Origin: an archaeon
GTDB taxonomy: Archaea > Asgardarchaeota > Thorarchaeia > Thorarchaeales > Thorarchaeaceae
Reading direction: 5' to 3'
Length of the DNA stretch: 64,000 nucleotides
NCBI GenBank assembly: GCA_024276825.1
Contig: JAJRWI010000042.1
Span: 32,001-96,000, forward strand
In this document: positions 1-64,000 of the stretch, piece after piece
Layout of the letters: each line of letters starts with the position of its first letter
Numbering within the stretch: position 1 is the first letter of the stretch
Position numbers and translations under genes: made by a program
The notes under the pieces: generated by a model
What the model was told of the DNA's origin: nothing
What the model saw: the letters and a program-made list of their open reading frames with translations, nothing else
Database searches by the model: none

Positions 1-1198
1 CGAGCTCGGATGCCCTCAGACCCTGAGCCTTTAACATACCCTTGACTGACTTTTCAAGGGTGGTTTCTATCTTTTCAAGACGACGCAGTGACCTTTCGAG
101 TTCCTCCATCTCTTCTTGACTAATCTGAGGTCCTTCAGTAGACTCCTCAGGAGGTTCCGCTGCAGATGTTAGACCTTCTGCCAGCACTTCCGGCTCTCTA
201 ATGCCTTTGGACCTCATAGTGGTTTCTATATCGGAGGCGGGAAGTCCAGTGATGATTGATAGCAAGTCATAGGTTGCAGATGGTGACTCCTTGATGGTGT
301 CACCAATTAGCTTCGCAATATTGTTTCCAAGATTGATCTCATAGTCATCAATTGTAGTGGGCGAGTCAAACTCAATCTCAAAGAGTTCGAGTATTTGAAT
401 TCGTAATTCATGAGCCCTAGACAGGGTCCGTGGATTCTTACATATCTGTGAAACATTTTCTAAAATGGCTTGAGCAATTGTCTTCCAAGTGGCATCTGGA
501 ATATCAGCCTCGATCAATCTAGACTTCATATATTCATCCGATCCAAAGATCTTCATGATGCCTCTTCGAAGGATTGTGATCTCAATCACTTCAGTGGGAT
601 GTTCACGCATGAGTTCATCCCGAAGCGATAGGGCGGATTCTTTGAGACCTGATGCTTTGGTATAGAGTTCGTTGCGCCACTTTTGGCCCCAGCCAGTCAC
701 ATTATTAATGAAGTCAATGTCTTGGTTCAGACTATACTCATGCGGAATCTTTTGAAGGTGCTCCTTCAGAAGACTGACACATCTATCTATTGATTTCAGA
801 TCCAAGGGATTAATGAACTTCGGCTCTTCACAGATGGAGATGAAAAATTCACTCTCAAGACGAAGTATGTCAATCTCCTCTCTGTGCTTGTCGCCGAGGA
901 GTTGACGTATTTCCAGTTCTAGTTGACGAGACTCTTCGCGCGTCATCTCGTCCTTGCGTTCAATGGTCAACTCCTGTGCATCATCAAAGCTCAAAAGTCT
1001 GACTCCCTGATAATGATATAACCAGAATGCTGCAAAGAATGAATAGATATCTTCAATGGGACGCGGCGTTTCCAACATGGTCATTAGTTGTTGACGGTCT
1101 CTGGTACTTCTCATGTGAGTGGCAAGGCCTTCTCGCAGAATGATCTCTTTGCCAGCCTCACTCATTTGACGGGTCTTGATTATCCATGAACTTGACAT
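1..1198 (-). CDS. Hypothetical helical/coiled-coil protein, 3' end beyond window start
   Basis: Translated by hand: ATG at 1198 overlaps the TGA of the upstream gene (TGATG); MSSSWIIKTRQMSEAGKEIILREGL...EELERSLRRLEKIETTLEK; frame open to the window edge, so absent from the ORF track. Confidence 0.8.
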   Translation of the reverse strand, partial: MSSSWIIKTRQMSEAGKEIILREGLATHMRSTRDRQQLMTMLETPRPIEDIYSFFAAFWLYHYQGVRLLSFDDAQELTIERKDEMTREESRQLELEIRQLLGDKHREEIDILRLESEFFISICEEPKFINPLDLKSIDRCVSLLKEHLQKIPHEYSLNQDIDFINNVTGWGQKWRNELYTKASGLKESALSLRDELMREHPTEVIEITILRRGIMKIFGSDEYMKSRLIEADIPDATWKTIAQAILENVSQICKNPRTLSRAHELRIQILELFEIEFDSPTTIDDYEINLGNNIAKLIGDTIKESPSATYDLLSIITGLPASDIETTMRSKGIREPEVLAEGLTSAAEPPEESTEGPQISQEEMEELERSLRRLEKIETTLEKSVKGMLKAQGLRASEL

Positions 1199-3756
1199 CA
1201 GGCCTCACCTCTCAGAAAGTTGTTTCCAATAATTATTCGTAGTTCTCCGGGTTTGCGTTCGTAGGACACAAGGTACATAACATTCAAGTCGTTGGGGTCT
1301 CGTAAGTAGACCCTTGTAATGTATGGGAATATGTGACTCAGCCCTCGAATTACATCCTCGATCAGGTAGTTGTAGAAGGCATCGCCAAGCTCGATTTTTG
1401 CATCAGGGGCGGATTCAATACCCCGAGTCTTTAGTGTGACAAGGAGGTTTGTAAAAGTGCTCTCAAGTGCCTTGTGTTGCTCACCCATCTTCTCAATTTT
1501 CTCTGTCAAAATCTGTCTTAGACGGCGATATATCAACATCTCTTTGGGGGGCTCCGGTCTTGGAGGAAGTTGCTGCATTGGCCTTTCGGGATATTGAGAA
1601 TTAATCCGTTGAAGCCTGCTCTCCCAAGCCTCGGGAGGTGATGGAGATAGCCCTTCGGACAGGCGGGCCTGGTAAATCTGTTGCTCATTCTCGAGTTTTT
1701 CGCGTTCAGCCCGTATCATCTCGGTTCGCCTGGTATTGTGTGCAAAGGCCTGCTCGTTTTCTGCTTCTATTCTGCTATACTTCTTCTGCCATTGCTCTAT
1801 TCTCTGGGCATATTCTTGTTCTAGCTCTTCGGCAACAGAACTCACTTTCTCAATTACCGCTAGAGCACCACGAGCAGTATTGAGTTTTTCATGAACAAAG
1901 GTGACAAAATCAAGGAGTTGTTTGGAAAGGGGGTCATCAACATTCAGTTTGTTTTGAAATTCCTTAAGCCAACTCTTGGCCTCACTGAGCCAAAGCTCTG
2001 ACCTCTCATCAATGCCTTCCACAACTCTGGCGAACTCATCTATAAGTGGGACTGGTTCGTAGTACATCTTATCAATTATCTTGTTGATCGTTGTTCGTGA
2101 CAGCAGGGTCTGAGCAACATCAGGTATCACTTCTTGAACAAGTTGTTCGAACTTTACCAATCTTGCAGATAGTTCATCAGGCGATACGCCTATCAGGTCT
2201 GCGGATTCGTCCAATCTTTGAATTTCATTTCTTGCAATCTCAGCAATATCTATGAAGTCAACTAAAGACCAGACATCAATCTTGCGGAAGACTCTGATCA
2301 TCTCATCAGCAATTTCATTCAGCAGAGATCTAGTGTCCTTGTTTATGTCACCCTTGAATGCATGCTTATCAAAGAGCGCGTTTAGCTGTGAGAAGAGTTC
2401 ATCATAGATCTTTTCAAACAGCATCTTATCAATCGAGTCGAGTTCTCTCTGAAACATTTCATTCTTGAACTCGCGAAGAGCAGAAACAAGAACTTCTCTT
2501 GAAGCACTCACTGTGAGAAAGCGTGTTAGTTCATCAGTGAAGTTCTGAATTGCCCGCTTCGAGTAAGCGACAAAATAGCGGATGGCGCTTTTCAACTGCC
2601 ATGCGCGAATCTCAGTTTCAGTTGGAAATTCGCGTTGTAGGGAATCGCCCATTGCTGTCAAAAGACCCTTGATAATGGTTCCCTTAATACCATATAGTTC
2701 ATCAGTCTTGAGTTCTGCCAACGAGTTAAGTTCCACTAGATGTTCATTTAGTTTCATGGTCTTCCCTGAACCAATGTGTTGTTCAGTCATCTCCTCAAAA
2801 ATACCAATTGCATTCTCGGCAAGCTGCATAAACTCTGAACCTTTTGCAATCACATTGTCAATATCGCTGGGACTGATTATAGAAGAGCCCATGAAACTGA
2901 TTAGGCCATCAACTAGGACGCGTGTTGCACGGGCCTCCTCAAAACTATAGGAATATGTATTGAGTTCAGAAAGTATCGCCCTCCCAGCCTCAGGTATTCT
3001 TTCGGCAAGTGCTTCGATGCCCGCGGGTGTGAGCACCCTGTGCTTGAAATGTTCAAGCAGATGCGACTCGTCATACTCTGGCATAAGAAAGCGAACCTTG
3101 GGTGTCCCAACGGGTCTAAGGCCTGGGGGCCTTATTGTAAAACTTTCAACTACAGGAACCACAATTTCACATTCAGGGTCTACCTGATCAATCTTGAGCT
3201 GCATCGAGTCCCATGAACCCTGAAAGCGCTTGTCCATCATCTCTACGAAGGTCACTCGGTTTAAGCGATCACTGAACTTTTTTATTACTCGTAGCCCTTC
3301 CTGTTCATAGTCAAGTTGATTGTTCTCTACCGCATTTTCTATATCTGCAAGCTTCTTAGACACTGTAGTGATATGTTTGTCAATCTTGAATGTGTCAACA
3401 ATTCCTCTTTCCCAAGCAAGTATGCATGCATTAGACATCACACCTGCAGAGGACCCTCCAGTAATCAATAGTTGTTCGGGTAAAACCCGAGGACTAGGGG
3501 GCTTTTCTAGATTCCACTCCATTGATAGGATCTCAAGTTGTTCTTCAGATGACAATATGTCTTGAAGACTGATGATAATTGGAGCAATGTTCATGGCAAC
3601 CAGTTCAGAGTTTTCTTCCATCATACTCCCCAGACCAATTGCACTTCCAACAGGAACTCCGCGTTTCGTTGTTGTTGTTAGTACTGAAACCGAGGCCATT
3701 CTAATTGATTCTGCTGTGCTGGGAGCGTGTGTTCTTCCCCTTGCTGTTCTACTCAT
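1198..3756 (-). CDS. Large hypothetical protein: possible N-terminal longin-like domain, helical body, coiled coil, Pro-rich segment
   Basis: 852-aa ORF with GAGGAG RBS; EELEQEYAQRIEQWQKK coiled coil; PPRPEPP. Confidence 0.8.
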   Translation of the reverse strand: MSRTARGRTHAPSTAESIRMASVSVLTTTTKRGVPVGSAIGLGSMMEENSELVAMNIAPIIISLQDILSSEEQLEILSMEWNLEKPPSPRVLPEQLLITGGSSAGVMSNACILAWERGIVDTFKIDKHITTVSKKLADIENAVENNQLDYEQEGLRVIKKFSDRLNRVTFVEMMDKRFQGSWDSMQLKIDQVDPECEIVVPVVESFTIRPPGLRPVGTPKVRFLMPEYDESHLLEHFKHRVLTPAGIEALAERIPEAGRAILSELNTYSYSFEEARATRVLVDGLISFMGSSIISPSDIDNVIAKGSEFMQLAENAIGIFEEMTEQHIGSGKTMKLNEHLVELNSLAELKTDELYGIKGTIIKGLLTAMGDSLQREFPTETEIRAWQLKSAIRYFVAYSKRAIQNFTDELTRFLTVSASREVLVSALREFKNEMFQRELDSIDKMLFEKIYDELFSQLNALFDKHAFKGDINKDTRSLLNEIADEMIRVFRKIDVWSLVDFIDIAEIARNEIQRLDESADLIGVSPDELSARLVKFEQLVQEVIPDVAQTLLSRTTINKIIDKMYYEPVPLIDEFARVVEGIDERSELWLSEAKSWLKEFQNKLNVDDPLSKQLLDFVTFVHEKLNTARGALAVIEKVSSVAEELEQEYAQRIEQWQKKYSRIEAENEQAFAHNTRRTEMIRAEREKLENEQQIYQARLSEGLSPSPPEAWESRLQRINSQYPERPMQQLPPRPEPPKEMLIYRRLRQILTEKIEKMGEQHKALESTFTNLLVTLKTRGIESAPDAKIELGDAFYNYLIEDVIRGLSHIFPYITRVYLRDPNDLNVMYLVSYERKPGELRIIIGNNFLRGEA

Positions 3757-3862
3757 AGTGGGTTCTCCTCTTGTCAGGTGTCCAATCTATCTATAATAGG
3801 ATATGAATTTGCAGACTCGCTTTTGAATTATTCTGGTCGATAGCAGAAATCCTTCTGGAATG

Positions 3863-4828
3863 TCAAGAGTCGTGAACGGACCAGATTGATTTTGATTGTT
3901 CAATAATGCCGTTTCTTTTCAGAGTCATCAAAGCTGAATAAATAGTGGCCCTAAGTAAGATGGGGCTGTCAAAGGGTATTGGAATATTATGCATTCTCGT
4001 TAGATCAAAGGCAATCTGTTCTATGTCCGCCTTACCACGTGCTTTGAGCAGACATAGGACATTGCCCAGAAATTCTTGTGTGCTATCGTGTGCTTGCTGA
4101 ATCTGTGGAATGACATCCTCAAATATATGGGGTGAGTCATGAGTAGGAAGCAGATAATCTGGATGAAGAGATTTAATCTTATCAAGTGCAAGGACACGTG
4201 CTGCCAAGTCGCCGCTGCAGTCAGTAAAAAACATTCTAGGTTCGTTGGGAAAATTATTGATTTCGTCTCCAGAAAAGAGGATTTTTCTGGAGGGCTCAAA
4301 AAATACGCAGTGTCCTGCTGAATGGCCGCCAGTAAAAATCACTCTTAGCCTTGTTGAGCCGAACGAGATTGTATCATTATTATGTAGAATTTCATTCACT
4401 TTGACGCCAGGATAATTCACTCGCAAAGGCCCTTTCTCCAGTCTTGCAGTTATCTTTTCGATCATGTTGAGCCGTAGTCGCTCACTTAGGAAGAGAGAGG
4501 GGTTTTCAAGCAGCCGGACATCATTCTCATGGACCATCACTCTTGCTTTTGACAACTTCATAATTCGATGGAGTCCACCCACATGATCAGGATGAGCATG
4601 AGTACAGAGGACAGCAACAAGGTCGGTCCGGCTATTAAGACCAATCTTGTCCATTACTTTTTCTATCATGCCGCCTGGTGAGCCCGCAGTGCCAGAATCA
4701 ATCAAGACAGCCTTGCCATCACTGACCACCAAATAGACTGAGATGGGTCCAAGCTTATCAGTGAATCTTCCTTGAATATGAAACACACCGGGTATGATCT
4801 CTGTAGATGACATTAATGAAAAAATCAT
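3863..4828 (-). CDS. MBL-fold metallo-hydrolase with C-terminal winged-helix-like extension
   Basis: LIDSG, THAHPDHVGG (HxHxDH), GHSAGH, FSGD, PTH motifs. Confidence 0.9.
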   Translation of the reverse strand: MIFSLMSSTEIIPGVFHIQGRFTDKLGPISVYLVVSDGKAVLIDSGTAGSPGGMIEKVMDKIGLNSRTDLVAVLCTHAHPDHVGGLHRIMKLSKARVMVHENDVRLLENPSLFLSERLRLNMIEKITARLEKGPLRVNYPGVKVNEILHNNDTISFGSTRLRVIFTGGHSAGHCVFFEPSRKILFSGDEINNFPNEPRMFFTDCSGDLAARVLALDKIKSLHPDYLLPTHDSPHIFEDVIPQIQQAHDSTQEFLGNVLCLLKARGKADIEQIAFDLTRMHNIPIPFDSPILLRATIYSALMTLKRNGIIEQSKSIWSVHDS

Positions 4829-4914
4829 GGAGACCTTACTTATGATACTATCGTGTAATTGCTACCATAGGGAAATTATTAGTTGGATTCGCGTTCTTGG
4901 GATATTGACTTGCG

Positions 4915-5952
4915 ATGGAGTCTACAGAATTCCTTGAACTGATTGAGAGCATTCGACGTGGGATAGGTCTCGTTCGTGGGATTGAACCTAAGATACTCGA
5001 CATCCTTGAAGATGATACTGGATGTATTCATGTGCTTACCACCGACCGGTCTGAGAAACACATGATCCTTGGGCCAGCAGGAAGAGTGGTAACCGAGGCA
5101 GTAAAGAGAACGGGGAGGAATGTGAAGATCTATAGCAGGGATGATGTCATACTTCGTGAGTTCAGACTAAAACTTGTTCTTAGTAGAATCAACGAAATTC
5201 TCGAACATGTTAATGATATGCAGGGTGCGTTTCTTGAAAGACTGAAACTCATGATCAACGCCCGACTTAAGATACCAATAGTAAATCACCCAGTTGCGGA
5301 TTTAAAAGAGACCAACATCGAGGCAGGAGTTGCACTCTCAGGAGGAGCAGATAGCAGTGCATCAATGATAATAATCAAAAGATGGGGAATAACACCAAGA
5401 CCGCTGATTGTTGACAGAGGTGTTGAGTTTCTGCACCCGAAAGCTCGTCAAGACATAGTAGAGTTTTGTCGAAAACTGGGAGTGACTCCTGAGTTCATTC
5501 CTGTTGATGATGGCTTTTCAGAAGTCCTTGAAAAAACACGAGAGGGGCGCATTCACCCGTGTGGGCCATGCCACGAAATCGTGATGCGTACAGTCCACAG
5601 GTTTTCCAAGAAAAAAGGGATTCAGATAATTGTGACAGGAGAGTCATTACCAAGTGGTAGACAGTCACTTGTTCTAGATGATGGCATTCTCCATGTCCAC
5701 ATCCCAGCGGCTCTGGTCTTGACAAAATATGAAACTAGAAAGACCAGTGAAGAGTACCATGTCATTCACAGTAAATCAAAGTTTGGCTGCTCATTGCTTC
5801 ATGAAACATATCAATTAGGTTGGCAGGCAATTGGGCCTTCAATCTACAGAGTACTGAGAGAAGTGGATGCAGGATTCCTCTCAACTGCCAAGGCGTTATC
5901 ATTGATAAGGGGAATTGTCAAGGATCATCTAAAGCAAGAGGGAAATCAATGA
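4915..5952 (+). CDS. KH-domain plus PP-loop ATPase (predicted archaeal PP-loop family)
   Basis: ILGPAGRVV (KH GxxG), VALSGGADSS PP-loop, HPCGPCH and KFGC cysteines. Confidence 0.8.
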   Translation: MESTEFLELIESIRRGIGLVRGIEPKILDILEDDTGCIHVLTTDRSEKHMILGPAGRVVTEAVKRTGRNVKIYSRDDVILREFRLKLVLSRINEILEHVNDMQGAFLERLKLMINARLKIPIVNHPVADLKETNIEAGVALSGGADSSASMIIIKRWGITPRPLIVDRGVEFLHPKARQDIVEFCRKLGVTPEFIPVDDGFSEVLEKTREGRIHPCGPCHEIVMRTVHRFSKKKGIQIIVTGESLPSGRQSLVLDDGILHVHIPAALVLTKYETRKTSEEYHVIHSKSKFGCSLLHETYQLGWQAIGPSIYRVLREVDAGFLSTAKALSLIRGIVKDHLKQEGNQ

Positions 5953-6416
5953 CAAAAGGGATATACGCATTAATATTGCAAAACGACAATGATAAGGAGA
6001 TTGCCATTGGTTCGCTCGGATTGGTCAGGTTTCACATGGGGTTCTATGTATATGTTGGTTCAGCAATGGGCCGAGGACCAACTAGTGTTGAGAACCGTGT
6101 GAGAAGACATTTTTCAGGGTCGAAGAAGAAACACTGGCATATTGATTATCTACTTGAGCATGTTGAGATTTATGATGTCCTATGGGCAAAGAGTGATGTG
6201 AGGCTAGAATGCAGCCTTGTTCAAGAGATAGTGAATATGAATGAGTTTGAATATGGCCCGAAATCATTTGGAAACTCCGACTGCAAATCTTTCTGTCAAG
6301 CTCACATCCTGAAATACAAGGGATTCAATACGCCTATGAATTATCTAATTGATGCCTTTTCAAAACTAGGCCTTGTTCCACATGATCATGATGACATGGA
6401 GCTTCGCAACGATTAA
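5949..6416 (+). CDS. GIY-YIG nuclease, DUF123/Uri-type
   Basis: KGIYALIL, YVYVGSA, RVRRH, HWHIDYL, FGNSDC..C..H; ATG at 5949 overlaps upstream TGA. Confidence 0.88.
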   Translation: MTKGIYALILQNDNDKEIAIGSLGLVRFHMGFYVYVGSAMGRGPTSVENRVRRHFSGSKKKHWHIDYLLEHVEIYDVLWAKSDVRLECSLVQEIVNMNEFEYGPKSFGNSDCKSFCQAHILKYKGFNTPMNYLIDAFSKLGLVPHDHDDMELRND

Positions 6417-6460
6417 ATGTCTTTGATAACTCTAAGTAAAAACAGCGGAGGAACCGATTG

Positions 6461-6679
6461 ATGAATTGGAAGGCGGTTTTTGAACAATTACGAACCACCA
6501 ATCAGACATTCACAGTATACCTGAGATATACTCAGAGAGACTCGCTAGCAAAAGTTCCGAATGTCAGGGTGAGTGAAGTGCATGAGGACTATGTCATGCT
6601 GGAAAACCCATCAGGCTATGGGGTAGTGGGATATGAGGACATTCTCTATGTTTCCATTCCCAGAGCAAAAGGCTTCTAA
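6461..6679 (+). CDS. Small hypothetical protein, possible Sm/LSm-like beta-barrel
   Basis: GGAGGA RBS; helix followed by beta strands (VSEVHEDYVMLE...VVGYEDILYV). Confidence 0.65.
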   Translation: MNWKAVFEQLRTTNQTFTVYLRYTQRDSLAKVPNVRVSEVHEDYVMLENPSGYGVVGYEDILYVSIPRAKGF

Positions 6680-6753
6680 GCAATTCCAATTGCATGATAT
6701 GCAGAATCATTTTTTTAATGATGGTGAATAGTAAGACAGTGTTGGTGAGAAAA

Positions 6754-7716
6754 ATGTCACCGGTATCATATATCCCCTTAGAGGGAGAACGGATCCTAGC
6801 ACAAGGTCCTGAGTATTATGTGACGAATTATAGACTGGTTCAATATGATCATGGATCCAAGTCTACAGTCAGTCTACCATGGCACTTGGTGAAGGAGTAC
6901 AAGCTACTGCCAAGAACCGCCATGTTCAAAGTAGTAAATGGAATTGTAAACCTGATTGGTTCCATGCCCAAACGGGAAGAGGTCAGGGCTGCAATTGCAT
7001 TCAGAGAATTTGAGAATTTGACTGTAGGTGAACAAAGAAAACTATGTGATATTTCTGGTGTTCCCTTCATCCACCCCGATCATCCATACAACCTATGGAT
7101 AACTGTAGGATTTCATCAAAAATTGCAGTATGAGTTCTATAGAAGATTCGCATGGATTAAGGGAGAAGAGGTGTTTACATACTATCCGGATGCATTCATT
7201 CTGACTAACTATAGACTGTATCAGTATGACAGAAGGAAGAGAAAATTATACCTGTTTCCATTATACATGATACACACATTTGAGGCGAGAAGGGATAGAC
7301 TGAAAATACAAGCAACAACGGGCAATTTTGATATTCGTGGAATTGTTGTCAGACAAGATCATCTACTCAGAATGTGGCAGCAGCGTGCATGGGACTCCAT
7401 CCCCTCAGAACATCTGGAGTGGCTGTTATTAGAGTATACTACACTAGCCACAAGACATCCACTATCGCAGTATGCTGTAAGTGATGCATCTCATGTTAAG
7501 CCAACACATCAGGTTGTTGAACAGGACCAAATGCAAATGGAAGCCAGTTCTTCGACCCCAAGTAGTGGAACTGTTCTTGTGAAGCCGCAGATCAAGGCAA
7601 AGTGTGACAATTGTGGTGCCCCGTTATCATGGGAGTCGATTGATTGGGTTGGCCCTGATCAATACGCTTGTCCTAGTTGTGGACACGCCCACAATGTGGA
7701 CTACATAAGAATCTGA
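6754..7716 (+). CDS. Tandem PH/GRAM-like domain protein with C-terminal zinc ribbon
   Basis: Repeat GER...YYVTNYRLVQYD and GEE...FILTNYRLYQYD; CDNC...CPSC; GGTGA RBS before ATG 6754. Confidence 0.7.
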   Translation: MSPVSYIPLEGERILAQGPEYYVTNYRLVQYDHGSKSTVSLPWHLVKEYKLLPRTAMFKVVNGIVNLIGSMPKREEVRAAIAFREFENLTVGEQRKLCDISGVPFIHPDHPYNLWITVGFHQKLQYEFYRRFAWIKGEEVFTYYPDAFILTNYRLYQYDRRKRKLYLFPLYMIHTFEARRDRLKIQATTGNFDIRGIVVRQDHLLRMWQQRAWDSIPSEHLEWLLLEYTTLATRHPLSQYAVSDASHVKPTHQVVEQDQMQMEASSSTPSSGTVLVKPQIKAKCDNCGAPLSWESIDWVGPDQYACPSCGHAHNVDYIRI

Positions 7717-7739
7717 ACGTTTCAAGAATTGAATGGGAG

Positions 7740-7766
7740 TCCAGTGCCTTCCTGAAGAGTACTGGA
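7740..7766. terminator. Hairpin between convergent genes
   Basis: TCCAGT...ACTGGA arms with inner CTTC/GAAG. Confidence 0.4.
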
Positions 7767-7803
7767 ATGCAATACTGAAGGCAGTCTAACTTGCAATGAA
7801 CGA

Positions 7804-9687
7804 TTACAATGCCCATTCAAGGGACAACCTCTTGATTGTTTCCTTGGTGGGCAATCCTGTTTCCAAGTCCCATCCTCTTAATCGATAATAATCATTAAGC
7901 ATTGGTTCAAGGTTGACAACTTGTCCCTTGCCTGGGCCTTCAGGCATAGGTTCTTTTGTGAAACGATCAGGAAGTCTATCATCTGCACGTGTGATTCCTT
8001 CACGAGCATTGAACATTCGCTTTAGAGTGATTTGTCGCTCTGCAATCGTAATCAGGTTCTCCACTTTTCCGAGATATTGCTCGCCAGTAGCAAGAGGCAG
8101 CATCTCTGCAAAGTCCTTCATCCAGAAGATTGGAGGCCATGAAACCGAGTACCAGCAGACAATCAGGGTATCACGTATTGCATAGGCATTTTCAGTTTCG
8201 AAGACTGCTGTTGCCTTGTACTTCTCAGTATAGGGGTTGATTATCTCGGGCAGCTTGTCAGCGCCCCATCTCTCTGCGGCCACCTCCTCATAACCTAATT
8301 GATCAACCACAACCAGACTTCTTAGATGATCGGCACCGCGCGCCCCAGTAGCATGACCAAGACCTATACTTCGATGAGTACGACCATCTTGGCCAGATAT
8401 CTCCATTCCCTTTACATGCAGGGCAAACTTCTCAGTACCTCGACCTAGAAACTCTGCGGCCCTCTTGCTCCCCTCGGCAAGAACATCGCCAAATCCCTCT
8501 CTACGACCAATCATTTTCAGCAGCTTGATCACTGTTTTGCTATCGTCCCATTTGAGAGTAATTCCACTAGTATCGTTCTCATTAATCAGACCCTCAACAA
8601 ATGACTCAATTGCAAATCCAATTGTCGCACCTGCTGAGATTATGTCCATCCCAAATTTATTGCAGATCTGGTTTGCCTTCAGAGTTGTCGGGTAATCGGC
8701 AATTCCCAGAGAACTACCTATTGCCATAAGACCCTCATATTCGGGCCCTTCTTCCAATGTTCCTGCAAATGGCCCATCGGGAATATAGTTGACCTTTTTG
8801 CATCCCAGACTGCAGCCAAAGCATGCCCTGTCAGATATTGTATATCTTGGACGAATGAAATCACCGCTAAGTTTCTCCCAGCCCGAGAAGACACCAGTCT
8901 TGTGATTATAAGTGGGCAACTCACCAATCTCTTGCTTAACAGCAGTGAGAATCCAAGTGCCCCATTTGCCCATTTCCTTGGCCTGCGGATTCTCTCTGAC
9001 TCTTCTGTGGGCATCTTTTGCAAGTTCTACAAATCCCTCATGATCTGCCACTTCAACAGCTCCAGTCCCCCGAATGGCAATTGCTTTCAGGTTCTTAGAA
9101 CCCATCACTGCACCCATTCCAGTGCGTCCTGCCGCACGAGCATGGTTAATCATAATTGATGCAAATCTGACCCTATTCTCCCCAGCAGGACCTATCGCGG
9201 CCACCTGTATGTCGGGGTCATGGTGTTTCTTTTGAATGGAAACTGTGGTATGATCGGTGGTCGAGCCCCAGAGATCGTCAGCACTGATAATCTGGAGGTC
9301 AGAGTCCTGAATCAGGATATAGACAGGCTCTTCAGACTTCCCCTCAACAACCAGCATGTCATAGCCTGCATATTTTAATTCGGGCCCGAGAAAGCCACCA
9401 ACATGACTCTCACCCCAGATGCCCGTGAGGGGCGCTTTGGAAACAAAAACAGTTCTCCCACTCATTGGCCAAAGCGTGCCAGTAATGGGCCCAGTTGAAA
9501 CCATCAGCTTGTTGTTTTCGCTCAAAGGATCGGTGCCTGCTTTAACCTCAGTGTACAAAACATGAGCAGCAAACCCGTCGCCGCCGATATACTCCTTAAT
9601 CCATTCGGAAGGCAAGGGGTCAATATGAAAAGTGCCATCACTGAGATTTACACGGAGAATCCTGCCCATGTAGCCCTTTGATGACAT
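7804..9687 (-). CDS. aor: Tungsten aldehyde:ferredoxin oxidoreductase family protein
   Basis: GRILRVNLS, KAPLTG, IGPAGEN, GRTGMGAVMGSKNLKAI, CFGCSLGC, GPEYE, DDRLPDRF, YYRLRGWD. Confidence 0.95.
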   Translation of the reverse strand: MSSKGYMGRILRVNLSDGTFHIDPLPSEWIKEYIGGDGFAAHVLYTEVKAGTDPLSENNKLMVSTGPITGTLWPMSGRTVFVSKAPLTGIWGESHVGGFLGPELKYAGYDMLVVEGKSEEPVYILIQDSDLQIISADDLWGSTTDHTTVSIQKKHHDPDIQVAAIGPAGENRVRFASIMINHARAAGRTGMGAVMGSKNLKAIAIRGTGAVEVADHEGFVELAKDAHRRVRENPQAKEMGKWGTWILTAVKQEIGELPTYNHKTGVFSGWEKLSGDFIRPRYTISDRACFGCSLGCKKVNYIPDGPFAGTLEEGPEYEGLMAIGSSLGIADYPTTLKANQICNKFGMDIISAGATIGFAIESFVEGLINENDTSGITLKWDDSKTVIKLLKMIGRREGFGDVLAEGSKRAAEFLGRGTEKFALHVKGMEISGQDGRTHRSIGLGHATGARGADHLRSLVVVDQLGYEEVAAERWGADKLPEIINPYTEKYKATAVFETENAYAIRDTLIVCWYSVSWPPIFWMKDFAEMLPLATGEQYLGKVENLITIAERQITLKRMFNAREGITRADDRLPDRFTKEPMPEGPGKGQVVNLEPMLNDYYRLRGWDLETGLPTKETIKRLSLEWAL

Positions 9688-10202
9688 TATACATCCCCAC
9701 CAGCCTCTTCAACACTGGCTACTCTCTTGACCTCTCTCAAATACCTGTCAACTTTGCCATGTCTGTCCACAGTTGAAATAGAGGAAACGGGCCCATATGT
9801 AATGGCGCCTGTTGGACATATCTTTGCACACTCTGGGTCGCCATCGCAATGATTGCATTTGATAATCTTCATGGCGTATGTGTCAAGACGAATCACGCCA
9901 TTCACACAAGCGCCAACGCAAGACTTGCATAGAATACATTTGTCATGAACAACATAGACCATGTTTGAAACAGGATCCCTGCGCATCGCATAGACAGGAC
10001 ACACCTCGATACACGGGGCCTCTTCGCAGGGCGGACACACATTGGGAATGTCTAGTCCCAATGAGTCATACTTTACAATCTTGAGTCTTGCAAGACTTGG
10101 TTGAAACTTGCCTTCGTGCTTTGCAGAACACGCCAGTTCACAGAGTCTGCAACCTGTGCACTTGGAGTAATCAATGATGAGTTGATTTGCCAGTGTGGAC
10201 AC
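9687..10202 (-). CDS. 4Fe-4S dicluster ferredoxin subunit associated with AOR
   Basis: CTGCRLCELAC, CPPCEEAPCIEVCP, CILCKSCVGAC, KCNHC...CAKICP. Confidence 0.93.
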   Translation of the reverse strand: MSTLANQLIIDYSKCTGCRLCELACSAKHEGKFQPSLARLKIVKYDSLGLDIPNVCPPCEEAPCIEVCPVYAMRRDPVSNMVYVVHDKCILCKSCVGACVNGVIRLDTYAMKIIKCNHCDGDPECAKICPTGAITYGPVSSISTVDRHGKVDRYLREVKRVASVEEAGGDV

Positions 10203-10240
10203 CTCTCTCTGTTCGATGCGTGATCTTCGAAAAAAGGTTT

Positions 10241-11308
10241 CTAATAGACCTGAATCACCCAGCCTCTAGTATCTTCAATCTCACCACATTGGATTCCCAT
10301 CAGTTCTGTTAATACTCTCTTTGCAGTATCTCCAGTCTTGTTTCCATTTATAATGTACTCATTGCCCTTGTATAGAAGGGAACCCACGGGAGCAACAACA
10401 GCAGCGGTGCCAACACCAAAGATCTCTTTGAGTCGTCCATTATTGATTCCCTCTATGACCTCATCGATGGACACCATTCGTTCTGAAACCTTCATTCCCC
10501 AGTCTCTGGTAATCTGAATGACGGAGTCACGAGTTATGCCCGGGAGTATAGTGCCCGTCAGTGGTGGTGTCACAAGCTCGTCCTCAAACAGAAGAAACAG
10601 GTTCATGGTCCCTGCCTCTTCAATATACTTGTGTTCAACTGCATCCAGCCACATGACTTGGGAACAACCCGCCTTAGCTGCAATCTCTCCTGCCAGAAGG
10701 CTTGCAGCATAATTTCCAAGTGTCTTTGCAAAGCCCACTCCGCCCTTTGCTGCTCGGGAGTATTTATCGCTCACGTAGATTTTTACTGGATTGAAGCCCT
10801 CTTTGAAATAGGGTCCAACAGGGCTGAGAATGATATAGAACAGATACTCCGTACTGGGCCTTAGACCAAGCTTTGGTTCCGATGCAATCATTGTGGGCCG
10901 AATATAGAGTGCCGTTCCTGGCTCTTGTGGGATCCAATCCTTATCAATCCGAACCAGTTTCTTCAAGGCCTCAACACAAAAATCAACATCGACCTGAGGC
11001 ATCACCATTCTTTTGGCAGAGTTGTTCAGTCGGCTAAAATTGTCCCGTGGTCTGAACAGGAAGACCTTGTCGCCCCGACGATAACCCTTCATCCCCTCAA
11101 ATATTCCCTGACCATAATGGAATATCAGAGCAGAAGGATCGAGTGATATGCTTTGATATGGCTGTATTCGTGGCGAGTGCCAGTGTTCATCAGAGTATTC
11201 CATGATAAACATGTGATCAGTATATACAGACCCAAAGGCCAGATTGACTGGGTCCTTGGGCTTTTCTTTGCGTTTATGTTCAGGAACCAAGTCGACCTCA
11301 ATTTCCAT
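10241..11308 (-). CDS. ilvE: Branched-chain amino acid aminotransferase
   Basis: FHYGQGIFEGMK, LYIRP, AKTLGNYAAS, EEAGTMN, ILPGITRDS, GTAAVVAP. Confidence 0.95.
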   Translation of the reverse strand: MEIEVDLVPEHKRKEKPKDPVNLAFGSVYTDHMFIMEYSDEHWHSPRIQPYQSISLDPSALIFHYGQGIFEGMKGYRRGDKVFLFRPRDNFSRLNNSAKRMVMPQVDVDFCVEALKKLVRIDKDWIPQEPGTALYIRPTMIASEPKLGLRPSTEYLFYIILSPVGPYFKEGFNPVKIYVSDKYSRAAKGGVGFAKTLGNYAASLLAGEIAAKAGCSQVMWLDAVEHKYIEEAGTMNLFLLFEDELVTPPLTGTILPGITRDSVIQITRDWGMKVSERMVSIDEVIEGINNGRLKEIFGVGTAAVVAPVGSLLYKGNEYIINGNKTGDTAKRVLTELMGIQCGEIEDTRGWVIQVY

Positions 11309-11414
11309 TTCGATTACCGACCTGTAGATAACATTCAACCATAAAAAGATAGGTTATGGTACAAATGCCTTATCTTTATTAGAAAATAAAATGTGAAACC
11401 TAGTAGTGATTATC

Positions 11415-11804
11415 ATGTCTGATGAGCAAGGCAACGATAAGCCAATTGGAACCGTGGAACTTGAGTTTGAAGTTGGAGACCTAGAACTTGAGATAAAGGG
11501 GCCTGCTGATGTGGTCGAGCGTATCTTCAAAGTGCTTATTGACAAGTTGGAGATTGCAAAAATCGAGATCACCCCAAAGGAGGAGTTTGATGAGTTCGAA
11601 TATGAGGGTGAAGAGGGGGAGGAAACACCTTTTGAACTTCATCAGAGAGAAGAGGAGTCATCACTCACAGAAGAACCTGAATCATCAACCGACAGCTTTG
11701 AGAGAACTCCATCCTTTGAGCCCACAAGACAGTCAGATGACTTTGACGAGCCAGGTTCTGACAAGCCCCCAAGCTGGGATGATCTCGACTTTGAGAGACC
11801 ATAA
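11415..11804 (+). CDS. Hypothetical protein: small N-terminal domain plus acidic disordered tail
   Basis: LELEIKGPADVVERIF domain, E/D/S-rich tail ending PPSWDDLDFERP. Confidence 0.7.
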   Translation: MSDEQGNDKPIGTVELEFEVGDLELEIKGPADVVERIFKVLIDKLEIAKIEITPKEEFDEFEYEGEEGEETPFELHQREEESSLTEEPESSTDSFERTPSFEPTRQSDDFDEPGSDKPPSWDDLDFERP

Positions 11805-11879
11805 TCGGTCATTTCTAAGAACTAGGCCTTAGAAAATCACTTAAGTTTGAAACCATGTAGATGGAGTGAGGACTGAACC

Positions 11880-12482
11880 ATGAGTCATTGGGAAGGCACT
11901 GAAGCAGATCCATACGATTTGGATCCAAAAGAGGTCCTGAGCCAATATAGCGTTGAATGGGTCGCCCTTCGAAAGTCCTATGAGGAACTCAAAAAGCAAC
12001 TCAATGAGATTCAACAAGAACTTGCTGAGCTTGACAGGAAACTTCATGATGGCGAAATCTCTGAACAGGAACATATGCGGCTTTACAAGGAAACATGGCT
12101 CAAGTCGACTCAGATGGTTCAAGTGAAGAGGGAGGTCGAGTCGAGGCTCTATGAGATTCAAAGAAAGATTCGTGCTGCCAATCAAGTTCTAAAGGAACAA
12201 GAAGCAGAACGCGAGCGGCGCGAGAGGATAGAGCAAGAGAAAACAAATGCCATGGTTGAATGGATGTCATTGAAGCAGGGATTCGACCTTGTCATCAACA
12301 GGAGGAAAGAGATCAACAGAGAGATGGACCTGCTCGAGATCCTTAGAAGAGAGGGTAAGATCTCCAATGAGGAATATAGAAGAAGACACCTTGAGCAGAT
12401 AAAGAGACTCGCAGAACTCAGGACTCTTGAAACAGACATCAGAAGAAGACTGGGAGAACTGCTTGAAATAATCAGAAGCTAA
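11880..12482 (+). CDS. Internally duplicated coiled-coil protein (two GxISxxE[YH] motifs)
   Basis: VEWVALRKSY...GEISEQEH vs VEWMSLKQGF...GKISNEEY; GAGG RBS. Confidence 0.8.
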   Translation: MSHWEGTEADPYDLDPKEVLSQYSVEWVALRKSYEELKKQLNEIQQELAELDRKLHDGEISEQEHMRLYKETWLKSTQMVQVKREVESRLYEIQRKIRAANQVLKEQEAERERRERIEQEKTNAMVEWMSLKQGFDLVINRRKEINREMDLLEILRREGKISNEEYRRRHLEQIKRLAELRTLETDIRRRLGELLEIIRS

Positions 12483-12510
12483 ATAACTTTTAGGAATAGA
12501 AAAAGTGGAA

Positions 12511-12526
12511 GACCCCCAAGGGGGTC
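12511..12526. terminator. Perfect inverted repeat between convergent genes
   Basis: GACCCCC-AA-GGGGGTC; U-rich tract follows on the minus (gdhA) strand. Confidence 0.6.
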
Positions 12527-12537
12527 ATATTCTGTTT

Positions 12538-14025
<1,488 letters not shown>

Positions 14026-14085
14026 TTAATATATAAGCTGAACAAGATTAATTAAAATGGCACATTGAAGAGGTGCAGACAAAGA

Positions 14086-14748
14086 ATGGAACCAATCGTC
14101 GATATGAACAAGATCACTGTTGCTTTCAGTTCTCCATTCCCAATTGAGTTCGGTCAACTGCAAGAGAGATTGTCTGAACATGGTTACAGTCAACCAACAG
14201 ATAAAGCACAGCGATTCAGATTTCTGGAGTCAGGTCAAGCAATTCCAATCAGCGTCTTGTCAAAAGATTCTTTTGAGCTTGCATATGACGAGCAACGAGG
14301 GTTTTTGTCAATAGAGTCAGAAGAGTTTAGCGATGAACTGGGTGCTGAACTTGAAAATGTAATAGAATCAGTGAATGATCTTCCAAACCTTGCCGCTGAA
14401 TTGAACTGGTACGAACTACACCTTGTTTGTCGAGTGCTTGGCAGCAAGCATCCTCTGGATAATATTGTTGCACCTTCAAAAGCACATTCATTATTTAAGA
14501 AGATCAGTGGACTGGATCCACGCTATTTCTCTAGGAGTTATTGCTCATTTTCAGGTGATTTGCCCAGCAAGCCACTCAATCAAGTAGTTGATTGGATACA
14601 TATCACAATGGGTGTCTTTGTGCCAAATCCAAAATACTATCAAATGCGATTCATCTGTCGGCGGGGAGATTTAGCAAAAGTAATAGAATTCTACAAAGCC
14701 CTTCCAAATATGATTAGGGAATTTTCCGCATCAGACGTCTGGGAGTGA
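14086..14748 (+). CDS. Hypothetical protein, first gene of AT-rich HEPN cassette
   Basis: GAGGTG RBS, 220-aa ORF, stop overlaps next start; weak resemblance to TIGR04255-type proteins. Confidence 0.65.
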   Translation: MEPIVDMNKITVAFSSPFPIEFGQLQERLSEHGYSQPTDKAQRFRFLESGQAIPISVLSKDSFELAYDEQRGFLSIESEEFSDELGAELENVIESVNDLPNLAAELNWYELHLVCRVLGSKHPLDNIVAPSKAHSLFKKISGLDPRYFSRSYCSFSGDLPSKPLNQVVDWIHITMGVFVPNPKYYQMRFICRRGDLAKVIEFYKALPNMIREFSASDVWE

Positions 14749-15575
14749 TACTAATGGCGAGCGCAATTCAGCATAGTAGTTCAACCTGTGCTGCTTGCCC
14801 AATTGGTAATAGTCTTGAATACAGCACATCTGGTGTAGAGAGTCAAGCTGATATTGGGACTGAATTAATAGATTCTGCAGAATTGGACCATCAGTTATCA
14901 TCAATTGACAATTATGAGTTCAATGTCGGAAGAATCCCCCATCCAATATTCAATAGAAACAATAACATGATTTTCATGAGATACTTATTACAAAACCAAA
15001 TAATGTCATTATTCACTCCATTTGAGTTTGATACAGATGCTGATTTTTCCCTCAGTCTGCCGCATCTTATTTCAGTTTCCATGATGACATTCAGCCCTAA
15101 CCAGGTCGAAGAGTTATTTCATAAGATTTTCTTTCGTACATTGCTTAATACTAGATTTTTGCCTCTCGAATTTCAAACATTAGAAATGCACTGGAAGAGT
15201 ACTACGAGTGACCAAAAAATATCGATTGATCTCACAACTAAAGAGTATTTGAGAAATCACCCGGTAATAGAAAGAACAACAAGGGCGATCATTCGGAAAC
15301 TGCAGGACCACCTCTATCTGAATCTCGAGGATTATGATTTCAAAGTGATGATGACTCAAGATCCTGAGTGTGATCAACCAGATGTAAGAATAATTGTTTC
15401 TACTGCTAAACTTGATTTCCAAGAGATGTTTGATATATGGGATGTATTAAGTGATATTGCTTTGAAAACGGTGCAGATGATAGGAGAATCCTTGAAACTT
15501 GGTAATGAGGAGATTGAAGAATTACTGGATATCATTACTGTTTCAATACAACCAAAGAGGTTCAGCGATGAGTAA
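14745..15575 (+). CDS. Hypothetical protein, possible antitoxin-like partner of HEPN (C-terminal DPE motif domain)
   Basis: 276-aa ORF overlapping both neighbours; FKVMMTQDPE..DVRIIV. Confidence 0.6.
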   Translation: MILMASAIQHSSSTCAACPIGNSLEYSTSGVESQADIGTELIDSAELDHQLSSIDNYEFNVGRIPHPIFNRNNNMIFMRYLLQNQIMSLFTPFEFDTDADFSLSLPHLISVSMMTFSPNQVEELFHKIFFRTLLNTRFLPLEFQTLEMHWKSTTSDQKISIDLTTKEYLRNHPVIERTTRAIIRKLQDHLYLNLEDYDFKVMMTQDPECDQPDVRIIVSTAKLDFQEMFDIWDVLSDIALKTVQMIGESLKLGNEEIEELLDIITVSIQPKRFSDE

Positions 15576-15945
15576 CTTGGAGTTCTTGCCAGAGGCTTTC
15601 CTCGACTTCTGCCAAAGACTATTGGAGAATAAGGATACTTTCGAGAATGAACCACTTTTTAGAACAATAATCAACAGATGCTATGTTGCTGTATATGTCA
15701 CTCTGAAGACAGAGTTATTAAAGAGGGGATATCAGTATTCTGATAATTATAAAGATTACAAGAAAGTTGAACGTGATGTCCGACGCGAATTCAAACGAAA
15801 TGGAAAGTGTATTCAAGATCAATTATCAACTCTTAGAGAGGCCAGAAAAAAAGTAGATTATGATTACCCATTTCCAGACCACCTTGATAGAATATATGTA
15901 GACTATTGCTTAAGTATTTCCCAAAAAATCTTGGCCAAAATCTAA
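15568..15945 (+). CDS. HEPN-domain protein
   Basis: RTIINRCYVAVY (cf. RsavSRaYYaaf) and LSTLREARKKVDY (RxxxDY). Confidence 0.8.
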   Translation: MSNLEFLPEAFLDFCQRLLENKDTFENEPLFRTIINRCYVAVYVTLKTELLKRGYQYSDNYKDYKKVERDVRREFKRNGKCIQDQLSTLREARKKVDYDYPFPDHLDRIYVDYCLSISQKILAKI

Positions 15946-16098
15946 TTCTTGTGAGTTCTATTATTGAAAATGCTCCTGTTGTTCAATAATAAATTGCATG
16001 GGACTAATTTGGTGTTTTGCCACTTTCTTTTTGAGTCAGTTTGATGTGAAGCGAAAAGTCATTAGACTAGACCCTATCATATTTGCGCGCTGATAATC

Positions 16099-16740
16099 AT
16101 GCCGACATTTGAGAATGAGTGGATCAGTCCTATTCTTGAGGTATTCAAGAGAGAGAAGATAACAGGTCAATATACGATAGTTCTTGGGCTGAACCCCTTG
16201 GGGCAGGCGGTGTGCAGAAGCATCTATGATGAGAGGACCTTTGAAACTGTGCTAGTCTTCAACTCACCATCATTCTCCACATGGAACAGATATCCAGCGG
16301 GACTAAAGGCGCCTGTCATACCAGTCCATGGAATGGTGAATGATGACTTAATGATGATCTGGGGAGACATCTTTGTGAAAGATTATGAGTGGGTGACGGA
16401 TTTATTATTCTATATTCGAGGCAATGTTCCAACGAGGTTCATTCTTGCATTCATGAGCCATGATGGCCCCACATGTGGCGTTGCGATATCAAAGAAGGGG
16501 AACAGGTTGCTAGACAGAATGGGCGTGCAGCCAGGATATTCTGACTTTTATGATGGCCTTATAGCACCATTGATGAGTGTGGGACAAGTGGCAGGCCTTG
16601 ACCCAGTTGTGATATTTCTGGAACAATATCCAGGACAAGAGATCATATATCAAATCGACGATATAGCGGTGGGAAATGTCGATATCGAGAGAATCAGAGA
16701 ATATCTCAATAGCGGCTTGGATTTAAAGCTTGATGACTGA
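16099..16740 (+). CDS. Hypothetical protein, possibly divergent PAC2 (proteasome assembly chaperone)-like
   Basis: YTIVLGLNPLGQAV and DGLIAPLM resemble PAC2 patterns; divergent. Confidence 0.5.
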   Translation: MPTFENEWISPILEVFKREKITGQYTIVLGLNPLGQAVCRSIYDERTFETVLVFNSPSFSTWNRYPAGLKAPVIPVHGMVNDDLMMIWGDIFVKDYEWVTDLLFYIRGNVPTRFILAFMSHDGPTCGVAISKKGNRLLDRMGVQPGYSDFYDGLIAPLMSVGQVAGLDPVVIFLEQYPGQEIIYQIDDIAVGNVDIERIREYLNSGLDLKLDD

Positions 16741-16745
16741 TAGGA

Positions 16746-17489
16746 TCATTTAGATGGAGAAGTCTGACCGTATCCAGTTCGGTCAAAAGTGGTCTCATCG
16801 CACTTCTCACAAAAATGATCTGATTCGTGTTCATGAGCAAGTTGTTGGTCGCATTCTGGGCACATCAGAGCGCGGGTTGTCTTTACATTAACAATTTTGC
16901 CACAGGAAATACAGGCCCACAGACCTGCCTGCAATAGCCGAATCTTGCGATAGATGGTTCGTGCCATTTCTTTTAGTGAAACAGGACAATCATCAGCGAC
17001 ACCTACAATACCATCTCTTGACCATTTACATATCAGCGAGACCAGAGTAGTGAGCAACTCAATCATTCGAGTGGTCGCAAGATCAATGTCATCAGATGTT
17101 TCACACTTGGTGTCCTTAATTGGCTGCTCGACTTCATTTAGTAGTTCAAGAAAGGACAGAAAGGCAGGGACTGGGAGCCTGTCCTTACCTTTGGCTTCGA
17201 CCATTCGTGCCATTACAGCAGACATCATCAGAGTCTGCGTGTAGTCCTCACGGAGAATGCGTTTTGCCTCCGCCACTATCTTTGTCGCGCTAAGCCTGTA
17301 TTCATCTGGGTCAAGTTTAAACTCTTCAGCAATTGCTCTTATTGCCTGTCGCAGGTCTTTACCCTCAAGCATTGCATCATTGACTTTGATTGCAATGTTT
17401 CTATAGGGCACACCTGTTTCATTAGAGATCAACTGCAGTATTTCACGAGCAGTAAGAGCCAATTGTATCATCATGTCCCGTGGTGGCAT
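16746..17489 (-). CDS. Hypothetical helical protein with C-terminal zinc ribbon(s)
   Basis: CISC...CPEC and HFCEKC. Confidence 0.7.
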   Translation of the reverse strand: MPPRDMMIQLALTAREILQLISNETGVPYRNIAIKVNDAMLEGKDLRQAIRAIAEEFKLDPDEYRLSATKIVAEAKRILREDYTQTLMMSAVMARMVEAKGKDRLPVPAFLSFLELLNEVEQPIKDTKCETSDDIDLATTRMIELLTTLVSLICKWSRDGIVGVADDCPVSLKEMARTIYRKIRLLQAGLWACISCGKIVNVKTTRALMCPECDQQLAHEHESDHFCEKCDETTFDRTGYGQTSPSK

Positions 17490-17585
17490 GTTCTTCTTGG
17501 GCACGAGGCATTTTAGGTTTATTGCAAATAACATTCAGAGGGAAACACCAATTAGGAACAGTGTTATTCTCTACTTGGTGGCAAT

Positions 17586-18131
17586 ATGTTCCTCTCCGAT
17601 AATGATATGAAGAAAGCCATGGATAGCGGTGAGATAAAGATAGACCCATTCATTCCTGAGGCCATAGGGCCATGCAGCATCGATCTCAGACTAGACAGCG
17701 TATTTCGAGTCTATGATCCGGGACCACCAGTGGACTTAAGGAATGAGAAAGATCTTACGAGGGGAACACGTTTGGTAGATACCGAGGGAGATCCATTTCT
17801 GATTCTCCCAGGTCAATTCATCCTCGGACAGACTATAGAGAAGATCTCGGTGGCACCCTCTTATGCGGGTCTACTTGAGGGAAAGTCAAGCGTGGCGCGT
17901 CTAGGAATAATCGTTCACTCAGCAGGACTTGTTAATCCAGGGACGGGAATGAAAAAGCCGGGTAAGTTGACTTTGGAAATCTATTGTATGAATCTCAGTC
18001 CTGTCTACTTGTATCCAGAAATGCAGATTGTGCAGATCATGTTTGTCCCGCTTTCCAGCCCATCGGGCATGGGATATGATGAGAGAGAAAGCAGTCTTTA
18101 TGTCGGTCAGGAGAGGCCAGAGGTTCGCTAG
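17586..18131 (+). CDS. dcd: dCTP deaminase
   Basis: LSD.D, IGPCSIDLRL, EGKSSVARLG, VNPG, TLEI, YVGQ. Confidence 0.92.
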   Translation: MFLSDNDMKKAMDSGEIKIDPFIPEAIGPCSIDLRLDSVFRVYDPGPPVDLRNEKDLTRGTRLVDTEGDPFLILPGQFILGQTIEKISVAPSYAGLLEGKSSVARLGIIVHSAGLVNPGTGMKKPGKLTLEIYCMNLSPVYLYPEMQIVQIMFVPLSSPSGMGYDERESSLYVGQERPEVR

Positions 18132-18224
18132 AAAAATATGTGCGATACGGAGATTATTTAAACAAGTGACTTGTCAGCGGGCTTGTTCACCATTAGCTCC
18201 TTCCCAGTCCAGGCGGTCACATGA

Positions 18225-19232
18225 ATGAAAGAGTATGATGTTATACTTGCAAGTGGTGCTGAGCAGCTGAAAAAAAGATTTGAAAAACTTGGCTATCGCG
18301 TATTCACCTGTGAGATGAACTATGATGGGCGTCGAATGTTCCCCAATGCAGACATTTACGTTAGAATTGCAGATGTGGAAAAACTCTCAGGAAGAAAAGT
18401 CATTGTAGTCCAAAGCTGCACGGGGTCTGGTCCTTCGGAGAGCGAGTTCTACACAACATCTGACAGAGTTGTGGAACTGCTGCTTATACTGAGTATTCTT
18501 AATGATCCAAAAGGTGTCAATGAGGTTGGACATAAGCAATACGAGAGTTTTGATATTGAACCGCCCAAGCAAGTTGATGTTGTTCTCACATTCCAGCCAT
18601 TTGCCCTGCAAGACAAGGCGTTCAAGACCGGTGAAGCGGTTTCCAGTAGGTGGGCACTTTATGCAATTGCTGATCAATGTGATAAAATATGGATTGTCAA
18701 TCCTCACGCTCCTGAGAGTATAGATTGGGTGAGGGAGCTGATAAAGAAGGACGAGCTTGAGATAATTGATGTCACCCCAGACTTGATTAAATTTGGTGCG
18801 GAGAAGTTCTGCTATGATGATTATGTTGTGGTCACCCCTGATGAGGGTGGTCAGGAGCGCTTTTCATGTGAGGGGTTTGGAAAGAAGAGAAGCAACTCAT
18901 ATGCGGTTGAGCTCTCTGGCGAACTGGATGTCAAGGGCAAGAATGTCATTGTGATCGATGATCTTACAAAGAGCGGAAGCACACTTCTCGAAACCAAGGA
19001 GAGGCTCCTTAATCTTGGAGCCAAGAGCGTAGGAATGGCAGTAGTTCATGTATTGCCACTCATTGAGAAGGGAGAACAGCTATTGGTCAATCTGATTGCA
19101 AAGAGTAAGGCCAGAATAGTCACCACCAACACTATCTATACACATGTGTTCTGTCAGGCATATCCCCATCTCTCATACAACATTGTTGACTCATTAGTCA
19201 AGATATTCAATGGCCAAAAGCAGGAGTCATGA
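18225..19232 (+). CDS. Ribose-phosphate pyrophosphokinase-like phosphoribosyltransferase (divergent)
   Basis: FPNADIYVRI, LQDKAFKTGEAVS, VVTPDEGG, VIVIDDLTKSGSTL. Confidence 0.75.
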   Translation: MKEYDVILASGAEQLKKRFEKLGYRVFTCEMNYDGRRMFPNADIYVRIADVEKLSGRKVIVVQSCTGSGPSESEFYTTSDRVVELLLILSILNDPKGVNEVGHKQYESFDIEPPKQVDVVLTFQPFALQDKAFKTGEAVSSRWALYAIADQCDKIWIVNPHAPESIDWVRELIKKDELEIIDVTPDLIKFGAEKFCYDDYVVVTPDEGGQERFSCEGFGKKRSNSYAVELSGELDVKGKNVIVIDDLTKSGSTLLETKERLLNLGAKSVGMAVVHVLPLIEKGEQLLVNLIAKSKARIVTTNTIYTHVFCQAYPHLSYNIVDSLVKIFNGQKQES

Positions 19233-19308
19233 TCGATCGGATAGCCAGTGAAAAGACATAATTGCATACTGGCCAGTCAATATTCATTGGAGAGAGTGGT
19301 GATTTATA

Positions 19309-20907
19309 GTGGTCAGACAATTAGCTCTAAAGTTCTTGTATCGGAATACTTCTTCTGGGATAAAGACTGCAAGCGATAACATGTCGCTTGCGATTGCATT
19401 TGCTCTTGTCGAGTCAAAGCGTGAAAGCAAGAAAATAACGGGAATGAGTTTCATCTCTCTACCATTCTGGGCAGTTCAGGTTTCTGAAGCAAGTTCCATT
19501 ATTTTGAATGCTTTTGGTGAAACTCAGAAACCATTCGAACTCACTGAGAACACAGCATTGGGATCAGTAAAGCGTTTGCTGAGTTCTGAAACAACAGATG
19601 CAAAGGCCATTCCTGAAGTTGTCAATAAGGCACTTCCACTTCTGGGCAAGATTGAGAAGAATGTGAAGTACATTAGAAATCTCGAGTCCCCGCACGAGCT
19701 TGCAGCATTGGGTTCAAACTTTGTTGAGATAGAGCCGGGTGTCTTTCCAAATCGCCTGGACACAAAACTCACATCGCAGGACGCATTGCAAATAAGTGAG
19801 GGATTTCAATCAATGGTGCAGACGGCCATTACAAAGATTGGAAGTCTGGAGGAGATTCAAAAGATTGCAAAAGACCAGTTAGAGGAAAGGCTTGTGACTC
19901 TTGAGAATGTGATTTTGTCAGAAAAGCAAAGGTGGGAGAAGAGGGCACGAACTCAAGAGGAGATTGAGGGATTAGAGATAGCTGAATTGACAGAAAAAAA
20001 GAGGGATCAACAGTACAAGATTGAAGAGAACTACAGGATTGCCAAACGTGTATTGACATCTGAATTTGCAAGAGATACGAGTGATCTAGAGATGTTTTTC
20101 TCGGGAATACTTGGAAGGATTCAAGAGGCTAGACTAGAAATAGGCCACAAGGCTGATGATTTCAAGGGTGCTGTTGAACTGTTCAAGCAACTGATCGAAG
20201 AACTCAACTCGCGAGTTCCCGAGTATAAGAAAGCAGTAGAGAAGATTCTTGAGAAGAGCGAGGAGATGCTTAACAAGTATCGTGAACTTGAACAAAATAT
20301 GGTGGCAGAGATGGAAGAGATTGCACGGTCGTTTGATTCTCAAATACGAGATAAGAAGCATAAACTTGTAGAGTTTAATATGGAGCGAAATAAGACTGAG
20401 ATAGAATTGGACGAGTTGCATGAACGAGTTGTTTCTGCAGTTAGGGGTATCCAAAGAGAATTACAGCGGCGATTGGATGAATTGCAGATGGAACTTAAAA
20501 GCATCAAAGAGTTCACATTCAGCAATGACCTAATCCCAAAGCTAGCACCTTTGACGATGGTAGATATTGAGATTGTAACGGTTGTCTTCAATAATGGTGA
20601 AGTTACTACATTCCCACCAATGTTAGCACCAAATGATCGCTTTGGAATACCACTAGAAACCAAGAGCCTGTCTGATGGTTTTAGCCAATATCTCAAGGAG
20701 TTAATCACCAGTATGAAGGGGAGCAGTCCAACATTCGAGAGGTCCTTGAAAATGGCAGTTGATTCTGCAAACCTGCTGAAGAAGGAAACTGGACTTGAAG
20801 AGCTAGCGAGTGGTCTTAATGAACTTCAGATGAGTCAACTATTGAAGGAGGGCGTGAGGGAGATGCTGATTGCAAGGTGGGAGGAATATGGAAAGATGGA
20901 GGAATAA
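19309..20907 (+). CDS. Long coiled-coil hypothetical protein
   Basis: 532-aa ORF, central ~250 aa heptad-rich. Confidence 0.8.
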   Translation: MVRQLALKFLYRNTSSGIKTASDNMSLAIAFALVESKRESKKITGMSFISLPFWAVQVSEASSIILNAFGETQKPFELTENTALGSVKRLLSSETTDAKAIPEVVNKALPLLGKIEKNVKYIRNLESPHELAALGSNFVEIEPGVFPNRLDTKLTSQDALQISEGFQSMVQTAITKIGSLEEIQKIAKDQLEERLVTLENVILSEKQRWEKRARTQEEIEGLEIAELTEKKRDQQYKIEENYRIAKRVLTSEFARDTSDLEMFFSGILGRIQEARLEIGHKADDFKGAVELFKQLIEELNSRVPEYKKAVEKILEKSEEMLNKYRELEQNMVAEMEEIARSFDSQIRDKKHKLVEFNMERNKTEIELDELHERVVSAVRGIQRELQRRLDELQMELKSIKEFTFSNDLIPKLAPLTMVDIEIVTVVFNNGEVTTFPPMLAPNDRFGIPLETKSLSDGFSQYLKELITSMKGSSPTFERSLKMAVDSANLLKKETGLEELASGLNELQMSQLLKEGVREMLIARWEEYGKMEE

Positions 20908-20926
20908 GCTTGAAACGTTATGCTTC

Positions 20927-21154
20927 CTATTCAGTAATGTAGGGCTCTGCCTTGGATGTTGCAATCCAAGCCTTCTTTGAATGGCGCTCCACAAGTTTCT
21001 CCTTTTCCAGTCTGACCAGTGCAGAAACAACAGTATTCTGATCACATTCAATGCCTTTGTTCTTCAAGATCCTGGTCAGAGCTGAAGGTCTATGACTGTC
21101 CTTGATTATTAATTTCAGGACCTCGAGCTCAATCGATGAGAGTGATTCGACCAT
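20927..21154 (-). CDS. Small winged-helix protein
   Basis: LSSIELEVLKLI...VVSALVRLEKEKLVER...WIATSKA. Confidence 0.75.
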   Translation of the reverse strand: MVESLSSIELEVLKLIIKDSHRPSALTRILKNKGIECDQNTVVSALVRLEKEKLVERHSKKAWIATSKAEPYITE

Positions 21155-21280
21155 ATTTACCACTTTGTGAGGTTCCTCGAGAGATTCTTTTAAGCATATC
21201 TCTCTGGATAAAGCAATGTATGGCCTAATGCACAAGCAATTTATTCAGACCTTAGCGTAATCAAATGGGATGCAAGACTT

Positions 21281-22024
21281 ATGAGCGAAGAAAGAGAATA
21301 TCATATTGGAATTGCATTGGGTGAGATCCCACCGCTTGTTCTTCTTCCAGGCGATCCGGACAGGGCGCGAAAGATTGCCGAGAGTTTTTTTGAAAATGCC
21401 AGAGAGATCGCTAAGAACAGGGAATATTGGAGTTTCAAGGGCGAGTATAATGGAGTTCCAGTTGCAGTATGCTCTACGGGCATAGGATGTCCATCAGCAG
21501 CAATTGCGATTGAAGAGCTGATACATGTAGGATGCAAGGTCTTCATCCGTGTAGGAACAGCAGGTGCTATCAACAGCTCGATTCAAGCAGGCGACCTGGT
21601 CATATTCACGGGTTCGGTCCGGGAGGATGGCACATCTAAACAATATGTGCCGATCAACTTTCCAGCAGTGGCAGACTTCGAGGTAGTGGAGGCTCTGAGA
21701 AAAGCGGCAGAAGACAGAGGTCTCAAGCATCATGTGGGCATTGGGCACAGCAAGGATGCATTCTACAGTGAGCACTCGGATTATACGACCGATCCATCTG
21801 GCACAAAGAAAAGATGGAACATCCTCAAAAGGAGTGGTGTATTAGCAACTGAAATGGAAGCGGCATCACTCTTCATAATTGGTCAGCTTAGAGGAGTCAA
21901 GGTGGGCACTGTATGTACTGTCATTGGTGAGCCTGTTGAGAAAGAGGCCAAGATCACCTTCAAGCCACCGATTGACAACATGATTCTGACGGCTCTTGAT
22001 GCATTGATATCATTTAAAGTGTGA
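21281..22024 (+). CDS. udp: Uridine phosphorylase / nucleoside phosphorylase
   Basis: LLPGDPDRA, STGIGCPSAAIAIEEL, IRVGTAG, REDGTS, EMEAA. Confidence 0.92.
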   Translation: MSEEREYHIGIALGEIPPLVLLPGDPDRARKIAESFFENAREIAKNREYWSFKGEYNGVPVAVCSTGIGCPSAAIAIEELIHVGCKVFIRVGTAGAINSSIQAGDLVIFTGSVREDGTSKQYVPINFPAVADFEVVEALRKAAEDRGLKHHVGIGHSKDAFYSEHSDYTTDPSGTKKRWNILKRSGVLATEMEAASLFIIGQLRGVKVGTVCTVIGEPVEKEAKITFKPPIDNMILTALDALISFKV

Positions 22025-22029
22025 GGAGG

Positions 22030-22839
22030 TCAGCTGATGCCTCCAAAGAACACCTTCTTTTGTACCTCCACTAGAATGCCTTCAGCCTCTGATGCTGAAA
22101 TGCCAAGCATCTGTGCCAGTTGATCTGAACTTGTTGCAACGAGCTCGGTCTCCGATGTGAAGCCAGCCTGAATGATCTTTTGAATTGTTGGTCCAGGTAT
22201 CCCAATCTCATTCAAAAAGTTCATGAGCTTCTGTTTGGCTGCCTCAGTGCTTGCAGGACGTGGCGGTGCTGGCGTGGTTGGTGGAGGAGTTGCGGGCTCA
22301 GCAGGTCTTTCAGTCTCAGGTTTGCCAGCTGGTTTCAGACCTTCCAATGCGGACTTCGTAGTAGTTTTCATGATACCATAGACAAATGATGGTCTGAGAA
22401 TAAATGCCCCAAATATCATGAATACTAGAATCATGGGGATTAGTATTATTGAATTGATAGTGACTCCGACGATTGTTCCACCAAGACCAGGACTTGGAAG
22501 AGCATTTTCAACGCCCACAGTAAACAGCTTGATAATGGAGTATCCGGTCATCTCTGCTGCGAAGAAAAGCCATAGCGGAGCGAAAAAGGCAAATCCACCA
22601 ACCTCAAAGAGAAGAAGCTCTCTGAGCATTTCGCGTTTCATGAACCTGACGATTATCAATGGGGCCACAAAGATAACTGCTGAAACTAGAAACCATAGAA
22701 CGTAGAGATTCCAAAGAGTGCCAAGAATCAGCGGGTCAGTCACACCAAAACCCAGTACGTTAATCACTGCAGCACCAATGAACATTATTCCCGGAATTAT
22801 TGCACCGAGCAGAACACCAAGACCGTATCTCAACCTCAT
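22030..22839 (-). CDS. Polytopic membrane protein with Pro-rich linker and C-terminal helix-hairpin-helix domain
   Basis: About 4 TM segments; PAEPATPPPTTPAPPRP; IGIPGPTIQKIIQAGF..ELV...QLAQMLGISASEAEGI (RadA N-terminal-like HhH); AGGTGA RBS. Confidence 0.75.
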   Translation of the reverse strand: MRLRYGLGVLLGAIIPGIMFIGAAVINVLGFGVTDPLILGTLWNLYVLWFLVSAVIFVAPLIIVRFMKREMLRELLLFEVGGFAFFAPLWLFFAAEMTGYSIIKLFTVGVENALPSPGLGGTIVGVTINSIILIPMILVFMIFGAFILRPSFVYGIMKTTTKSALEGLKPAGKPETERPAEPATPPPTTPAPPRPASTEAAKQKLMNFLNEIGIPGPTIQKIIQAGFTSETELVATSSDQLAQMLGISASEAEGILVEVQKKVFFGGIS

Positions 22840-22948
22840 CTCACCTTTGCGAATATGACATGAAACAATTGCATTACGGTCTTTTAGGTGTTTTCGATAC
22901 ATGAGAAAACAGTCATAAGAGTGAGCAAGATGAGTCATCAAGAAGAAA

Positions 22949-24031
22949 ATGAGACCTTTCTTTGTGATTGGCACCAGGCCCGAGATAATCAAGATGGCAC
23001 CACTTCTATGGTATTGCGATAAGATGGAGATAGACTACTTCTTTCTTCATACTGGACAACATTACTCGCAATTCATGAGTGATTCGTTCTTCAAGGACAT
23101 GAGTATTAGGAGCCCCGATAAGAATCTCAGTATAGGCTCAGGCACACAGGCAGAACAGACTGCCAGGGCCATGATTGGTATTGAGAAGGAGTTGATGGAA
23201 GATCAACCAGATGTGGTGCTTGTTCAGGGAGATACAAACGCTGTTCTTTCAGCCGCAATAGCCGCAGCAAAATTGCACATTCCAGTGGGGCATGTAGAAG
23301 CAGGTCTACGAAGTTATGATATCAGAATGCCAGAGGAACACAATCGACGGCTGACGGATCATGTATCCCAGTTTCTATTTGCCCCCACTAAGAAGTCAGC
23401 GGAAATCTTGAGGTCTGAAAATGTCTGGGGCGAGATTCATATCACAGGCAATACGATTATTGATGCCATGGAAGACAGACTGAAAATCGCTAAGAAACGA
23501 CCCCTCCCATATATCATCAAAGACCTGAAGAGCTTTGTTCTTTTGACCATGCATCGTGCTGAGAATGTGGATGACAAAGAAACGCTTACTGGGATTGTTG
23601 AGGGAGTATTATCATTAGATAGAAACATTGTCTTTCCAATCCATCCAAGAACAATCAAAAGGTTGAATGAGTTCAATCTGATAGACAGGTTCACTTCAAG
23701 AGGTTCTGTGCATCTTATTGAGCCTATAGGATATCTCGATTTTCTAAACATAATGTCAAGAAGCGAGTTCATCCTTACTGATTCAGGGGGGATTCAAGAA
23801 GAGGCCACTGCCCCATCCATGAATAAGAAGGTGTTCGTCATGAGAACCTCTACCGAGAGACCAGAGGCTGTTGACTCGGGCCATGCGACAGTTGTGGGGG
23901 TGGATCCCAATAGATTTCCAAGAATTATACTGGAAGAGGTTAAGAAAGGACTAGTTAGTGAACGTAAATGCCCTTATGGCAATGGCAGAGCTGCCGAACG
24001 AATTATGCAGATTCTTCTAAATAGATTATGA
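22949..24031 (+). CDS. wecB: UDP-N-acetylglucosamine 2-epimerase (non-hydrolysing)
   Basis: GTRPEIIKMAP, TGQH, VQGDT, HVEAGLRS, PEEHNR, TDSGGIQEEA, TERPE. Confidence 0.95.
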   Translation: MRPFFVIGTRPEIIKMAPLLWYCDKMEIDYFFLHTGQHYSQFMSDSFFKDMSIRSPDKNLSIGSGTQAEQTARAMIGIEKELMEDQPDVVLVQGDTNAVLSAAIAAAKLHIPVGHVEAGLRSYDIRMPEEHNRRLTDHVSQFLFAPTKKSAEILRSENVWGEIHITGNTIIDAMEDRLKIAKKRPLPYIIKDLKSFVLLTMHRAENVDDKETLTGIVEGVLSLDRNIVFPIHPRTIKRLNEFNLIDRFTSRGSVHLIEPIGYLDFLNIMSRSEFILTDSGGIQEEATAPSMNKKVFVMRTSTERPEAVDSGHATVVGVDPNRFPRIILEEVKKGLVSERKCPYGNGRAAERIMQILLNRL

Positions 24032-24126
24032 ATTCGGGTCAAGTATTGTAATTTTGATGAAATCTTATTAGGTGGAGTCACAAGGGGAACATCAAGCAAT
24101 TCACATTGAACTAGGAGTACACACTG

Positions 24127-24297
24127 ATGTCATTCATTGTTAAGAAGAGTGTTCAAGAGTTTGCGAAAAAAAACAACATCAAAGTAAGTAAGGAGTTCTA
24201 CAAGGCATTGGACAAGGAGGTCGAATTGTTGCTAAGGAGAGCGAATAAGCGATGCCTTGAGAACAAAAGAAAGACATTGATGGCATACGATGTATAA
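24127..24297 (+). CDS. Short histone-fold protein (56 aa)
   Basis: Translated by hand: MSFIVKKSVQEFAKKNNIKVSKEFYKALDKEVELLLRRANKRCLENKRKTLMAYDV; AGGAG RBS; downstream terminator; below ORF-track size cutoff. Confidence 0.88.
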   Translation: MSFIVKKSVQEFAKKNNIKVSKEFYKALDKEVELLLRRANKRCLENKRKTLMAYDV

Positions 24298-24321
24298 CAA
24301 TATAGCCCCCAGCTATGATCC

Positions 24322-24357
24322 CCGGAGACCGCATTTAGCTGCAGTCTCCGGTTTTTT
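24322..24357 (+). terminator. Intrinsic-type terminator of histone gene
   Basis: CCGGAGAC...GTCTCCGG stem followed by TTTTTT. Confidence 0.75.
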
Positions 24358-24396
24358 CAATTGTTTTCTGGCATTTCGTGAGATTGCTCGTTGGTC

Positions 24397-25299
24397 TTAT
24401 TCTTCTTTTGGAATAAAAGTGACTGAATTGAACATCTCATTTAATTCATTCTTAAGATGTTGCTTGGCAATGCCTGTAAAGAGGACTACTTCTTTGAGTT
24501 GTGTCACATAACCCAGGGCGTCAAATTTAAAGAGTTCAGGATTTTTAGGAGCAAGTCCAGAACGATATTCGAATTCATTTCCCTCAAGATTCAATGATTC
24601 CACCGTATCAGATTCAATCATCATAGATCTCATGATATTGGCAAATTGTTCTCTTTCCGAGTCATCTTTTACTGAAACTGATCTAATAATTAGTATTGAA
24701 TCATTAGTAGGATGTCTATATTCACCATGAGTATATGTTGATATCATAATTATCGATGGAAAGAAAGACCGTTGATTCTTGAAGTCAATGTGAACCATAT
24801 GAGGAAACCATCTGAGTGAGTCAGGTTTTGCGAGTCTATCTTCAACCTTCATTTGGAAGTAGTACCTCTTTGAAAAAGAGCCAATTGTGAGCGCCAAGGC
24901 AATTTTAGCAATTTTCTTGATAGTAGCCTTTGCACTCGGTTCTTCTTTCACTTTGAGCCCAAATTCAATCTCATAGTCACCCGCGTCTGTAGTTGTATGT
25001 GTGACTATTGGAAGAAGCATCATTGCCTGTGCATTTGGCTTAATAGTGGACTGTAATGTTTTGCTTGGTCCTACCCAGAAGTTGTTTGGAGCTGCATCCA
25101 TACACTCGAAGATCCTCCCTCCAATGAGTCCCTTCTTTTTTATGGCAGTTATGCCAATGGTAGGAGTGAGATTCTTTTGTGTGGGATTAAAGAACTCGAA
25201 TATCAGCACAGATTCTTGGCCCTTATTGACCTTCCAAGGCAATATGCTAGCTTTGTAGCGTATTCCTTCAGGTCCCTTCTTATATTCTCTTAAATTCAT
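24397..25299 (-). CDS. Hypothetical protein (Ig-like N-terminal, possible PsbP/Mog1-like C-terminal fold)
   Basis: 300-aa AT-rich ORF; beta-rich N half; ends ELNEMFNSVTFI. Confidence 0.65.
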   Translation of the reverse strand: MNLREYKKGPEGIRYKASILPWKVNKGQESVLIFEFFNPTQKNLTPTIGITAIKKKGLIGGRIFECMDAAPNNFWVGPSKTLQSTIKPNAQAMMLLPIVTHTTTDAGDYEIEFGLKVKEEPSAKATIKKIAKIALALTIGSFSKRYYFQMKVEDRLAKPDSLRWFPHMVHIDFKNQRSFFPSIIMISTYTHGEYRHPTNDSILIIRSVSVKDDSEREQFANIMRSMMIESDTVESLNLEGNEFEYRSGLAPKNPELFKFDALGYVTQLKEVVLFTGIAKQHLKNELNEMFNSVTFIPKEE

Positions 25300-25516
25300 A
25301 AATATCCCCCGCTTATTTTGTTGTTTTTATTTTATAATAGTTATAGAAAAAATATCCAGAATAATTATTAAGGATGATAAGAACCAGTGCTCAGAATGGA
25401 TTATTGCTATTATCATCGAGTTGCTAGAGTTACTAGATTCAAAAAGTGGTTTTCACTATATCGTCATTCTTATTATTGCTTCATCTGGATTATCAGTTAA
25501 TAATGGGGTCATATTA

Positions 25517-26296
25517 ATGAAGCAAATTGTAATGACTAATGACGATGGGCATTCAAGTAAGGGACTCACGGCACTTGCTAAACAGCTCGCGAAAAAGTAT
25601 AGGGTGACCATTGTGGTTCCAAATAGTCAAAGAAGCGCAACTGGTAAGGCCCTAACACTTAATCAACCACTTCGCATTTATGATCGTGGCAAGGTAGATG
25701 GTTATCAGTTGATCACTCATGATGGCACTCCAGCAGACTCTGTGATTCTGGCAAAGGAGTTTGTTGACAGCATTGACTTTTTTGTGTCAGGAATCAACAT
25801 GGGAGCTAATCTCGGTTATCAAAGTATGGCAACCAGTGGTACAGTAGGTGCAATAGTAGAGGCAGCAATCATGGGATATCGGGGAATTGCAGTATCCCGC
25901 GTAGTAAATACACATCAGTGGTTTCATTATTCAGACTCAAACAGAGATTACAGTCGTGAGATTGAGGTGACAACTGAAATAATTGACAAAATAATTGAGT
26001 TCGGACTGCCGGCTGGTATTGATGCCTTGAATATCAACTTCCCATGTGATGTGTTGGATACAAGTAGGATCGTTGTCACTAGGCCAATACGTGCAAGAAT
26101 GCATAACACGTTAGACAAGCGGATTGACCCCAATGGTAGTCCCTATTACTGGATTGAAGGTCATGAGAATGATCCAGAACCCGGAACAGATGCCTTTGAA
26201 GTATTGAAAAATGGAAATATAGCTGTTTCTCCAATAGTCATTGACTATGTAAGCGATGCCATTCTTGAGTCATTAGGAGCCTTTATTGATAGATAA
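25517..26296 (+). CDS. surE: 5'/3'-nucleotidase SurE
   Basis: MTNDDG, GTPADSV, SGINMGANLG, SGTVGA, LNINFP, DPNGSPYYW. Confidence 0.95.
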   Translation: MKQIVMTNDDGHSSKGLTALAKQLAKKYRVTIVVPNSQRSATGKALTLNQPLRIYDRGKVDGYQLITHDGTPADSVILAKEFVDSIDFFVSGINMGANLGYQSMATSGTVGAIVEAAIMGYRGIAVSRVVNTHQWFHYSDSNRDYSREIEVTTEIIDKIIEFGLPAGIDALNINFPCDVLDTSRIVVTRPIRARMHNTLDKRIDPNGSPYYWIEGHENDPEPGTDAFEVLKNGNIAVSPIVIDYVSDAILESLGAFIDR

Positions 26297-26317
26297 TCAA
26301 GGAATTCATTAGCACCA

Positions 26318-26452
26318 TCAATGATAATGTGATTCCTTGCCATTCAAAGGCGTCATTCTTCCGAAAACGCGCTGAACCAATTCATTTAGTGTGGGATGAG
26401 TGTGGATTGTCTTAAACATTGGAATGAATGTCCTATCGCCAGCATACAAGAG
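26318..26452 (-). pseudogene. 3' remnant of a dihydrolipoamide dehydrogenase-family flavoprotein gene
   Basis: Minus-strand translation LLYAGDRTFIPMFKTIHTHPTLNELVQRVFGRM: catalytic HPTxxE motif; no upstream portion. Confidence 0.65.
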
Positions 26453-26457
26453 GTCGG

Positions 26458-26630
26458 GTTGAGATAGATGGGCAGAGCTTGAATAAAGTTGGACACTTGT
26501 AAAACAAATAGCTGATTAAAAGTCTGAATTAATGCAAGTTTGGTAGTTCTCATGTAAGATTCGCTCTTAAAATGTGCCCAGTGCCATTTTGTGGGGGGAC
26601 AGGACTCAAATGTTCAAGCTCGCCCAATTA
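26458..26630 (+). repeat. Dispersed ~175-bp element, copy A
   Basis: Shares AGTTGGACAC ... AAATGTGCCCAGTGCC ... GGACAGGACT ... CCAATT with copies at 32292 and 61844, same spacing. Confidence 0.7.
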
Positions 26631-26710
26631 ATAATAAACAGTAGACTAAGTTATATTGATAAATCCAGATATGGATATATAGGGGATATTAAACTGATGC
26701 TTTCATATCA

Positions 26711-27727
26711 TCACTTGTGTTTGAGACCTGTCCACAATGCATCAGTTTCTGGTCGTGGCAGTAATGAAGATTGTGAGTCCTTGATGAGTAGTCGTCTTGC
26801 TGGGTCATTAATGGTCTTCCCAATCACAGTTGCATCAACGCCTGACCTTGTGATGGCATCAATCACCTCATCAACCTTGGAATGACTACAAGTCAGTAGC
26901 ATAGTCCCACTTGATATCAGACTATAGACATCTACTTCAAGAGCATCACATATCTTGCTAGTCACAGGATGAATAGGTATCATATCATGATTAATCTTGC
27001 AACCCACATTGCTTGCATCACAAATCTCATGAATGCCCCCAAATACTCCTCCCTCAGTAGGATCATGCATCGCAGTCACATAGCCTGTTTCAAAAGCGGC
27101 AATGCCTTCAGCAACGACACTGATTTGAAACCGCATCTGCTGGGCTTGATAGAGAACATCATCAGGCACCTTTCCATGAAGATAGGAACTACATTCGGTG
27201 GCCAAGATTGAAGTCCCCTCAATAGCAGCAGTTTTTGTCATGATTATTGCATCACCTGGCTGTGCTCCAGAAGAGGTGACATATTTGCCATGTTTGGTCA
27301 ACCCATGCATGATTCCAACAATTATCGGGTGTGAAACCGCCTCAGTTATCTCAGTATGGCCTCCCACTACAGCGATGCCAAGTGATCTTGCAGCCTCATC
27401 TATCTGCAACATTATTCTTTCAAGGTCTTTAGAGGTAGAGCCATCAGGGAGAAGTATTGATGCAAGAAACCATCGAGGGCGTACGCCAAAGGTAGCAATA
27501 TCATTGGCATTGATATGAACTGCAAGCCAGCCAACATCCTCAATTGACCCCGTGATTGGATCGGTGCTTGCAATGAGATCCTTATCGCCAATCCTGATGA
27601 CAGATGCATCCTGACCTATTTCTGGACCGATGATCACATCCGAGTCGCTAGCACCAAGGTTCTTGAAGACTATCCGTGTCAATATTTCTGGAGGGACTTT
27701 TCCTGGCTTCAATTGAACATGCTCCAT
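26711..27727 (-). CDS. AIR synthase-family protein (HypE/PurM-like)
   Basis: GKVP, GQDASV, STDPITG, HINANDIA, GGHTE, MHDPTEGG, LISSG. Confidence 0.88.
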   Translation of the reverse strand: MEHVQLKPGKVPPEILTRIVFKNLGASDSDVIIGPEIGQDASVIRIGDKDLIASTDPITGSIEDVGWLAVHINANDIATFGVRPRWFLASILLPDGSTSKDLERIMLQIDEAARSLGIAVVGGHTEITEAVSHPIIVGIMHGLTKHGKYVTSSGAQPGDAIIMTKTAAIEGTSILATECSSYLHGKVPDDVLYQAQQMRFQISVVAEGIAAFETGYVTAMHDPTEGGVFGGIHEICDASNVGCKINHDMIPIHPVTSKICDALEVDVYSLISSGTMLLTCSHSKVDEVIDAITRSGVDATVIGKTINDPARRLLIKDSQSSLLPRPETDALWTGLKHK

Positions 27728-27879
27728 TGGTTTGGTGCGCATGGGTCCTGTTGCTGATGCATGAAAAGACAATTCATTGACACCCAGACTGGGCTCTCCT
27801 TGCTCACTATGACACCAGCCATTTGTTCCCATGCGCCGCTGGATTAAGAACAGTATCCGCATATAACGGATTTCATGAG

Positions 27880-29307
27880 TCACCTTGCAAGATATTCTTC
27901 TGCGGCCTTTAGGGTTGCAGGATCGATTTTTCTGACTGCTTGTGTCGAAGCGATAAACTCTGACAGGACCGAGTTCATCTTCATGACCTCATTGGCAAGA
28001 TAGGTTCTTCCACCGGCAATTGAAGCAATGAGATAGGAAGAGAATGACTCACGAAACTTTGGAACAGAGAGTATTGTTTCTACAACTGATGAGAAACCAT
28101 CCTTTTTCATTCTTAGAAATGTTGCAAGCTCTAGCGCATCATGGTAGGGCCTCTTGAGAAGCTTTACCCAATGAATCTGTCCAGTGTTTACATTTATCGT
28201 CACTAGTCTTATTCCATTCTTCTTAACAAGACGAGCAGCTTTGACAAGGTCTCGCACGGGTGTGAATTGAGCATGGCCTGGACCCACAGACTGAGCAAGA
28301 GGTATGTTTGGTGCAAAGTCGGAAACCATAATTAACAAGGGTTCAATATTCTTGTTTCTCATCCTCTCACGACGAACAGTTTCTATTGCCTTCATAATGC
28401 CCTCTGCAAGAGGTGTGAGACCAGAAATCCGCAGTCGAGCCAAACCCCTATAGAGCTTGTTCCAGTTAGTCGTTGGAGTCTGAACTTCAATCGCACCACT
28501 GTCCTTGAATGCAATAATCCCTACACGATCCTTTGTTCCACGGGTTTCGTGCTCGATGCGGCCAATTATCTTTCGGACCTCTTTCATATAGCCCTTCATT
28601 GACAAGCTGACATCTATTATCAGAATGATTGTGAGCGGTGTCTTTCCTGCAAACACTTTCTCACGTATATCGCTTGGCTTAATCTGAATCCTGCTACCGG
28701 GAACAAACTTTCCAGATCTTGCCACTGCCGCCATAACAGTTGCGTGAACATCAATACTTGAGGCCTCGCCAGTCGGTTGACGAGATCTGAATGGCCGCCC
28801 ATGTGTACTATCGGTTGATACCATTGAACCTAGGGATCTCGAACTTGTGCTTCTGTCGATCCAGCCGCCAGATGAAACTCGAGACTTGACCATTGCTCGA
28901 ACCCGCAGCTCATCTAAGTCGAATAGTTCCTCACCAGAATCGAGGTCAGGAAGCTTTACAAAGAATCCAGAGTCGATAGTCAGAGGATCACGAATGTCAG
29001 ACTTGGAGCCATAGAGCTTAGACTCGGGCTTGGACTCGTATCTTCGAGTAGCAGTGCCCCATTCGTCCCCAGGCTCTGGTTTAGCACGGCCAGAATCCAC
29101 AGTATCGATACCGGCAGCGGGTCCAGAAACCCGTTTCATCATTATGCGAAGCCAGTACTTGATGAGTTTATAGATAAATGGAATATATACTATCGTATTG
29201 ATTATTAGAATTGGCAATGGAGGCAAAATTCCTATAGAAGCACCAAGCAACACATTGAGGGGAGAGAAGAATATCCATGAGATATATGTAAATGCCACAA
29301 TCAACAT
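27880..29307 (-). CDS. vWA-domain half of a ChlD-like chelatase subunit with TM hairpin; probably reached by -1 frameshift from upstream AAA+ ORF
   Basis: IDVHATV, DIREKVF, MIDAS DVSLS, GLTPL, VSD; frame stays open upstream to the A10 tract at 29366-29375. Confidence 0.85.
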   Translation of the reverse strand: MLIVAFTYISWIFFSPLNVLLGASIGILPPLPILIINTIVYIPFIYKLIKYWLRIMMKRVSGPAAGIDTVDSGRAKPEPGDEWGTATRRYESKPESKLYGSKSDIRDPLTIDSGFFVKLPDLDSGEELFDLDELRVRAMVKSRVSSGGWIDRSTSSRSLGSMVSTDSTHGRPFRSRQPTGEASSIDVHATVMAAVARSGKFVPGSRIQIKPSDIREKVFAGKTPLTIILIIDVSLSMKGYMKEVRKIIGRIEHETRGTKDRVGIIAFKDSGAIEVQTPTTNWNKLYRGLARLRISGLTPLAEGIMKAIETVRRERMRNKNIEPLLIMVSDFAPNIPLAQSVGPGHAQFTPVRDLVKAARLVKKNGIRLVTINVNTGQIHWVKLLKRPYHDALELATFLRMKKDGFSSVVETILSVPKFRESFSSYLIASIAGGRTYLANEVMKMNSVLSEFIASTQAVRKIDPATLKAAEEYLAR

Positions 29308-29360
29308 GATTGAGATTATTGTCCCTTTTATGGGATTGCCACGGGGCTTTCTGACATTAC

Positions 29361-30575
29361 TTACCTTTTTTTTTTACCCTTCTGATCTCCCCACTGGGCA
29401 AAAGTGTCCTGTCGACCAAACGAACCACCACTATAACGAGTCCCACTGCCCGCCTCTTCAGATTCGTCATCCTTGTCTTTCGGAACCTCTGTGGGCGACT
29501 TTCGCTTGGTCTTCTTCTTCGAGAGTTCAGCAGCCTTCACAATAGCTGTCTCAATCTCACTGGGGGCAGGAGGTTCCAATAGTCCACCACGTCGTGTTCG
29601 ATGACTGAGAGTCAACTGGGCGGCCAGCTTCATGTCCTCCAGAGAGACCTCAGTCCTGCCCTCAAAAGCAGCCATTGTGATTGAGGTCTTGCTGATTATT
29701 ATATCGGGCCTTACGCCATCCACCTCAAGAGCATCACATGCCATAGCAATCGCATGCAACTTGTCTTCTGGAAGCATCACATTGGGCAATATCTCACGAG
29801 CTTTGACTATTCTGTTCCGAAGATGTTCCTGTTCTTCAGCCCATTTCTCCCTGAACTCTAGTGGGTTCTGTTCAAAGTTCAAGTTGCGTCTGACAAGTTC
29901 CATCCTATCCTCAATCGTGAGGTTTCTGCCAACAGCGACATGAAGTGGAAACCTATCCAGCAATTGTGGTCTGAGCTCCCCCTCTTCAGGATTCATTGTA
30001 CCAATCAGAATGAAGTCGGAGGGATGCGAAATTGAGATACCCTCACGTTCGATAACATTGAACTTTGTAGCAGCAGCATCCAGAAGGTCATCAACCAAGT
30101 GATCGGGTAAAAGGTTCACCTCATCCACATATAGAACATTCTGATGGGCCTCAGCCAGAATGCCAGGCTTTAAGGCTTGAATACCTTCTTGCAAGACACG
30201 TTCAATATCAATCGACCCAATGAGCCGGTCCTCAGTTGTCGACAGGGGAAGATTAACAACACGCATCTTCCTTCTGACAACTTTCAGTTCCTCACCCGCA
30301 TGCTTGCGTCTCTTGCAGTCCTCACACATCATCTCTTCATGATAGGGATTGCATCCAAACTTGCACCCCTCGACAACATCGACCTCAGGAAGCAGATCAG
30401 CAAGGGCACGCACTACGGTTGTCTTTCCAGTCCCTTTGGGTCCGGATATCAGCACGCCACCAATTCGGGGATTTATCCCATTCAGAATCAGGGCAAGTTT
30501 GAGCCGTTCAAGGTCAACCACAGCACTAAAGGGCAAGACAACACGTGACGCTTCAGTCAAGTTCATTCGTCCCAT
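29361..30575 (-). CDS. ChlI/ChlD-like AAA+ chelatase ATPase (5' part of frameshifted chlD-like gene)
   Basis: [57 protein letters not shown]. Confidence 0.93.
29365..29375 (-). other. Candidate -1 programmed frameshift / slippage site (A10G)
   Basis: GGT AAA AAA AAA AGG TAA; -1 frame open only from this run onwards. Confidence 0.75.
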
Positions 30576-30716
30576 CGCAATTATTGACTAAATTACACAT
30601 AATTTCACAAATAAACATGAGGTTCTTCGCGATTATTATATAAACAATTAAACAAAACGGCTTATTATGAATAATACATAAGGGAGTGATGCATCTAATA
30701 CTATGGAGATAATCAA

Positions 30717-31883
30717 ATGCTCTCGTATCTCACTCATATTGAATGCCCACGCTGCAGCAGAAAATTCACCCATAATCAAAAAGTGTCAGTGTGCCTGTGT
30801 GGTTCGCCGCTATTGGCCCGATATGACCTGAATAGTGTAAGAGAGGTTGTGGACGCGGGCGAGTTTCCATCAAATGTGAACTCAATGTGGAGATATTCGC
30901 AATTGCTCCCTGTCAAGTCGCCTTCATACGTGTTTAGTTTGGGAGAAGGATGGACACCATTAATAATGGCCAGAAGGTTGGGAAAGCATTTGGGACTAAA
31001 GCTCTTACGGATAAAGGATGAGGGAAGAAATCCCACACTATCATTCAAAGATCGCGGTCTTTGCGTTGCAGTTTCGAAACATGTAGAGAGCGGCTCAACA
31101 TCATTCGCCATTCCTTCTGCTGGCAATGCTGCAGTTTCGATGAGCGCTTACTGTGCAACAGCTGGGACTGATGTACATGTGTTCATGCCTGCTGACACCC
31201 CGCTAGGCTTTATCGAGGGTTGTAAGTTCTATGGTGCAAACATCACCCTCGTCGAAGGAAACATTGCTGATGCTGCAAGAATGATGAAAGCACAAAATGG
31301 ATCGTGGACTGATCTCAGTACAACCAAGGAGCCCTACAGAGTTGAGGGAAAAAAGACAATGGCCTTTGAGATTGCTGAGCAGTTGAATTGGAAGGTTCCT
31401 GATGTTATTATATGCCCAACTGGGGGAGGCACATCAATAATCGGCCTTTGGAAGGGCTTTAATGAGCTGGAAGCGATTGGTCTGATTGATGATAAGAAAC
31501 CAAGACTGTATGCTGCACAGTCCGAAGGATGCGCACCTGTAGTGAGAGCATACGAGAAAGACACAGATACAATCGAGCCGTGGCTAAATGGCCAAACAAG
31601 AGCATATGGCCTTAGAGTTCCGAGACCCTTTGCCGACCGTCTTATTATGATTGCAATGAGAAAATCGCACGGGGGAGCTGTGGGTGTTGCAGAGAGTGAG
31701 ATTGACTCATGCAGGCTACTTGCTGCGAGAATGGAAGGCATTGATCTCTGCCCAGAGGGTGCCGTGGGACTAGGAGGATTACGGAATCTAATTGAATCGG
31801 GTCAGATTGATTATAATGAGGATGTGCTCTTGCTCAATACAGGGTCAAGCTGCAGATATGGATTTCCATTAGTTGATGCGTAA
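30717..31883 (+). CDS. thrC: Threonine synthase
   Basis: SLGEGWTPL, KDEGRNPTLSFKDRG, SAGNA, YRVEGKKT, PTGGGT, LNTG. Confidence 0.9.
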   Translation: MLSYLTHIECPRCSRKFTHNQKVSVCLCGSPLLARYDLNSVREVVDAGEFPSNVNSMWRYSQLLPVKSPSYVFSLGEGWTPLIMARRLGKHLGLKLLRIKDEGRNPTLSFKDRGLCVAVSKHVESGSTSFAIPSAGNAAVSMSAYCATAGTDVHVFMPADTPLGFIEGCKFYGANITLVEGNIADAARMMKAQNGSWTDLSTTKEPYRVEGKKTMAFEIAEQLNWKVPDVIICPTGGGTSIIGLWKGFNELEAIGLIDDKKPRLYAAQSEGCAPVVRAYEKDTDTIEPWLNGQTRAYGLRVPRPFADRLIMIAMRKSHGGAVGVAESEIDSCRLLAARMEGIDLCPEGAVGLGGLRNLIESGQIDYNEDVLLLNTGSSCRYGFPLVDA

Positions 31884-32022
31884 TCACAATGCCCGAATTG
31901 ACCCAATCCAGATTACAAATTGTAATTCTTTAAAACAATTAGTGATTGAATTACAATATGGAATAACAGAGGGGTTTATTATTTTAGCTTGTAATTATTT
32001 TTTTCCACATTGAGGTGCAAAA

Positions 32023-34412
32023 ATGAGAGATGAGTCATTATTTTTTTTACTTGTGATATTGCTATCAAGCATAGCATTTATACCATTAGATACTGTAAGC
32101 AATGAAAACTCTTGTAAAGAAATACATGAATCATTCATGAATTCGGACCAATTCAGTTTGTCATCAGGTCCATTAGAGCGAACCATTCGTGTAGCACTTT
32201 ATTATGAGTTTAATTCCACCACACCATCATACACAATAGGATTCATGAATACAAACTATAGTATTATACAAAGTTTACTGACTTCTGTGGGGTTGCGCGT
32301 AGATGCATAGAGCTAGGACAGAGTTGGACACCAATCAAAAGAACATCTAATGATATACAGTAAAATTGAGGGGGGTCTAAATAGTTTCATCAGAGATCAA
32401 AGTCTGAAATGTGCCCAGTGCCGTTCTTGGGCGGACAGGACTGAGATGTCCAAGAAAGTCCAATTTACAATGAATGGTATTGATGAATGGGATCCAGCTA
32501 TTAGTACCTTCTTTAACTTCGCATCATATAGAGATGTATTAGTATCCAGAAGATATACATTCGACAAGCTTAGAGGTCCTTCACTCGGCAATTTGACAAC
32601 AGCTAATCTTGAACCATATGATATCCTTGTTGTTGTGCTTCCAAGCATTAACTTTACAGATAGTGAGATTATTGATGTGATGAATTGGGTAAGAAATGGA
32701 AGCGGATTGTTTGTCTTAGGAGACTGACATGCATTCACTGGTAATAAATATATCAACAGCCTACTTGCAGAAACTGGCTTGAGAAACAATATAACTGTCG
32801 ACGCAACTGGCACAATCAATAACTTTGCGGCGCATCGATTGTCAGAAGACGCTTACTTGATGGGCGCAGCATCGAGGAAGCCATAAATGCAACTGGTGAT
32901 GCTGGCATTTTTGCAAAGACTGACATTAGAGATGGAGTCGGAGCATACCAAGAGGTTGGAAATGGGAGTATAGTCTTGGTTTCAGACATTAATTTCTTTG
33001 ATGATGCAAGAATTAAATCTGATGATAATAAGATAGTTGCAGTGAATATTGCCAATTGGTTAGCTTCAGGTAGATCTGGGGTCTTGCTATTTGTAGACGA
33101 ACCAACTAGCGCAAACTACTATAGGACACAGGTAGCATCAGCATTTAATGAACTTGGGGTGAATTATTTCCACACATATACCTTTGACTATTTCAATCTC
33201 TTCTTGAAATTATGCCAATGGGACATGGTAATAATAGATGCTCAGTGGAAGACATTAACCACATGATATTGTGATCAGATTGCACAGTATGTCAAGTCGG
33301 GCGGAAAACTATTGATGTCGTTTTATAATGTTGATTATATGCCAGACCATGAATTATGGCCGCTTCTTGGATTTAGCCCTGCGTCAGATCTAACTACTGG
33401 CGTACCAGTCCAAATCTGGAACACTGAACATCTAATCTTCAACTTCCCAATCTCATATGGCGCTGATAATCTCACGCCGATTTATGATTATGGTGACGAG
33501 GGGGATGTTCTGAATGTGTATGATAATGCCACGGCATTAGCAGGTGTGACACTAACATTGGAGAGCAACGAGTCAATCATAGTATTGAGGAATAACAAGC
33601 AGACATTGTATAATGGATTTCTCATTGATGAGTTTAATCAAGATCTGGATGACCCCACATATCTCGACTCGTATGAACTATGGCTGAATGAGATTGCATT
33701 CATGTTGAGTCCAACGATTAACAGTCCAGAGGATATCACAATTGAATACGGAACTATCGGTGCTCATGTGACATAGACAGTTTCAGGCTATTTCCCTGCC
33801 ACTTATCGGCTTGAGAGAAATTCAATCTATTTTGGAAGCTCAACTCTGGACAGTAATCAGATATCTGTATCACTAAACGACTATCCAATAGAAACCTATG
33901 TCTTTGAGATCAGCGTAACAGAAACATTGGGATATATCGTCAATGACACAGTTGTGGTAACAGTCAGAGATACAACAGCACCCCTCTATCTAACAGGACC
34001 ATCTTCAATGGTTTACGAGGAGGGAACACAGACCTATATTGTGAACTGGACATTCTTTGATCTTCTCCCATATTTCTACACGCTATCTACGAATGGAACT
34101 CAGTATTATGGGGACACTTGGAATGGCTCAACTATTTCTATCAACCTTGGAGGTATGTCAATTGGTGTCTATAACCTCACTCTGGTGGTCAATGACACAT
34201 CGAGTAATCAAGCGAATTTCACTGGCTATCTGATAGTGACTGAGCCTTCAACAACCACAGGCACACCTACAACCACTGATACAACAATTACAACAGGTAC
34301 AACAACAACCACGCCTGCTCCGGATGAAAATAATAATACTCTGATAATTATTGCAGCCATTGCTGGAGTAGTGGTGGTAGTAGTCGTCATTCTGTTTACG
34401 AGAAGGAAATAA
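32023..34412 (+). pseudogene. Degraded cell-surface protein gene (signal peptide, DUF4350-like and Ig-like domains, Thr-rich linker, TM, RRK tail)
   Basis: Five collinear ORF fragments; in-frame stops at 32725, 33264, 33774, a frameshift near 32835-32880, and the dispersed element at 32292. Confidence 0.8.
32292..32467 (+). repeat. Dispersed ~175-bp element, copy B (inside pseudogene)
   Basis: GTTGCGCGTAGAT...AGAGTTGGACAC...AAATGTGCCCAGTGCCG...GGACAGGACT...GTCCAATTTA. Confidence 0.7.
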
Positions 34413-34430
34413 GCTTTGAAATCTAACATC

Positions 34431-34459
34431 GAGAACCTTGAGTCAAGGTTCTCTTTTTT
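34431..34459 (+). terminator. Intrinsic-type terminator
   Basis: GAGAACCTTG-AGT-CAAGGTTCTC followed by T tract. Confidence 0.75.
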
Positions 34460-34499
34460 CTAATTGAAAGAATCTCTCAATGTACAGTATTAGTCAACA

Positions 34500-35141
34500 T
34501 TAATTTCTCATTTCTATGATCTTGAGAATTTCATGCAGATCATGTTTTATGATGACATAATCAGCTGCTTTAGCAACTTCTTCATGTTCTGGCATGAATG
34601 CTATTGCAAGACCTACAACCCGAAAGGCACTAATATCATTTCTGCCATCACCAACATATGCAGTGTTTTCAAGAGGAATTTTGAAATCGTTGGCAATCTT
34701 TCTTATCTCTGCAGCCTTTTCTCCCCAGCCTACTAGTATCTCTACTTCGCCGGTGAGCCTTCCATCCATCACTTTCAATCTATTTGTAAGAACATAATCA
34801 ATGCCAAGGCGTTGGGCTATGTTATTGGCCATAATATCTAGACCTCCTGAGAGAATAGCAACATGTATCCCTCGTTTCTTGATCTCGGTGATTGCTTCTA
34901 ATGCACCTGGCACCAGTTCTGTTTCTCGTACCACTTCAAGCACTTCTTCAATAGGCCGGCCTTTCCATAATTCTGCATCAAGGCGAGCCCATTCCAGATA
35001 ATCAATCTCGCCCGCAAAATACTGATCATAGTATTTTCTGCCAAGGTCCTGAGTTCCAAAATGTTCATGAAGTCTCCACCAGATACTTGAATGCCTAGTG
35101 AGTGTGCCATCCACATCAAAGACTACTAACTTTATTGCCAT
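34500..35141 (-). CDS. HAD-IB phosphoserine phosphatase-like hydrolase
   Basis: FDVDGTL, ILSGG, K, YVGDGRND. Confidence 0.88.
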   Translation of the reverse strand: MAIKLVVFDVDGTLTRHSSIWWRLHEHFGTQDLGRKYYDQYFAGEIDYLEWARLDAELWKGRPIEEVLEVVRETELVPGALEAITEIKKRGIHVAILSGGLDIMANNIAQRLGIDYVLTNRLKVMDGRLTGEVEILVGWGEKAAEIRKIANDFKIPLENTAYVGDGRNDISAFRVVGLAIAFMPEHEEVAKAADYVIIKHDLHEILKIIEMRN

Positions 35142-35174
35142 CTGTGCATCACAGAAATAAAACGGATGAGTCTA

Positions 35175-35828
35175 TTATAACTGAATCTCTCTGGCACGTT
35201 CTTCACTTGTTTTTTGCTTGAGATCGCGCAGCATCTGCTCGATTATCGTGCTATCATCCAACTCATCAGATGTTGGGGGTGATGGATGGGAGGGAGAAGG
35301 AATGTTTTGTTCTCGTTCAACAATTATCTCGGCCTCAAGTGATTGCAGTTGCCTTTCAATAATCTCATCTTCATGATATGTTGAGGGCTGAGTGTTCAGA
35401 TTCTCAGAGAGTATATCGCCCGCCAGTTCTATCTCCTCAAAGGTTTCAGCAATTCTGTCTAGCTGACTTTGAATCTCAGTGGTGTCAATCATACTCTTGG
35501 CTTCCTCAAGGGCCTCATTAGCGAGCCTGAGAGCTCTCTGAACAGCAGACTGGTCTTGAGCCTCCTCTATCAATATCAAAGATGTTTCGAGTGTCAGTTT
35601 CTGCTGGTAGTAACGATCGCGCCGGCTTTCAAAATCAAGTGCTCTCTTGAGATGTAATTTTGCACGTTCGCGTCGTCCCTCAACCGCTGCGACCTTGGCT
35701 GCAGCATGTTCTTCCGTTATTAGGGACTCGAATTTTCGGACCTTCAATGTCAGTGCGTTAATAACAGTCTTAATCTCTATGATTCGCTGTTCTGCGTTGA
35801 TCTTCTTTCGTCCGCTTAGAAATCCCAT
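35175..35828 (-). CDS. ESCRT-III Snf7-family protein (Vps20/32/60-like)
   Basis: MGFLSGRKK leader; AK..G.RERAKLHLKR; LE..L..IE.A....V..AL..A..AL; IDTTEI...LD.I.E..E; acidic IERQLQSLEAE helix. Confidence 0.88.
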   Translation of the reverse strand: MGFLSGRKKINAEQRIIEIKTVINALTLKVRKFESLITEEHAAAKVAAVEGRRERAKLHLKRALDFESRRDRYYQQKLTLETSLILIEEAQDQSAVQRALRLANEALEEAKSMIDTTEIQSQLDRIAETFEEIELAGDILSENLNTQPSTYHEDEIIERQLQSLEAEIIVEREQNIPSPSHPSPPTSDELDDSTIIEQMLRDLKQKTSEERAREIQL

Positions 35829-35886
35829 TCAAGTCACCAAAGCGCTCTGTTTCATATTCATCACCATCAATGTTGCTTTTAATAGC

Positions 35887-35950
35887 TGGTAATACATTTG
35901 AGATGGAATATTATTTGTGGTAATACATTTGAAGGCTATCCATTTCAAAT
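35887..35950. promoter_or_regulatory. 15-bp direct repeat plus overlapping inverted repeat in divergent promoter region
   Basis: TGGTAATACATTTGA at 35887 and 35918; ATTTGAGATGGA / TCCATTTCAAAT. Confidence 0.55.
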
Positions 35951-36045
35951 TGAGGAGAATTTCGAAAATTGCGTTAGGTGTGAAACTTATTTACTGCGAT
36001 TTTTGGGTTAACAGCAAGACTTGCTACTGAAAGGTTGAGTGTGCT

Positions 36046-36678
36046 ATGGAAGCAAAGCAGCTTATCGGGATAGTCTTGGTTGTATCAACACTTATCATAG
36101 GGATGTCAGCCTATGTGGCACTGAATATGCCATCCATTAATCAAAACAACAACGACACAGATGAGACTACATTGACAACAACCACGACTAATCAAGAGAA
36201 CCCATTAATAATATTCAGGGATCAGGACCTGCTGGAATATAATATTACAATGCCGGACACATTGATGAAACTGGTAGATGGCAGAAATATCACGATTTCA
36301 GACCTTAAAGGCGAGTGGGTATTGATTGATTTCTTTGCGACTTGGTGCCCTGCCTGTGAATACTTTAATGGAGAGCTCAAGAAACTTGTTAATAAATGGA
36401 CTGACAACATTACAGTGATCGGACTCACAGTCAATATGGGTGACACCTTCGAAAAGCTTGAAGAATACATAACTGAACATGAAATAACCTGGACACTCGG
36501 TCAGGACTACGGTGAGGACTGGGAAAACACTGCTGCTGATTTCATAGGAGTCAGATATATTCCAACACCTATAGTGATTGATCCTGCAGGTAGACTAAGA
36601 TATGTTCATGAAGGCGCATGGCGCTTCGTAGAGATGGAACCTATTCTACAGGAATTAGTAAGTAATACTCCCCTGTAG
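36046..36678 (+). CDS. Membrane-anchored TlpA/ResA-like thiol-disulfide oxidoreductase
   Basis: N-terminal TM, LIDFFATWCPAC, YIPT..ID..G. Confidence 0.9.
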   Translation: MEAKQLIGIVLVVSTLIIGMSAYVALNMPSINQNNNDTDETTLTTTTTNQENPLIIFRDQDLLEYNITMPDTLMKLVDGRNITISDLKGEWVLIDFFATWCPACEYFNGELKKLVNKWTDNITVIGLTVNMGDTFEKLEEYITEHEITWTLGQDYGEDWENTAADFIGVRYIPTPIVIDPAGRLRYVHEGAWRFVEMEPILQELVSNTPL

Positions 36679-36707
36679 ACTGATGCCTAAGGGGCCTGCA
36701 AAGAACA

Positions 36708-37388
36708 ATGATCATCGAACAACTCGTACAACTAGCAACAGCTCTGGGAATGGGGTTGTATATCGCAACATCACCCTGTATTTTTCCCTTGTTGCCTTTG
36801 TTTCTCATCAGAAGCTTGCAATCGGAGGGAAGCCGAAAGAAGAGCCTGTTGATCACTCTCGTCTTGTGTTTTGGCATTCTGTTGTCTCTTGCAATTTTCA
36901 TCGCAATTGCGAGTGTTATTGGGCTCCTCATAATGAGATATTATGATGTCATCCAAGGAGTGCTTGGCATAATTGTGATATTTCTTGGAATTCTCACCAT
37001 GTCTCAAAAGCTGAGAAACAAATTGGGGATCTCAAGGCTTAAAATGAGGGACCCGGGTGAGCCGAGAGGTCTAGTGAGTGTCTTTGTAATGGGTTTTGGC
37101 TATTCGTTGATTGCCGCTCCATGTACAGGACCAGTGATACTTTCGATACCTTTCGTTTTTGGTGCGGTGACTGAGCCAATTGTCATTCTTTTGATGTTTC
37201 TCGTGCTCTGTATTGGAGTACTAATTCCATACCTGATAATTGCACTGGTCACCGGAGAGGCAAGACAGAGAATGATCACAACGATGTCATCATCAGCTCA
37301 CAAGCTTGAAATAATCGTTGGAATACTGCTAGTGATCGTGGGAATGTTTCTTGCCTTACCATGGTTGACAGGTCTGTTTACCACTTAG
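36708..37388 (+). CDS. ccdA: CcdA/DsbD-type transmembrane electron transporter
   Basis: SPCIFPLLP and APCTGPVI motifs, about 6 TM. Confidence 0.9.
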   Translation: MIIEQLVQLATALGMGLYIATSPCIFPLLPLFLIRSLQSEGSRKKSLLITLVLCFGILLSLAIFIAIASVIGLLIMRYYDVIQGVLGIIVIFLGILTMSQKLRNKLGISRLKMRDPGEPRGLVSVFVMGFGYSLIAAPCTGPVILSIPFVFGAVTEPIVILLMFLVLCIGVLIPYLIIALVTGEARQRMITTMSSSAHKLEIIVGILLVIVGMFLALPWLTGLFTT

Positions 37389-37424
37389 AAGTATTAAAAT
37401 GAGAATCCAGTGGTTTCAAAACAC

Positions 37425-38237
37425 ATGACACTGGAGAGGACACTCAGAAAGGCAATAGCTGCCGGAAAGAGGGTGATATTGGAGAATCTTGATGTGTCTT
37501 CTGATGTCACTGGTGAAACAAATGCCTTCGGCGACTCTATGCTTGTTCTTGACACGAGGGCTGAGGAAGAGATCATCTCGGTTCTTAATGAGTCATCTCA
37601 CTCGTTTGCAATAATGAGTGAAGAGATTGGAACAATCATGCCCGAGGACAGACCTGAATTCATCGCATTGATAGATCCTCTTGATGGCTCCTCAAACCTC
37701 AAGAGGGGTATCCCACTATGTTCAGTGGGCATAGCTGTTGCTTCGTATCACGAAAGGCTTACGACCAATGATATCGAAATGAGTATGATCGAGTCCATCT
37801 TTACTGATGAGCTGTATTTTGCAAGAACAGGCAAGGGTGCGACAAGAAATGGAAAGAACATCAGGGTTTCTAAAGTCAAGGATCCCGAGATTGCGATAAT
37901 ATCCTATGACACAAAGAAGAGCTGGAGTGGAGAATTCGGAGGGGGCTCATATAGAACAATGATCGGAGTCTATGATATGAGAAGGACGGGCAGTAATCTG
38001 CTAGATCTGTGCTGGACCGCCTCGGGAGGCCTTGATGCAATGGTCGACCTCAGGGATATTCTGCCAATCATTCATGCCAGCGGGACTCATATTGTTCAAC
38101 AGGCAGGAGGAGTGGTCCTTGATAAGAGTGGGAACGAGTGGGTGGTACCACTTGATTTCGAGCAACGGATGAGCTTCGTGGCTGCAGGCACATACGATTT
38201 GGCACAAAGTATAATTGAGGCCTTCAATGGAGAATAA
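37425..38237 (+). CDS. Inositol monophosphatase / FBPase-IMPase family
   Basis: SEE.G, IDPLDGSSN, RRTGS..LDLCW.A.G..D. Confidence 0.88.
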   Translation: MTLERTLRKAIAAGKRVILENLDVSSDVTGETNAFGDSMLVLDTRAEEEIISVLNESSHSFAIMSEEIGTIMPEDRPEFIALIDPLDGSSNLKRGIPLCSVGIAVASYHERLTTNDIEMSMIESIFTDELYFARTGKGATRNGKNIRVSKVKDPEIAIISYDTKKSWSGEFGGGSYRTMIGVYDMRRTGSNLLDLCWTASGGLDAMVDLRDILPIIHASGTHIVQQAGGVVLDKSGNEWVVPLDFEQRMSFVAAGTYDLAQSIIEAFNGE

Positions 38238-38247
38238 AAAGGGAGGG

Positions 38248-38266
38248 CCCCATGCAGAGCATGGGG
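38248..38266 (-). terminator. Hairpin terminator between convergent genes
   Basis: CCCCATGC-AGA-GCATGGGG, followed on minus strand by CCCTTTTT. Confidence 0.65.
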
Positions 38267-38273
38267 ACTATGC

Positions 38274-41200
38274 TCAACTGCTGGAACTTCTTGATCTCCT
38301 TAACACCAGGATTATGATTATCACAACTATGCCCACCAAAGCTCCCGCTATGATTATCATAGTTGGATCAAACCCACCGCCAATGGGTGAAGTGGTGGTG
38401 CTAGGCGGAGAAGTTGTGGTTGTAGTAGTGGTAGTCGTGGTAGTGGTTGTAGTAGTGGTTGTAGTAATGATAGACTCCGAAGTCACAGTGACAATTACTG
38501 TCGACGAGTTCACATGCCCAGTTTCATCATAGACTACTATTGTGTAGTTGTATATGCCCACATCAAGTTCATCCAGACTCAATGTGATCTCATTGTTTCC
38601 TGGCCCCCAGAATCGTGGAGAGTCATAAATGGATGTTCCATTGACAAGGACATCATAGGTGGATGGATAAGCATCATCCAATGTCCAAGTGATCTCGACT
38701 CCTGTGGTACCAACCACAAAGTTGAGCGAACTAGGCCCAGTAATCGTCGGTGCATGACTGTCAACCTTGTATGAGAATGTCTTTGAACTCCATAGTCCTG
38801 CGGAGTCTTGAGCATAGACATACAGCACGCGATCACCATCAGCATCGACTACAGGAACCTGATAGGAGGGCCCAGTGAGTGTGCTATTAGATGTCTGAGA
38901 GTCCCAGCGATATAGCACTTGGGCAAGGCCATTCGAGTCTGTGATGTCAAGAATGATGTTCATCGAGTTGTCAACAAAGGTGTTCTCTAATGGCGTAGTG
39001 AGTGTGATCGCAGGCGGCGTTGCATCGAGAGTGAAGACATAGGTCGCAGTTTGCGAGTTTCCAGCAGTGTCATTTGCAAAGACAAAGAGTATATGTTCGC
39101 CATCAGAGCCTGTCAGAGTTGTCATGTAGGGGGCATTCCAAGCTTGCAGAGTGCCGCCATCCCAGGCATACATCACTGTATCAATATCAGGGGCATCAAT
39201 GTCCACATCAATTGTGGTGCCGTCCTGTTGAAGTGTGTTATTATTGGGTGATACCAGGGTGATGTCAGGTGGAGTACCATCCAGCTGAAAGACAAACGTT
39301 TCAACGGCGAGGTTTCCTGCAGAGTCATTGGCAAAGACTTCGACGATATATTGTCCATCTGAGCCAGACAATTGAAGATCGTAGGGACTGTCAAGTGTCA
39401 TATTGGCACCACCATTGAGATTGTACCAAGCGTAGGCAACCTCATCCTCGTGATCAGTAATCTCAAAATCAATCATTATAGTTGGGTTGACCAGTGAACC
39501 ATTTGCAGGAGAGTTCAAGGCGACATTGGGTTCAACAGTGTCCCTCATCAGCTGACAGACAAAGGCATCTTGAGATCCTCCAAGGTCTGAGTCGAATGCA
39601 TTATTGAGTGGAAAGTCGCTCGATTTTGTTGTTCCAACAACAAAAATAGTCGAGTTACCTGACACATCTATGCCATTTCCGTAATCGTAGCTGGAACCGC
39701 CAAGATAGGTGCTCATCTCAAGAGAGCCAGTTCTGTTAAAACAGGCGACTCCAGCTTCAGGATTAGAATATGTGATATCAATGGGATCCATCAATGGCAA
39801 GTCATTGCTGCCCGCATTCAATGAGATAAGGATCGAGTTGTCAGGACCAAGAGAGACCTTTGTGTTGCTCTCACCGTAAAGGCCACCAAAGTATGTGCTC
39901 CAGTTCAATGTGGTCATTACTAAATTGTAGCGAGTTATGAACACATCATAGTTTCCGGCATTCGCTTCTTGGTACGCATCTCTCGTTGGAAAGTCTGTAG
40001 ACAATGTATTTCCAACAGCCACAGCGTATCCTTGAGAATCAACATCAATTCCAGACCCGAATTCATAGGATGAACCGCCCAAGTAGGTAGAATATCTTAT
40101 GGACCCATTTGGCAAGAATGAACTAACAAAAGCGTCCTGACTTCCTCCAAGGGTCGAGTCATTTGCCAGATATGTCGGAAAGTTGGCAGACCATGTAGTT
40201 CCCACAACATATATGTCATCAAAGCCATCCACTGCCACATCGTTTGCTTCATCAGAGTGAAGGAAATCACTCGAAAGACCATTGCCGCCAAGATATGTAG
40301 AGAAATTCAGTGTACTGGTCATCCCATTGAATCTGGTCACAAATGCATCCCAATAGCCACCAAATGAGCTCTGGTAAGCATTCAACGTGGGTATTCCTGT
40401 TGTGACACCTGTGATCACAACATCACCATTTGACAACAGAGCAATTCCGCGGGCCTCAGTGTCTGATGTCCCAAAGAGTGTGCTATAATCAAGTCCAGTG
40501 CCTGTGGAGTTCAGTCTGAACCAGAAGGCATCATAGGACGAGGCTATTGTCGAGTCGTAGGCGTTCACGAGTGGAAAGTCTGTCGAGTATGTCAGACCAC
40601 ACACGTAAACATTGCCGCCTTCATCAACAACAATGGACAGACCACGGTCATTTGAACTTCCACCCACATAGGTCGAATAAATTATCTCCCCTGTGTATGG
40701 ATTGATTTTCGTAACGAATATATCCTCACCCCCATTTGAAGAGGTGTTATATCCATTCGCAGGAAAGTTGGTGCTTGATGTGTAGCCAGTGATATAGATA
40801 TAGCCGCTTGAATCAACAGCAATATCCATTCCTGCATCCTCAAGCGAGCCACCCAAATAACTGCTAAGCGGCATCGAGTAAGATCTCACCACAATGAACC
40901 GAAACTCTGCTTCAGCAAGGTTCCCAGCACTGTCATTTGCCATCACACATAGCGTGATCCAGCCAGAGGTCATGGGTATCACTGCTTGATATGAGGAGAA
41001 CCATTCAGTATAATCAGCTTCCGTGGACCAGCGATAGAACGTGCGGTGTAGATGAGTGTCAGTAATATTGAGTGTAATCCAAGTTCCGGGATATTGTTCA
41101 CTCATATCAGAGGGTGTCAGCAAATTGATGTCAGGAGGGGTGTCATCGACAGTAAAGACGAAATGTGCAAGGTCCTCATTTCCAACTGTGTCATTGGCAT

Positions 41201-43488
41201 AAATGTAAAGGTGATGAATCCCCTCACCTGGAACCATGGTGACATAGTATGGACTTGCAAGCGTTGCATTTGAGCCGCCATCAAACCGATACTGGACAAC
41301 ATCAACCCCTGCATATTCATCAGACACATTAAGATAGATACGAGTAGATGATTGAACCACCGAGTCATTTGCAATTCCGAAGAGCGCAATCTCTGGTGCT
41401 ATAGTGTCATTTGTGAACTGGGTTATGAAGCAGTCATAGTTTCCATTAGGTGTATTGTCGAAGGCATTTCTTGTCACAAAGTTTGAAGACCCTGTTTGCC
41501 CTGCTACAGTGATGTTCCCATCGGATGACACTGCAAGTTCATATGCATTATCTGGACCACCCCCTCCAAGATACGTACTGAATATTAGACCAGATCCATC
41601 ACTCTTGAACACTGTCACTACAGCCTCACTACTAGCTGAGTACTGAGCTTGTGTCGCCAGAAGCACGGGATAGTTTGAACTCAATGAGTATCCAGTGAGA
41701 TAGACCTTGCCGTAGGTGTCAACATCAACGTCATACATGCAATCATCATCAGACCCGCCAAGATAGGTAGAGAACGCAATTGATGCACCAGAGGGGTTGA
41801 GCTTTAGTAGAAATCCATCCATATTTCCTCCTAGCGTTGTGTCATAGGCTGACACTGTATTCATGTCAGATGAGGCTGTATTACCAGTCACATAAATTGA
41901 CCCAGATGAATCAACTCTGATCCCATAGCCATGTTCGACAGCACTGCCGCCCCAATAAGTGGAAAAGACTAAAGAAGACCCGTCATTTGTGAATTCCATG
42001 ACGAATGCATCAAAAAGGTCGGTATTGGGATCAACTGCATTTTTGAGCGGGAAGGACCCTCTCGTGTAGCCCGTGAGATAGATGTTATAATTAGAATCAA
42101 TGTCTACATCATAGGCAATATCATCAGCTGAACTTCCCATATAGGTTGAGAAAACAAGACCATTTCCTGTTGAGTTAAAGACAGTCAGAAATGCGTCAAG
42201 ATTGCCAGCATTTGAACTCTGATAGGCATTGAGAATGTCAAAGTCGGAAGAGTCAGTTTCGCCAACAATTATGCACTCGCCGGTTGAGTTCAATGCGATG
42301 CTATGTGCCCATTCATCGCCAGAGCCACCAAAGTAAGTCGAGAAAATAAGGTCAGTTCCTGCAGAGTTCAATTTGAAGAAGAAAGCATCGTATGACCCCG
42401 ATCTACTGGATTGAAACTCATTCACCAGTGGAAAGTTTAGGCTCGAAGTCCTACCAACAACATAGACATTGCCACTACTATCCACCGTAATCGAACCGAT
42501 GTCTTCAAAGTACGATCCGCCCACAAATGTACTATATATCAGAGTCTTATTAGATGCAAATTTCATCACGAAGATATCCGAATTTGAGAGGGTCGAATCA
42601 TAGGCATCCTTCAATGGGAAGTCACTGGATGATGTTGAACCTGCAAGATATATATTCCCGGTCGAGTCAATGGCAATGCGAGCCTGAGTATCAACGCTTG
42701 AACCACCCACATAAGTAGAAAATGCAACTGCAAGTGGATCGATAATAAGAGTTCTAGACGCATCATATTGAGATACCTCAATCCCATAGACACTTGGACC
42801 AATCATCCTGAATTGAGAGTCGACCAGTCCATTTTGAAAAACCATCAGGTCGCGTTCTGAGAATACATCAATCCCACCAATTTTGGCATATATCACTGAA
42901 TCATGAACCTCAATTGTGGCACCCACAACTTCAATATGAATCTGTGAGGGATCGGCATAGGGGTGCACAATGTATTCACTCTTGAGTCCTGAGGGGGACA
43001 TGAAATATCTCAAATCGATTCCTGGATACAAGTTGTAGAACCAGATCTCATCATAGGTGGGAATATTGCATAGTTGAAGATCACCGATGATGTAGTTCAC
43101 AACATGCATCTTTTTCTTAAAGCCCTGTGGAATGACCTCGTTCGATCCCATAAATTCAATTACAGTATGGAGATTATTTCCATGGGAGTCTCGACTAATG
43201 TATATCACACTCGACTTTGAGAACCCCACAGATATTGAGCTTGATGACAGATAGTAATAAACAGTGTCATTCCGCAACTGTCCTTGATTCTCTATGAATC
43301 CGCCAAATTGGGCAGTCAGAGATGATGGACTCAAAGGTAATTCACTTTGAGCTTTGAATTTAGCATTCTGAAACGGCAATGGCTTCTGCTTAGATCGAGC
43401 CATTTGATTATCATAAAATGATAATGCAATTGCCAAACTTTGAAATATCAAAACTAGCATTAGCATAATGGCAAGATTTTTTTTTCAT
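38274..43488 (-). CDS. Giant surface protein: two SBBP beta-propellers, Ig-like repeats, Thr-rich linker, C-terminal TM; natural start (43488) out of frame at an A9 tract
   Basis: FIENQGQ N-domain; many (F/Y)ST(Y/F)(L/V/F)GG..D...I.VD..G..Y..G.T.S.DFP repeats; (F/Y)ANDSAGN Ig repeats; in-frame ORF 38274-43466. Confidence 0.9.
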
Positions 43489-43796
43489 AAAATCAACTCC
43501 TGCATCATGGACACATTAATGGCAGACCAGGGATTTGCCAATATTAATATTTTATGCGATTACTAATCCAAAAAATATTAATGATGATTAATTATACTTC
43601 TGATTTCAATGAATAATGGACTTTTATAAATATATGATAATGGAAATGTTTCCAAATATCTAAAATATTAGTAATCTATTAATACGAATCATAATTCAGA
43701 AATTCTTGTATGGTAATTTAGCCACATCTGACATTTTAAATGTGATAGTTGATGAATATCAATTGTTAATTATAGTTTATTTTCAAGGTGTAATCG

Positions 43797-44621
43797 ATGA
43801 CACAGGGACTGAAAGTACCAATGGACTTGGTACCACCCAAAGTAAGAGAAAACATGAAAGGAATCAAGCACAAGATTGTAATTCTGTCAGGCAAGGGGGG
43901 CGTGGGCAAGACCACCGTGGCCACAAACCTTGCAATGTCGTTTGCAAAGAATGGGCTCAAGACGGGGATACTCGATGTAGATATCTATGGCCCTAATGTA
44001 CCTAAATTGCTGGGCCTTGAGGGTTGGCATCCAACCGTTGAGGGTGAAACCATCATTCCAATCAGTGGACCAATGAACATCAAGGTCATGTCAATGGGTT
44101 TCTTGTTGGCAAATCCGGATGATGCGGTTGCTTGGAGAGGCCCACTTGTAGCAAAGATCATTGGTCAGTTCTTAGGAGATGTGAGATGGGGAGAGCTCGA
44201 TCTGCTAGTAGTAGATCTTCCACCAGGAACAGGAGATGAAATACTTAGCATTCTCCAACAGATCCCAGATGTTGATGGTGTTATAATAGTATCAACACCA
44301 CAGGAGGTTGCTGTTCTTGACGCACGCAGGGCCATAAGACTTGTTAATAAAATGGGAGTTCCCATTCTTGGTATTATTGAAAACATGGGAGAGTTTGTAT
44401 GTCCTAATTGCGGCCAGGCCCATGAATTGTTCGGCAAGGGTGTTGCTAGGAGGGCTGCAAACGAGTTTGGAATAGGATATTTGGGAAGACTGCCTTTTGA
44501 TCCAAGAATTGTATCAATGAGCGATGAAGGCACTCCATTCATAATAGAACAGCCCGACTCAAAGGCTGCAAAGAGTTTTCAAGAAGTGGTTGAGCGAATT
44601 AGAATGAAGATAATGAATTAG
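43797..44621 (+). CDS. mrp: Mrp/NBP35/ApbC Fe-S cluster carrier ATPase
   Basis: SGKGGVGKTT, DVDIYGP, WRGP, DLPPGTGD, TPQ, ENM..FVCPNC. Confidence 0.95.
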   Translation: MTQGLKVPMDLVPPKVRENMKGIKHKIVILSGKGGVGKTTVATNLAMSFAKNGLKTGILDVDIYGPNVPKLLGLEGWHPTVEGETIIPISGPMNIKVMSMGFLLANPDDAVAWRGPLVAKIIGQFLGDVRWGELDLLVVDLPPGTGDEILSILQQIPDVDGVIIVSTPQEVAVLDARRAIRLVNKMGVPILGIIENMGEFVCPNCGQAHELFGKGVARRAANEFGIGYLGRLPFDPRIVSMSDEGTPFIIEQPDSKAAKSFQEVVERIRMKIMN

Positions 44622-44654
44622 AGCATTTGAAGGCACGAAGTACAGAGGAAGTGA

Positions 44655-45047
44655 TTATTCCTCTGTGCTCTCCTCTTCTGTATTTTCAGACTCTGATAGT
44701 TCAGCAGTTTCAGACTCTTCTTCATGCCTTTTCTCCTTCTTATGAGACGACTTTGGCTCCCCGGGTTCACTGCTTGGAATGAGCTTCATTACCAAAGGAT
44801 AGCAGAGTAATATTGAGATAATTGCCATTATCACTATTATCAGAACTGTGAGATCAGCGCCAAATAATGCAACCGGATTGATCCAGATGTCCGATTTTGG
44901 CACCCCAAAGACAACATGCTGCAGCCAACCGGGAATTGCAAAGGTAAGGGGGATGCATATGACAATCAGAAGAAAGACTGATGCAATGATCTCCGCAGTA
45001 TAGATTAGAATTCTTTTGAGCGTACTACTTACTGCCTCTTTTGCCAT
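44655..45047 (-). CDS. Small membrane protein with charged tail
   Basis: Two TM segments, acidic C terminus. Confidence 0.7.
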   Translation of the reverse strand: MAKEAVSSTLKRILIYTAEIIASVFLLIVICIPLTFAIPGWLQHVVFGVPKSDIWINPVALFGADLTVLIIVIMAIISILLCYPLVMKLIPSSEPGEPKSSHKKEKRHEEESETAELSESENTEEESTEE

Positions 45048-45123
45048 TGTCACTGTTGTGCACCAAGCAATTACGACTTTGAATTCCTTTTAATCATTGC
45101 TCAGAAGAAGATAAGGATAATAA

Positions 45124-45225
45124 GGAGAGGTTTGGGGCTCACCAAAAAAGAGTCGGGAGAGAGAGTGAGTGCGAAGGAAGGAGAGAGGATTAGGATTCTT
45201 TGCGGATTTGTGAGCCCCTTGCTCC
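45124..45225 (-). ncRNA. Candidate small RNA 1 (terminal stem, CU-rich loop)
   Basis: GGGGCTCAC/GTGAGCCCC stem plus GGAG/CTCC; GAAAAGATATATAT BRE/TATA-like box about 25 nt upstream on minus strand; strand is inferred. Confidence 0.5.
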
Positions 45226-45325
45226 ATGTTATAATATCCCTTCATATCATATATATCTTTTCATAGCATATATTATAGAATAGATTAATGTCTTGAGTAA
45301 ATTACCTTAAGAACTCGGGGATGAT

Positions 45326-45400
45326 GGCGTGCTTGGGGCATTGAAAGAAAGACACGGAAGGAGGAGAGAGATAATACGAGCATGAAGCCCCAAGCACCTT
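45326..45400 (-). ncRNA. Candidate small RNA 2 (terminal stem, CU-rich loop), paralogue-like to RNA 1
   Basis: GTGCTTGGGGC/GCCCCAAGCAC 11-bp stem; shared loop CTCTCTCC(TCC)TTCC; TTATAT box upstream on minus strand. Confidence 0.5.
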
Positions 45401-45481
45401 CAAATATCTATACGCATTAAAAGAATATAATCAAAGCTATGATGGACTAATTCAACAAAAGCGAATGAAATTTCTAGGCCC

Positions 45482-46207
45482 CTAATACAGAGAGAATGAA
45501 CTTGTGCCTGCAGACCTATTCTGCTCAAAAGACTTGACAAGGAACTGGATCATTTCAGGAAGTGAGCTAAAGACACGTTTTGCACCCTCAGCGTAGAGCA
45601 CATCTTCAGAGGTTTCACCAGTAATCACGCCCCAAAAATCAACACCTGCCTTGCGGGCTGCTGCCGCATCGATGAGAGCATCACCGACATATAATGTTCT
45701 TTCTGGAATACATCCAAGCCTTTCTATAATCTGCAAGAGACCCTCGGGGAAGGGCTTTGGGCTAATAGATTCATTTCTGGTCTGGATAACATCGAAATAT
45801 GGCCTCAGCGAGATCTTGTCCAGAATTATATCTACTGCTTCTCGACCATTGTTTGTGAGAATCGCAGTCTTGACTCCCAGCGTCCTCAGTGTTGCTAAGG
45901 CTTCAAGGGCCCCATCTATCAGTGAAACGTTTCTTGCAGAATTGGCCTCATGTCTTGAGAGGACCAGATCGACCTTCTTCTGCAAGTCATTCCACTCATC
46001 AATGTCCATTCCATTATTGAGAAAGTATTCCCTTGCCTTCAATGTCGAGCTTGAAATTCCATCAGCGGGCTCAAGGAGTTGAGGTGGGAGTCCATGCTCA
46101 ATGTATAGCTTTTTCACATCGGATCTCATTGCCTCCAGAGGAAGAGTGAGCACGATTATTGTTCCATCCAGATCAAAGACAATTGCGTCGTACATGGTCA
46201 AGCTCAC
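45482..46207 (-). CDS. HAD-IA hydrolase (phosphoglycolate phosphatase-like)
   Basis: FDLDGTI, ILTNN, KPFP, YVGD..ID..AA. Confidence 0.9.
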   Translation of the reverse strand: MSLTMYDAIVFDLDGTIIVLTLPLEAMRSDVKKLYIEHGLPPQLLEPADGISSSTLKAREYFLNNGMDIDEWNDLQKKVDLVLSRHEANSARNVSLIDGALEALATLRTLGVKTAILTNNGREAVDIILDKISLRPYFDVIQTRNESISPKPFPEGLLQIIERLGCIPERTLYVGDALIDAAAARKAGVDFWGVITGETSEDVLYAEGAKRVFSSLPEMIQFLVKSFEQNRSAGTSSFSLY

Positions 46208-46297
46208 ACCTCTTCCCGATTGATTCCTTCTTAAGCATAGTCACTGCCTATATTCATTCAATATATCGAGAGTTCATTCAAAAAAATAGTGGTACAA

Positions 46298-46795
46298 TTA
46301 TTCATTCCCCATAAGAAGGGCCTTAGTGCATGCATGATCCATTGTGGCAGGTTTCACTACTTCCATGCGAATGCTGGCGTTGATTCCCTCTGCCACACTT
46401 TGAACATACGGAATACAGACTGTATCACAATACAGTTTTCCAGTCTTTTTGAAGAACTCATACTGTGGGCAATACGGATGAATGGTTTCAACACGCGAAT
46501 CCGAAGTCCATGTAGGCTCAATCTTCGCATTCATGATGTTTCCAATAACAAGCCATGCATCCAATGCATCCTTGAGTGTTTCACCCAGCCCGAGCATGTC
46601 CTTTAGACTCTTAGCATCTTCTGCCCCCAGTCTTCGAAACACCTCAGATAGTGCATCCAAGCCAGAAGATCCAAGCTTCTCATCTAGGACAGTGGCGGTT
46701 GTTGTCATCAGGCGCATCAAATTATTCTGAAGCTCTCTTGCCTTCATTCCAGATGGTATCAGTCCTTTTACGGCGGCCTTCCGCATGATTCCCAT
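46298..46795 (-). CDS. V4R / ATC-hydrolase-like small-ligand-binding protein
   Basis: CPQY...YCDTVC....C pattern after helical N terminus. Confidence 0.6.
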   Translation of the reverse strand: MGIMRKAAVKGLIPSGMKARELQNNLMRLMTTTATVLDEKLGSSGLDALSEVFRRLGAEDAKSLKDMLGLGETLKDALDAWLVIGNIMNAKIEPTWTSDSRVETIHPYCPQYEFFKKTGKLYCDTVCIPYVQSVAEGINASIRMEVVKPATMDHACTKALLMGNE

Positions 46796-46887
46796 GCCAT
46801 CACCAAGATAATGAGTTTATAGGTCATTAATTAAGCTTGTCAGATTAAATTTAAGAGAATGATATAACTGAATCATATTGATGAGCT

Positions 46888-47910
46888 TTGAGCGAACTAG
46901 AGAGAATTGACAAGAATGACATGTTGAGCATGACTCAGAATTTTCCAGTTTTAATCGTCAAATCTTCCCCTGATTCAGAATTCATCAGTCATGTTCGGGC
47001 CATATCCAGAAGAGAACCTGAGGGAGTCTGTCTTATTGGAATGGGAGGAAGTTCCATCGCGGGAGAAATCTGCAGAGGGCTTTTGTGGAGAGATGCCAAA
47101 ATGCCCATAATATCCATACGGGACTACTTTGTGCCCCCGTTTATTGATGAACACTGGGCATCTGTGATAGTGAGTTATTCTGGAAACACAGAGGAAACAT
47201 TGAGTGCATTTAATGCGGTCAACAAAAGGGGCTCAAGTATCGTGGTTCTCACATCAGGGGGCAAGCTCGCAGAACTATATACAGGAAAAGCATTACATCT
47301 GCTCCCCAGCGGCTTTCAGCCAAGAGCTGCATTGCCAATAATCATCTCGATTGTCTTGCCAATTATAGAGATATTACTAGGCATGGACCCAACTGATTTC
47401 AAGGCAATAGCGGACCGCCTTCTCAAGGGCACAATACAGTGGGAAGGCATTAATCCAAATGGAGTTGTAAACAGAATCAAAGGAAAGATTCCCTTATTCA
47501 TCGGTGCCGAGCATATGATACCGGTGGCATATCGGGCCAAATGCCAAATAAATGAGAATGCCAAGGCACCTGCATTTTCTTCGGACATTCCTGAGAGTAA
47601 TCATAACGAGATTGAGGCTGCATTGAAATATTCCGAGCATAATATCATCCCTATCTTTTTACGAAGCAACTGGGAGTCTTCAAGGATCAAGAAACGGATG
47701 AATGAAACTCGTTCAATATATGAGGAGAAGGACATCCAAACTCTGTCGTTGGGAATAAATTCAGAGTCCATCATCGAGGAAACCCTTGGGATGATATATA
47801 ATCTCGATTTAGCTTCAGTCATACTTGCAAAACATTATCAAGCTGATCCATTAGGGGTCCCAATGATCTCAGCTCTGAAGAAACGCTTGGCGCACTCCAA
47901 GAGTGATTAG
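46888..47910 (+). CDS. Bifunctional phosphoglucose/phosphomannose isomerase (SIS)
   Basis: GMGGSSIAG, SYSGNTEET, TSGGKL, QPRAA, QINENAK, PESNHNEI. Confidence 0.93.
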   Translation: MSELERIDKNDMLSMTQNFPVLIVKSSPDSEFISHVRAISRREPEGVCLIGMGGSSIAGEICRGLLWRDAKMPIISIRDYFVPPFIDEHWASVIVSYSGNTEETLSAFNAVNKRGSSIVVLTSGGKLAELYTGKALHLLPSGFQPRAALPIIISIVLPIIEILLGMDPTDFKAIADRLLKGTIQWEGINPNGVVNRIKGKIPLFIGAEHMIPVAYRAKCQINENAKAPAFSSDIPESNHNEIEAALKYSEHNIIPIFLRSNWESSRIKKRMNETRSIYEEKDIQTLSLGINSESIIEETLGMIYNLDLASVILAKHYQADPLGVPMISALKKRLAHSKSD

Positions 47911-48434
47911 TCCATCTTAGGCCATGCAAAGACCAGAATATTCACCGATTCCGCGGTTGAGTTGAAGAGGTGATAAAAGTAGGTCAGGACAATTCCGAAT
48001 GTCCAAATGTCATTTGCAGCTGCATCATAGATTATTGCCTTGTCTTCAGCAACAGTAATCGTGGAGCCGATCGTGAAGTTCTCGTTGTATCCCGGAGTGA
48101 TTGTCTGTTTGTCCTTGGGTATTGCGAGCCTGAATTCTGTATATGAGAAAGACTCATTGTTAAGATACACCACAGCTCGAAGATAGGTCAATGTTGCACT
48201 GCCTGTTGCCACATCAGGTGCCCTAACATTGAATACCATCTGCAGTGATGGATTGAGGGACATGTTCTCATAATTCAAGACACGAACATCAACCAAGTCA
48301 ATCTGTAGGTCATTGATCATGACATAGCTCCCACTGTAATGGCTCGCATTTGAATAAAGATATACGCTGCTTATTGCAGCTATAACTATCATTGCAGCAA
48401 TGATTATGTTTTGGGGCCTGTCATGTTCAATCAT
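47907..48434 (-). CDS. Membrane-anchored extracellular beta-rich hypothetical protein
   Basis: Single N-terminal TM, several NxS/T sequons. Confidence 0.7.
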   Translation of the reverse strand: MIEHDRPQNIIIAAMIVIAAISSVYLYSNASHYSGSYVMINDLQIDLVDVRVLNYENMSLNPSLQMVFNVRAPDVATGSATLTYLRAVVYLNNESFSYTEFRLAIPKDKQTITPGYNENFTIGSTITVAEDKAIIYDAAANDIWTFGIVLTYFYHLFNSTAESVNILVFAWPKMD

Positions 48435-48496
48435 TCATATTCACTATGCTTTGAGATGCTTGTTTCAAATATCTTCTTTCCGCTTTGCGCAGAAGT

Positions 48497-49363
48497 TCAT
48501 ATACTGAATATTGTCAGAGTGACAATATGAACAATCCAGGGAAATAATGCCATCAGTGCAGGGAGTGGAATTGAAGGAAGAATCTGATCTTCTTTAACAA
48601 ACACTGTAATATTGATCACTATTCCGACAAACGCCAAAAGCATCGACATCGCCCACACATAGATTGGAAAGAAGATGAATGAGTGAGCCGCAATCAGTGA
48701 GAAAGCAACATAGTCGCCAACGCCCACTGCCACAGATTCACTCTGAATACGTGTATAGTCAAAAGGATCCTCACCGATCCTGCCACTCAAGGATGGCTTC
48801 TTCTCTATTACAAGATGTCTTGTGAGAAAATAATCTTCGACAATCAGTGATATCACTAGGATAATCATACTCGAAGTTACAATCGTCACTCCCATGAAAA
48901 CTCCAAATATTGTCCCATAGAAAGCAACAAAGAAGTTCCGAATCACTCGTGGAAAGGCATCTATAACAATTAGTGCAATTGCAAGCATTGAAACACCAAG
49001 TGAAGCGGTAAGCACAACACCTGCTAATGGGGATGAGGTCCCCTTGAAGAGAATAAGAAGGAATGCCTGCCCCATAAAGATGGACACAAAGAATAGTATG
49101 GGAGAGATCATCAGCGACACCATGATCTTCTTTGCACCCCGCCCCTGTCGATTGAGCACCCAGAAAAGGGAGAAGATGACAAGAGAACCAAGAATTGTTG
49201 ATACTGTTGCTTGAATGAGCAGTTCAAGAGGAGAGTAATTTGGTGCATTTCTTACAATGAGCCCAATCAGAGATGAGTTCAGAATAGACGCAGCAATTAG
49301 CGAGGCAATTACAAAGGGAGTCGCAGATATCGTGATAAGTAGCAATCGAGTTCTCTCAGCCAT
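48497..49363 (-). CDS. Presenilin/SPP-family intramembrane aspartyl protease-like protein
   Basis: About 9 TM; LIVEDY (YD-equivalent), VGVGDY (GxGD), PLPAL (PAL). Confidence 0.7.
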   Translation of the reverse strand: MAERTRLLLITISATPFVIASLIAASILNSSLIGLIVRNAPNYSPLELLIQATVSTILGSLVIFSLFWVLNRQGRGAKKIMVSLMISPILFFVSIFMGQAFLLILFKGTSSPLAGVVLTASLGVSMLAIALIVIDAFPRVIRNFFVAFYGTIFGVFMGVTIVTSSMIILVISLIVEDYFLTRHLVIEKKPSLSGRIGEDPFDYTRIQSESVAVGVGDYVAFSLIAAHSFIFFPIYVWAMSMLLAFVGIVINITVFVKEDQILPSIPLPALMALFPWIVHIVTLTIFSI

Positions 49364-49453
49364 TATTATCAGAATCTACTCATAGTTTGAGTATTAAGAG
49401 TATGAGATATGCGCAATAGAATAAAAATCGCCCATCTTTAAAAAATAGAAAAT

Positions 49454-49471
49454 AGGGGACTTCAGTCCCCT
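49454..49471 (-). terminator. Terminator of dppA-like gene
   Basis: AGGGGAC-TTCA-GTCCCCT, then ATTTTCTATTTTTT on minus strand. Confidence 0.7.
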
Positions 49472-49485
49472 TAAACTGTACTGGA

Positions 49486-51318
49486 CTACTTCTGCCTCAT
49501 TAGGACATATCCACCAACAAGAATCACAACTGCTGCTGCAACTGCACCTGCAACAATGGCCATGGTGAAGTCGCCACCAGTGGTTGGTGTGGTTGTGGTC
49601 TGCTGATAGGCGGATCTGTCAAGACCGTAGAAGTAGTTCGGGTTGTAGGTCAGCTCGACGAACTCACCAGCGACGTACGCAGACACATTAAATGGTCCAG
49701 AAGTGACCATCTCCTCAGCAGGTGGGTTGGGGTTCCAGGTATTCCAGCCATCAAGGCCAACTTCCTGGAAGACATGCTTTGGAATGATAGTCTTGTAGCC
49801 AATGGTGTGAAGGTGCCAGTATGACTCGGTGCTAAACTCAACCACTACTGTGTAGTCGGTTGGAGCATATGCAGCGGTCATCTCTGATAGGTCAACACCA
49901 TACGGGTTACCCGGTGCATCGCGGTAGTAGTTCAGCGTGAACGCGACATCCTCAGCAGTGATTGGCGTTCCATCTGTCCACGTCGCATTTTGTATCATAT
50001 TGAACGTGAACCGCGTATGGCCCTCAGGCACTGCGGGATTGTCAGCATGCGTTTCTGCCGTATATGACTCTGCAAGCCAGAATATGTCCTTGCCAAGGTG
50101 ATCGGTGCCAATAAGGCTATCATACATCTCACCCAGCACATTCATGGTGTATGCTGAAGAGCTAACCATGAAATTGAAGGTGTCAAGGTCCAATGGGTTG
50201 CTCCAAATGAAGGTACCACCGAATGGACCACCCTGATCAGCCTTGAGGTGAACCTTCTGATTTGTCCACCAGCCAGGGATACCGTCGCTTACGTCAGCAA
50301 CATGACCCTCGAACTTGTCGGTCCTGTAGGCAGATAGCAGAATGTTTTCATAACAGATGATCATTGGTGACTCGTAGACCCAGATCTTCTGCATCTCTAT
50401 AGCTGCCTCGTACACCTCATCGTAATCGGTGGAGTGAAGCAGCTGGTCTCTCCATGAGTCATATGTGGCATTTCTGAAGTTGGGGAAGTTCCAGTATGGC
50501 TCGTCTGCGTACTCTGACCAGAACTCATAAGCCAGCCAATCAACATCGAAAGAGTTGAAGGATGAACCAAGGAAGACTATGTCGTAGTCTCCGTGGAAGT
50601 AGAGTCTGTTCAGATACTCATAGAAGTCTGTAGGTTGGGATGTGGCATCAATACTAAGGTCCTGAAGTGCCTCGGCAACAATGGTACCGACCTCAATAGC
50701 AATGTTTGAGGATGATGCACACTCAACCAGTACATCAAAGTCTGAGCCATCAGGAGCCTCACGGAACCCGTCAGCATCGACATCAGCAAAGCCAGCTGCA
50801 TCTAGAAGCTGGTTACCTAGTTCGACGTTTGCCTCATAGTAGTGATATGGGAGTTGCTCCTCAACTGACCATGGATTCAATGCAGGAACTACTGAGTCCT
50901 GTGGTTGTGAGAGCCCATCCCACACATCATCTGAGATAGCCTCCTTGTCAAGAGCAAAAGCCAGTGCTCTGCGGAAGGCTGTGATGTTGAATGGATACTT
51001 AGCACAGTTGATTGTGATATAACCGTATCCGTTTCTCAGAGTGTGGGCAACTTCAATGTTTTCTGCCGCATCTAATGCTGGCAGAAAGCTTGGATCGATC
51101 ATGTCACCAATGACATCGATCTCACCGTTCTGAAGAGCGTTGACTTGCTGGTCGTCTTGCGTAATTACTTTGAACACAAGCTTGTCAATGTACGGACCTG
51201 ATTTGTAAAAGCCCGGTACAGTTGCCTGTGCTGCTCCAAACATGGGCGAAAGTGCCATGAATGTGAACGCAAAGACAAGTGACGCAGCAAGAACTCTCTT
51301 GGCACGACTGCTTGCCAT
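49486..51318 (-). CDS. ABC peptide/nickel solute-binding protein family 5, circularly permuted, C-terminally membrane-anchored
   Basis: WTDGTPITAEDVAFT, VTSGPF, FRRALAFALDK, LLDAAGF; signal peptide; TTTT linker plus TM. Confidence 0.92.
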   Translation of the reverse strand: MASSRAKRVLAASLVFAFTFMALSPMFGAAQATVPGFYKSGPYIDKLVFKVITQDDQQVNALQNGEIDVIGDMIDPSFLPALDAAENIEVAHTLRNGYGYITINCAKYPFNITAFRRALAFALDKEAISDDVWDGLSQPQDSVVPALNPWSVEEQLPYHYYEANVELGNQLLDAAGFADVDADGFREAPDGSDFDVLVECASSSNIAIEVGTIVAEALQDLSIDATSQPTDFYEYLNRLYFHGDYDIVFLGSSFNSFDVDWLAYEFWSEYADEPYWNFPNFRNATYDSWRDQLLHSTDYDEVYEAAIEMQKIWVYESPMIICYENILLSAYRTDKFEGHVADVSDGIPGWWTNQKVHLKADQGGPFGGTFIWSNPLDLDTFNFMVSSSAYTMNVLGEMYDSLIGTDHLGKDIFWLAESYTAETHADNPAVPEGHTRFTFNMIQNATWTDGTPITAEDVAFTLNYYRDAPGNPYGVDLSEMTAAYAPTDYTVVVEFSTESYWHLHTIGYKTIIPKHVFQEVGLDGWNTWNPNPPAEEMVTSGPFNVSAYVAGEFVELTYNPNYFYGLDRSAYQQTTTTPTTGGDFTMAIVAGAVAAAVVILVGGYVLMRQK

Positions 51319-51681
51319 TATTCTCTCTATCTCCTTTTCCGAGTCGAATCGGATGATATTCGTCTAACGATTGACAATAAAAGCCTTGTGTTGGACTTGG
51401 GAACACATTGAGCTTGAAAATGAACATGAAAAACACACTGGCCGCACTAGTCTTAGCGCACAAGAGTTTCAGAAGTTCACAGACATAATAAAAGAAAGAC
51501 AACTGGCAGTCCAATAATGATCAGTGCCAAGAGGACTACGACTGTAAAATCGCAATATCGTGGCCATTCATGAATAAAATGAACAGTCATCCAAGTTGTA
51601 TTCAACAATATGCATTTGAAATAACTAATAACAGCCACGCCCAAAAAATAGAAGTGAAGAAAGGCACTTCCGCCCTTCTGT

Positions 51682-53256
51682 CTATCGTTCTCTAAGGCGT
51701 GGATTGAGAACTTGATCCAGCGTGTGTCCCACAAATGTGAATGCCAGTGATAAGATTGTAATCATTAATCCAGGAAACACAACAACCCACCAGGCACCAT
51801 TGTAGAATCCTCCCGAGCCCTGAGCATCAGCCAGCATTCGTCCCCAACTGGGCTGTGAGGGATCTGTCAATCCAAGGAATGCGAGACCGGATTCGGATAA
51901 AATGGCACCAACCACACCAAGGGTAATATCTGCGAATAGGATAGGCGTCACGTTGGGGAATATGTGGCGATACATTATGTAAGTGTCAGAAGCACCAATT
52001 GCCCGTGCCGATTCAACATAGGCCTTGTTCTTCTCTGCCATCACCTGAGATCGCACTATCCGCGACGTCCCAGTCCATCCCAATATTGATATCACTATAA
52101 TGATGTTCTCAATTGACGGCCCAAGAAACGCCGCCAAGACCATCATAAGTGGTAGCCCTGGAATGACCAGCAGAAAGTCAACAGTTCGCATGAGAATCTC
52201 ATCAATACGGCCGCCAAAGTATCCTGCAGCCATTCCAACTACTACGCCAACAATTGTGGATAGGAGGGTTGCAAGGATTCCAATAGTTAGAGATACTCTG
52301 GAGCCATAGACGAGTTGACTCCATGCATCAGCGCCCTTGTCAGTAGTGCCAAGGAGCCCAAAATACTCGCCATAAGCAATCAGACTGATTTCAGTGACTT
52401 GAACAGTCACAGAGCCGTTATAATATTGCCATGGATGATCTCCAAGAAAGTCATCAAAGTTCTTTGTTGGTGCAAGGCCAACAGCAACAGTCAGTGTATC
52501 ATTAGGATCTTCTTGAGTCCCATCCTTGCCAATGACCATCCCACCCCAGCCAGCAGCAATGTCAAAATAGCTCAGGTCAATTCGTCGGTCTTGCAGGGTG
52601 GGTGTGTATGGCGATGATGAATGGTATACCTGATGCCAGTTGCCAGATGAGTCTATCAACCAGATATAGACTCTGAACATGATTCCGCCAAGCTCTTGAG
52701 TCTTGAAATCGCCAGTTAGCGTGACTCCATATTCAAGCGTCATGTTGACATCACTGGGAATTCTTTCGAATGGCCAGTCAAAACTCTGGGTGAAGTAGAT
52801 GAAGCTACTAGAATCAGGCATCTGTTTCTCTGGGTCAACATCAATTGAAACGCCACTGCCAGCGGCATAGTTCCAAGTTAGGTTAACATAAGATTGCGTG
52901 AAGTTCTCTTCACTTGCATGATGCGTTGCACTAAACTGGTCTGCATAGGGGCCCACCTTGGTGAATGAGGGAGCTTCTACAAGAAATGGATCGGGGATAT
53001 ATTCACCAGTCACAACTCCATTTGGGTCAAAAAATGACATCCAGCTGGGAGCAAGGAAGTTAGGTGCGACCTTATTTGTTGGACTAGGATCATGAGTTGC
53101 CAATTGAGGAGCAGCAATGGCCATCCCAGTAAAGAGGATGAGAATCAAAAGGCCAAGGATACCAATTTTATGTCGCTTGTATTCATTCCAGAAGTCTTTG
53201 AATCCAATGTACAGGTTTGAGTCTTTCCAACTCTTTGATTGTTCGGGATTTGCCAA
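51682..53256 (-). CDS. ABC peptide permease DppC/OppC-like with large extracellular insert (copy 1)
   Basis: LLGTTDKGAD, YGSRVSL, YVESARAIGAS, ESGLAFLGL, SWGRML, NPRLR. Confidence 0.93.
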   Translation of the reverse strand: MANPEQSKSWKDSNLYIGFKDFWNEYKRHKIGILGLLILILFTGMAIAAPQLATHDPSPTNKVAPNFLAPSWMSFFDPNGVVTGEYIPDPFLVEAPSFTKVGPYADQFSATHHASEENFTQSYVNLTWNYAAGSGVSIDVDPEKQMPDSSSFIYFTQSFDWPFERIPSDVNMTLEYGVTLTGDFKTQELGGIMFRVYIWLIDSSGNWHQVYHSSSPYTPTLQDRRIDLSYFDIAAGWGGMVIGKDGTQEDPNDTLTVAVGLAPTKNFDDFLGDHPWQYYNGSVTVQVTEISLIAYGEYFGLLGTTDKGADAWSQLVYGSRVSLTIGILATLLSTIVGVVVGMAAGYFGGRIDEILMRTVDFLLVIPGLPLMMVLAAFLGPSIENIIIVISILGWTGTSRIVRSQVMAEKNKAYVESARAIGASDTYIMYRHIFPNVTPILFADITLGVVGAILSESGLAFLGLTDPSQPSWGRMLADAQGSGGFYNGAWWVVVFPGLMITILSLAFTFVGHTLDQVLNPRLRER

Positions 53257-53445
53257 TTTCTACACCTCAAATTGAATGTTTCAAATCACATCAGGGTTCT
53301 GACCCAGTTCCCCGATTGGATGAAGTCGGGCTTCTCAAGTAACTTATGAAGATTACCATTCAAGAAAAACATCGGAGTTTTTCGAAGCGTTTCAATCATG
53401 ATTGATTGATATTAATATGAGGGAGTTCTTAAAAAAAAATAGAAG

Positions 53446-53470
53446 TCTAAGGGATATCGAATCCCTTAGA
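53446..53470 (-). terminator. Terminator after dppB-like gene
   Basis: TCTAAGGGAT-ATCGA-ATCCCTTAGA, then T9 on minus strand. Confidence 0.75.
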
Positions 53471-53485
53471 TGGTTTCAGATAGTA

Positions 53486-54535
53486 TCACCCGTATTTGAT
53501 ACGTGGGTCAAGGACACCATATAGTAGGTCTGCAATGAAGTTCGCAAGAATAGCTGTGATTGCAATTATCATGAAGATGGCCTGCACCACAGGATAATCG
53601 AGAATAATCAAGCTGTCAAATATATATCGTCCAAGTCCGTACCACGTAAACACGGTCTCTGTCAGTGTTGCACCATTAATGATGAATCCAAATGTCATGG
53701 CAATGATTGTCACCATTGGCAGCATAGCATTCTTCAAGCCATGCTTGTAAAGCACTTGGTTCTCATCAAGTCCCTTGGCCCTTGCTGTCAGAATGTAGTC
53801 CTCTGTCATGACATCTATCAAGTTGTTTCGCATGTAAAGGAAGTATCCTCCATAACCACCAACGCCGAGAGTGATCATAGGCAGAAACAGATGGTGGAGG
53901 ATGTCTGCAGCCGCAATCAGGCCTCCAAGTGGATTGTTAGTGACCAGAGCAAAGTTGTCATAGTTAATAGTGCCAAACAGCGGGAAGCTGATCAGGCCAT
54001 TGGTTAATGCGGGCAGATAGAATGCGAATATCATCAGAAGCATCATTCCCAGCCAGAATATGGGTAATGAATAGATGAACAGCGCAAGCGTGACCGCACC
54101 GACATCTTTTCGAGACCCCGGTTCAGCCGCCACTCTGACCCCAGTCCAGATACCAATGATGATAGCAACAATTGAAGATGTGCCCATCAGCAAGAGCGTG
54201 TTTGGCAGGCGCTCCATGATCTCGTCGATTACTGGCTTCTGAGTCACAAATGAGATTCCAAAGTTGCCAGTGAACATATTCACGATATATCGCCAGAACA
54301 TGTATATCCAATCAAAAATGTCAGGCTCGGGCACCAGACCAAAACGCAAGTATAATTGCTCAAGAGCATCCCTTGTCAGGTTTCTTCTAAGCTCCTCACT
54401 AATCATCAGGTCAACTGGACTAACGCCGAGTATTAGGGTTGGAAGTCTGAAAAGGAAGAAGTTGAAACAGACAACGGCAACCACAAGCAAGAACATATAG
54501 ATGACTCGCCTGATAACGTACTCACGTAGTCCCAT
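53486..54535 (-). CDS. ABC peptide permease DppB/OppB-like
   Basis: RLPNTL, EDYILTARAKGL, TETVF..GLG, DYPVVQ, LDPRI. Confidence 0.95.
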   Translation of the reverse strand: MGLREYVIRRVIYMFLLVVAVVCFNFFLFRLPTLILGVSPVDLMISEELRRNLTRDALEQLYLRFGLVPEPDIFDWIYMFWRYIVNMFTGNFGISFVTQKPVIDEIMERLPNTLLLMGTSSIVAIIIGIWTGVRVAAEPGSRKDVGAVTLALFIYSLPIFWLGMMLLMIFAFYLPALTNGLISFPLFGTINYDNFALVTNNPLGGLIAAADILHHLFLPMITLGVGGYGGYFLYMRNNLIDVMTEDYILTARAKGLDENQVLYKHGLKNAMLPMVTIIAMTFGFIINGATLTETVFTWYGLGRYIFDSLIILDYPVVQAIFMIIAITAILANFIADLLYGVLDPRIKYG

Positions 54536-54755
54536 TTTTTTTCACCTAGCAGTTAATTGTCGATAATACATAGTCACACTAAGTATTGTTACACAGGGTT
54601 GATTGTTTTTATCTGGTTAATAAGATTGTTGTTCAAGGAGACTTAAACGAAAAATCGCAATCTTCAGAACTACTTCATGACCCATTAAAACTGGCCATTA
54701 CTTTTCATGATCATCTATATTGAAGTCCCAAATTAAAAAAAAAGTGATGACCATG

Positions 54756-54796
54756 TAATCAGCCCCTGGCCATGAACAAGGCCATGGAGCTGATTA
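54756..54796 (-). terminator. Hairpin after dppC-like copy 2
   Basis: TAATCAGC...GCTGATTA with inner TGGCC/GGCCA; T9 further downstream on minus strand. Confidence 0.6.
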
Positions 54797-54811
54797 AGGA
54801 GGTCAATTGAT

Positions 54812-56398
54812 TTATCGTTCTCTAAGACGTGGATTAAGAACTTGGTCTAATGTGTGTCCCACAAATGTGAAAGCTAATGACAGTAGTGTGATCATCAATC
54901 CTGGAAAGACGACGACCCACCATGCTCCATTGTAGAACCCGCCAGTGCCCTGTGCATCTGCTAGCATTCGTCCCCAACTGGGCTGAGAGGGGTCTGTCAA
55001 TCCAAGGAATGCCAGACCGGATTCCGAGAGGATTGCACCAACCACACCAAGCGTGATGTTAGCAAACAGAATGGGGGTCACATTTGGAAGCACGTGTCTC
55101 AAGATGATGTAAGTGTCAGAGGCTCCGATGGCCCGTGCCGATTCAACATAGGCCTTGTTTTTCTCAGCCATGACTTGGGACCGTACAATACGTGATGTCC
55201 CCGTCCACCCCAGTATCGCAATGACGACAATGATATTCTCAACCGACGGACCCAGAAACGCCGCCAAGACCATCATAAGCGGTAGTCCTGGAATGACAAG
55301 CAGAAAGTCAACAAGACGCATTAATATCTCATCAGTACGGCCGCCAAAGTATCCTGCCACAAGTCCCACAATGACACCCACAATAGTTGAGAGTGCTGTT
55401 GCAAGAATGCCAATATAAAGAGAAATTCGTGAGCCATAAACGAGCTGGCTCCATGCATCTGCACCCTTGTCGGTAGTGCCTAGGATGCCAAAGTATTCAC
55501 CATAAGCAATAAGACTGACTTCAGTGACCTGCACTGTCACAGAGCCAGTGTAAAAGTCTTCAGGGTGCGTATTGAGGTAGTTTCTGAAGTATCGGGTTGG
55601 AGCTAGACCGACAGCAACAGTCAGAGTGTCATCTGGGTCTTCTTGCACTCCATTCTCATCTTGGACCATTCCGCCAAACGCTTCGTTAACATCAAAGTAG
55701 TTAAGGTCGATTCGTCGGTCTTGCAAAGTTGGTGTGTAGGGCGCAGATGACTGATAGACTCTCCTCCAATTTCCTGAGGAGTCAATCAGCCACATGTAGA
55801 CCCTGAACATGATGCCTCCTGCTTCTTGTGTTGCAAAGTCGCCAGTGAGTGTGACTCCATATTCAAGTGTCATGTTGACATCGCTTGGGATATTATTGAA
55901 AGGCCATGTGAAGTTTCGTGTGAAATAGACAAAGTCCAGAGAATCGGGCAGGTTGCCTTCTATATCATATGGTGTTCGCCAGTACATGGGCTCTGCATTA
56001 TGAGTCCATGTGAGATTAACATAATTTCGCTCTCCTGCTTCTTCAGCAACAAAGTGCGAATAGCTAAATTCATCTTTGTTAGGGCCTTGAGTCACAAAGT
56101 TCGGTTCTTCATATAGGAATGGATCGGGATAATACTCATTTGTTATCACGCCCTGCGGGTCGAAGAATGCCATCCATTGCGGGGCTAAGAAATGGGGCGC
56201 AACTTTTGCAGTTGGGGAAGGATCATGGGTTGCTAGGAAGGGTGCTCCAATAGCCATTCCAATATATAGCCCAAGAATCGCAAGTCCCAGAATACCGATT
56301 TTATGCTTTCTGTATTCATGCCAGAATCCGGACAGACTGACATACAAGTTACTGTCTTTCCATCCACCTGTTTTCTTATCACTTTCATATTGGGACAA
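54812..56398 (-). CDS. ABC peptide permease DppC/OppC-like with large extracellular insert (copy 2)
   Basis: Paralogue of 51682-53256 with near-identical TM domain; GGAGG RBS, TTG start. Confidence 0.93.
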   Translation of the reverse strand: MSQYESDKKTGGWKDSNLYVSLSGFWHEYRKHKIGILGLAILGLYIGMAIGAPFLATHDPSPTAKVAPHFLAPQWMAFFDPQGVITNEYYPDPFLYEEPNFVTQGPNKDEFSYSHFVAEEAGERNYVNLTWTHNAEPMYWRTPYDIEGNLPDSLDFVYFTRNFTWPFNNIPSDVNMTLEYGVTLTGDFATQEAGGIMFRVYMWLIDSSGNWRRVYQSSAPYTPTLQDRRIDLNYFDVNEAFGGMVQDENGVQEDPDDTLTVAVGLAPTRYFRNYLNTHPEDFYTGSVTVQVTEVSLIAYGEYFGILGTTDKGADAWSQLVYGSRISLYIGILATALSTIVGVIVGLVAGYFGGRTDEILMRLVDFLLVIPGLPLMMVLAAFLGPSVENIIVVIAILGWTGTSRIVRSQVMAEKNKAYVESARAIGASDTYIILRHVLPNVTPILFANITLGVVGAILSESGLAFLGLTDPSQPSWGRMLADAQGTGGFYNGAWWVVVFPGLMITLLSLAFTFVGHTLDQVLNPRLRER

Positions 56399-56557
56399 TC
56401 AATAACCTCCTTATATTTCAGGACCGAAGTCTATGAAATTCTGTGGTCATCTACTTGTTCAAACCGACCAATGTCCGTTAAAAAGCTCTCTATTTGAGAA
56501 TATATAATTCGCCTAGTGCGCATATTATTGAAAGTCATTTAATCTTTAAAGGAAATA

Positions 56558-56878
56558 TTATTGTTCATTATCAGTGAGGGTGTCGACAAATGGATCCTCG
56601 ATTGAGTCTCCTGGCACCTCAGAGGGTTTCTCGCGCATTCGTTCTTCTCGCGCCTTGATTATCTCCTTTGTCCTCCTACTAGCAGCCCAGAGATCTGCAA
56701 ATACTACACCAACAAGAAACACTGTCAGTGCTCCAGCAAGAGAGATAATTGTCCCAATGAATCGCAAGGAGTCATTCAGTAGTGCAAGCCCATAACCCCC
56801 AAAGATTAAGATAAATGGGATGAGAAGAATCCGTTTGCGGGGTTCCTTACGAGTTTCAGGGAATGCACGAACTGTCAT
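56558..56878 (-). CDS. Small two-TM membrane protein
   Basis: Two hydrophobic segments, charged tail. Confidence 0.65.
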   Translation of the reverse strand: MTVRAFPETRKEPRKRILLIPFILIFGGYGLALLNDSLRFIGTIISLAGALTVFLVGVVFADLWAASRRTKEIIKAREERMREKPSEVPGDSIEDPFVDTLTDNEQ

Positions 56879-57141
56879 TTCTAATCAAATATATGACGAA
56901 TTAGTTCCTTTTACCGTTTTCGAATAGGGAAGACAACAAACTGGTTTTATAGAGATATTGTAATTATTCAATAAATATTACAGGATGATAAGGAATAGGT
57001 TTAATGTTTTCTAATTTGTGGCCCAAAACTCTTAGAAAGCAACATATATATGGGCGGCACAGAACCCCCCACACATTAATGGGATATAGAATTTCATAAT
57101 AATCCCGTGATAATAATCATATTCCATATGGAGCGAGAAGA

Positions 57142-58131
57142 ATGAACCTGCTTGACATTCGGAGCCTAAGGATGTATTACCAGACTCAGAAGGGCTTGGT
57201 CAAAGCTGTGGACAATGTTTCGCTGACATTAGACGCTGGCGAGTCAATCGGACTTGCAGGTGAATCGGGTTGCGGAAAATCAAGCCTTGCATATTCGATC
57301 ATGCAGCTACTTCCACCCGCGGCAAATATTGTTGGCGGAAACATTTACTTCAAGGGTGAAGACCTACTTAGAAAGACAGCAAAGGAAATGCGAGATATTC
57401 GCTGGAAGAATGTCGCAATCGTCTTTCAAGGTGCAATGAATGCTCTGAACCCAGTCTTTGAGATTGGAGAGCAGATTGCAGAGGCCATTCTGATGCATGA
57501 AAACGTGACTGAAGAAGAAGCTCTTGACAGATGTGCCAAGCTGTTTGAGATGGTCGGTCTGGACCCGGGACGAATTCACAACTATCCACATGAATTCAGT
57601 GGAGGAATGCGACAGAGGGCCATGATTGCTATGGCATTAGCGTGCAATCCTGACCTAGTGATCGCAGACGAGCCAACAACAGCACTTGATGTCACAATCC
57701 AGGCTCAGATTCTCAGGCTTATGCAAAAATTGCAGAAAGACCTTGGCCTTTCACTGATATTGATCACTCATGACTTGAGTGTTATTGCAGAAACCTGTGA
57801 TAAGGTCGCTATCATGTATGCAGGAAGAATTGCAGAACTTGCTGATGTGGTTTCAGTATTCAAAGACCCAGTGCACCCATATGCTACTGGTCTTGTCGGT
57901 GCAATTCCAAGCATGGTGAAAGCAGAACACAAGACGCTCACTTCAATTCCTGGTTCGCCACCTGATCTGATTAATCCCCCAACCGGATGTAGATTCCATC
58001 CAAGATGTCCCTATGCACAAGACATTTGTTCTCGTGAGGAACCTATGATGGAAGAGATAGAACCCGGAAGATTTGTAGCATGTCATTTTGCCGAACAACT
58101 GAGAGGCAAGATTCACGTAGATTTGGAATAG
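57142..58131 (+). CDS. ABC peptide transporter ATP-binding protein DppD/OppD-like
   Basis: [38 protein letters not shown]. Confidence 0.95.
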
Positions 58132-58143
58132 GAGGCTGAAATA

Positions 58144-59199
58144 ATGGCATTAAGAGAATCAATATTTGCGGATGTATCATCTAGTATTAGTGAAGGCGAG
58201 CCTCTTGTCAGGGTCAGAAACCTTAGAAAGTGGTTCCCTGTAAACACCGGATTTCTTTCTTCATTGCTTTATAAGCAAGAGCTTTTCGTCAAGGCTATTG
58301 ATGGCATTAGCTTTGACATTAGAAAAGGAGAAGTCCTAGTAATTGCAGGTGAGTCAGGCTGTGGAAAGACTACAACAGGTCGATGCGTTCTATACCTTGA
58401 GAAACCCACCGATGGCTCAATATTTTATGGAGATATTGACCTTTCACAACTTGACAGGAACGAGATGAAAGAACTGCGAAAGAGAATGCAGATCACTTTT
58501 CAGGACCCTTACGAGTCACTCAATCCAAAGCAGAGTATCTTTAGCATAGTTGCAGAACCACTCAATGTCCACAAGATTCCACTCACACCAAGTCAGAAGA
58601 GAGAGAGAGTACTTGAAGCACTCGAGAGTGTGGCTCTTACACCCGCAACCGACTATATCGATAGATACCCACACGAGCTTAGTGGTGGTCAGAGACAAAG
58701 AATTTCAATTGCCAGAGCACTGATACTGCATCCAGAATTTATGGTTGCAGATGAGCCCGTGTCAATGCTCGATGTGTCAATTCGTGCAGAGATCTTGAAT
58801 CTTCTCTTGAAACTTAGAGAGGAACTTGGCCTCACCTATCTGTTTATTACTCATGACCTTGCAGTTGCAACTTACATTGCTGACAGAATCGGAATTATGT
58901 ACCTTGGCAAGATCATGGAGATGGGACCATCGCATGATGTGGCATTCAGTCCCTTCCACCCATACACAAGAGCGTTGATCTCAGCAGTCCCATCAGGAGA
59001 CCCAACTGTGAAGAAGCGTGTTGAGTCCCTGAAGGGCGAACCGCCAAGCCCAATTAATGTGCCTTCTGGATGCAGGTTCCACCCACGTTGCCCATATGCC
59101 CAAGAGATTTGTGTGAGGGAGATCCCAGAAGACAGAGATATGGGTAATGACCACTTTGTGGCATGCCACTTTGCCGGTGAGCTGCCAGAGATAGAGTAA
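58144..59199 (+). CDS. ABC peptide transporter ATP-binding protein DppF/OppF-like
   Basis: [37 protein letters not shown]. Confidence 0.95.
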   Translation: MALRESIFADVSSSISEGEPLVRVRNLRKWFPVNTGFLSSLLYKQELFVKAIDGISFDIRKGEVLVIAGESGCGKTTTGRCVLYLEKPTDGSIFYGDIDLSQLDRNEMKELRKRMQITFQDPYESLNPKQSIFSIVAEPLNVHKIPLTPSQKRERVLEALESVALTPATDYIDRYPHELSGGQRQRISIARALILHPEFMVADEPVSMLDVSIRAEILNLLLKLREELGLTYLFITHDLAVATYIADRIGIMYLGKIMEMGPSHDVAFSPFHPYTRALISAVPSGDPTVKKRVESLKGEPPSPINVPSGCRFHPRCPYAQEICVREIPEDRDMGNDHFVACHFAGELPEIE

Positions 59200-59271
59200 T
59201 AGTACTTCGGAGTTGACAGCATTTATTGCTGTCCTCCTATACTTATTTTATGAACAAATTTCAGGAGTCAA

Positions 59272-59712
59272 ATGATGTCAGGAAACAATGATAGACCGAG
59301 AGTATTAAGAGCAATCAAGAAGTGTCTGTCCAATGCATTTGCCCATCTTGAGGATGCGATGGACGCGCTGGACGAGATTGGCAGAGGTTCGTTTGGAGCG
59401 GGCATGACACCATTGATAGGGGGCTATGCAATGAAAGATCCAAAGAGTTTCTATCGGACTGCCCTGATAAGTATCGACTCTATGGAAAAGGCTCTACGTC
59501 CTTTGGCAATCAGGGTTCGTGATGGCAGAGTGAATGAGAGTCATTTTACCGATGAGAGAGCACTCGTCATACTCATGGACATTATTGAAACTGACTATGA
59601 TTACATGATAATAAGGCTTTCAAAAGAATTGGGTCGTGATTCAACATGGTACAAGCTGCGCGAGATCCGGACCAAGATCAAAGAAGTATTAGAGATGGTA
59701 GCTGAAGAATAA
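59272..59712 (+). CDS. Hypothetical helical protein
   Basis: 146-aa ORF with AGGAG RBS. Confidence 0.7.
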   Translation: MMSGNNDRPRVLRAIKKCLSNAFAHLEDAMDALDEIGRGSFGAGMTPLIGGYAMKDPKSFYRTALISIDSMEKALRPLAIRVRDGRVNESHFTDERALVILMDIIETDYDYMIIRLSKELGRDSTWYKLREIRTKIKEVLEMVAEE

Positions 59713-59931
59713 AAATACAAAATGATAGATTATTCTATATAATATAATGTTATCATGCAATATGTTTTAATATAGCATAAGCGCTATGTGATGATGCGTA
59801 ATAAAACCACAATGGCAAAGGTATAAATGGGACATTACAAGACTTCGTAGTTAAGTAGATGATAAATAGAAAATGTGGTTTATGGTCATATAATACAGGG
59901 ATGAATTGCAAACAAATGAAACGACTCGGAA

Positions 59932-60846
59932 GTGAATTTGATGTTAGAGTTACTGGCCAACCGCGCTTTGTCTGGACTGATTGTAATGGGTCTATTGGCG
60001 ACCCTTGCTTACAAAGCCGGTTTTGTTGATATTTCGGGTCTCGTTAGTGCCTTTGCCATTGGCTTTCTTGTCTGGTATACAGGAGGTCCAGCAGCTTTTA
60101 GTCTCCTATTGTTCTTCTTTCTAAGTTCAGGTATTGCCACCAAGTTCAAGTACAAGGCAAAAGCAAAGCGTGGACTGGCTCAGGAAGGTAAAGGCAGAAG
60201 ATCATGGAAGAATGTCATTGGCAGCGGAATAATACCGTTGCTCTTCTCGATAGCAATCTACATCGCCCCCACACAGGACATTCAATATTGGATGTTCGGG
60301 GGTTTTATTGGAGCTGTGGCCACAACCTCTGCTGATACATTGGCCAGTGAGATTGGAGTGTTCAGTAAGAGAAAACCCAGACTGATAACTCATCTTCGAA
60401 GAAAGGTCCCCAGAGGAACAATTGGGGCAGTTTCACTTCTTGGTGAGGGTGTTGCAGTTCTTGCAGGTGTCGTCATCGGAACCATTGCTCTTGCTTTTGC
60501 ATTCCTAGCACCTGCTACGGTTCCTATTGCCACATCACAACAGTTGTTATTCATCATGCCCCTATCAGTCTTGACTGCCTTCATAGGCTGCAATCTAGAC
60601 AGTCTTTTAGGAGCAGTGTTTCAGAACAGATTTGTCTGTGAGATCTGCGGTGCAATTACAGATAAAGAGTTTCATTGTGATTATGAAACCAAATACATAG
60701 GCGGCTTCAAACGATTCACAAACATGCATGTGAACCTTGGCTCGTCAGGAATGGGTGCAACCATGGGTGTGATTCTTGGAGCAGGACTGTTTGTTTGGAT
60801 CTTGGGTGGTCTGTTCTTCTGGATGTTAGCCTCTTCGAGCAGTTAG
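59932..60846 (+). CDS. DUF92 (TMEM19-like) membrane protein
   Basis: RSWKNV, ADTLASEIG, PRLIT...VPRGT.GAVS..G, DSLLGA.FQ, N..VN. Confidence 0.92.
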   Translation: MNLMLELLANRALSGLIVMGLLATLAYKAGFVDISGLVSAFAIGFLVWYTGGPAAFSLLLFFFLSSGIATKFKYKAKAKRGLAQEGKGRRSWKNVIGSGIIPLLFSIAIYIAPTQDIQYWMFGGFIGAVATTSADTLASEIGVFSKRKPRLITHLRRKVPRGTIGAVSLLGEGVAVLAGVVIGTIALAFAFLAPATVPIATSQQLLFIMPLSVLTAFIGCNLDSLLGAVFQNRFVCEICGAITDKEFHCDYETKYIGGFKRFTNMHVNLGSSGMGATMGVILGAGLFVWILGGLFFWMLASSSS

Positions 60847-60923
60847 TAGTTTATTTTTAGAAACAATTAAATAGTTCGCGATATTCAATGCACGAATTAC
60901 TACAATTACTGAAGGTAGCAAAA

Positions 60924-61730
60924 ATGGGTATTCGAGCGCAATCAAAGACTTTTACTTGGGCGTTAACAGGAATCTTTGCTGCTGTCCATTTCGTGCTGAC
61001 AATTTTCCCCTACACTGTCGGTGTGGGAGGTGGAGGAGCATATATCTCACTTGGACTGCTATCAGGTCCAATAATAGGATTAATTCTTGGCCCCGTGTTT
61101 GGCCCCATCGCTGTGTTTATGGGCGGACTGCTTGGGGCTGCGGTAAACCCCGGAAGCGCGATTCTTGGACTACTTACACCCATACCTGCAACCGTTGCAG
61201 CACTTATCACAGGCTCTTTGAGGACCAAGAGGACATACATCACACCAATAATTCTGGCACTTGGGATAATGGCATTTCTAACAACACCAGTTGGTAGATT
61301 CATTCCCAGTTATGCATGGATGCATGATCTAGCGCTCCTACTATCATTCATCCTCTTTATCCCAATAATGACAAAAGCGCTGAACTATGAGGGCGACAGA
61401 AAGTCTCTTGCAAGAGTTTCTACAATATCAGTTGCCTTGTTCATTGCAGCATTTGCAGCAATCATGGCAGATCACATCATTGGATCGTTCATAGGAGTAT
61501 ACTATTTTCAGATGGTATATGGATTCCAACCAGATTCTCTCATTGTGATCTTTGGTTTCGTCATGACTGTATATCCACTAGAACGAATAGTGGCAATTAT
61601 TGTTACCACTATCGTCTTGGTATCACTAGATGTTGTTCTATCTGCCACCAACTTCATACTGCCCACATCAACAGCATTCTCAGAAGGAGTGCAAGAACTC
61701 GAAGAGAATGATGAAGCATCAGAAGGTTGA
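60924..61730 (+). CDS. ECF transporter S-component-like membrane protein
   Basis: IFAAV, PIIGLILGPVFG, DH.IG, YPLER; multiple TM. Confidence 0.7.
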   Translation: MGIRAQSKTFTWALTGIFAAVHFVLTIFPYTVGVGGGGAYISLGLLSGPIIGLILGPVFGPIAVFMGGLLGAAVNPGSAILGLLTPIPATVAALITGSLRTKRTYITPIILALGIMAFLTTPVGRFIPSYAWMHDLALLLSFILFIPIMTKALNYEGDRKSLARVSTISVALFIAAFAAIMADHIIGSFIGVYYFQMVYGFQPDSLIVIFGFVMTVYPLERIVAIIVTTIVLVSLDVVLSATNFILPTSTAFSEGVQELEENDEASEG

Positions 61731-61743
61731 GTTTAATAAGACT

Positions 61744-61780
61744 GAGAATTGCACCATATTCTGGGGCAATTCTCTTTTTT
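61744..61780 (+). terminator. Intrinsic-type terminator
   Basis: GAGAATTGC...GCAATTCTC followed by T tract. Confidence 0.7.
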
Positions 61781-61843
61781 ATCGCCAGCTATTGCGTGAA
61801 ATGTATCGAATTGGGACTGGCCTGGTGAGAACCAGTTGTCAGT

Positions 61844-62017
61844 GTTGCGCGTGGATACGAAAAACCCGGATAGAGTTGAACACTCGTAAATTAAAGATAT
61901 AATTAATTGTCCAAAATCATACAATCTAGATAGATTTCATACAAGACTCACTTTTGAAATATGTCCAATGCCGCTTTCCTGGCGTGCAGAACTCAGAGGT
62001 CCAGACTATTCCATTTA
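61844..62017 (+). repeat. Dispersed ~175-bp element, copy C (more diverged)
   Basis: GTTGCGCGTGGAT...AGAGTTGAACAC...AAATATGTCCAATGCCG...CAGAACTCAGAGGTCCA...CCATTTA. Confidence 0.6.
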
Positions 62018-62147
62018 AAATTAACAGTTCAAACACTTATTCTTAGACGAAACTTCATATACATTTGATACAAGAATATCCGTGAGGTGGAAGGTTCCAC
62101 CCGCTAAACAACTTTCAAGAAGTATTAAAGGAAGGAGCAAAAAGAAC

Positions 62148-62981
62148 TTGCAACTATTGGATTTTGGTACGTGGACCCTGATTTTCCTTGGTGGCTTTTT
62201 CATCCTCATGTTTATCGCCAGTGGAATCAGGGTGCTTAAAGAATGGGAACGCGTGGCTATTCTTAGACTCGGTAAATTCAAACATATTGCGGGACCAGGG
62301 ATAATCTGGGTCACTCCATTGATCGACAGGGTCGCAATGAAAGTGTCTCTCCGTCTTCTTACCTACGCCTTCAAGACCGAACGATCTCTCACAAAAGACA
62401 ATGTTCCTGTGGTTGTTGATGCGGTCATGTATTTCAGAGTCATTGACGTTGAAAAGGCTATCCTCAGCGTTGAACGTTATACAACCGCTGTCGAACTCGC
62501 TGCTCAGACAACCCTCAGAGAAACCATCGGTAAGGTTACTCTAGATGATCTTCTATCTGAGAGAGACCAGATTGCAGGCCATTTGCAGGAACTCATTGAT
62601 GAGAAGACAGAACATTGGGGCGTCAAGGTTTCGAGTGTAGAGATCAGAGATGTTGTGATTCCATCGCAATTGCAAGATGCAATGAGTCGTGAGGCACAGG
62701 CCGAGAGAGAACGGAGAGCGAGGGTGACATTGGCACAAGCGGAGCTAGAGGCGGCAGAGAACATGTTGAAGGCGGCCCACAGGTATGAGGAATCGGAAGT
62801 AGGGTTTGTGCTGAGAATTTGGAATGTGTTGCAAGAGATCAGCAAGAACGCAAACCTAATAATCATGGTGCCAACGAACGTACCACATGTGGGCATTTCA
62901 GCAGCAACAGCGGCAGCATTATCTGCAGGAACGGGAGGATTGAAGCTCCCACCAGATAAAGGAACCACAAGGCAGAGATAG
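62148..62981 (+). CDS. SPFH / slipin (band 7) protein
   Basis: EWERVAILRLG, GPG, TKDNVPV.VDAV, QTTLR, WGVKV, AEREPRA-like AERERRA; TTG start after AAGGAG. Confidence 0.93.
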   Translation: MQLLDFGTWTLIFLGGFFILMFIASGIRVLKEWERVAILRLGKFKHIAGPGIIWVTPLIDRVAMKVSLRLLTYAFKTERSLTKDNVPVVVDAVMYFRVIDVEKAILSVERYTTAVELAAQTTLRETIGKVTLDDLLSERDQIAGHLQELIDEKTEHWGVKVSSVEIRDVVIPSQLQDAMSREAQAERERRARVTLAQAELEAAENMLKAAHRYEESEVGFVLRIWNVLQEISKNANLIIMVPTNVPHVGISAATAAALSAGTGGLKLPPDKGTTRQR

Positions 62982-63019
62982 AGGGCGGAGCGACCTGGAC
63001 GACAGGGAGGAGATAGGAA

Positions 63020-63715
63020 TTGGATGCATGGATAAAGATCCTACTTGTGATGTTCATGATGTCAGCTCTAAGTATAGTAATTGGGTACATGTTGTTTGAC
63101 CCGTTCATAGGGCTGATACTACTGGGAGTCATTCTCACTCTCATGGTGGTGACCGTTGAGCCTGCCACAGGAAAGGCCATGGTACAGGTTGTCATACCTC
63201 TAGTGATTCTGCTGTTCCTCTTTGAGATCATGTTAAACCCAGCATTCACATTTGATGCTTGGATGTTGTTGGTAGTAGGTATAGTTCTATACCTGATGTT
63301 CACCATGTTCACAGGAGGAGGAGCAATAGGTGGTTCGTTAATTGACGCCAAGGTGGCCCTAAAGCTGTTTCCAATCTACGGCCTGATGATATTCATCTCA
63401 ATGTGGATTGACCCAACATTTAGAACCACGGTTTACATCATGGTGGGTTCCGTGGGTCTCCTAATGGCCATATATATGGTCTTTCTGAGAGGATATGACA
63501 AGTGGCCTCGGTATCAATATGGAGCAGCACAAAGCGCTATCGCAATCACAGACATTGACCCAAAAGGGAAGGTTCGTGTAGGCGCCGAAATCTGGTGGGC
63601 AAAGATCATGCCGAACACACCACCAATCCGTGAGGGTGAGGAAGTGGCAATCCTTGGGATGAAGGGCATGACAATGATAGTTGCCCGAGAGGCTCCCGCT
63701 TCGGAGATTGTCTGA
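63020..63715 (+). CDS. NfeD-family membrane protein (no protease domain)
   Basis: Multiple TM plus OB-fold GKVRVGAEIWWA...I.EGEEV.I....G..M.V; next to slipin. Confidence 0.85.
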   Translation: MDAWIKILLVMFMMSALSIVIGYMLFDPFIGLILLGVILTLMVVTVEPATGKAMVQVVIPLVILLFLFEIMLNPAFTFDAWMLLVVGIVLYLMFTMFTGGGAIGGSLIDAKVALKLFPIYGLMIFISMWIDPTFRTTVYIMVGSVGLLMAIYMVFLRGYDKWPRYQYGAAQSAIAITDIDPKGKVRVGAEIWWAKIMPNTPPIREGEEVAILGMKGMTMIVAREAPASEIV

Positions 63716-63723
63716 TCAAACAG

Positions 63724-63744
63724 GAGAGGGGTCAATTCCCTCTC
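63724..63744. terminator. Hairpin between convergent genes
   Basis: GAGAGGG-GTCAATT-CCCTCTC. Confidence 0.55.
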
Positions 63745-64000
63745 ACTTACTTTCTTTTCTCATCGAGAGTAATTGCCAGATGATTGAGAGGCCAAAGAGA
63801 AAGCCCACAATAGAAGTCAGGCCCCACTCAATTTGAAATATCTCTGGAAGTAAGACTGGGTTATTGGGAAATATTGGAAAGAGTGAGTAGGCAAGAACAT
63901 TCCATGAGAAGTGGAAACCGATTGGAATCCAAAGTCTTCTTCCCGACATGTAGTATGAATAGGCAAGGACCACACCCCCAAGAAACAGATTTAGAGAGAA
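63743..64000 (-). CDS. CPBP (CAAX/Abi) intramembrane metalloprotease, 5' end beyond window
   Basis: G.VLAYSY...LWIPIGFHFSWN (HxxxN motif 4). Confidence 0.8.
   Translation of the reverse strand, partial: FSLNLFLGGVVLAYSYYMSGRRLWIPIGFHFSWNVLAYSLFPIFPNNPVLLPEIFQIEWGLTSIVGFLFGLSIIWQLLSMRKESK

Follow-up and report, generated by a model that had tools for sequence, protein, structure and literature searches.

A predicted frameshifted ChlI/ChlD-like gene with a membrane hairpin in the Asgard family Thorarchaeaceae

Genes and domains at the locus

The window analysed here is a 64,000-nt stretch of a Thorarchaeaceae genome, in whose coordinates all positions are given. An AAA+ ORF, a run of A's and a vWA-frame ORF all lie on its minus strand (Table 1). 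Read from 30575 to 29361, the AAA+ ORF has the 3′ end GGT AAA AAA AAA AGG TAA. The vWA frame is open from 29373 to a stop codon at 27882..27880; it reads [26 protein letters not shown], and its first start codon does not come before residue 23. Because of the stop codon positions in both frames, the two frames overlap only on the run and five further bases. The initial annotation had described a 404-aa AAA+ ORF ending in GGT-A10-GG-TAA, a −1 frame open from the run, and a shift confined to the run, and all of this was confirmed from the sequence. The two ORFs would be joined into a predicted product of 898 aa by a slip of −1 or by the addition of an A to the RNA. The peptide across the junction would be ...[10 protein letters not shown]... 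in this genome and ...GKKKTPKKIR... in most relatives. Gene callers annotate the two parts as an "AAA family ATPase" (396 aa) and a "VWA domain-containing protein" (476-477 aa). The AIR-synthase-related gene directly downstream probably begins around residue 30-55 of the ORF as listed.

Table 1. Coordinates of the features in the window
Feature	Position	Strand	Basis
0-frame ORF, soluble ChlI-type AAA+ ATPase, 404 aa	29361..30575	−	ORF; K/E-rich tail, then the A run, at its end
A10 slippery run, candidate recoding site	29366..29375	−	Sequence; orthologue comparison
0-frame stop TAA, 2 nt past the A10 run	29361..29363	−	Sequence
−1-frame stop TAA, closing the vWA frame just upstream of the A10 run	29374..29376	−	Sequence
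−1-frame ORF, 497 codons and stop: basic peptide, TM hairpin, linker, vWA, helical tail	27880..29373	−	ORF; profiles
Conserved peptide (V/I)RNPRG(N/D)PIKGTICAI, from the run to the annotated ATG at 29307; translatable only after a frame change	29308..29364	−	pN/pS
Predicted two-helix membrane hairpin, residues ~14-36 and 49-80 of the vWA-frame ORF	29134..29334	−	Hydropathy; AlphaFold; homologues
Disordered linker, residues 81-189 of the vWA-frame ORF	28807..29133	−	pLDDT <50 for residues 81-146 and 161-189
vWA domain; MIDAS DVSLS at 28600-28614	28174..28806	−	Profiles; structure matches; alignment; AlphaFold
C-terminal helical extension of ~100 aa, past the end of the ChlD/TIGR02442 model	27883..28173	−	Profile; AlphaFold
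AIR-synthase-related gene (HypE/ThiL/SelD superfamily), directly downstream	26711..27883	−	Profiles; synteny

In profile searches, the AAA+ ORF matched TIGR02442 at positions 2-350 and the BchI-ChlI model TIGR02030 with E 2e-119, at 398 bits, under the equivalog cut-off of 467. Its structure matches were ChlI (6l8d, E 1e-101) and BchI (1g8p, E 1e-86). The ATPase motifs were intact: Walker A GPKGTGKT at 45, Walker B VLYVDE at 147, GTMNPEEG at 192 and RPQLLDRF at 202. The ORF is not of the MoxR type, since AAA_3 (18 bits) and bpMoxR (23 bits) both stayed below their cut-offs of 27 and the ChlI models scored far higher.

The vWA-frame ORF matched TIGR02442 at positions 409-616 (E 2e-29) and TIGR02031 (E 3e-21), both under the equivalog cut-offs, as well as Pfam VWA_2 and VWA. 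A structure-based match to BchD (2x31) was also found, and Foldseek returned only generic vWA matches. The intact MIDAS that had been noted for the fusion was verified: DVSLS corresponds to D254, S256 and S258 of this ORF, and DxSxS was invariant in 21 sequences. The TIGR02442 match stops at residue 396; AlphaFold predicted helices for residues 397-496 (pLDDT 80-92), and this extension had no named look-alike in a protein atlas search.

Hydrophobic segments were detected at residues 18-36 and 49-67 of the vWA-frame ORF, with mean Kyte-Doolittle values of 2.2 and 2.0, and AlphaFold placed helices at 14-36 and 53-80 (pLDDT ~85). These agree with the two TM helices noted earlier past the shift site. 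In place of the soluble acidic/Pro-rich linker of ChlD, the ORF thus has a two-helix hydrophobic hairpin and a 110-aa disordered linker. Because the hairpin has basic flanks on both sides and an uncharged loop, the AAA+ and vWA parts are both predicted to be cytoplasmic by the positive-inside rule. No hydrophobic segment was found in the AAA+ ORF by hydropathy, in line with the earlier distinction between a soluble short form and a membrane-anchored long form.

Conservation of the run and its relatives

We compared the junction across 62 genomes in 15 genera of the family of the window genome. The vWA frame was at −1 in 54 of them, with A9 (42 genomes), A10 (8), A11 (3) or A7 (1), so that both the poly-A and the −1 register, on which the initial annotation had made its reading depend, were kept. 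The remaining eight comprised five genomes with the two frames in phase, two at +1 and one cut by a contig end. An A9-A11 run was at the same place in 60 of the 62, the exceptions being G299 (A7) and G159 (A8). The −1 relation persisted across A9, A10 and A11 and across three run phases; therefore, the frame relation is conserved, not a particular run length. Each of the five in-frame genomes had exactly one A more than its split congeners, and one added A results in a continuous long ORF. A −1 ribosomal slip could not rescue the two +1 genomes, G129 and G159. In G299, the main run is broken and an A7 followed by TAA, 15 nt downstream, retains the −1 relation; the recoding site thus appears able to move.

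Lysine codons inside the run were all AAA in 24 of 24 loci, and the lysine 15 codons downstream was AAG in 14 and AAA in 6. The −1 stop codon was at the run in 7 of the first 20 loci and 10-81 nt upstream of it in the others; tight bracketing of the run by two stops is a trait of some genomes only. The window genome (2.94 Mb) has only 27 A/T runs of at least 9, fewer than its composition predicts. Almost all were outside long ORFs, and only the A10 described here joins two long ORFs in different frames. The A10 run is not a chance feature.

RNA structure near the run was not conserved: RNAalifold found no conserved pairs downstream (24 orthologues) or upstream (23 orthologues). The small hairpins listed in the initial annotation do exist, but they failed as a meaningful signal because no conserved structure flanks the run. 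The folding z of the 90 nt after the run was −1.18, and we rejected the hairpins as a recoding signal, as they reflect the complementarity of Pro (CCN) and Gly (GGN) codons.

The closest relatives of the gene are uninterrupted. In the sister family, continuous AAA+-2TM-vWA ORFs of 856-892 aa were found (820-900 aa when other archaea are included). These homologues carry the same TM hairpin, and the family of the window groups with them in a tree (98% SH-aLRT). The TM insert is not confined to this gene; it marks a broader archaeal subfamily, with members in Asgard and Bathyarchaeia. Neither a poly-A run nor a separate chlI gene was found in the sister family, and the soluble ATPase is thus not obligatory for the TM-type subfamily. 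In one further genome, classical chlD genes adjoin cobN and the TM-type paralogue is elsewhere. A homology search with the TM-type alignment returned only 2 TM-type loci out of 80; it was keyed on the AAA+ motifs, and the rest were mostly classical non-TM chlI/chlD from bacteria and methanogens.

Within the family, the order thrC-like gene, the present gene, AIR-synthase-like gene and surE was complete in the loci checked, which may only reflect relatedness. No partner gene was common to five TM-type loci outside the family. One of these five adjoins genes for a corrinoid protein and a URO-D-type methyltransferase, and another adjoins a separate chlI. The outside neighbourhoods are too few to name a substrate.

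Probable recoding and its alternatives

We consider the gene, with a probability of roughly 85%, to be subject to programmed recoding of the fs-chlD kind that would yield both a short and a long product. Standard decoding would end at the stop two bases past A10 and give the soluble 404-aa ChlI-type ATPase. In a fraction of expression events, the −1 frame would be entered at the run, through insertion of a single A by RNA polymerase or through a backward slip of the ribosome by one base on A_AAA_AAA. The shifted product would consist of the ATPase module, a basic segment, the TM hairpin, the disordered linker, the MIDAS vWA domain and the helical tail. A single promoter would then supply a soluble ATPase and a membrane-tethered ATPase-vWA adaptor, which probably co-assemble as ChlI and ChlD do, and recoding would set the ratio of the soluble to the tethered subunit.

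The same region could instead hold two ordinary adjacent genes, a ChlI-like ATPase and a membrane vWA protein initiated separately from the Met at 29307, with the A run encoding a Lys-rich tail. This division is the one in the public annotation, and the start of the first TM helix has at least one ATG (ATG, or GTG/TTG then ATG) in 24 of 24 loci inspected. A Bathyarchaeia locus, moreover, has a separate chlI gene before a TM-type chlD-like gene. However, the 17-19 codons that separate the run from the annotated ATG had a pN/pS of 0.22 in the vWA frame, compared with 1.32 and 1.40 in the other frames, and a third-position entropy of 1.38 bits compared with 0.64 and 0.40. In a segment-wise calculation, the pN/pS of this peptide was 0.275, equal to that of the vWA domain. 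A stretch that two separate genes would leave untranslated in this frame is thus constrained like the vWA domain. It has no ordinary start codon in most loci (among the first 20, a GTG at the conserved Val/Ile position in 4; one locus has an ATG upstream of the run), and a GGGG stretch 17-20 nt before the ATG at 29307 is too distant for a Shine-Dalgarno site. Two separate genes would also leave unaccounted for the all-AAA A9-A11 run in ~60 genomes, the clean fusion in the variants one A longer, and the continuous nearest relatives. We regard this explanation as very improbable. Independent initiation may nevertheless be an addition to recoding, and it is possible that it supplies a TM-vWA product without the ATPase.

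An explanation at the DNA level alone, with no recoding of RNA or protein, is very improbable. It would invoke a homopolymer miscounted in sequencing or assembly, a pseudogene, or slipped-strand phase variation that turns the long protein on and off within the population. In its favour, homopolymers are error-prone and hypermutable, and the run ranges from A8 to A11, with five genomes in frame and two at +1. The A8 of G159 is on a contig of 916 kb, possibly from long reads, and an in-frame 889-aa version (P0164) stands close to split relatives. Against it, the same −1 state recurs in 87% of 62 independent assemblies and survives substitutions that alter both the length and the phase of the run (A9+C, A10+G and A11+G), which random miscounts or unbiased phase variation would not produce. 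The vWA ORF is not a pseudogene, because all genomes keep it intact and purifying selection acts on it (~60 family genomes, pN/pS 0.28-0.47 in every segment), and such selection is hard to explain if the majority "off" state made no long protein. DNA-level changes in run length may occur in addition to recoding.

As for how the programmed recoding would take place, it may be RNA polymerase, and not the ribosome, that slips. The junction has the features of transcriptional slippage, namely an A9-A11 run, tolerance of three phases and no conserved structure. The run of at least 9, its variable phase, the lack of a stimulator and the two +1 genomes point to the polymerase; G299, with its A7 directly before a stop, points to the ribosome.

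Function and comparison with known systems

A search for CobN/ChlH/BchH gave no match in the window genome (98.3% complete), and control genomes gave the expected matches. Across the family, searches of 81 genomes likewise yielded no CobN/ChlH, and the window genome gave no HemB, HemC or CbiX. A role as a chelatase is therefore unlikely. The window genome carries six genes with B12-binding domains, so corrinoids are probably taken up from outside. These results strengthened the earlier suggestion of a membrane remodeller instead of a chelatase, which we favour with some reserve. Since the family lacks CobN/ChlH and the window genome lacks tetrapyrrole synthesis, the machine would most likely be an ATP-driven vWA/MIDAS remodeller or a cofactor-insertion chaperone at the membrane. 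For the same reason, namely that TM-type ChlI/ChlD motors occur where there is neither CobN/ChlH nor tetrapyrrole synthesis, "Mg-chelatase subunit" annotations of TM-type genes are functionally misleading. ChlI/ChlD-type motors exist as a membrane-anchored subfamily, and the public models "AAA family ATPase" and "VWA domain-containing protein" should be merged as one recoded gene.

A broader proposal, which we put forward only tentatively and think rather doubtful as a whole, is that selected slippage of the archaeal (Pol II-like) polymerase sets, family-wide, the ratio of ATPase to ATPase-vWA in an uncharacterised, CobN-independent membrane AAA+/MIDAS chaperone of Asgard and Bathyarchaeia. 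If so, such a chaperone could load metal or salvaged corrinoid cofactors into membrane-associated enzymes.

Frameshifting in chlD genes, as the initial annotation stated, was already known. The fs-chlD genes form the "magnesium chelatase" recoding cluster of Antonov et al. 2013 (PMC3711429) and Kuznetsov et al. 2022 (PMC9227772), and Antonov 2020 (MBE), as cited in PMC9227772, also treats them. The class occurs in archaea too, in Methanocaldococcus and Methanococcus. For chelatase genes other than this one that have poly-A between the two domains, frameshifting in E. coli reporters was 10% with A7, 40% with A9 and 63% with A11 (PMC3711429). As in fs-chlD, a ChlI-like AAA+ ORF is followed here by a −1 vWA ORF with poly-A at the domain boundary, one gene would give a small and a medium subunit but is annotated as two, and fused in-frame homologues exist (the sister family and five family members). 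What sets the present gene apart from fs-chlD is that its long product would include a membrane hairpin of two helices and, at the C-terminus, a helical extension. The published genes were interpreted as Co/Mg chelatase subunits working with CobN, whereas the family studied here has no cobN/chlH and no tetrapyrrole pathway was found in the window genome. The slip itself is thus already published for chlD; what is new is the membrane anchor, the missing CobN/ChlH partner and the failure to find HemB, HemC and CbiX. The nearest members of the TM-type clade in which the site arose have no interruption, so an origin independent of published fs-chlD is probable.

Transcriptional slippage is known for the A9 of Thermus thermophilus dnaX and for A/T9 in IS elements (Baranov et al. 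2005, PMC1088944), and in many genomes selection against such runs starts to show at nine nucleotides (PMC1088944). Like these, our gene has a run of at least nine A's within a gene and no required RNA structure, and it would likewise give products of two lengths; those cases concern a bacterial polymerase with experimental evidence, whereas slippage by the archaeal polymerase is here inferred. In Citrobacter rodentium tssM, transcriptional frameshifting in an interrupted membrane-complex gene is reported to give two length variants, and poly-A is mentioned 35 times in the paper (PMC4256274). The tssM product differs in being a bacterial T6SS component unrelated to AAA+/vWA proteins.

The best functional analogy is NorQ/NorD (MoxR-class; PMC9976466; 9qhe, 9qh8), which likewise pairs an AAA+ ring with a vWA/MIDAS adaptor. 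That adaptor docks on the target, a membrane enzyme, and drives cofactor insertion or remodelling (PMC9976466). Unlike NorQ/NorD, the ATPase here is of the ChlI type and not the MoxR type, and the adaptor would be fused to a second copy of the ATPase and itself anchored in the membrane.

Among archaea, Saccharolobus solfataricus fucA1 has a −1 programmed ribosomal frameshift (reviewed in PMC8211752). It too is a cellular gene split into two ORFs, which a −1 shift at an A-rich heptamer brings together, as is proposed for the present gene. For fucA1, only the full-length product is considered functional and one species is concerned; in the present gene, each product could plausibly be a subunit, and the site is family-wide. 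That 2021 review counts fucA1 as the one proven archaeal −1 frameshift, with the chelatase case only suggested (PMC8211752). Recoding in archaea is poorly documented, and here one Asgard family retains the same slip site in ~54 independent genomes. Such retention makes the comparative case strong, and the family offers a clean system in which to ask whether polymerase or ribosome slips.

Anatomy of the split gene

The split AAA+/vWA arrangement in the window is real. We recovered three features reported in the initial annotation, namely the end of the AAA+ ORF (0 frame), the -1-frame TAA at the A run and an 898-aa fusion, which would be made by a -1 slip or by one additional A in the RNA. Given the positions of the -1-frame stop and of the 0-frame end, overlap of the two frames is confined to the run.

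Features of the split gene and two nearby sites (window coordinates)
Feature	Coordinates	Strand	Remark
AAA+ ORF, 404 aa	30575..29361	-	end = GGT AAA AAA AAA AGG TAA
A10 run	29375..29366	-	sequence
-1-frame stop TAA	29376..29374	-	sequence
-1-frame (vWA) ORF, 497 codons	open after the -1-frame TAA to 27880	-	sequence
AIR-synthase-related gene	26711-27883	-	3' of the vWA ORF
Further homopolymer	43477-43485		T9 on +, A9 on -

The first ORF matched positions 2-350 of the 641 in NCBIfam TIGR02442 ('putative cobaltochelatase') and the Pfam models AAA_5, Mg_chelatase and AAA_lid_2; the second matched positions 409-616 and VWA_2 and VWA. By sequence the ATPase is ChlI-type (PDB matches ChlI 6l8d, E 1e-101, and BchI 1g8p, E 1e-86), with intact Walker A, Walker B, sensor and arginine-finger motifs. 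Its gene is the only ChlI-like one in the window's genome. For the vWA part, the best solved relative was BchD (2x31), and the MIDAS, described earlier as intact, proved invariant at D254, S256 and S258 (vWA-frame numbering) across 21 aligned sequences.

Two hydrophobic stretches (residues 18-36 and 49-67) follow the shift site. An AlphaFold model made from the alignment of 21 sequences has helices at 14-36 and 53-80 (pLDDT about 85), a disordered segment at 81-189, a vWA fold and a confident helical C-terminal extension (397-496). Hydropathy and model thus agree with the two TM helices first proposed. A Foldseek search with the model found generic vWA domains only. Because the hairpin is flanked on both sides by Lys/Arg-rich sequence and its loop is without charge, the positive-inside rule implies that the ATPase and vWA domains should both face the cytoplasm.

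The AIR-synthase-related gene lay 3' of the vWA ORF in 20/20 family loci checked. Its nearest models, HypE, ThiL and SelD, all scored under the cut-off, and in the sister family, f12, it does not adjoin the corresponding gene.

Conservation and translation across the junction

Of 76 genomes sampled from the window's GTDB family, Thorarchaeaceae, 66 carry an orthologue. The junction was surveyed in 62 genomes from 15 genera. The poly-A and -1 register, which the initial annotation had proposed to compare among orthologues, were conserved: the vWA frame was at -1 in 54 of the 62 (A9 in 42, A10 in 8, A11 in 3 and A7 in 1). It was in frame in five (G013, G113, G223, G285 and G264) and at +1 in two (G129 and G159); in the remaining one a contig end truncates the locus. 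Each of the first four in-frame genomes has one A above its split congeners, and G264 can be read as an A11 variant with the first A changed to G. Among the +1 genomes, G129 (locus L054) lacks 1 nt just upstream of its A9 run and G159 (L069) has A8 on a contig of 916 kb; fusion there would be restorable by one A fewer in the RNA, not by a -1 ribosomal slip.

All three codon positions were seen for the start of the run, differing by lineage, and flanking substitutions (A9+C, A10+G, A11+G) altered run length with the -1 relation unaltered. Since length and phase vary while -1 holds, the conserved feature is the -1 relation itself. The genus of G299 and G011 (L005) has a second run, A7, directly before the 0-frame TAA, 15 nt past the main run. 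In G299 (L032, about 303-309) the main run is no longer intact (AAAAAGAAAC); what remains is the downstream A7 with its immediate 0-frame TAA, still at -1.

In public gene models the vWA protein begins with a Met at the start of the first TM helix. The 17 codons before this Met, (V/I)RNPRG(N/D)PIKGTICAI, had pN/pS of 0.22 in the vWA frame versus 1.32 and 1.40 in the other frames, and entropies of 0.64, 0.40 and 1.38 bits at codon positions 1, 2 and 3. ATG, GTG and TTG were absent between the upstream stop and the annotated Met in most loci. Lys codons within the run were AAA only (24/24 loci), and that of PIKG was AAG in 14 and AAA in 6. The constraint, the codon-position pattern, the scarcity of starts and the all-AAA run are evidence that the stretch upstream of the annotated Met is also translated. 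In a separate calculation, pN/pS of the pre-Met peptide (0.275) equalled that of the vWA domain (0.276).

With 24 sequences for the 100 nt that follow the run and 23 for the preceding 90 nt, RNAalifold predicted no conserved pairs on either side, and the window's own downstream fold had z = -1.18. The small hairpins initially listed after the run were therefore set aside as a signal; they reflect Pro/Gly codon complementarity and not a stimulator.

The window's genome (2.94 Mb, 43.6% GC) has only 27 A/T runs of at least 9, almost all outside long ORFs. Runs of 8-9 were two to three times below base-composition expectation (length 8, 40 observed versus 121 expected; length 9, 16 versus 34), a scarcity consistent with selection against slippery runs, which usually appears at nine nucleotides (Baranov et al. 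2005, PMC1088944). The A10 run is the sole one of at least 9 linking two long ORFs in different frames. A further homopolymer in the window belongs to a minus-strand ORF of 1733 codons, where it lies 24 codons into the open frame at the 5' end.

Relatives and the chelatase question

A search of 1.84 billion representative proteins gave only five matches at E 1e-30 or better, and the nearest relative outside the family is a continuous protein of 862 aa. Many 800-1000-aa matches have one or two hydrophobic helices near residues 380-470. Named TM-type members (chlD-like, with the membrane hairpin) come from Thorarchaeota, Promethearchaeota and Bathyarchaeota, and all align in one order: AAA+, basic segment, two TM helices, linker, vWA. 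A quick maximum-likelihood tree placed the window's family as sister to the continuous f12 genes (98% SH-aLRT), both nested in a mostly TM-type clade.

TM-type genes have three arrangements: continuous only, separate chlI plus TM-type gene, and recoded, the last being that of the window's family. In f12 the ORF was uninterrupted in 19/19 sampled genomes, the equivalent Lys codons are AAG AAG AAA with no run, and five genomes checked had no separate chlI gene. At a Bathyarchaeia locus (L094, 5690-9238), a 387-aa chlI-like gene is followed, after a gap of 7 nt, by a TM-type gene of 792 aa; judged from gene layout, this is the two-gene counterpart of what the Thorarchaeota family probably achieves by recoding.

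CobN/ChlH, first noted as missing from the window, was also not found in its whole genome (98.3% complete) or in any of 81 family genomes by PF02514 searches, in which control genomes matched as expected. HemB, HemC and CbiX were not found in the window's genome; it has six B12-binding domains. In G031, classical chlD genes (without the hairpin; 660-685 aa) adjoin cobN, and an 889-aa TM-type paralogue is on a different contig. The five TM-type loci outside the family whose gene neighbourhoods were compared (L027, L028, L029, L094 and L162) had no neighbour in common. At one locus (L029, 3290-7783, genome G033), genes for a methyltransferase of the URO-D family and for a corrinoid protein that binds B12 immediately precede a TM-type gene, for which about 4-5 TM helices are predicted; a TnpB/IS605 OrfB-like gene lies upstream. 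This context is the sole neighbourhood hint at a corrinoid link.

Comparison with known recoded chlD genes

That chlD genes undergo -1 frameshifting, as the initial annotation stated, is established: among the genes with -1 frameshifts that Antonov et al. (2013) described is a 'magnesium chelatase' cluster, with members in bacteria, Methanocaldococcus and Methanococcus, and E. coli reporters gave frameshifting of 10% (A7), 40% (A9) and 63% (A11) (PMC3711429). Kuznetsov et al. (2022) reviewed fs-chlD genes across all major phyla (PMC9227772), and Baranov et al. (2005) cite the A9 of Thermus dnaX (PMC1088944). Other Asgard families have recoded non-TM chlI/vWA pairs (L076-L083, in G284, G214, G141, G254, G260, G052, G066 and G029): one genus has A10-A11 runs at -1, with one member in frame, and three families have a TTTTTT-CGY motif and a +1 relation. 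CobN was missing in 4/5 checked genomes with such pairs.

We consider it highly probable (about 0.85) that the window's gene is subject to programmed recoding giving both products, of the published kind, with RNA polymerase and the ribosome as the two candidates for the slip. What is new is that no chelatase partner or pathway was found, that the subfamily is predicted to be membrane-anchored, and that the arrangement is conserved family-wide in Asgard archaea.

Follow-up and report, generated by a model that had tools for sequence, protein, structure and literature searches.

The window analyzed here is a stretch of 64,000 nucleotides from a contig of an archaeon of the Thorarchaeaceae (JAJRWI010000042.1, assembly GCA_024276825.1). 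A fragment of an archaeal 16S rRNA gene is present in the assembly. Within it, a HAD-hydrolase gene and a gene for a small membrane protein, both on the minus strand, border a gap of 428 bp, from the HAD stop codon (45482) to the membrane-gene start codon (45053). The gap holds two minus-strand elements closed by stems: el2, 84 nt beyond the HAD stop codon, and el1, located between el2 and the membrane gene. The open reading frames of the gap encode at most 44–51 amino acids, and some overlap the elements; none has a Pfam match. The locus is organized as follows:

45482–46207, minus strand: HAD-hydrolase gene, the upstream border of the gap
45305–45401, minus strand: predicted el2 sRNA gene, with a start at ~45401 (GAAGG) and an end at ~45305, both placed by the promoter and the T-rich tail
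45397–45387, minus strand: el2 5′ arm
45386–45340, minus strand: el2 open CU-rich loop
45339–45329, minus strand: el2 3′ arm
45103–45225, minus strand: predicted el1 sRNA gene, with a start at ~45225 (GGAGCAA) and a T/C-rich tail to ~45103
45218–45210, minus strand: el1 5′ arm
45209–45143, minus strand: el1 open CU-rich loop
45142–45134, minus strand: el1 3′ arm
44655–45053, minus strand: gene for the small membrane protein (132 aa), which anchors the RNA cluster in synteny

Read on the plus strand, the arms of el1 are GGGGCTCAC (45134–45142) and GTGAGCCCC (45210–45218), enclosing a loop of 67 nt; those of el2 are GTGCTTGGGGC (45329–45339) and GCCCCAAGCAC (45387–45397), enclosing 47 nt. Both stems are perfect helices, of 9 bp in el1 and 11 bp in el2. 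On the minus strand, pyrimidines make up 73% of the el1 loop and 81% of the el2 loop, and folding of this strand predicts for both elements a closing helix and a large, essentially unpaired loop. The two elements have in common the motif CTCTCCTYCYTYCG, and each carries one of its only two occurrences in the 2.9-Mb genome. Their architecture is similarly rare: a perfect, GC-rich stem of 8 bp around a loop of 35–90 nt with at least 72% purine or pyrimidine is found at only four sites genome-wide, two of which are el1 and el2. Thus, the layout described in the original prediction, i.e., two stem-closed elements with differing stems, skewed loops, and a shared motif in an ORF-poor gap, is present in the sequence in all its parts.

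For the 132-residue product of the bordering membrane gene, two transmembrane helices are predicted, and its tail is acidic; the protein yielded no Pfam match above the cut-off and no informative match in the protein atlas.

Searches for known RNA families returned nothing for the locus. Rfam 15 gave no match at gathering thresholds in the whole window or in six orthologous loci. At permissive thresholds it returned noise, the best match in 44900–45600 being CRISPR-DR32 (22 bits vs. a threshold of 48, E = 0.24), which falls outside the elements. The tRNA and tmRNA searches were also without a match. A MITE or dispersed repeat was rejected, as BLAST, motif, and covariance-model searches of the genome recover just the two copies; of the two identities that, according to the original prediction, would have spoken against it, an Rfam family and a MITE, neither applies. 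An archaeal C/D-box sRNA carries a C box (RUGAUGA) near its 5′ end and a D box (CUGA) near its 3′ end; neither UGAUGA nor CUGA occurs in el1 or el2 on the minus strand, and this class was rejected. Along the same lines, we rejected a Y RNA: no TROVE/Ro60 gene (PF05731) was detected in the 98.3%-complete genome by a search that was positive in Deinococcus as a control, and el1 and el2 have no match to the Rfam Y_RNA family. The stems in the window contain no bulge, and between genera the stem sequence varies; no conserved bulged helix of the Ro-binding kind was seen.

Conservation and covariation across the family

In both other genomes of the genus, el1 and el2 are syntenic, and their stems and loop cores form conserved islands within a diverged spacer. 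The comparative set comprises ~50 regions upstream of the membrane-protein gene, collected with the membrane protein, single-copy in 76 of the 86 family genomes, as an anchor. In nearly every genus, el2 lies ~260–370 nt and el1 ~65–150 nt before the start codon of the membrane gene, on the same strand as the gene. The HAD gene is missing from the locus in most genera, where the elements are still present, and both elements are retained in some genomes in which other genes intervene before the membrane gene.

The two elements are conserved in different ways. In el2, the loop core UUCUCUCUCCUCCUUCC followed by GCGUUC is almost invariant across genera, whereas the membrane proteins of these genera are just 40–50% identical. 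In el1, at least 38 loci have an orthologue at the matching position, and the stem varies by genus: the helix has been fully replaced and its complementarity retained, with at least ten distinct arm sequences (e.g., GGGGCUCAC/GUGAGCCCC, AGGGGUCCA/UGGACCCCU, GGGUGACCC/GGGUCACCC, and ACAGGGAGUCCGA/UCGGACUCCCUGU in different genera). Up to four Watson–Crick pair types occur at single positions of the el1 helix in the model-based alignment of 35 el1 sequences. Loop lengths vary within the genus by numbers that are not multiples of three, and the overlapping short ORFs are not conserved; indels of this kind indicate that the elements are non-coding.

We built a covariance model (R1) from 32 el2 sequences. 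R1 scores the el2 of the window at 53 bits (45320–45405, minus strand) and el2 orthologues in 35 loci at 38–77 bits. The same model scores el1 at 12–28 bits across loci, and the el1 of the window at 19.6 bits (45120–45231, minus strand; E = 0.0016). Thus, a model made from el2 also detects el1, which identifies the two as paralogues, as the original prediction had put forward. Among sampled genomes of the family, R1 detects el2 in 21 of 26, while a search of 125 genomes of other Asgard families gave just five marginal matches, all without the fold. These five, and weak R1 matches elsewhere in the genome of the window, have neither a closing stem nor a promoter and were set aside as low-complexity noise.

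Base pairing was assessed in two ways. In the model-based alignment, which is fitted to R1 and is therefore biased towards structure, 79.9% of cells are paired, compared to 65% in column shuffles and 31–55% with slid partners, and changes on both sides of the helix are found at 10 of 10 pairs. The alignment-free control used alongside asks for a perfect stem of at least 8 bp around a pyrimidine-rich loop. Of 48 loci, 33 carry such a stem at the site of el1, compared to 1.9% of dinucleotide shuffles; for the site of el2, the count is 18 of 48, compared to 2.4%. A MAFFT alignment of el2 was out of structural register, with 64.9% of cells paired and four pairs called by RNAalifold, and the model-based alignment was used in its place. 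The check in relatives that the original prediction had called for gave the same picture: the stems show covariation, and the loop motif has been retained.

An exact-pattern scan of metagenome contigs gave one match, a chance occurrence in a GC-rich coding region; in genome contigs, its matches were confined to the two congeners, apart from chance occurrences in bacteria. A degenerate version of the core motif, searched across the class, matched about as often as its reversed control, and its matches outside two genera are chance occurrences in coding DNA. In summary, this is an sRNA family that is absent from RNA catalogues and, among the genomes searched, confined to a single Thorarchaeota family.

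A divergent third paralogue, el3, is found in six genera, upstream of el2 and on the opposite strand. One example (L063:855–951, minus strand) scores 32 bits, and a further one lies at L051:1696–1844 (plus strand). The el3 stem is GAGGGGCG/CGCCCCUC, and its loop includes CAUCCUCUCCUCCUCAAGC. Regex and BLAST searches did not find el3 in the genome of the window, in whose genus the HAD gene takes that place.

Orthologues of el1 (e.g., L063:1353–1421 and L087:1952–2058) carry a conserved AACCGCUAC box directly 3′ of the 5′ arm. In most genera el1 also has a CUCUCUCAA box, and in some genera an internal hairpin; in the genus of the window, the el1 box has diverged to UCCGCAAAG. A complementarity of 7 nt between the CCGCUAC box of el1 and helix 45 of 16S rRNA, spotted by eye, was dropped, as a 7-mer match is expected by chance.

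Promoters, strand, and predicted transcript ends

Each element, as well as the membrane gene, is preceded on the minus strand by its own promoter element, and a T-run lies inside el1:

45424–45432, minus strand: TATA box of el2 (GATTATATT), located 29 nt before the 5′ end (GAAGG)
45248–45256, minus strand: TATA box of el1 (ATATATATG), ~37 nt upstream of the stem, the counterpart of a family-wide ACACTTATATGCTA box
45086–45093, minus strand: membrane-gene promoter (TTAAAAGG), between el1 and the start codon
45144–45149, minus strand: T6/U6 run immediately 5′ of the el1 3′ arm, inside the predicted RNA

The position of the el2 box is kept in the three genomes of the genus (g1) and across genera, where boxes of the GATTATAT or GCTTAAATATG type lie ~29 nt before GAAGG. 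Similarly, an alignment of the sequences upstream of el1 (38 loci) revealed a ACACTTATAT(G/A)CTA box ~34–37 nt before the helix in almost all loci, and a BRE/TATA-like box of the CCAGCAAGTTTTAAAGG type, ~45 nt before the membrane-gene start codon, is conserved in most loci. The original prediction had placed a TATA-like box on the minus strand about 25 nt upstream of each element; the boxes are there, but at distances of ~29 nt (el2) and ~37 nt (el1).

Archaeal RNA polymerase often terminates at T runs. In most relatives, T-rich runs follow each 3′ arm at a distance of 8–20 nt; in the window the tails are weakly T-rich: el2 is followed by TTCTT, and el1 by no T run longer than three. A U-rich tract beside the 3′ arm is a general feature of el1, with a T fraction of 0.50 compared to 0.27 in the rest of the loop, and in some genera it resembles AUUUUUGG; it does not occur in el2 or in some el1 orthologues. 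The internal T6 of the window might end el1 transcription before the 3′ arm, which would generate a short, open form of the RNA next to a long, closed one.

Counts of G–U against A–C mismatches, at 35 vs. 20 on the alignment and balanced when taken alignment-free, leave the strand undecided. The promoters, conserved on the minus strand, assign the elements to that strand, and on the plus strand the genus alignment shows no conserved TATA box at a suitable distance. The minus-strand orientation originally proposed is thus supported by the TATA boxes, and the T-tails of relatives fit it. The arrangement points to three separate transcription units, el2, el1, and the membrane gene, with transcripts and transcript ends predicted from these signals. 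Taken together with the comparative data, el1 and el2 are, very probably, two independently transcribed sRNA genes on the minus strand.

Predicted pairing with translation start regions

Initiation in this genome is Shine–Dalgarno-led, with the consensus GGAGGUGA(U). The 3′ end of 16S rRNA in a family member is GGAUCACCUCCU; the el loops have just CCUCCU in common with this tail and do not complement the GUGA portion of the canonical Shine–Dalgarno sequence. We compared predicted duplexes of the loops with 2306 start regions and with controls. For the el2 loop, the mean energy is −14.1 kcal/mol at start regions vs. −12.3 kcal/mol at coding controls, and duplexes of −18 kcal/mol or stronger number 542 at start regions, 296 at coding controls, and 406 with a shuffled loop, suggesting a modest preference of el2 for start regions. 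Predicted pairing of the el1 loop with start regions is no different from controls, and a genome-wide search for an extended target of either core (a match of at least 13.5/16) found none at a start site. The original idea of loops complementary to ribosome-binding sites is weakened by these results: just CCUCCU is common with the 16S tail, el2 is predicted to pair only modestly above controls, and el1 does not differ from them.

The 16S rRNA gene of a family member (L140) harbors an insertion of ~90 nt in the loop of helix 45 (L140:1425–1515, minus strand), just before CUGCGGAUGGAUCACCUCCU; this insertion might represent an intron or expansion segment.

The most specific candidate partner lies within the window:

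51319–51353, minus strand: candidate target leader, the ~35 nt 5′ of a family-5 solute-binding-protein (dppA-like) gene at 49486–51318

This leader consists of a mini-hairpin (CCGA/UCGG), the purine tract GGAGAUAGAGAGAA, and the AUG. Its start keeps a constant spacing to a conserved TATA box ~26 nt upstream. The leader is unique in the genome of the window and nearly invariant in ~28 orthologues spanning at least 12 genera, including those whose protein identity has fallen to 54%; it probably has a regulatory role of its own. The gene is syntenic with the RNA cluster, 4–8 kb upstream on the same strand. In the predicted pairing with the el2 core, UUCUCUCU faces AGAGAGAA, CUCC faces GGAG, and UU faces AA, so that the duplex would cover the Shine–Dalgarno sequence and extend to the start codon.

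With the whole el2 loop, the leader ranks third among the 2306 start regions; with the core alone, it ranks 39–44 among 13120 looser candidate sites, 38–43 others scoring better. Since el2 and the leader are both of low complexity and invariant, the genomes are not independent observations in the two comparisons that follow: in 13 of 17 genomes, cognate el2–leader duplexes reach z ≤ −1.5 against shuffled leaders, the lowest value being −4.4, and in 82% of genomes el2 complements the leader across 8 or more contiguous nt, compared to 28% of shuffled loops. One diverged member has a perfect 11-nt complement to GGAGAUAGAGA. El1 gives no signal on this leader. The dppA-like gene, cited as an example in the original prediction, has thus proven a useful lead, its leader being nearly invariant and among the best predicted partners of el2; that the two form a true pair is possible and, on balance, rather doubtful.

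Proposed mechanism, rival readings, and known systems

In the mechanism that we propose, each RNA would be ~95–125 nt long and start a few bases before a GC-rich helix made of its own 5′ and 3′ ends. This terminal helix would keep a pyrimidine-rich strand of 40–80 nt open, and a T-rich tail would end the RNA. The open CU strand could then serve as a trans-acting seed for purine-rich stretches around ribosome-binding sites, where pairing would block or otherwise tune translation initiation. For el2, the seed would be UUCUCUCUCCUCCUUCC, and its most concrete partner the GGAGAUAGAGAGAA leader of the nearby peptide-type solute-binding-protein gene. We regard pairing with ribosome-binding sites as a tentative choice that falls somewhat short of an even chance. 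The explanation as a whole, two sRNA genes acting in trans on translation-start regions, strikes us as evenly balanced.

That the elements are not RNA genes at all, but an inverted repeat arisen by chance, the remnant of a mobile element, the HAD gene's terminator, or a gene for a small protein, might be entertained from the short ORFs of 44–51 aa that overlap them and from the location of el2 just past the HAD stop codon (84 nt). On comparative grounds, this reading is already refuted: conservation across genera together with covariation rules out chance, single-copy status rules out a MITE, loops of 47–67 nt are too long for a terminator and the elements are kept in the genera, the majority, whose locus lacks the HAD gene, and indels disrupt the frames of ORFs that are themselves without a Pfam match. 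If the plus strand were the functional one, the loops would be purine-rich, with GGA/GGAGG sequences that could act as decoys for the anti-Shine–Dalgarno sequence or for a protein that binds GGA. Stem pairing is as good on one strand as on the other, the fold z-scores of el1 are slightly better on the plus strand, and the G–U and A–C counts do not discriminate. Nonetheless, this is extremely unlikely, given that all confident R1 matches (at least ~38 bits) fall on the strand of the membrane gene, the stronger matches on the opposite strand coincide with el3, and the conserved promoters and T-tails suit the minus strand. CsrA-type proteins, moreover, are bacterial. The Shine–Dalgarno decoys that the original prediction had offered for this strand lack a conserved promoter. 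Action in cis on the membrane-protein gene, by a long structured leader or by short upstream units that modulate its promoter through interference, would account for the order, orientation, and spacing (el1 65–150 nt before the start codon) kept in most of the ~50 loci, and for the weak terminators after el1 in the genome of the window. It is improbable in view of the conserved membrane-gene promoter downstream of el1, the T-runs after el1 in most genera, the persistence of the elements where other genes separate them from the membrane gene, and the poor pairing of the el loops with its start region. Furthermore, the whole neighborhood is syntenic, including the solute-binding-protein gene 4–8 kb away, and adjacency to the membrane gene need not, therefore, mean a functional link.

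An unlikely, albeit more substantial, alternative is that the RNAs are ligands or sponges of a protein and do not act as antisense RNAs. The terminal helix would then present the CU strand, and in el1 the U-tract, to an RNA-binding protein, for instance an Sm-like (LSm/SmAP) ring, with which they would either assemble into a small RNP or which they would titrate. This would fit a near-invariant 17-nt single-stranded core without a strong extended target in the genome, a U-rich tract that touches the el1 3′ arm, the three LSM-domain genes of the genome, and a closed-loop shape like that of Y RNAs, which are protein-bound. It sits less well with the failure to find a Ro60/TROVE gene in the 98.3%-complete genome and with the missing U-tract in el2 and some el1 orthologues; moreover, LSm binding and antisense action are compatible and not exclusive. 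A stronger version, which we hold to be very improbable, is that el1 and el2 are the RNA part of an Asgard-specific small RNP, in which the helix and U-tract would serve to load an Sm-like ring, with the invariant CU strand as the working surface. If true, such an Asgard RNP would be a prokaryotic counterpart of the layout of stem, Sm site, and single-stranded guide seen in eukaryotic small nuclear and Y-type RNAs.

Asgard archaea are the closest prokaryotic relatives of eukaryotes, and, to our knowledge, almost nothing is known of their regulatory RNAs; a literature search found no paper on small RNAs of Thorarchaeota. The locus provides sRNA genes that occur family-wide in single copy, with promoters that are clear, stems that covary, and an invariant seed, as well as one concrete candidate partner for trans pairing. 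Post-transcriptional control thereby becomes testable in an uncultured Asgard lineage, and the family could enter RNA catalogues, improving annotation.

Y RNAs bear a resemblance to el1 and el2 in their length (~100 nt), paired 5′ and 3′ ends, large pyrimidine-rich internal loop, and U-rich 3′ tail. The likeness to Y RNAs noted in the original prediction extends to this architecture only: the search for a Ro60/TROVE gene and for a match to the Rfam Y_RNA model was negative, and no conserved bulged Ro-binding helix was seen. In bacteria, GcvB uses a compositionally biased single-stranded seed to act on numerous mRNAs at their start regions, with mRNAs for periplasmic solute-binding proteins (dppA/oppA) as notable cases, and the C-rich seeds of RoxS/RsaE pair with G-rich Shine–Dalgarno sequences. 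These RNAs are bacterial, non-homologous to el1 and el2, and of another architecture, and the link to a solute-binding protein is, in our case, a predicted one.

The Cuckoo RNAs of Alphaproteobacteria (RSs0680/CcsR, alpha-r14, SmelC397) consist of 2–4 adjacent short hairpins with CCUCCUCCC in each loop, are bound by Hfq, and, in Rhodobacter, are co-transcribed with the upstream gene (PMC4615179). Like el1 and el2, they form clusters of paralogues beside a small uncharacterized gene and combine variable stems with a constant, unpaired, anti-Shine–Dalgarno-like pyrimidine motif (PMC4615179). In contrast, el1 and el2 are archaeal, have their own promoters, and are built from one end-to-end helix around one long loop (40–80 nt) with the conserved motif CUCUCCUCCUUCC and not CCUCCUCCC; there is no sequence or model match between the two, and membership in the Cuckoo family was rejected. 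Among archaea, the intergenic sRNA154 (through its loop 2) and sRNA41 of Methanosarcina mazei mask ribosome-binding sites and repress translation, and resemble our proposal for el1 and el2 in being archaeal, intergenic, and reliant on unpaired loops that act on the ribosome-binding site (PMC5867862). They belong to unrelated sequence families with other folds, and their targets were tested experimentally, whereas those of el1 and el2 are predicted. The nearest analogues, Cuckoo/CcsR and sRNA154/sRNA41, would thus be RNAs that work alike and not relatives, and the long strand held open by an end-to-end helix sets el1 and el2 apart from either.
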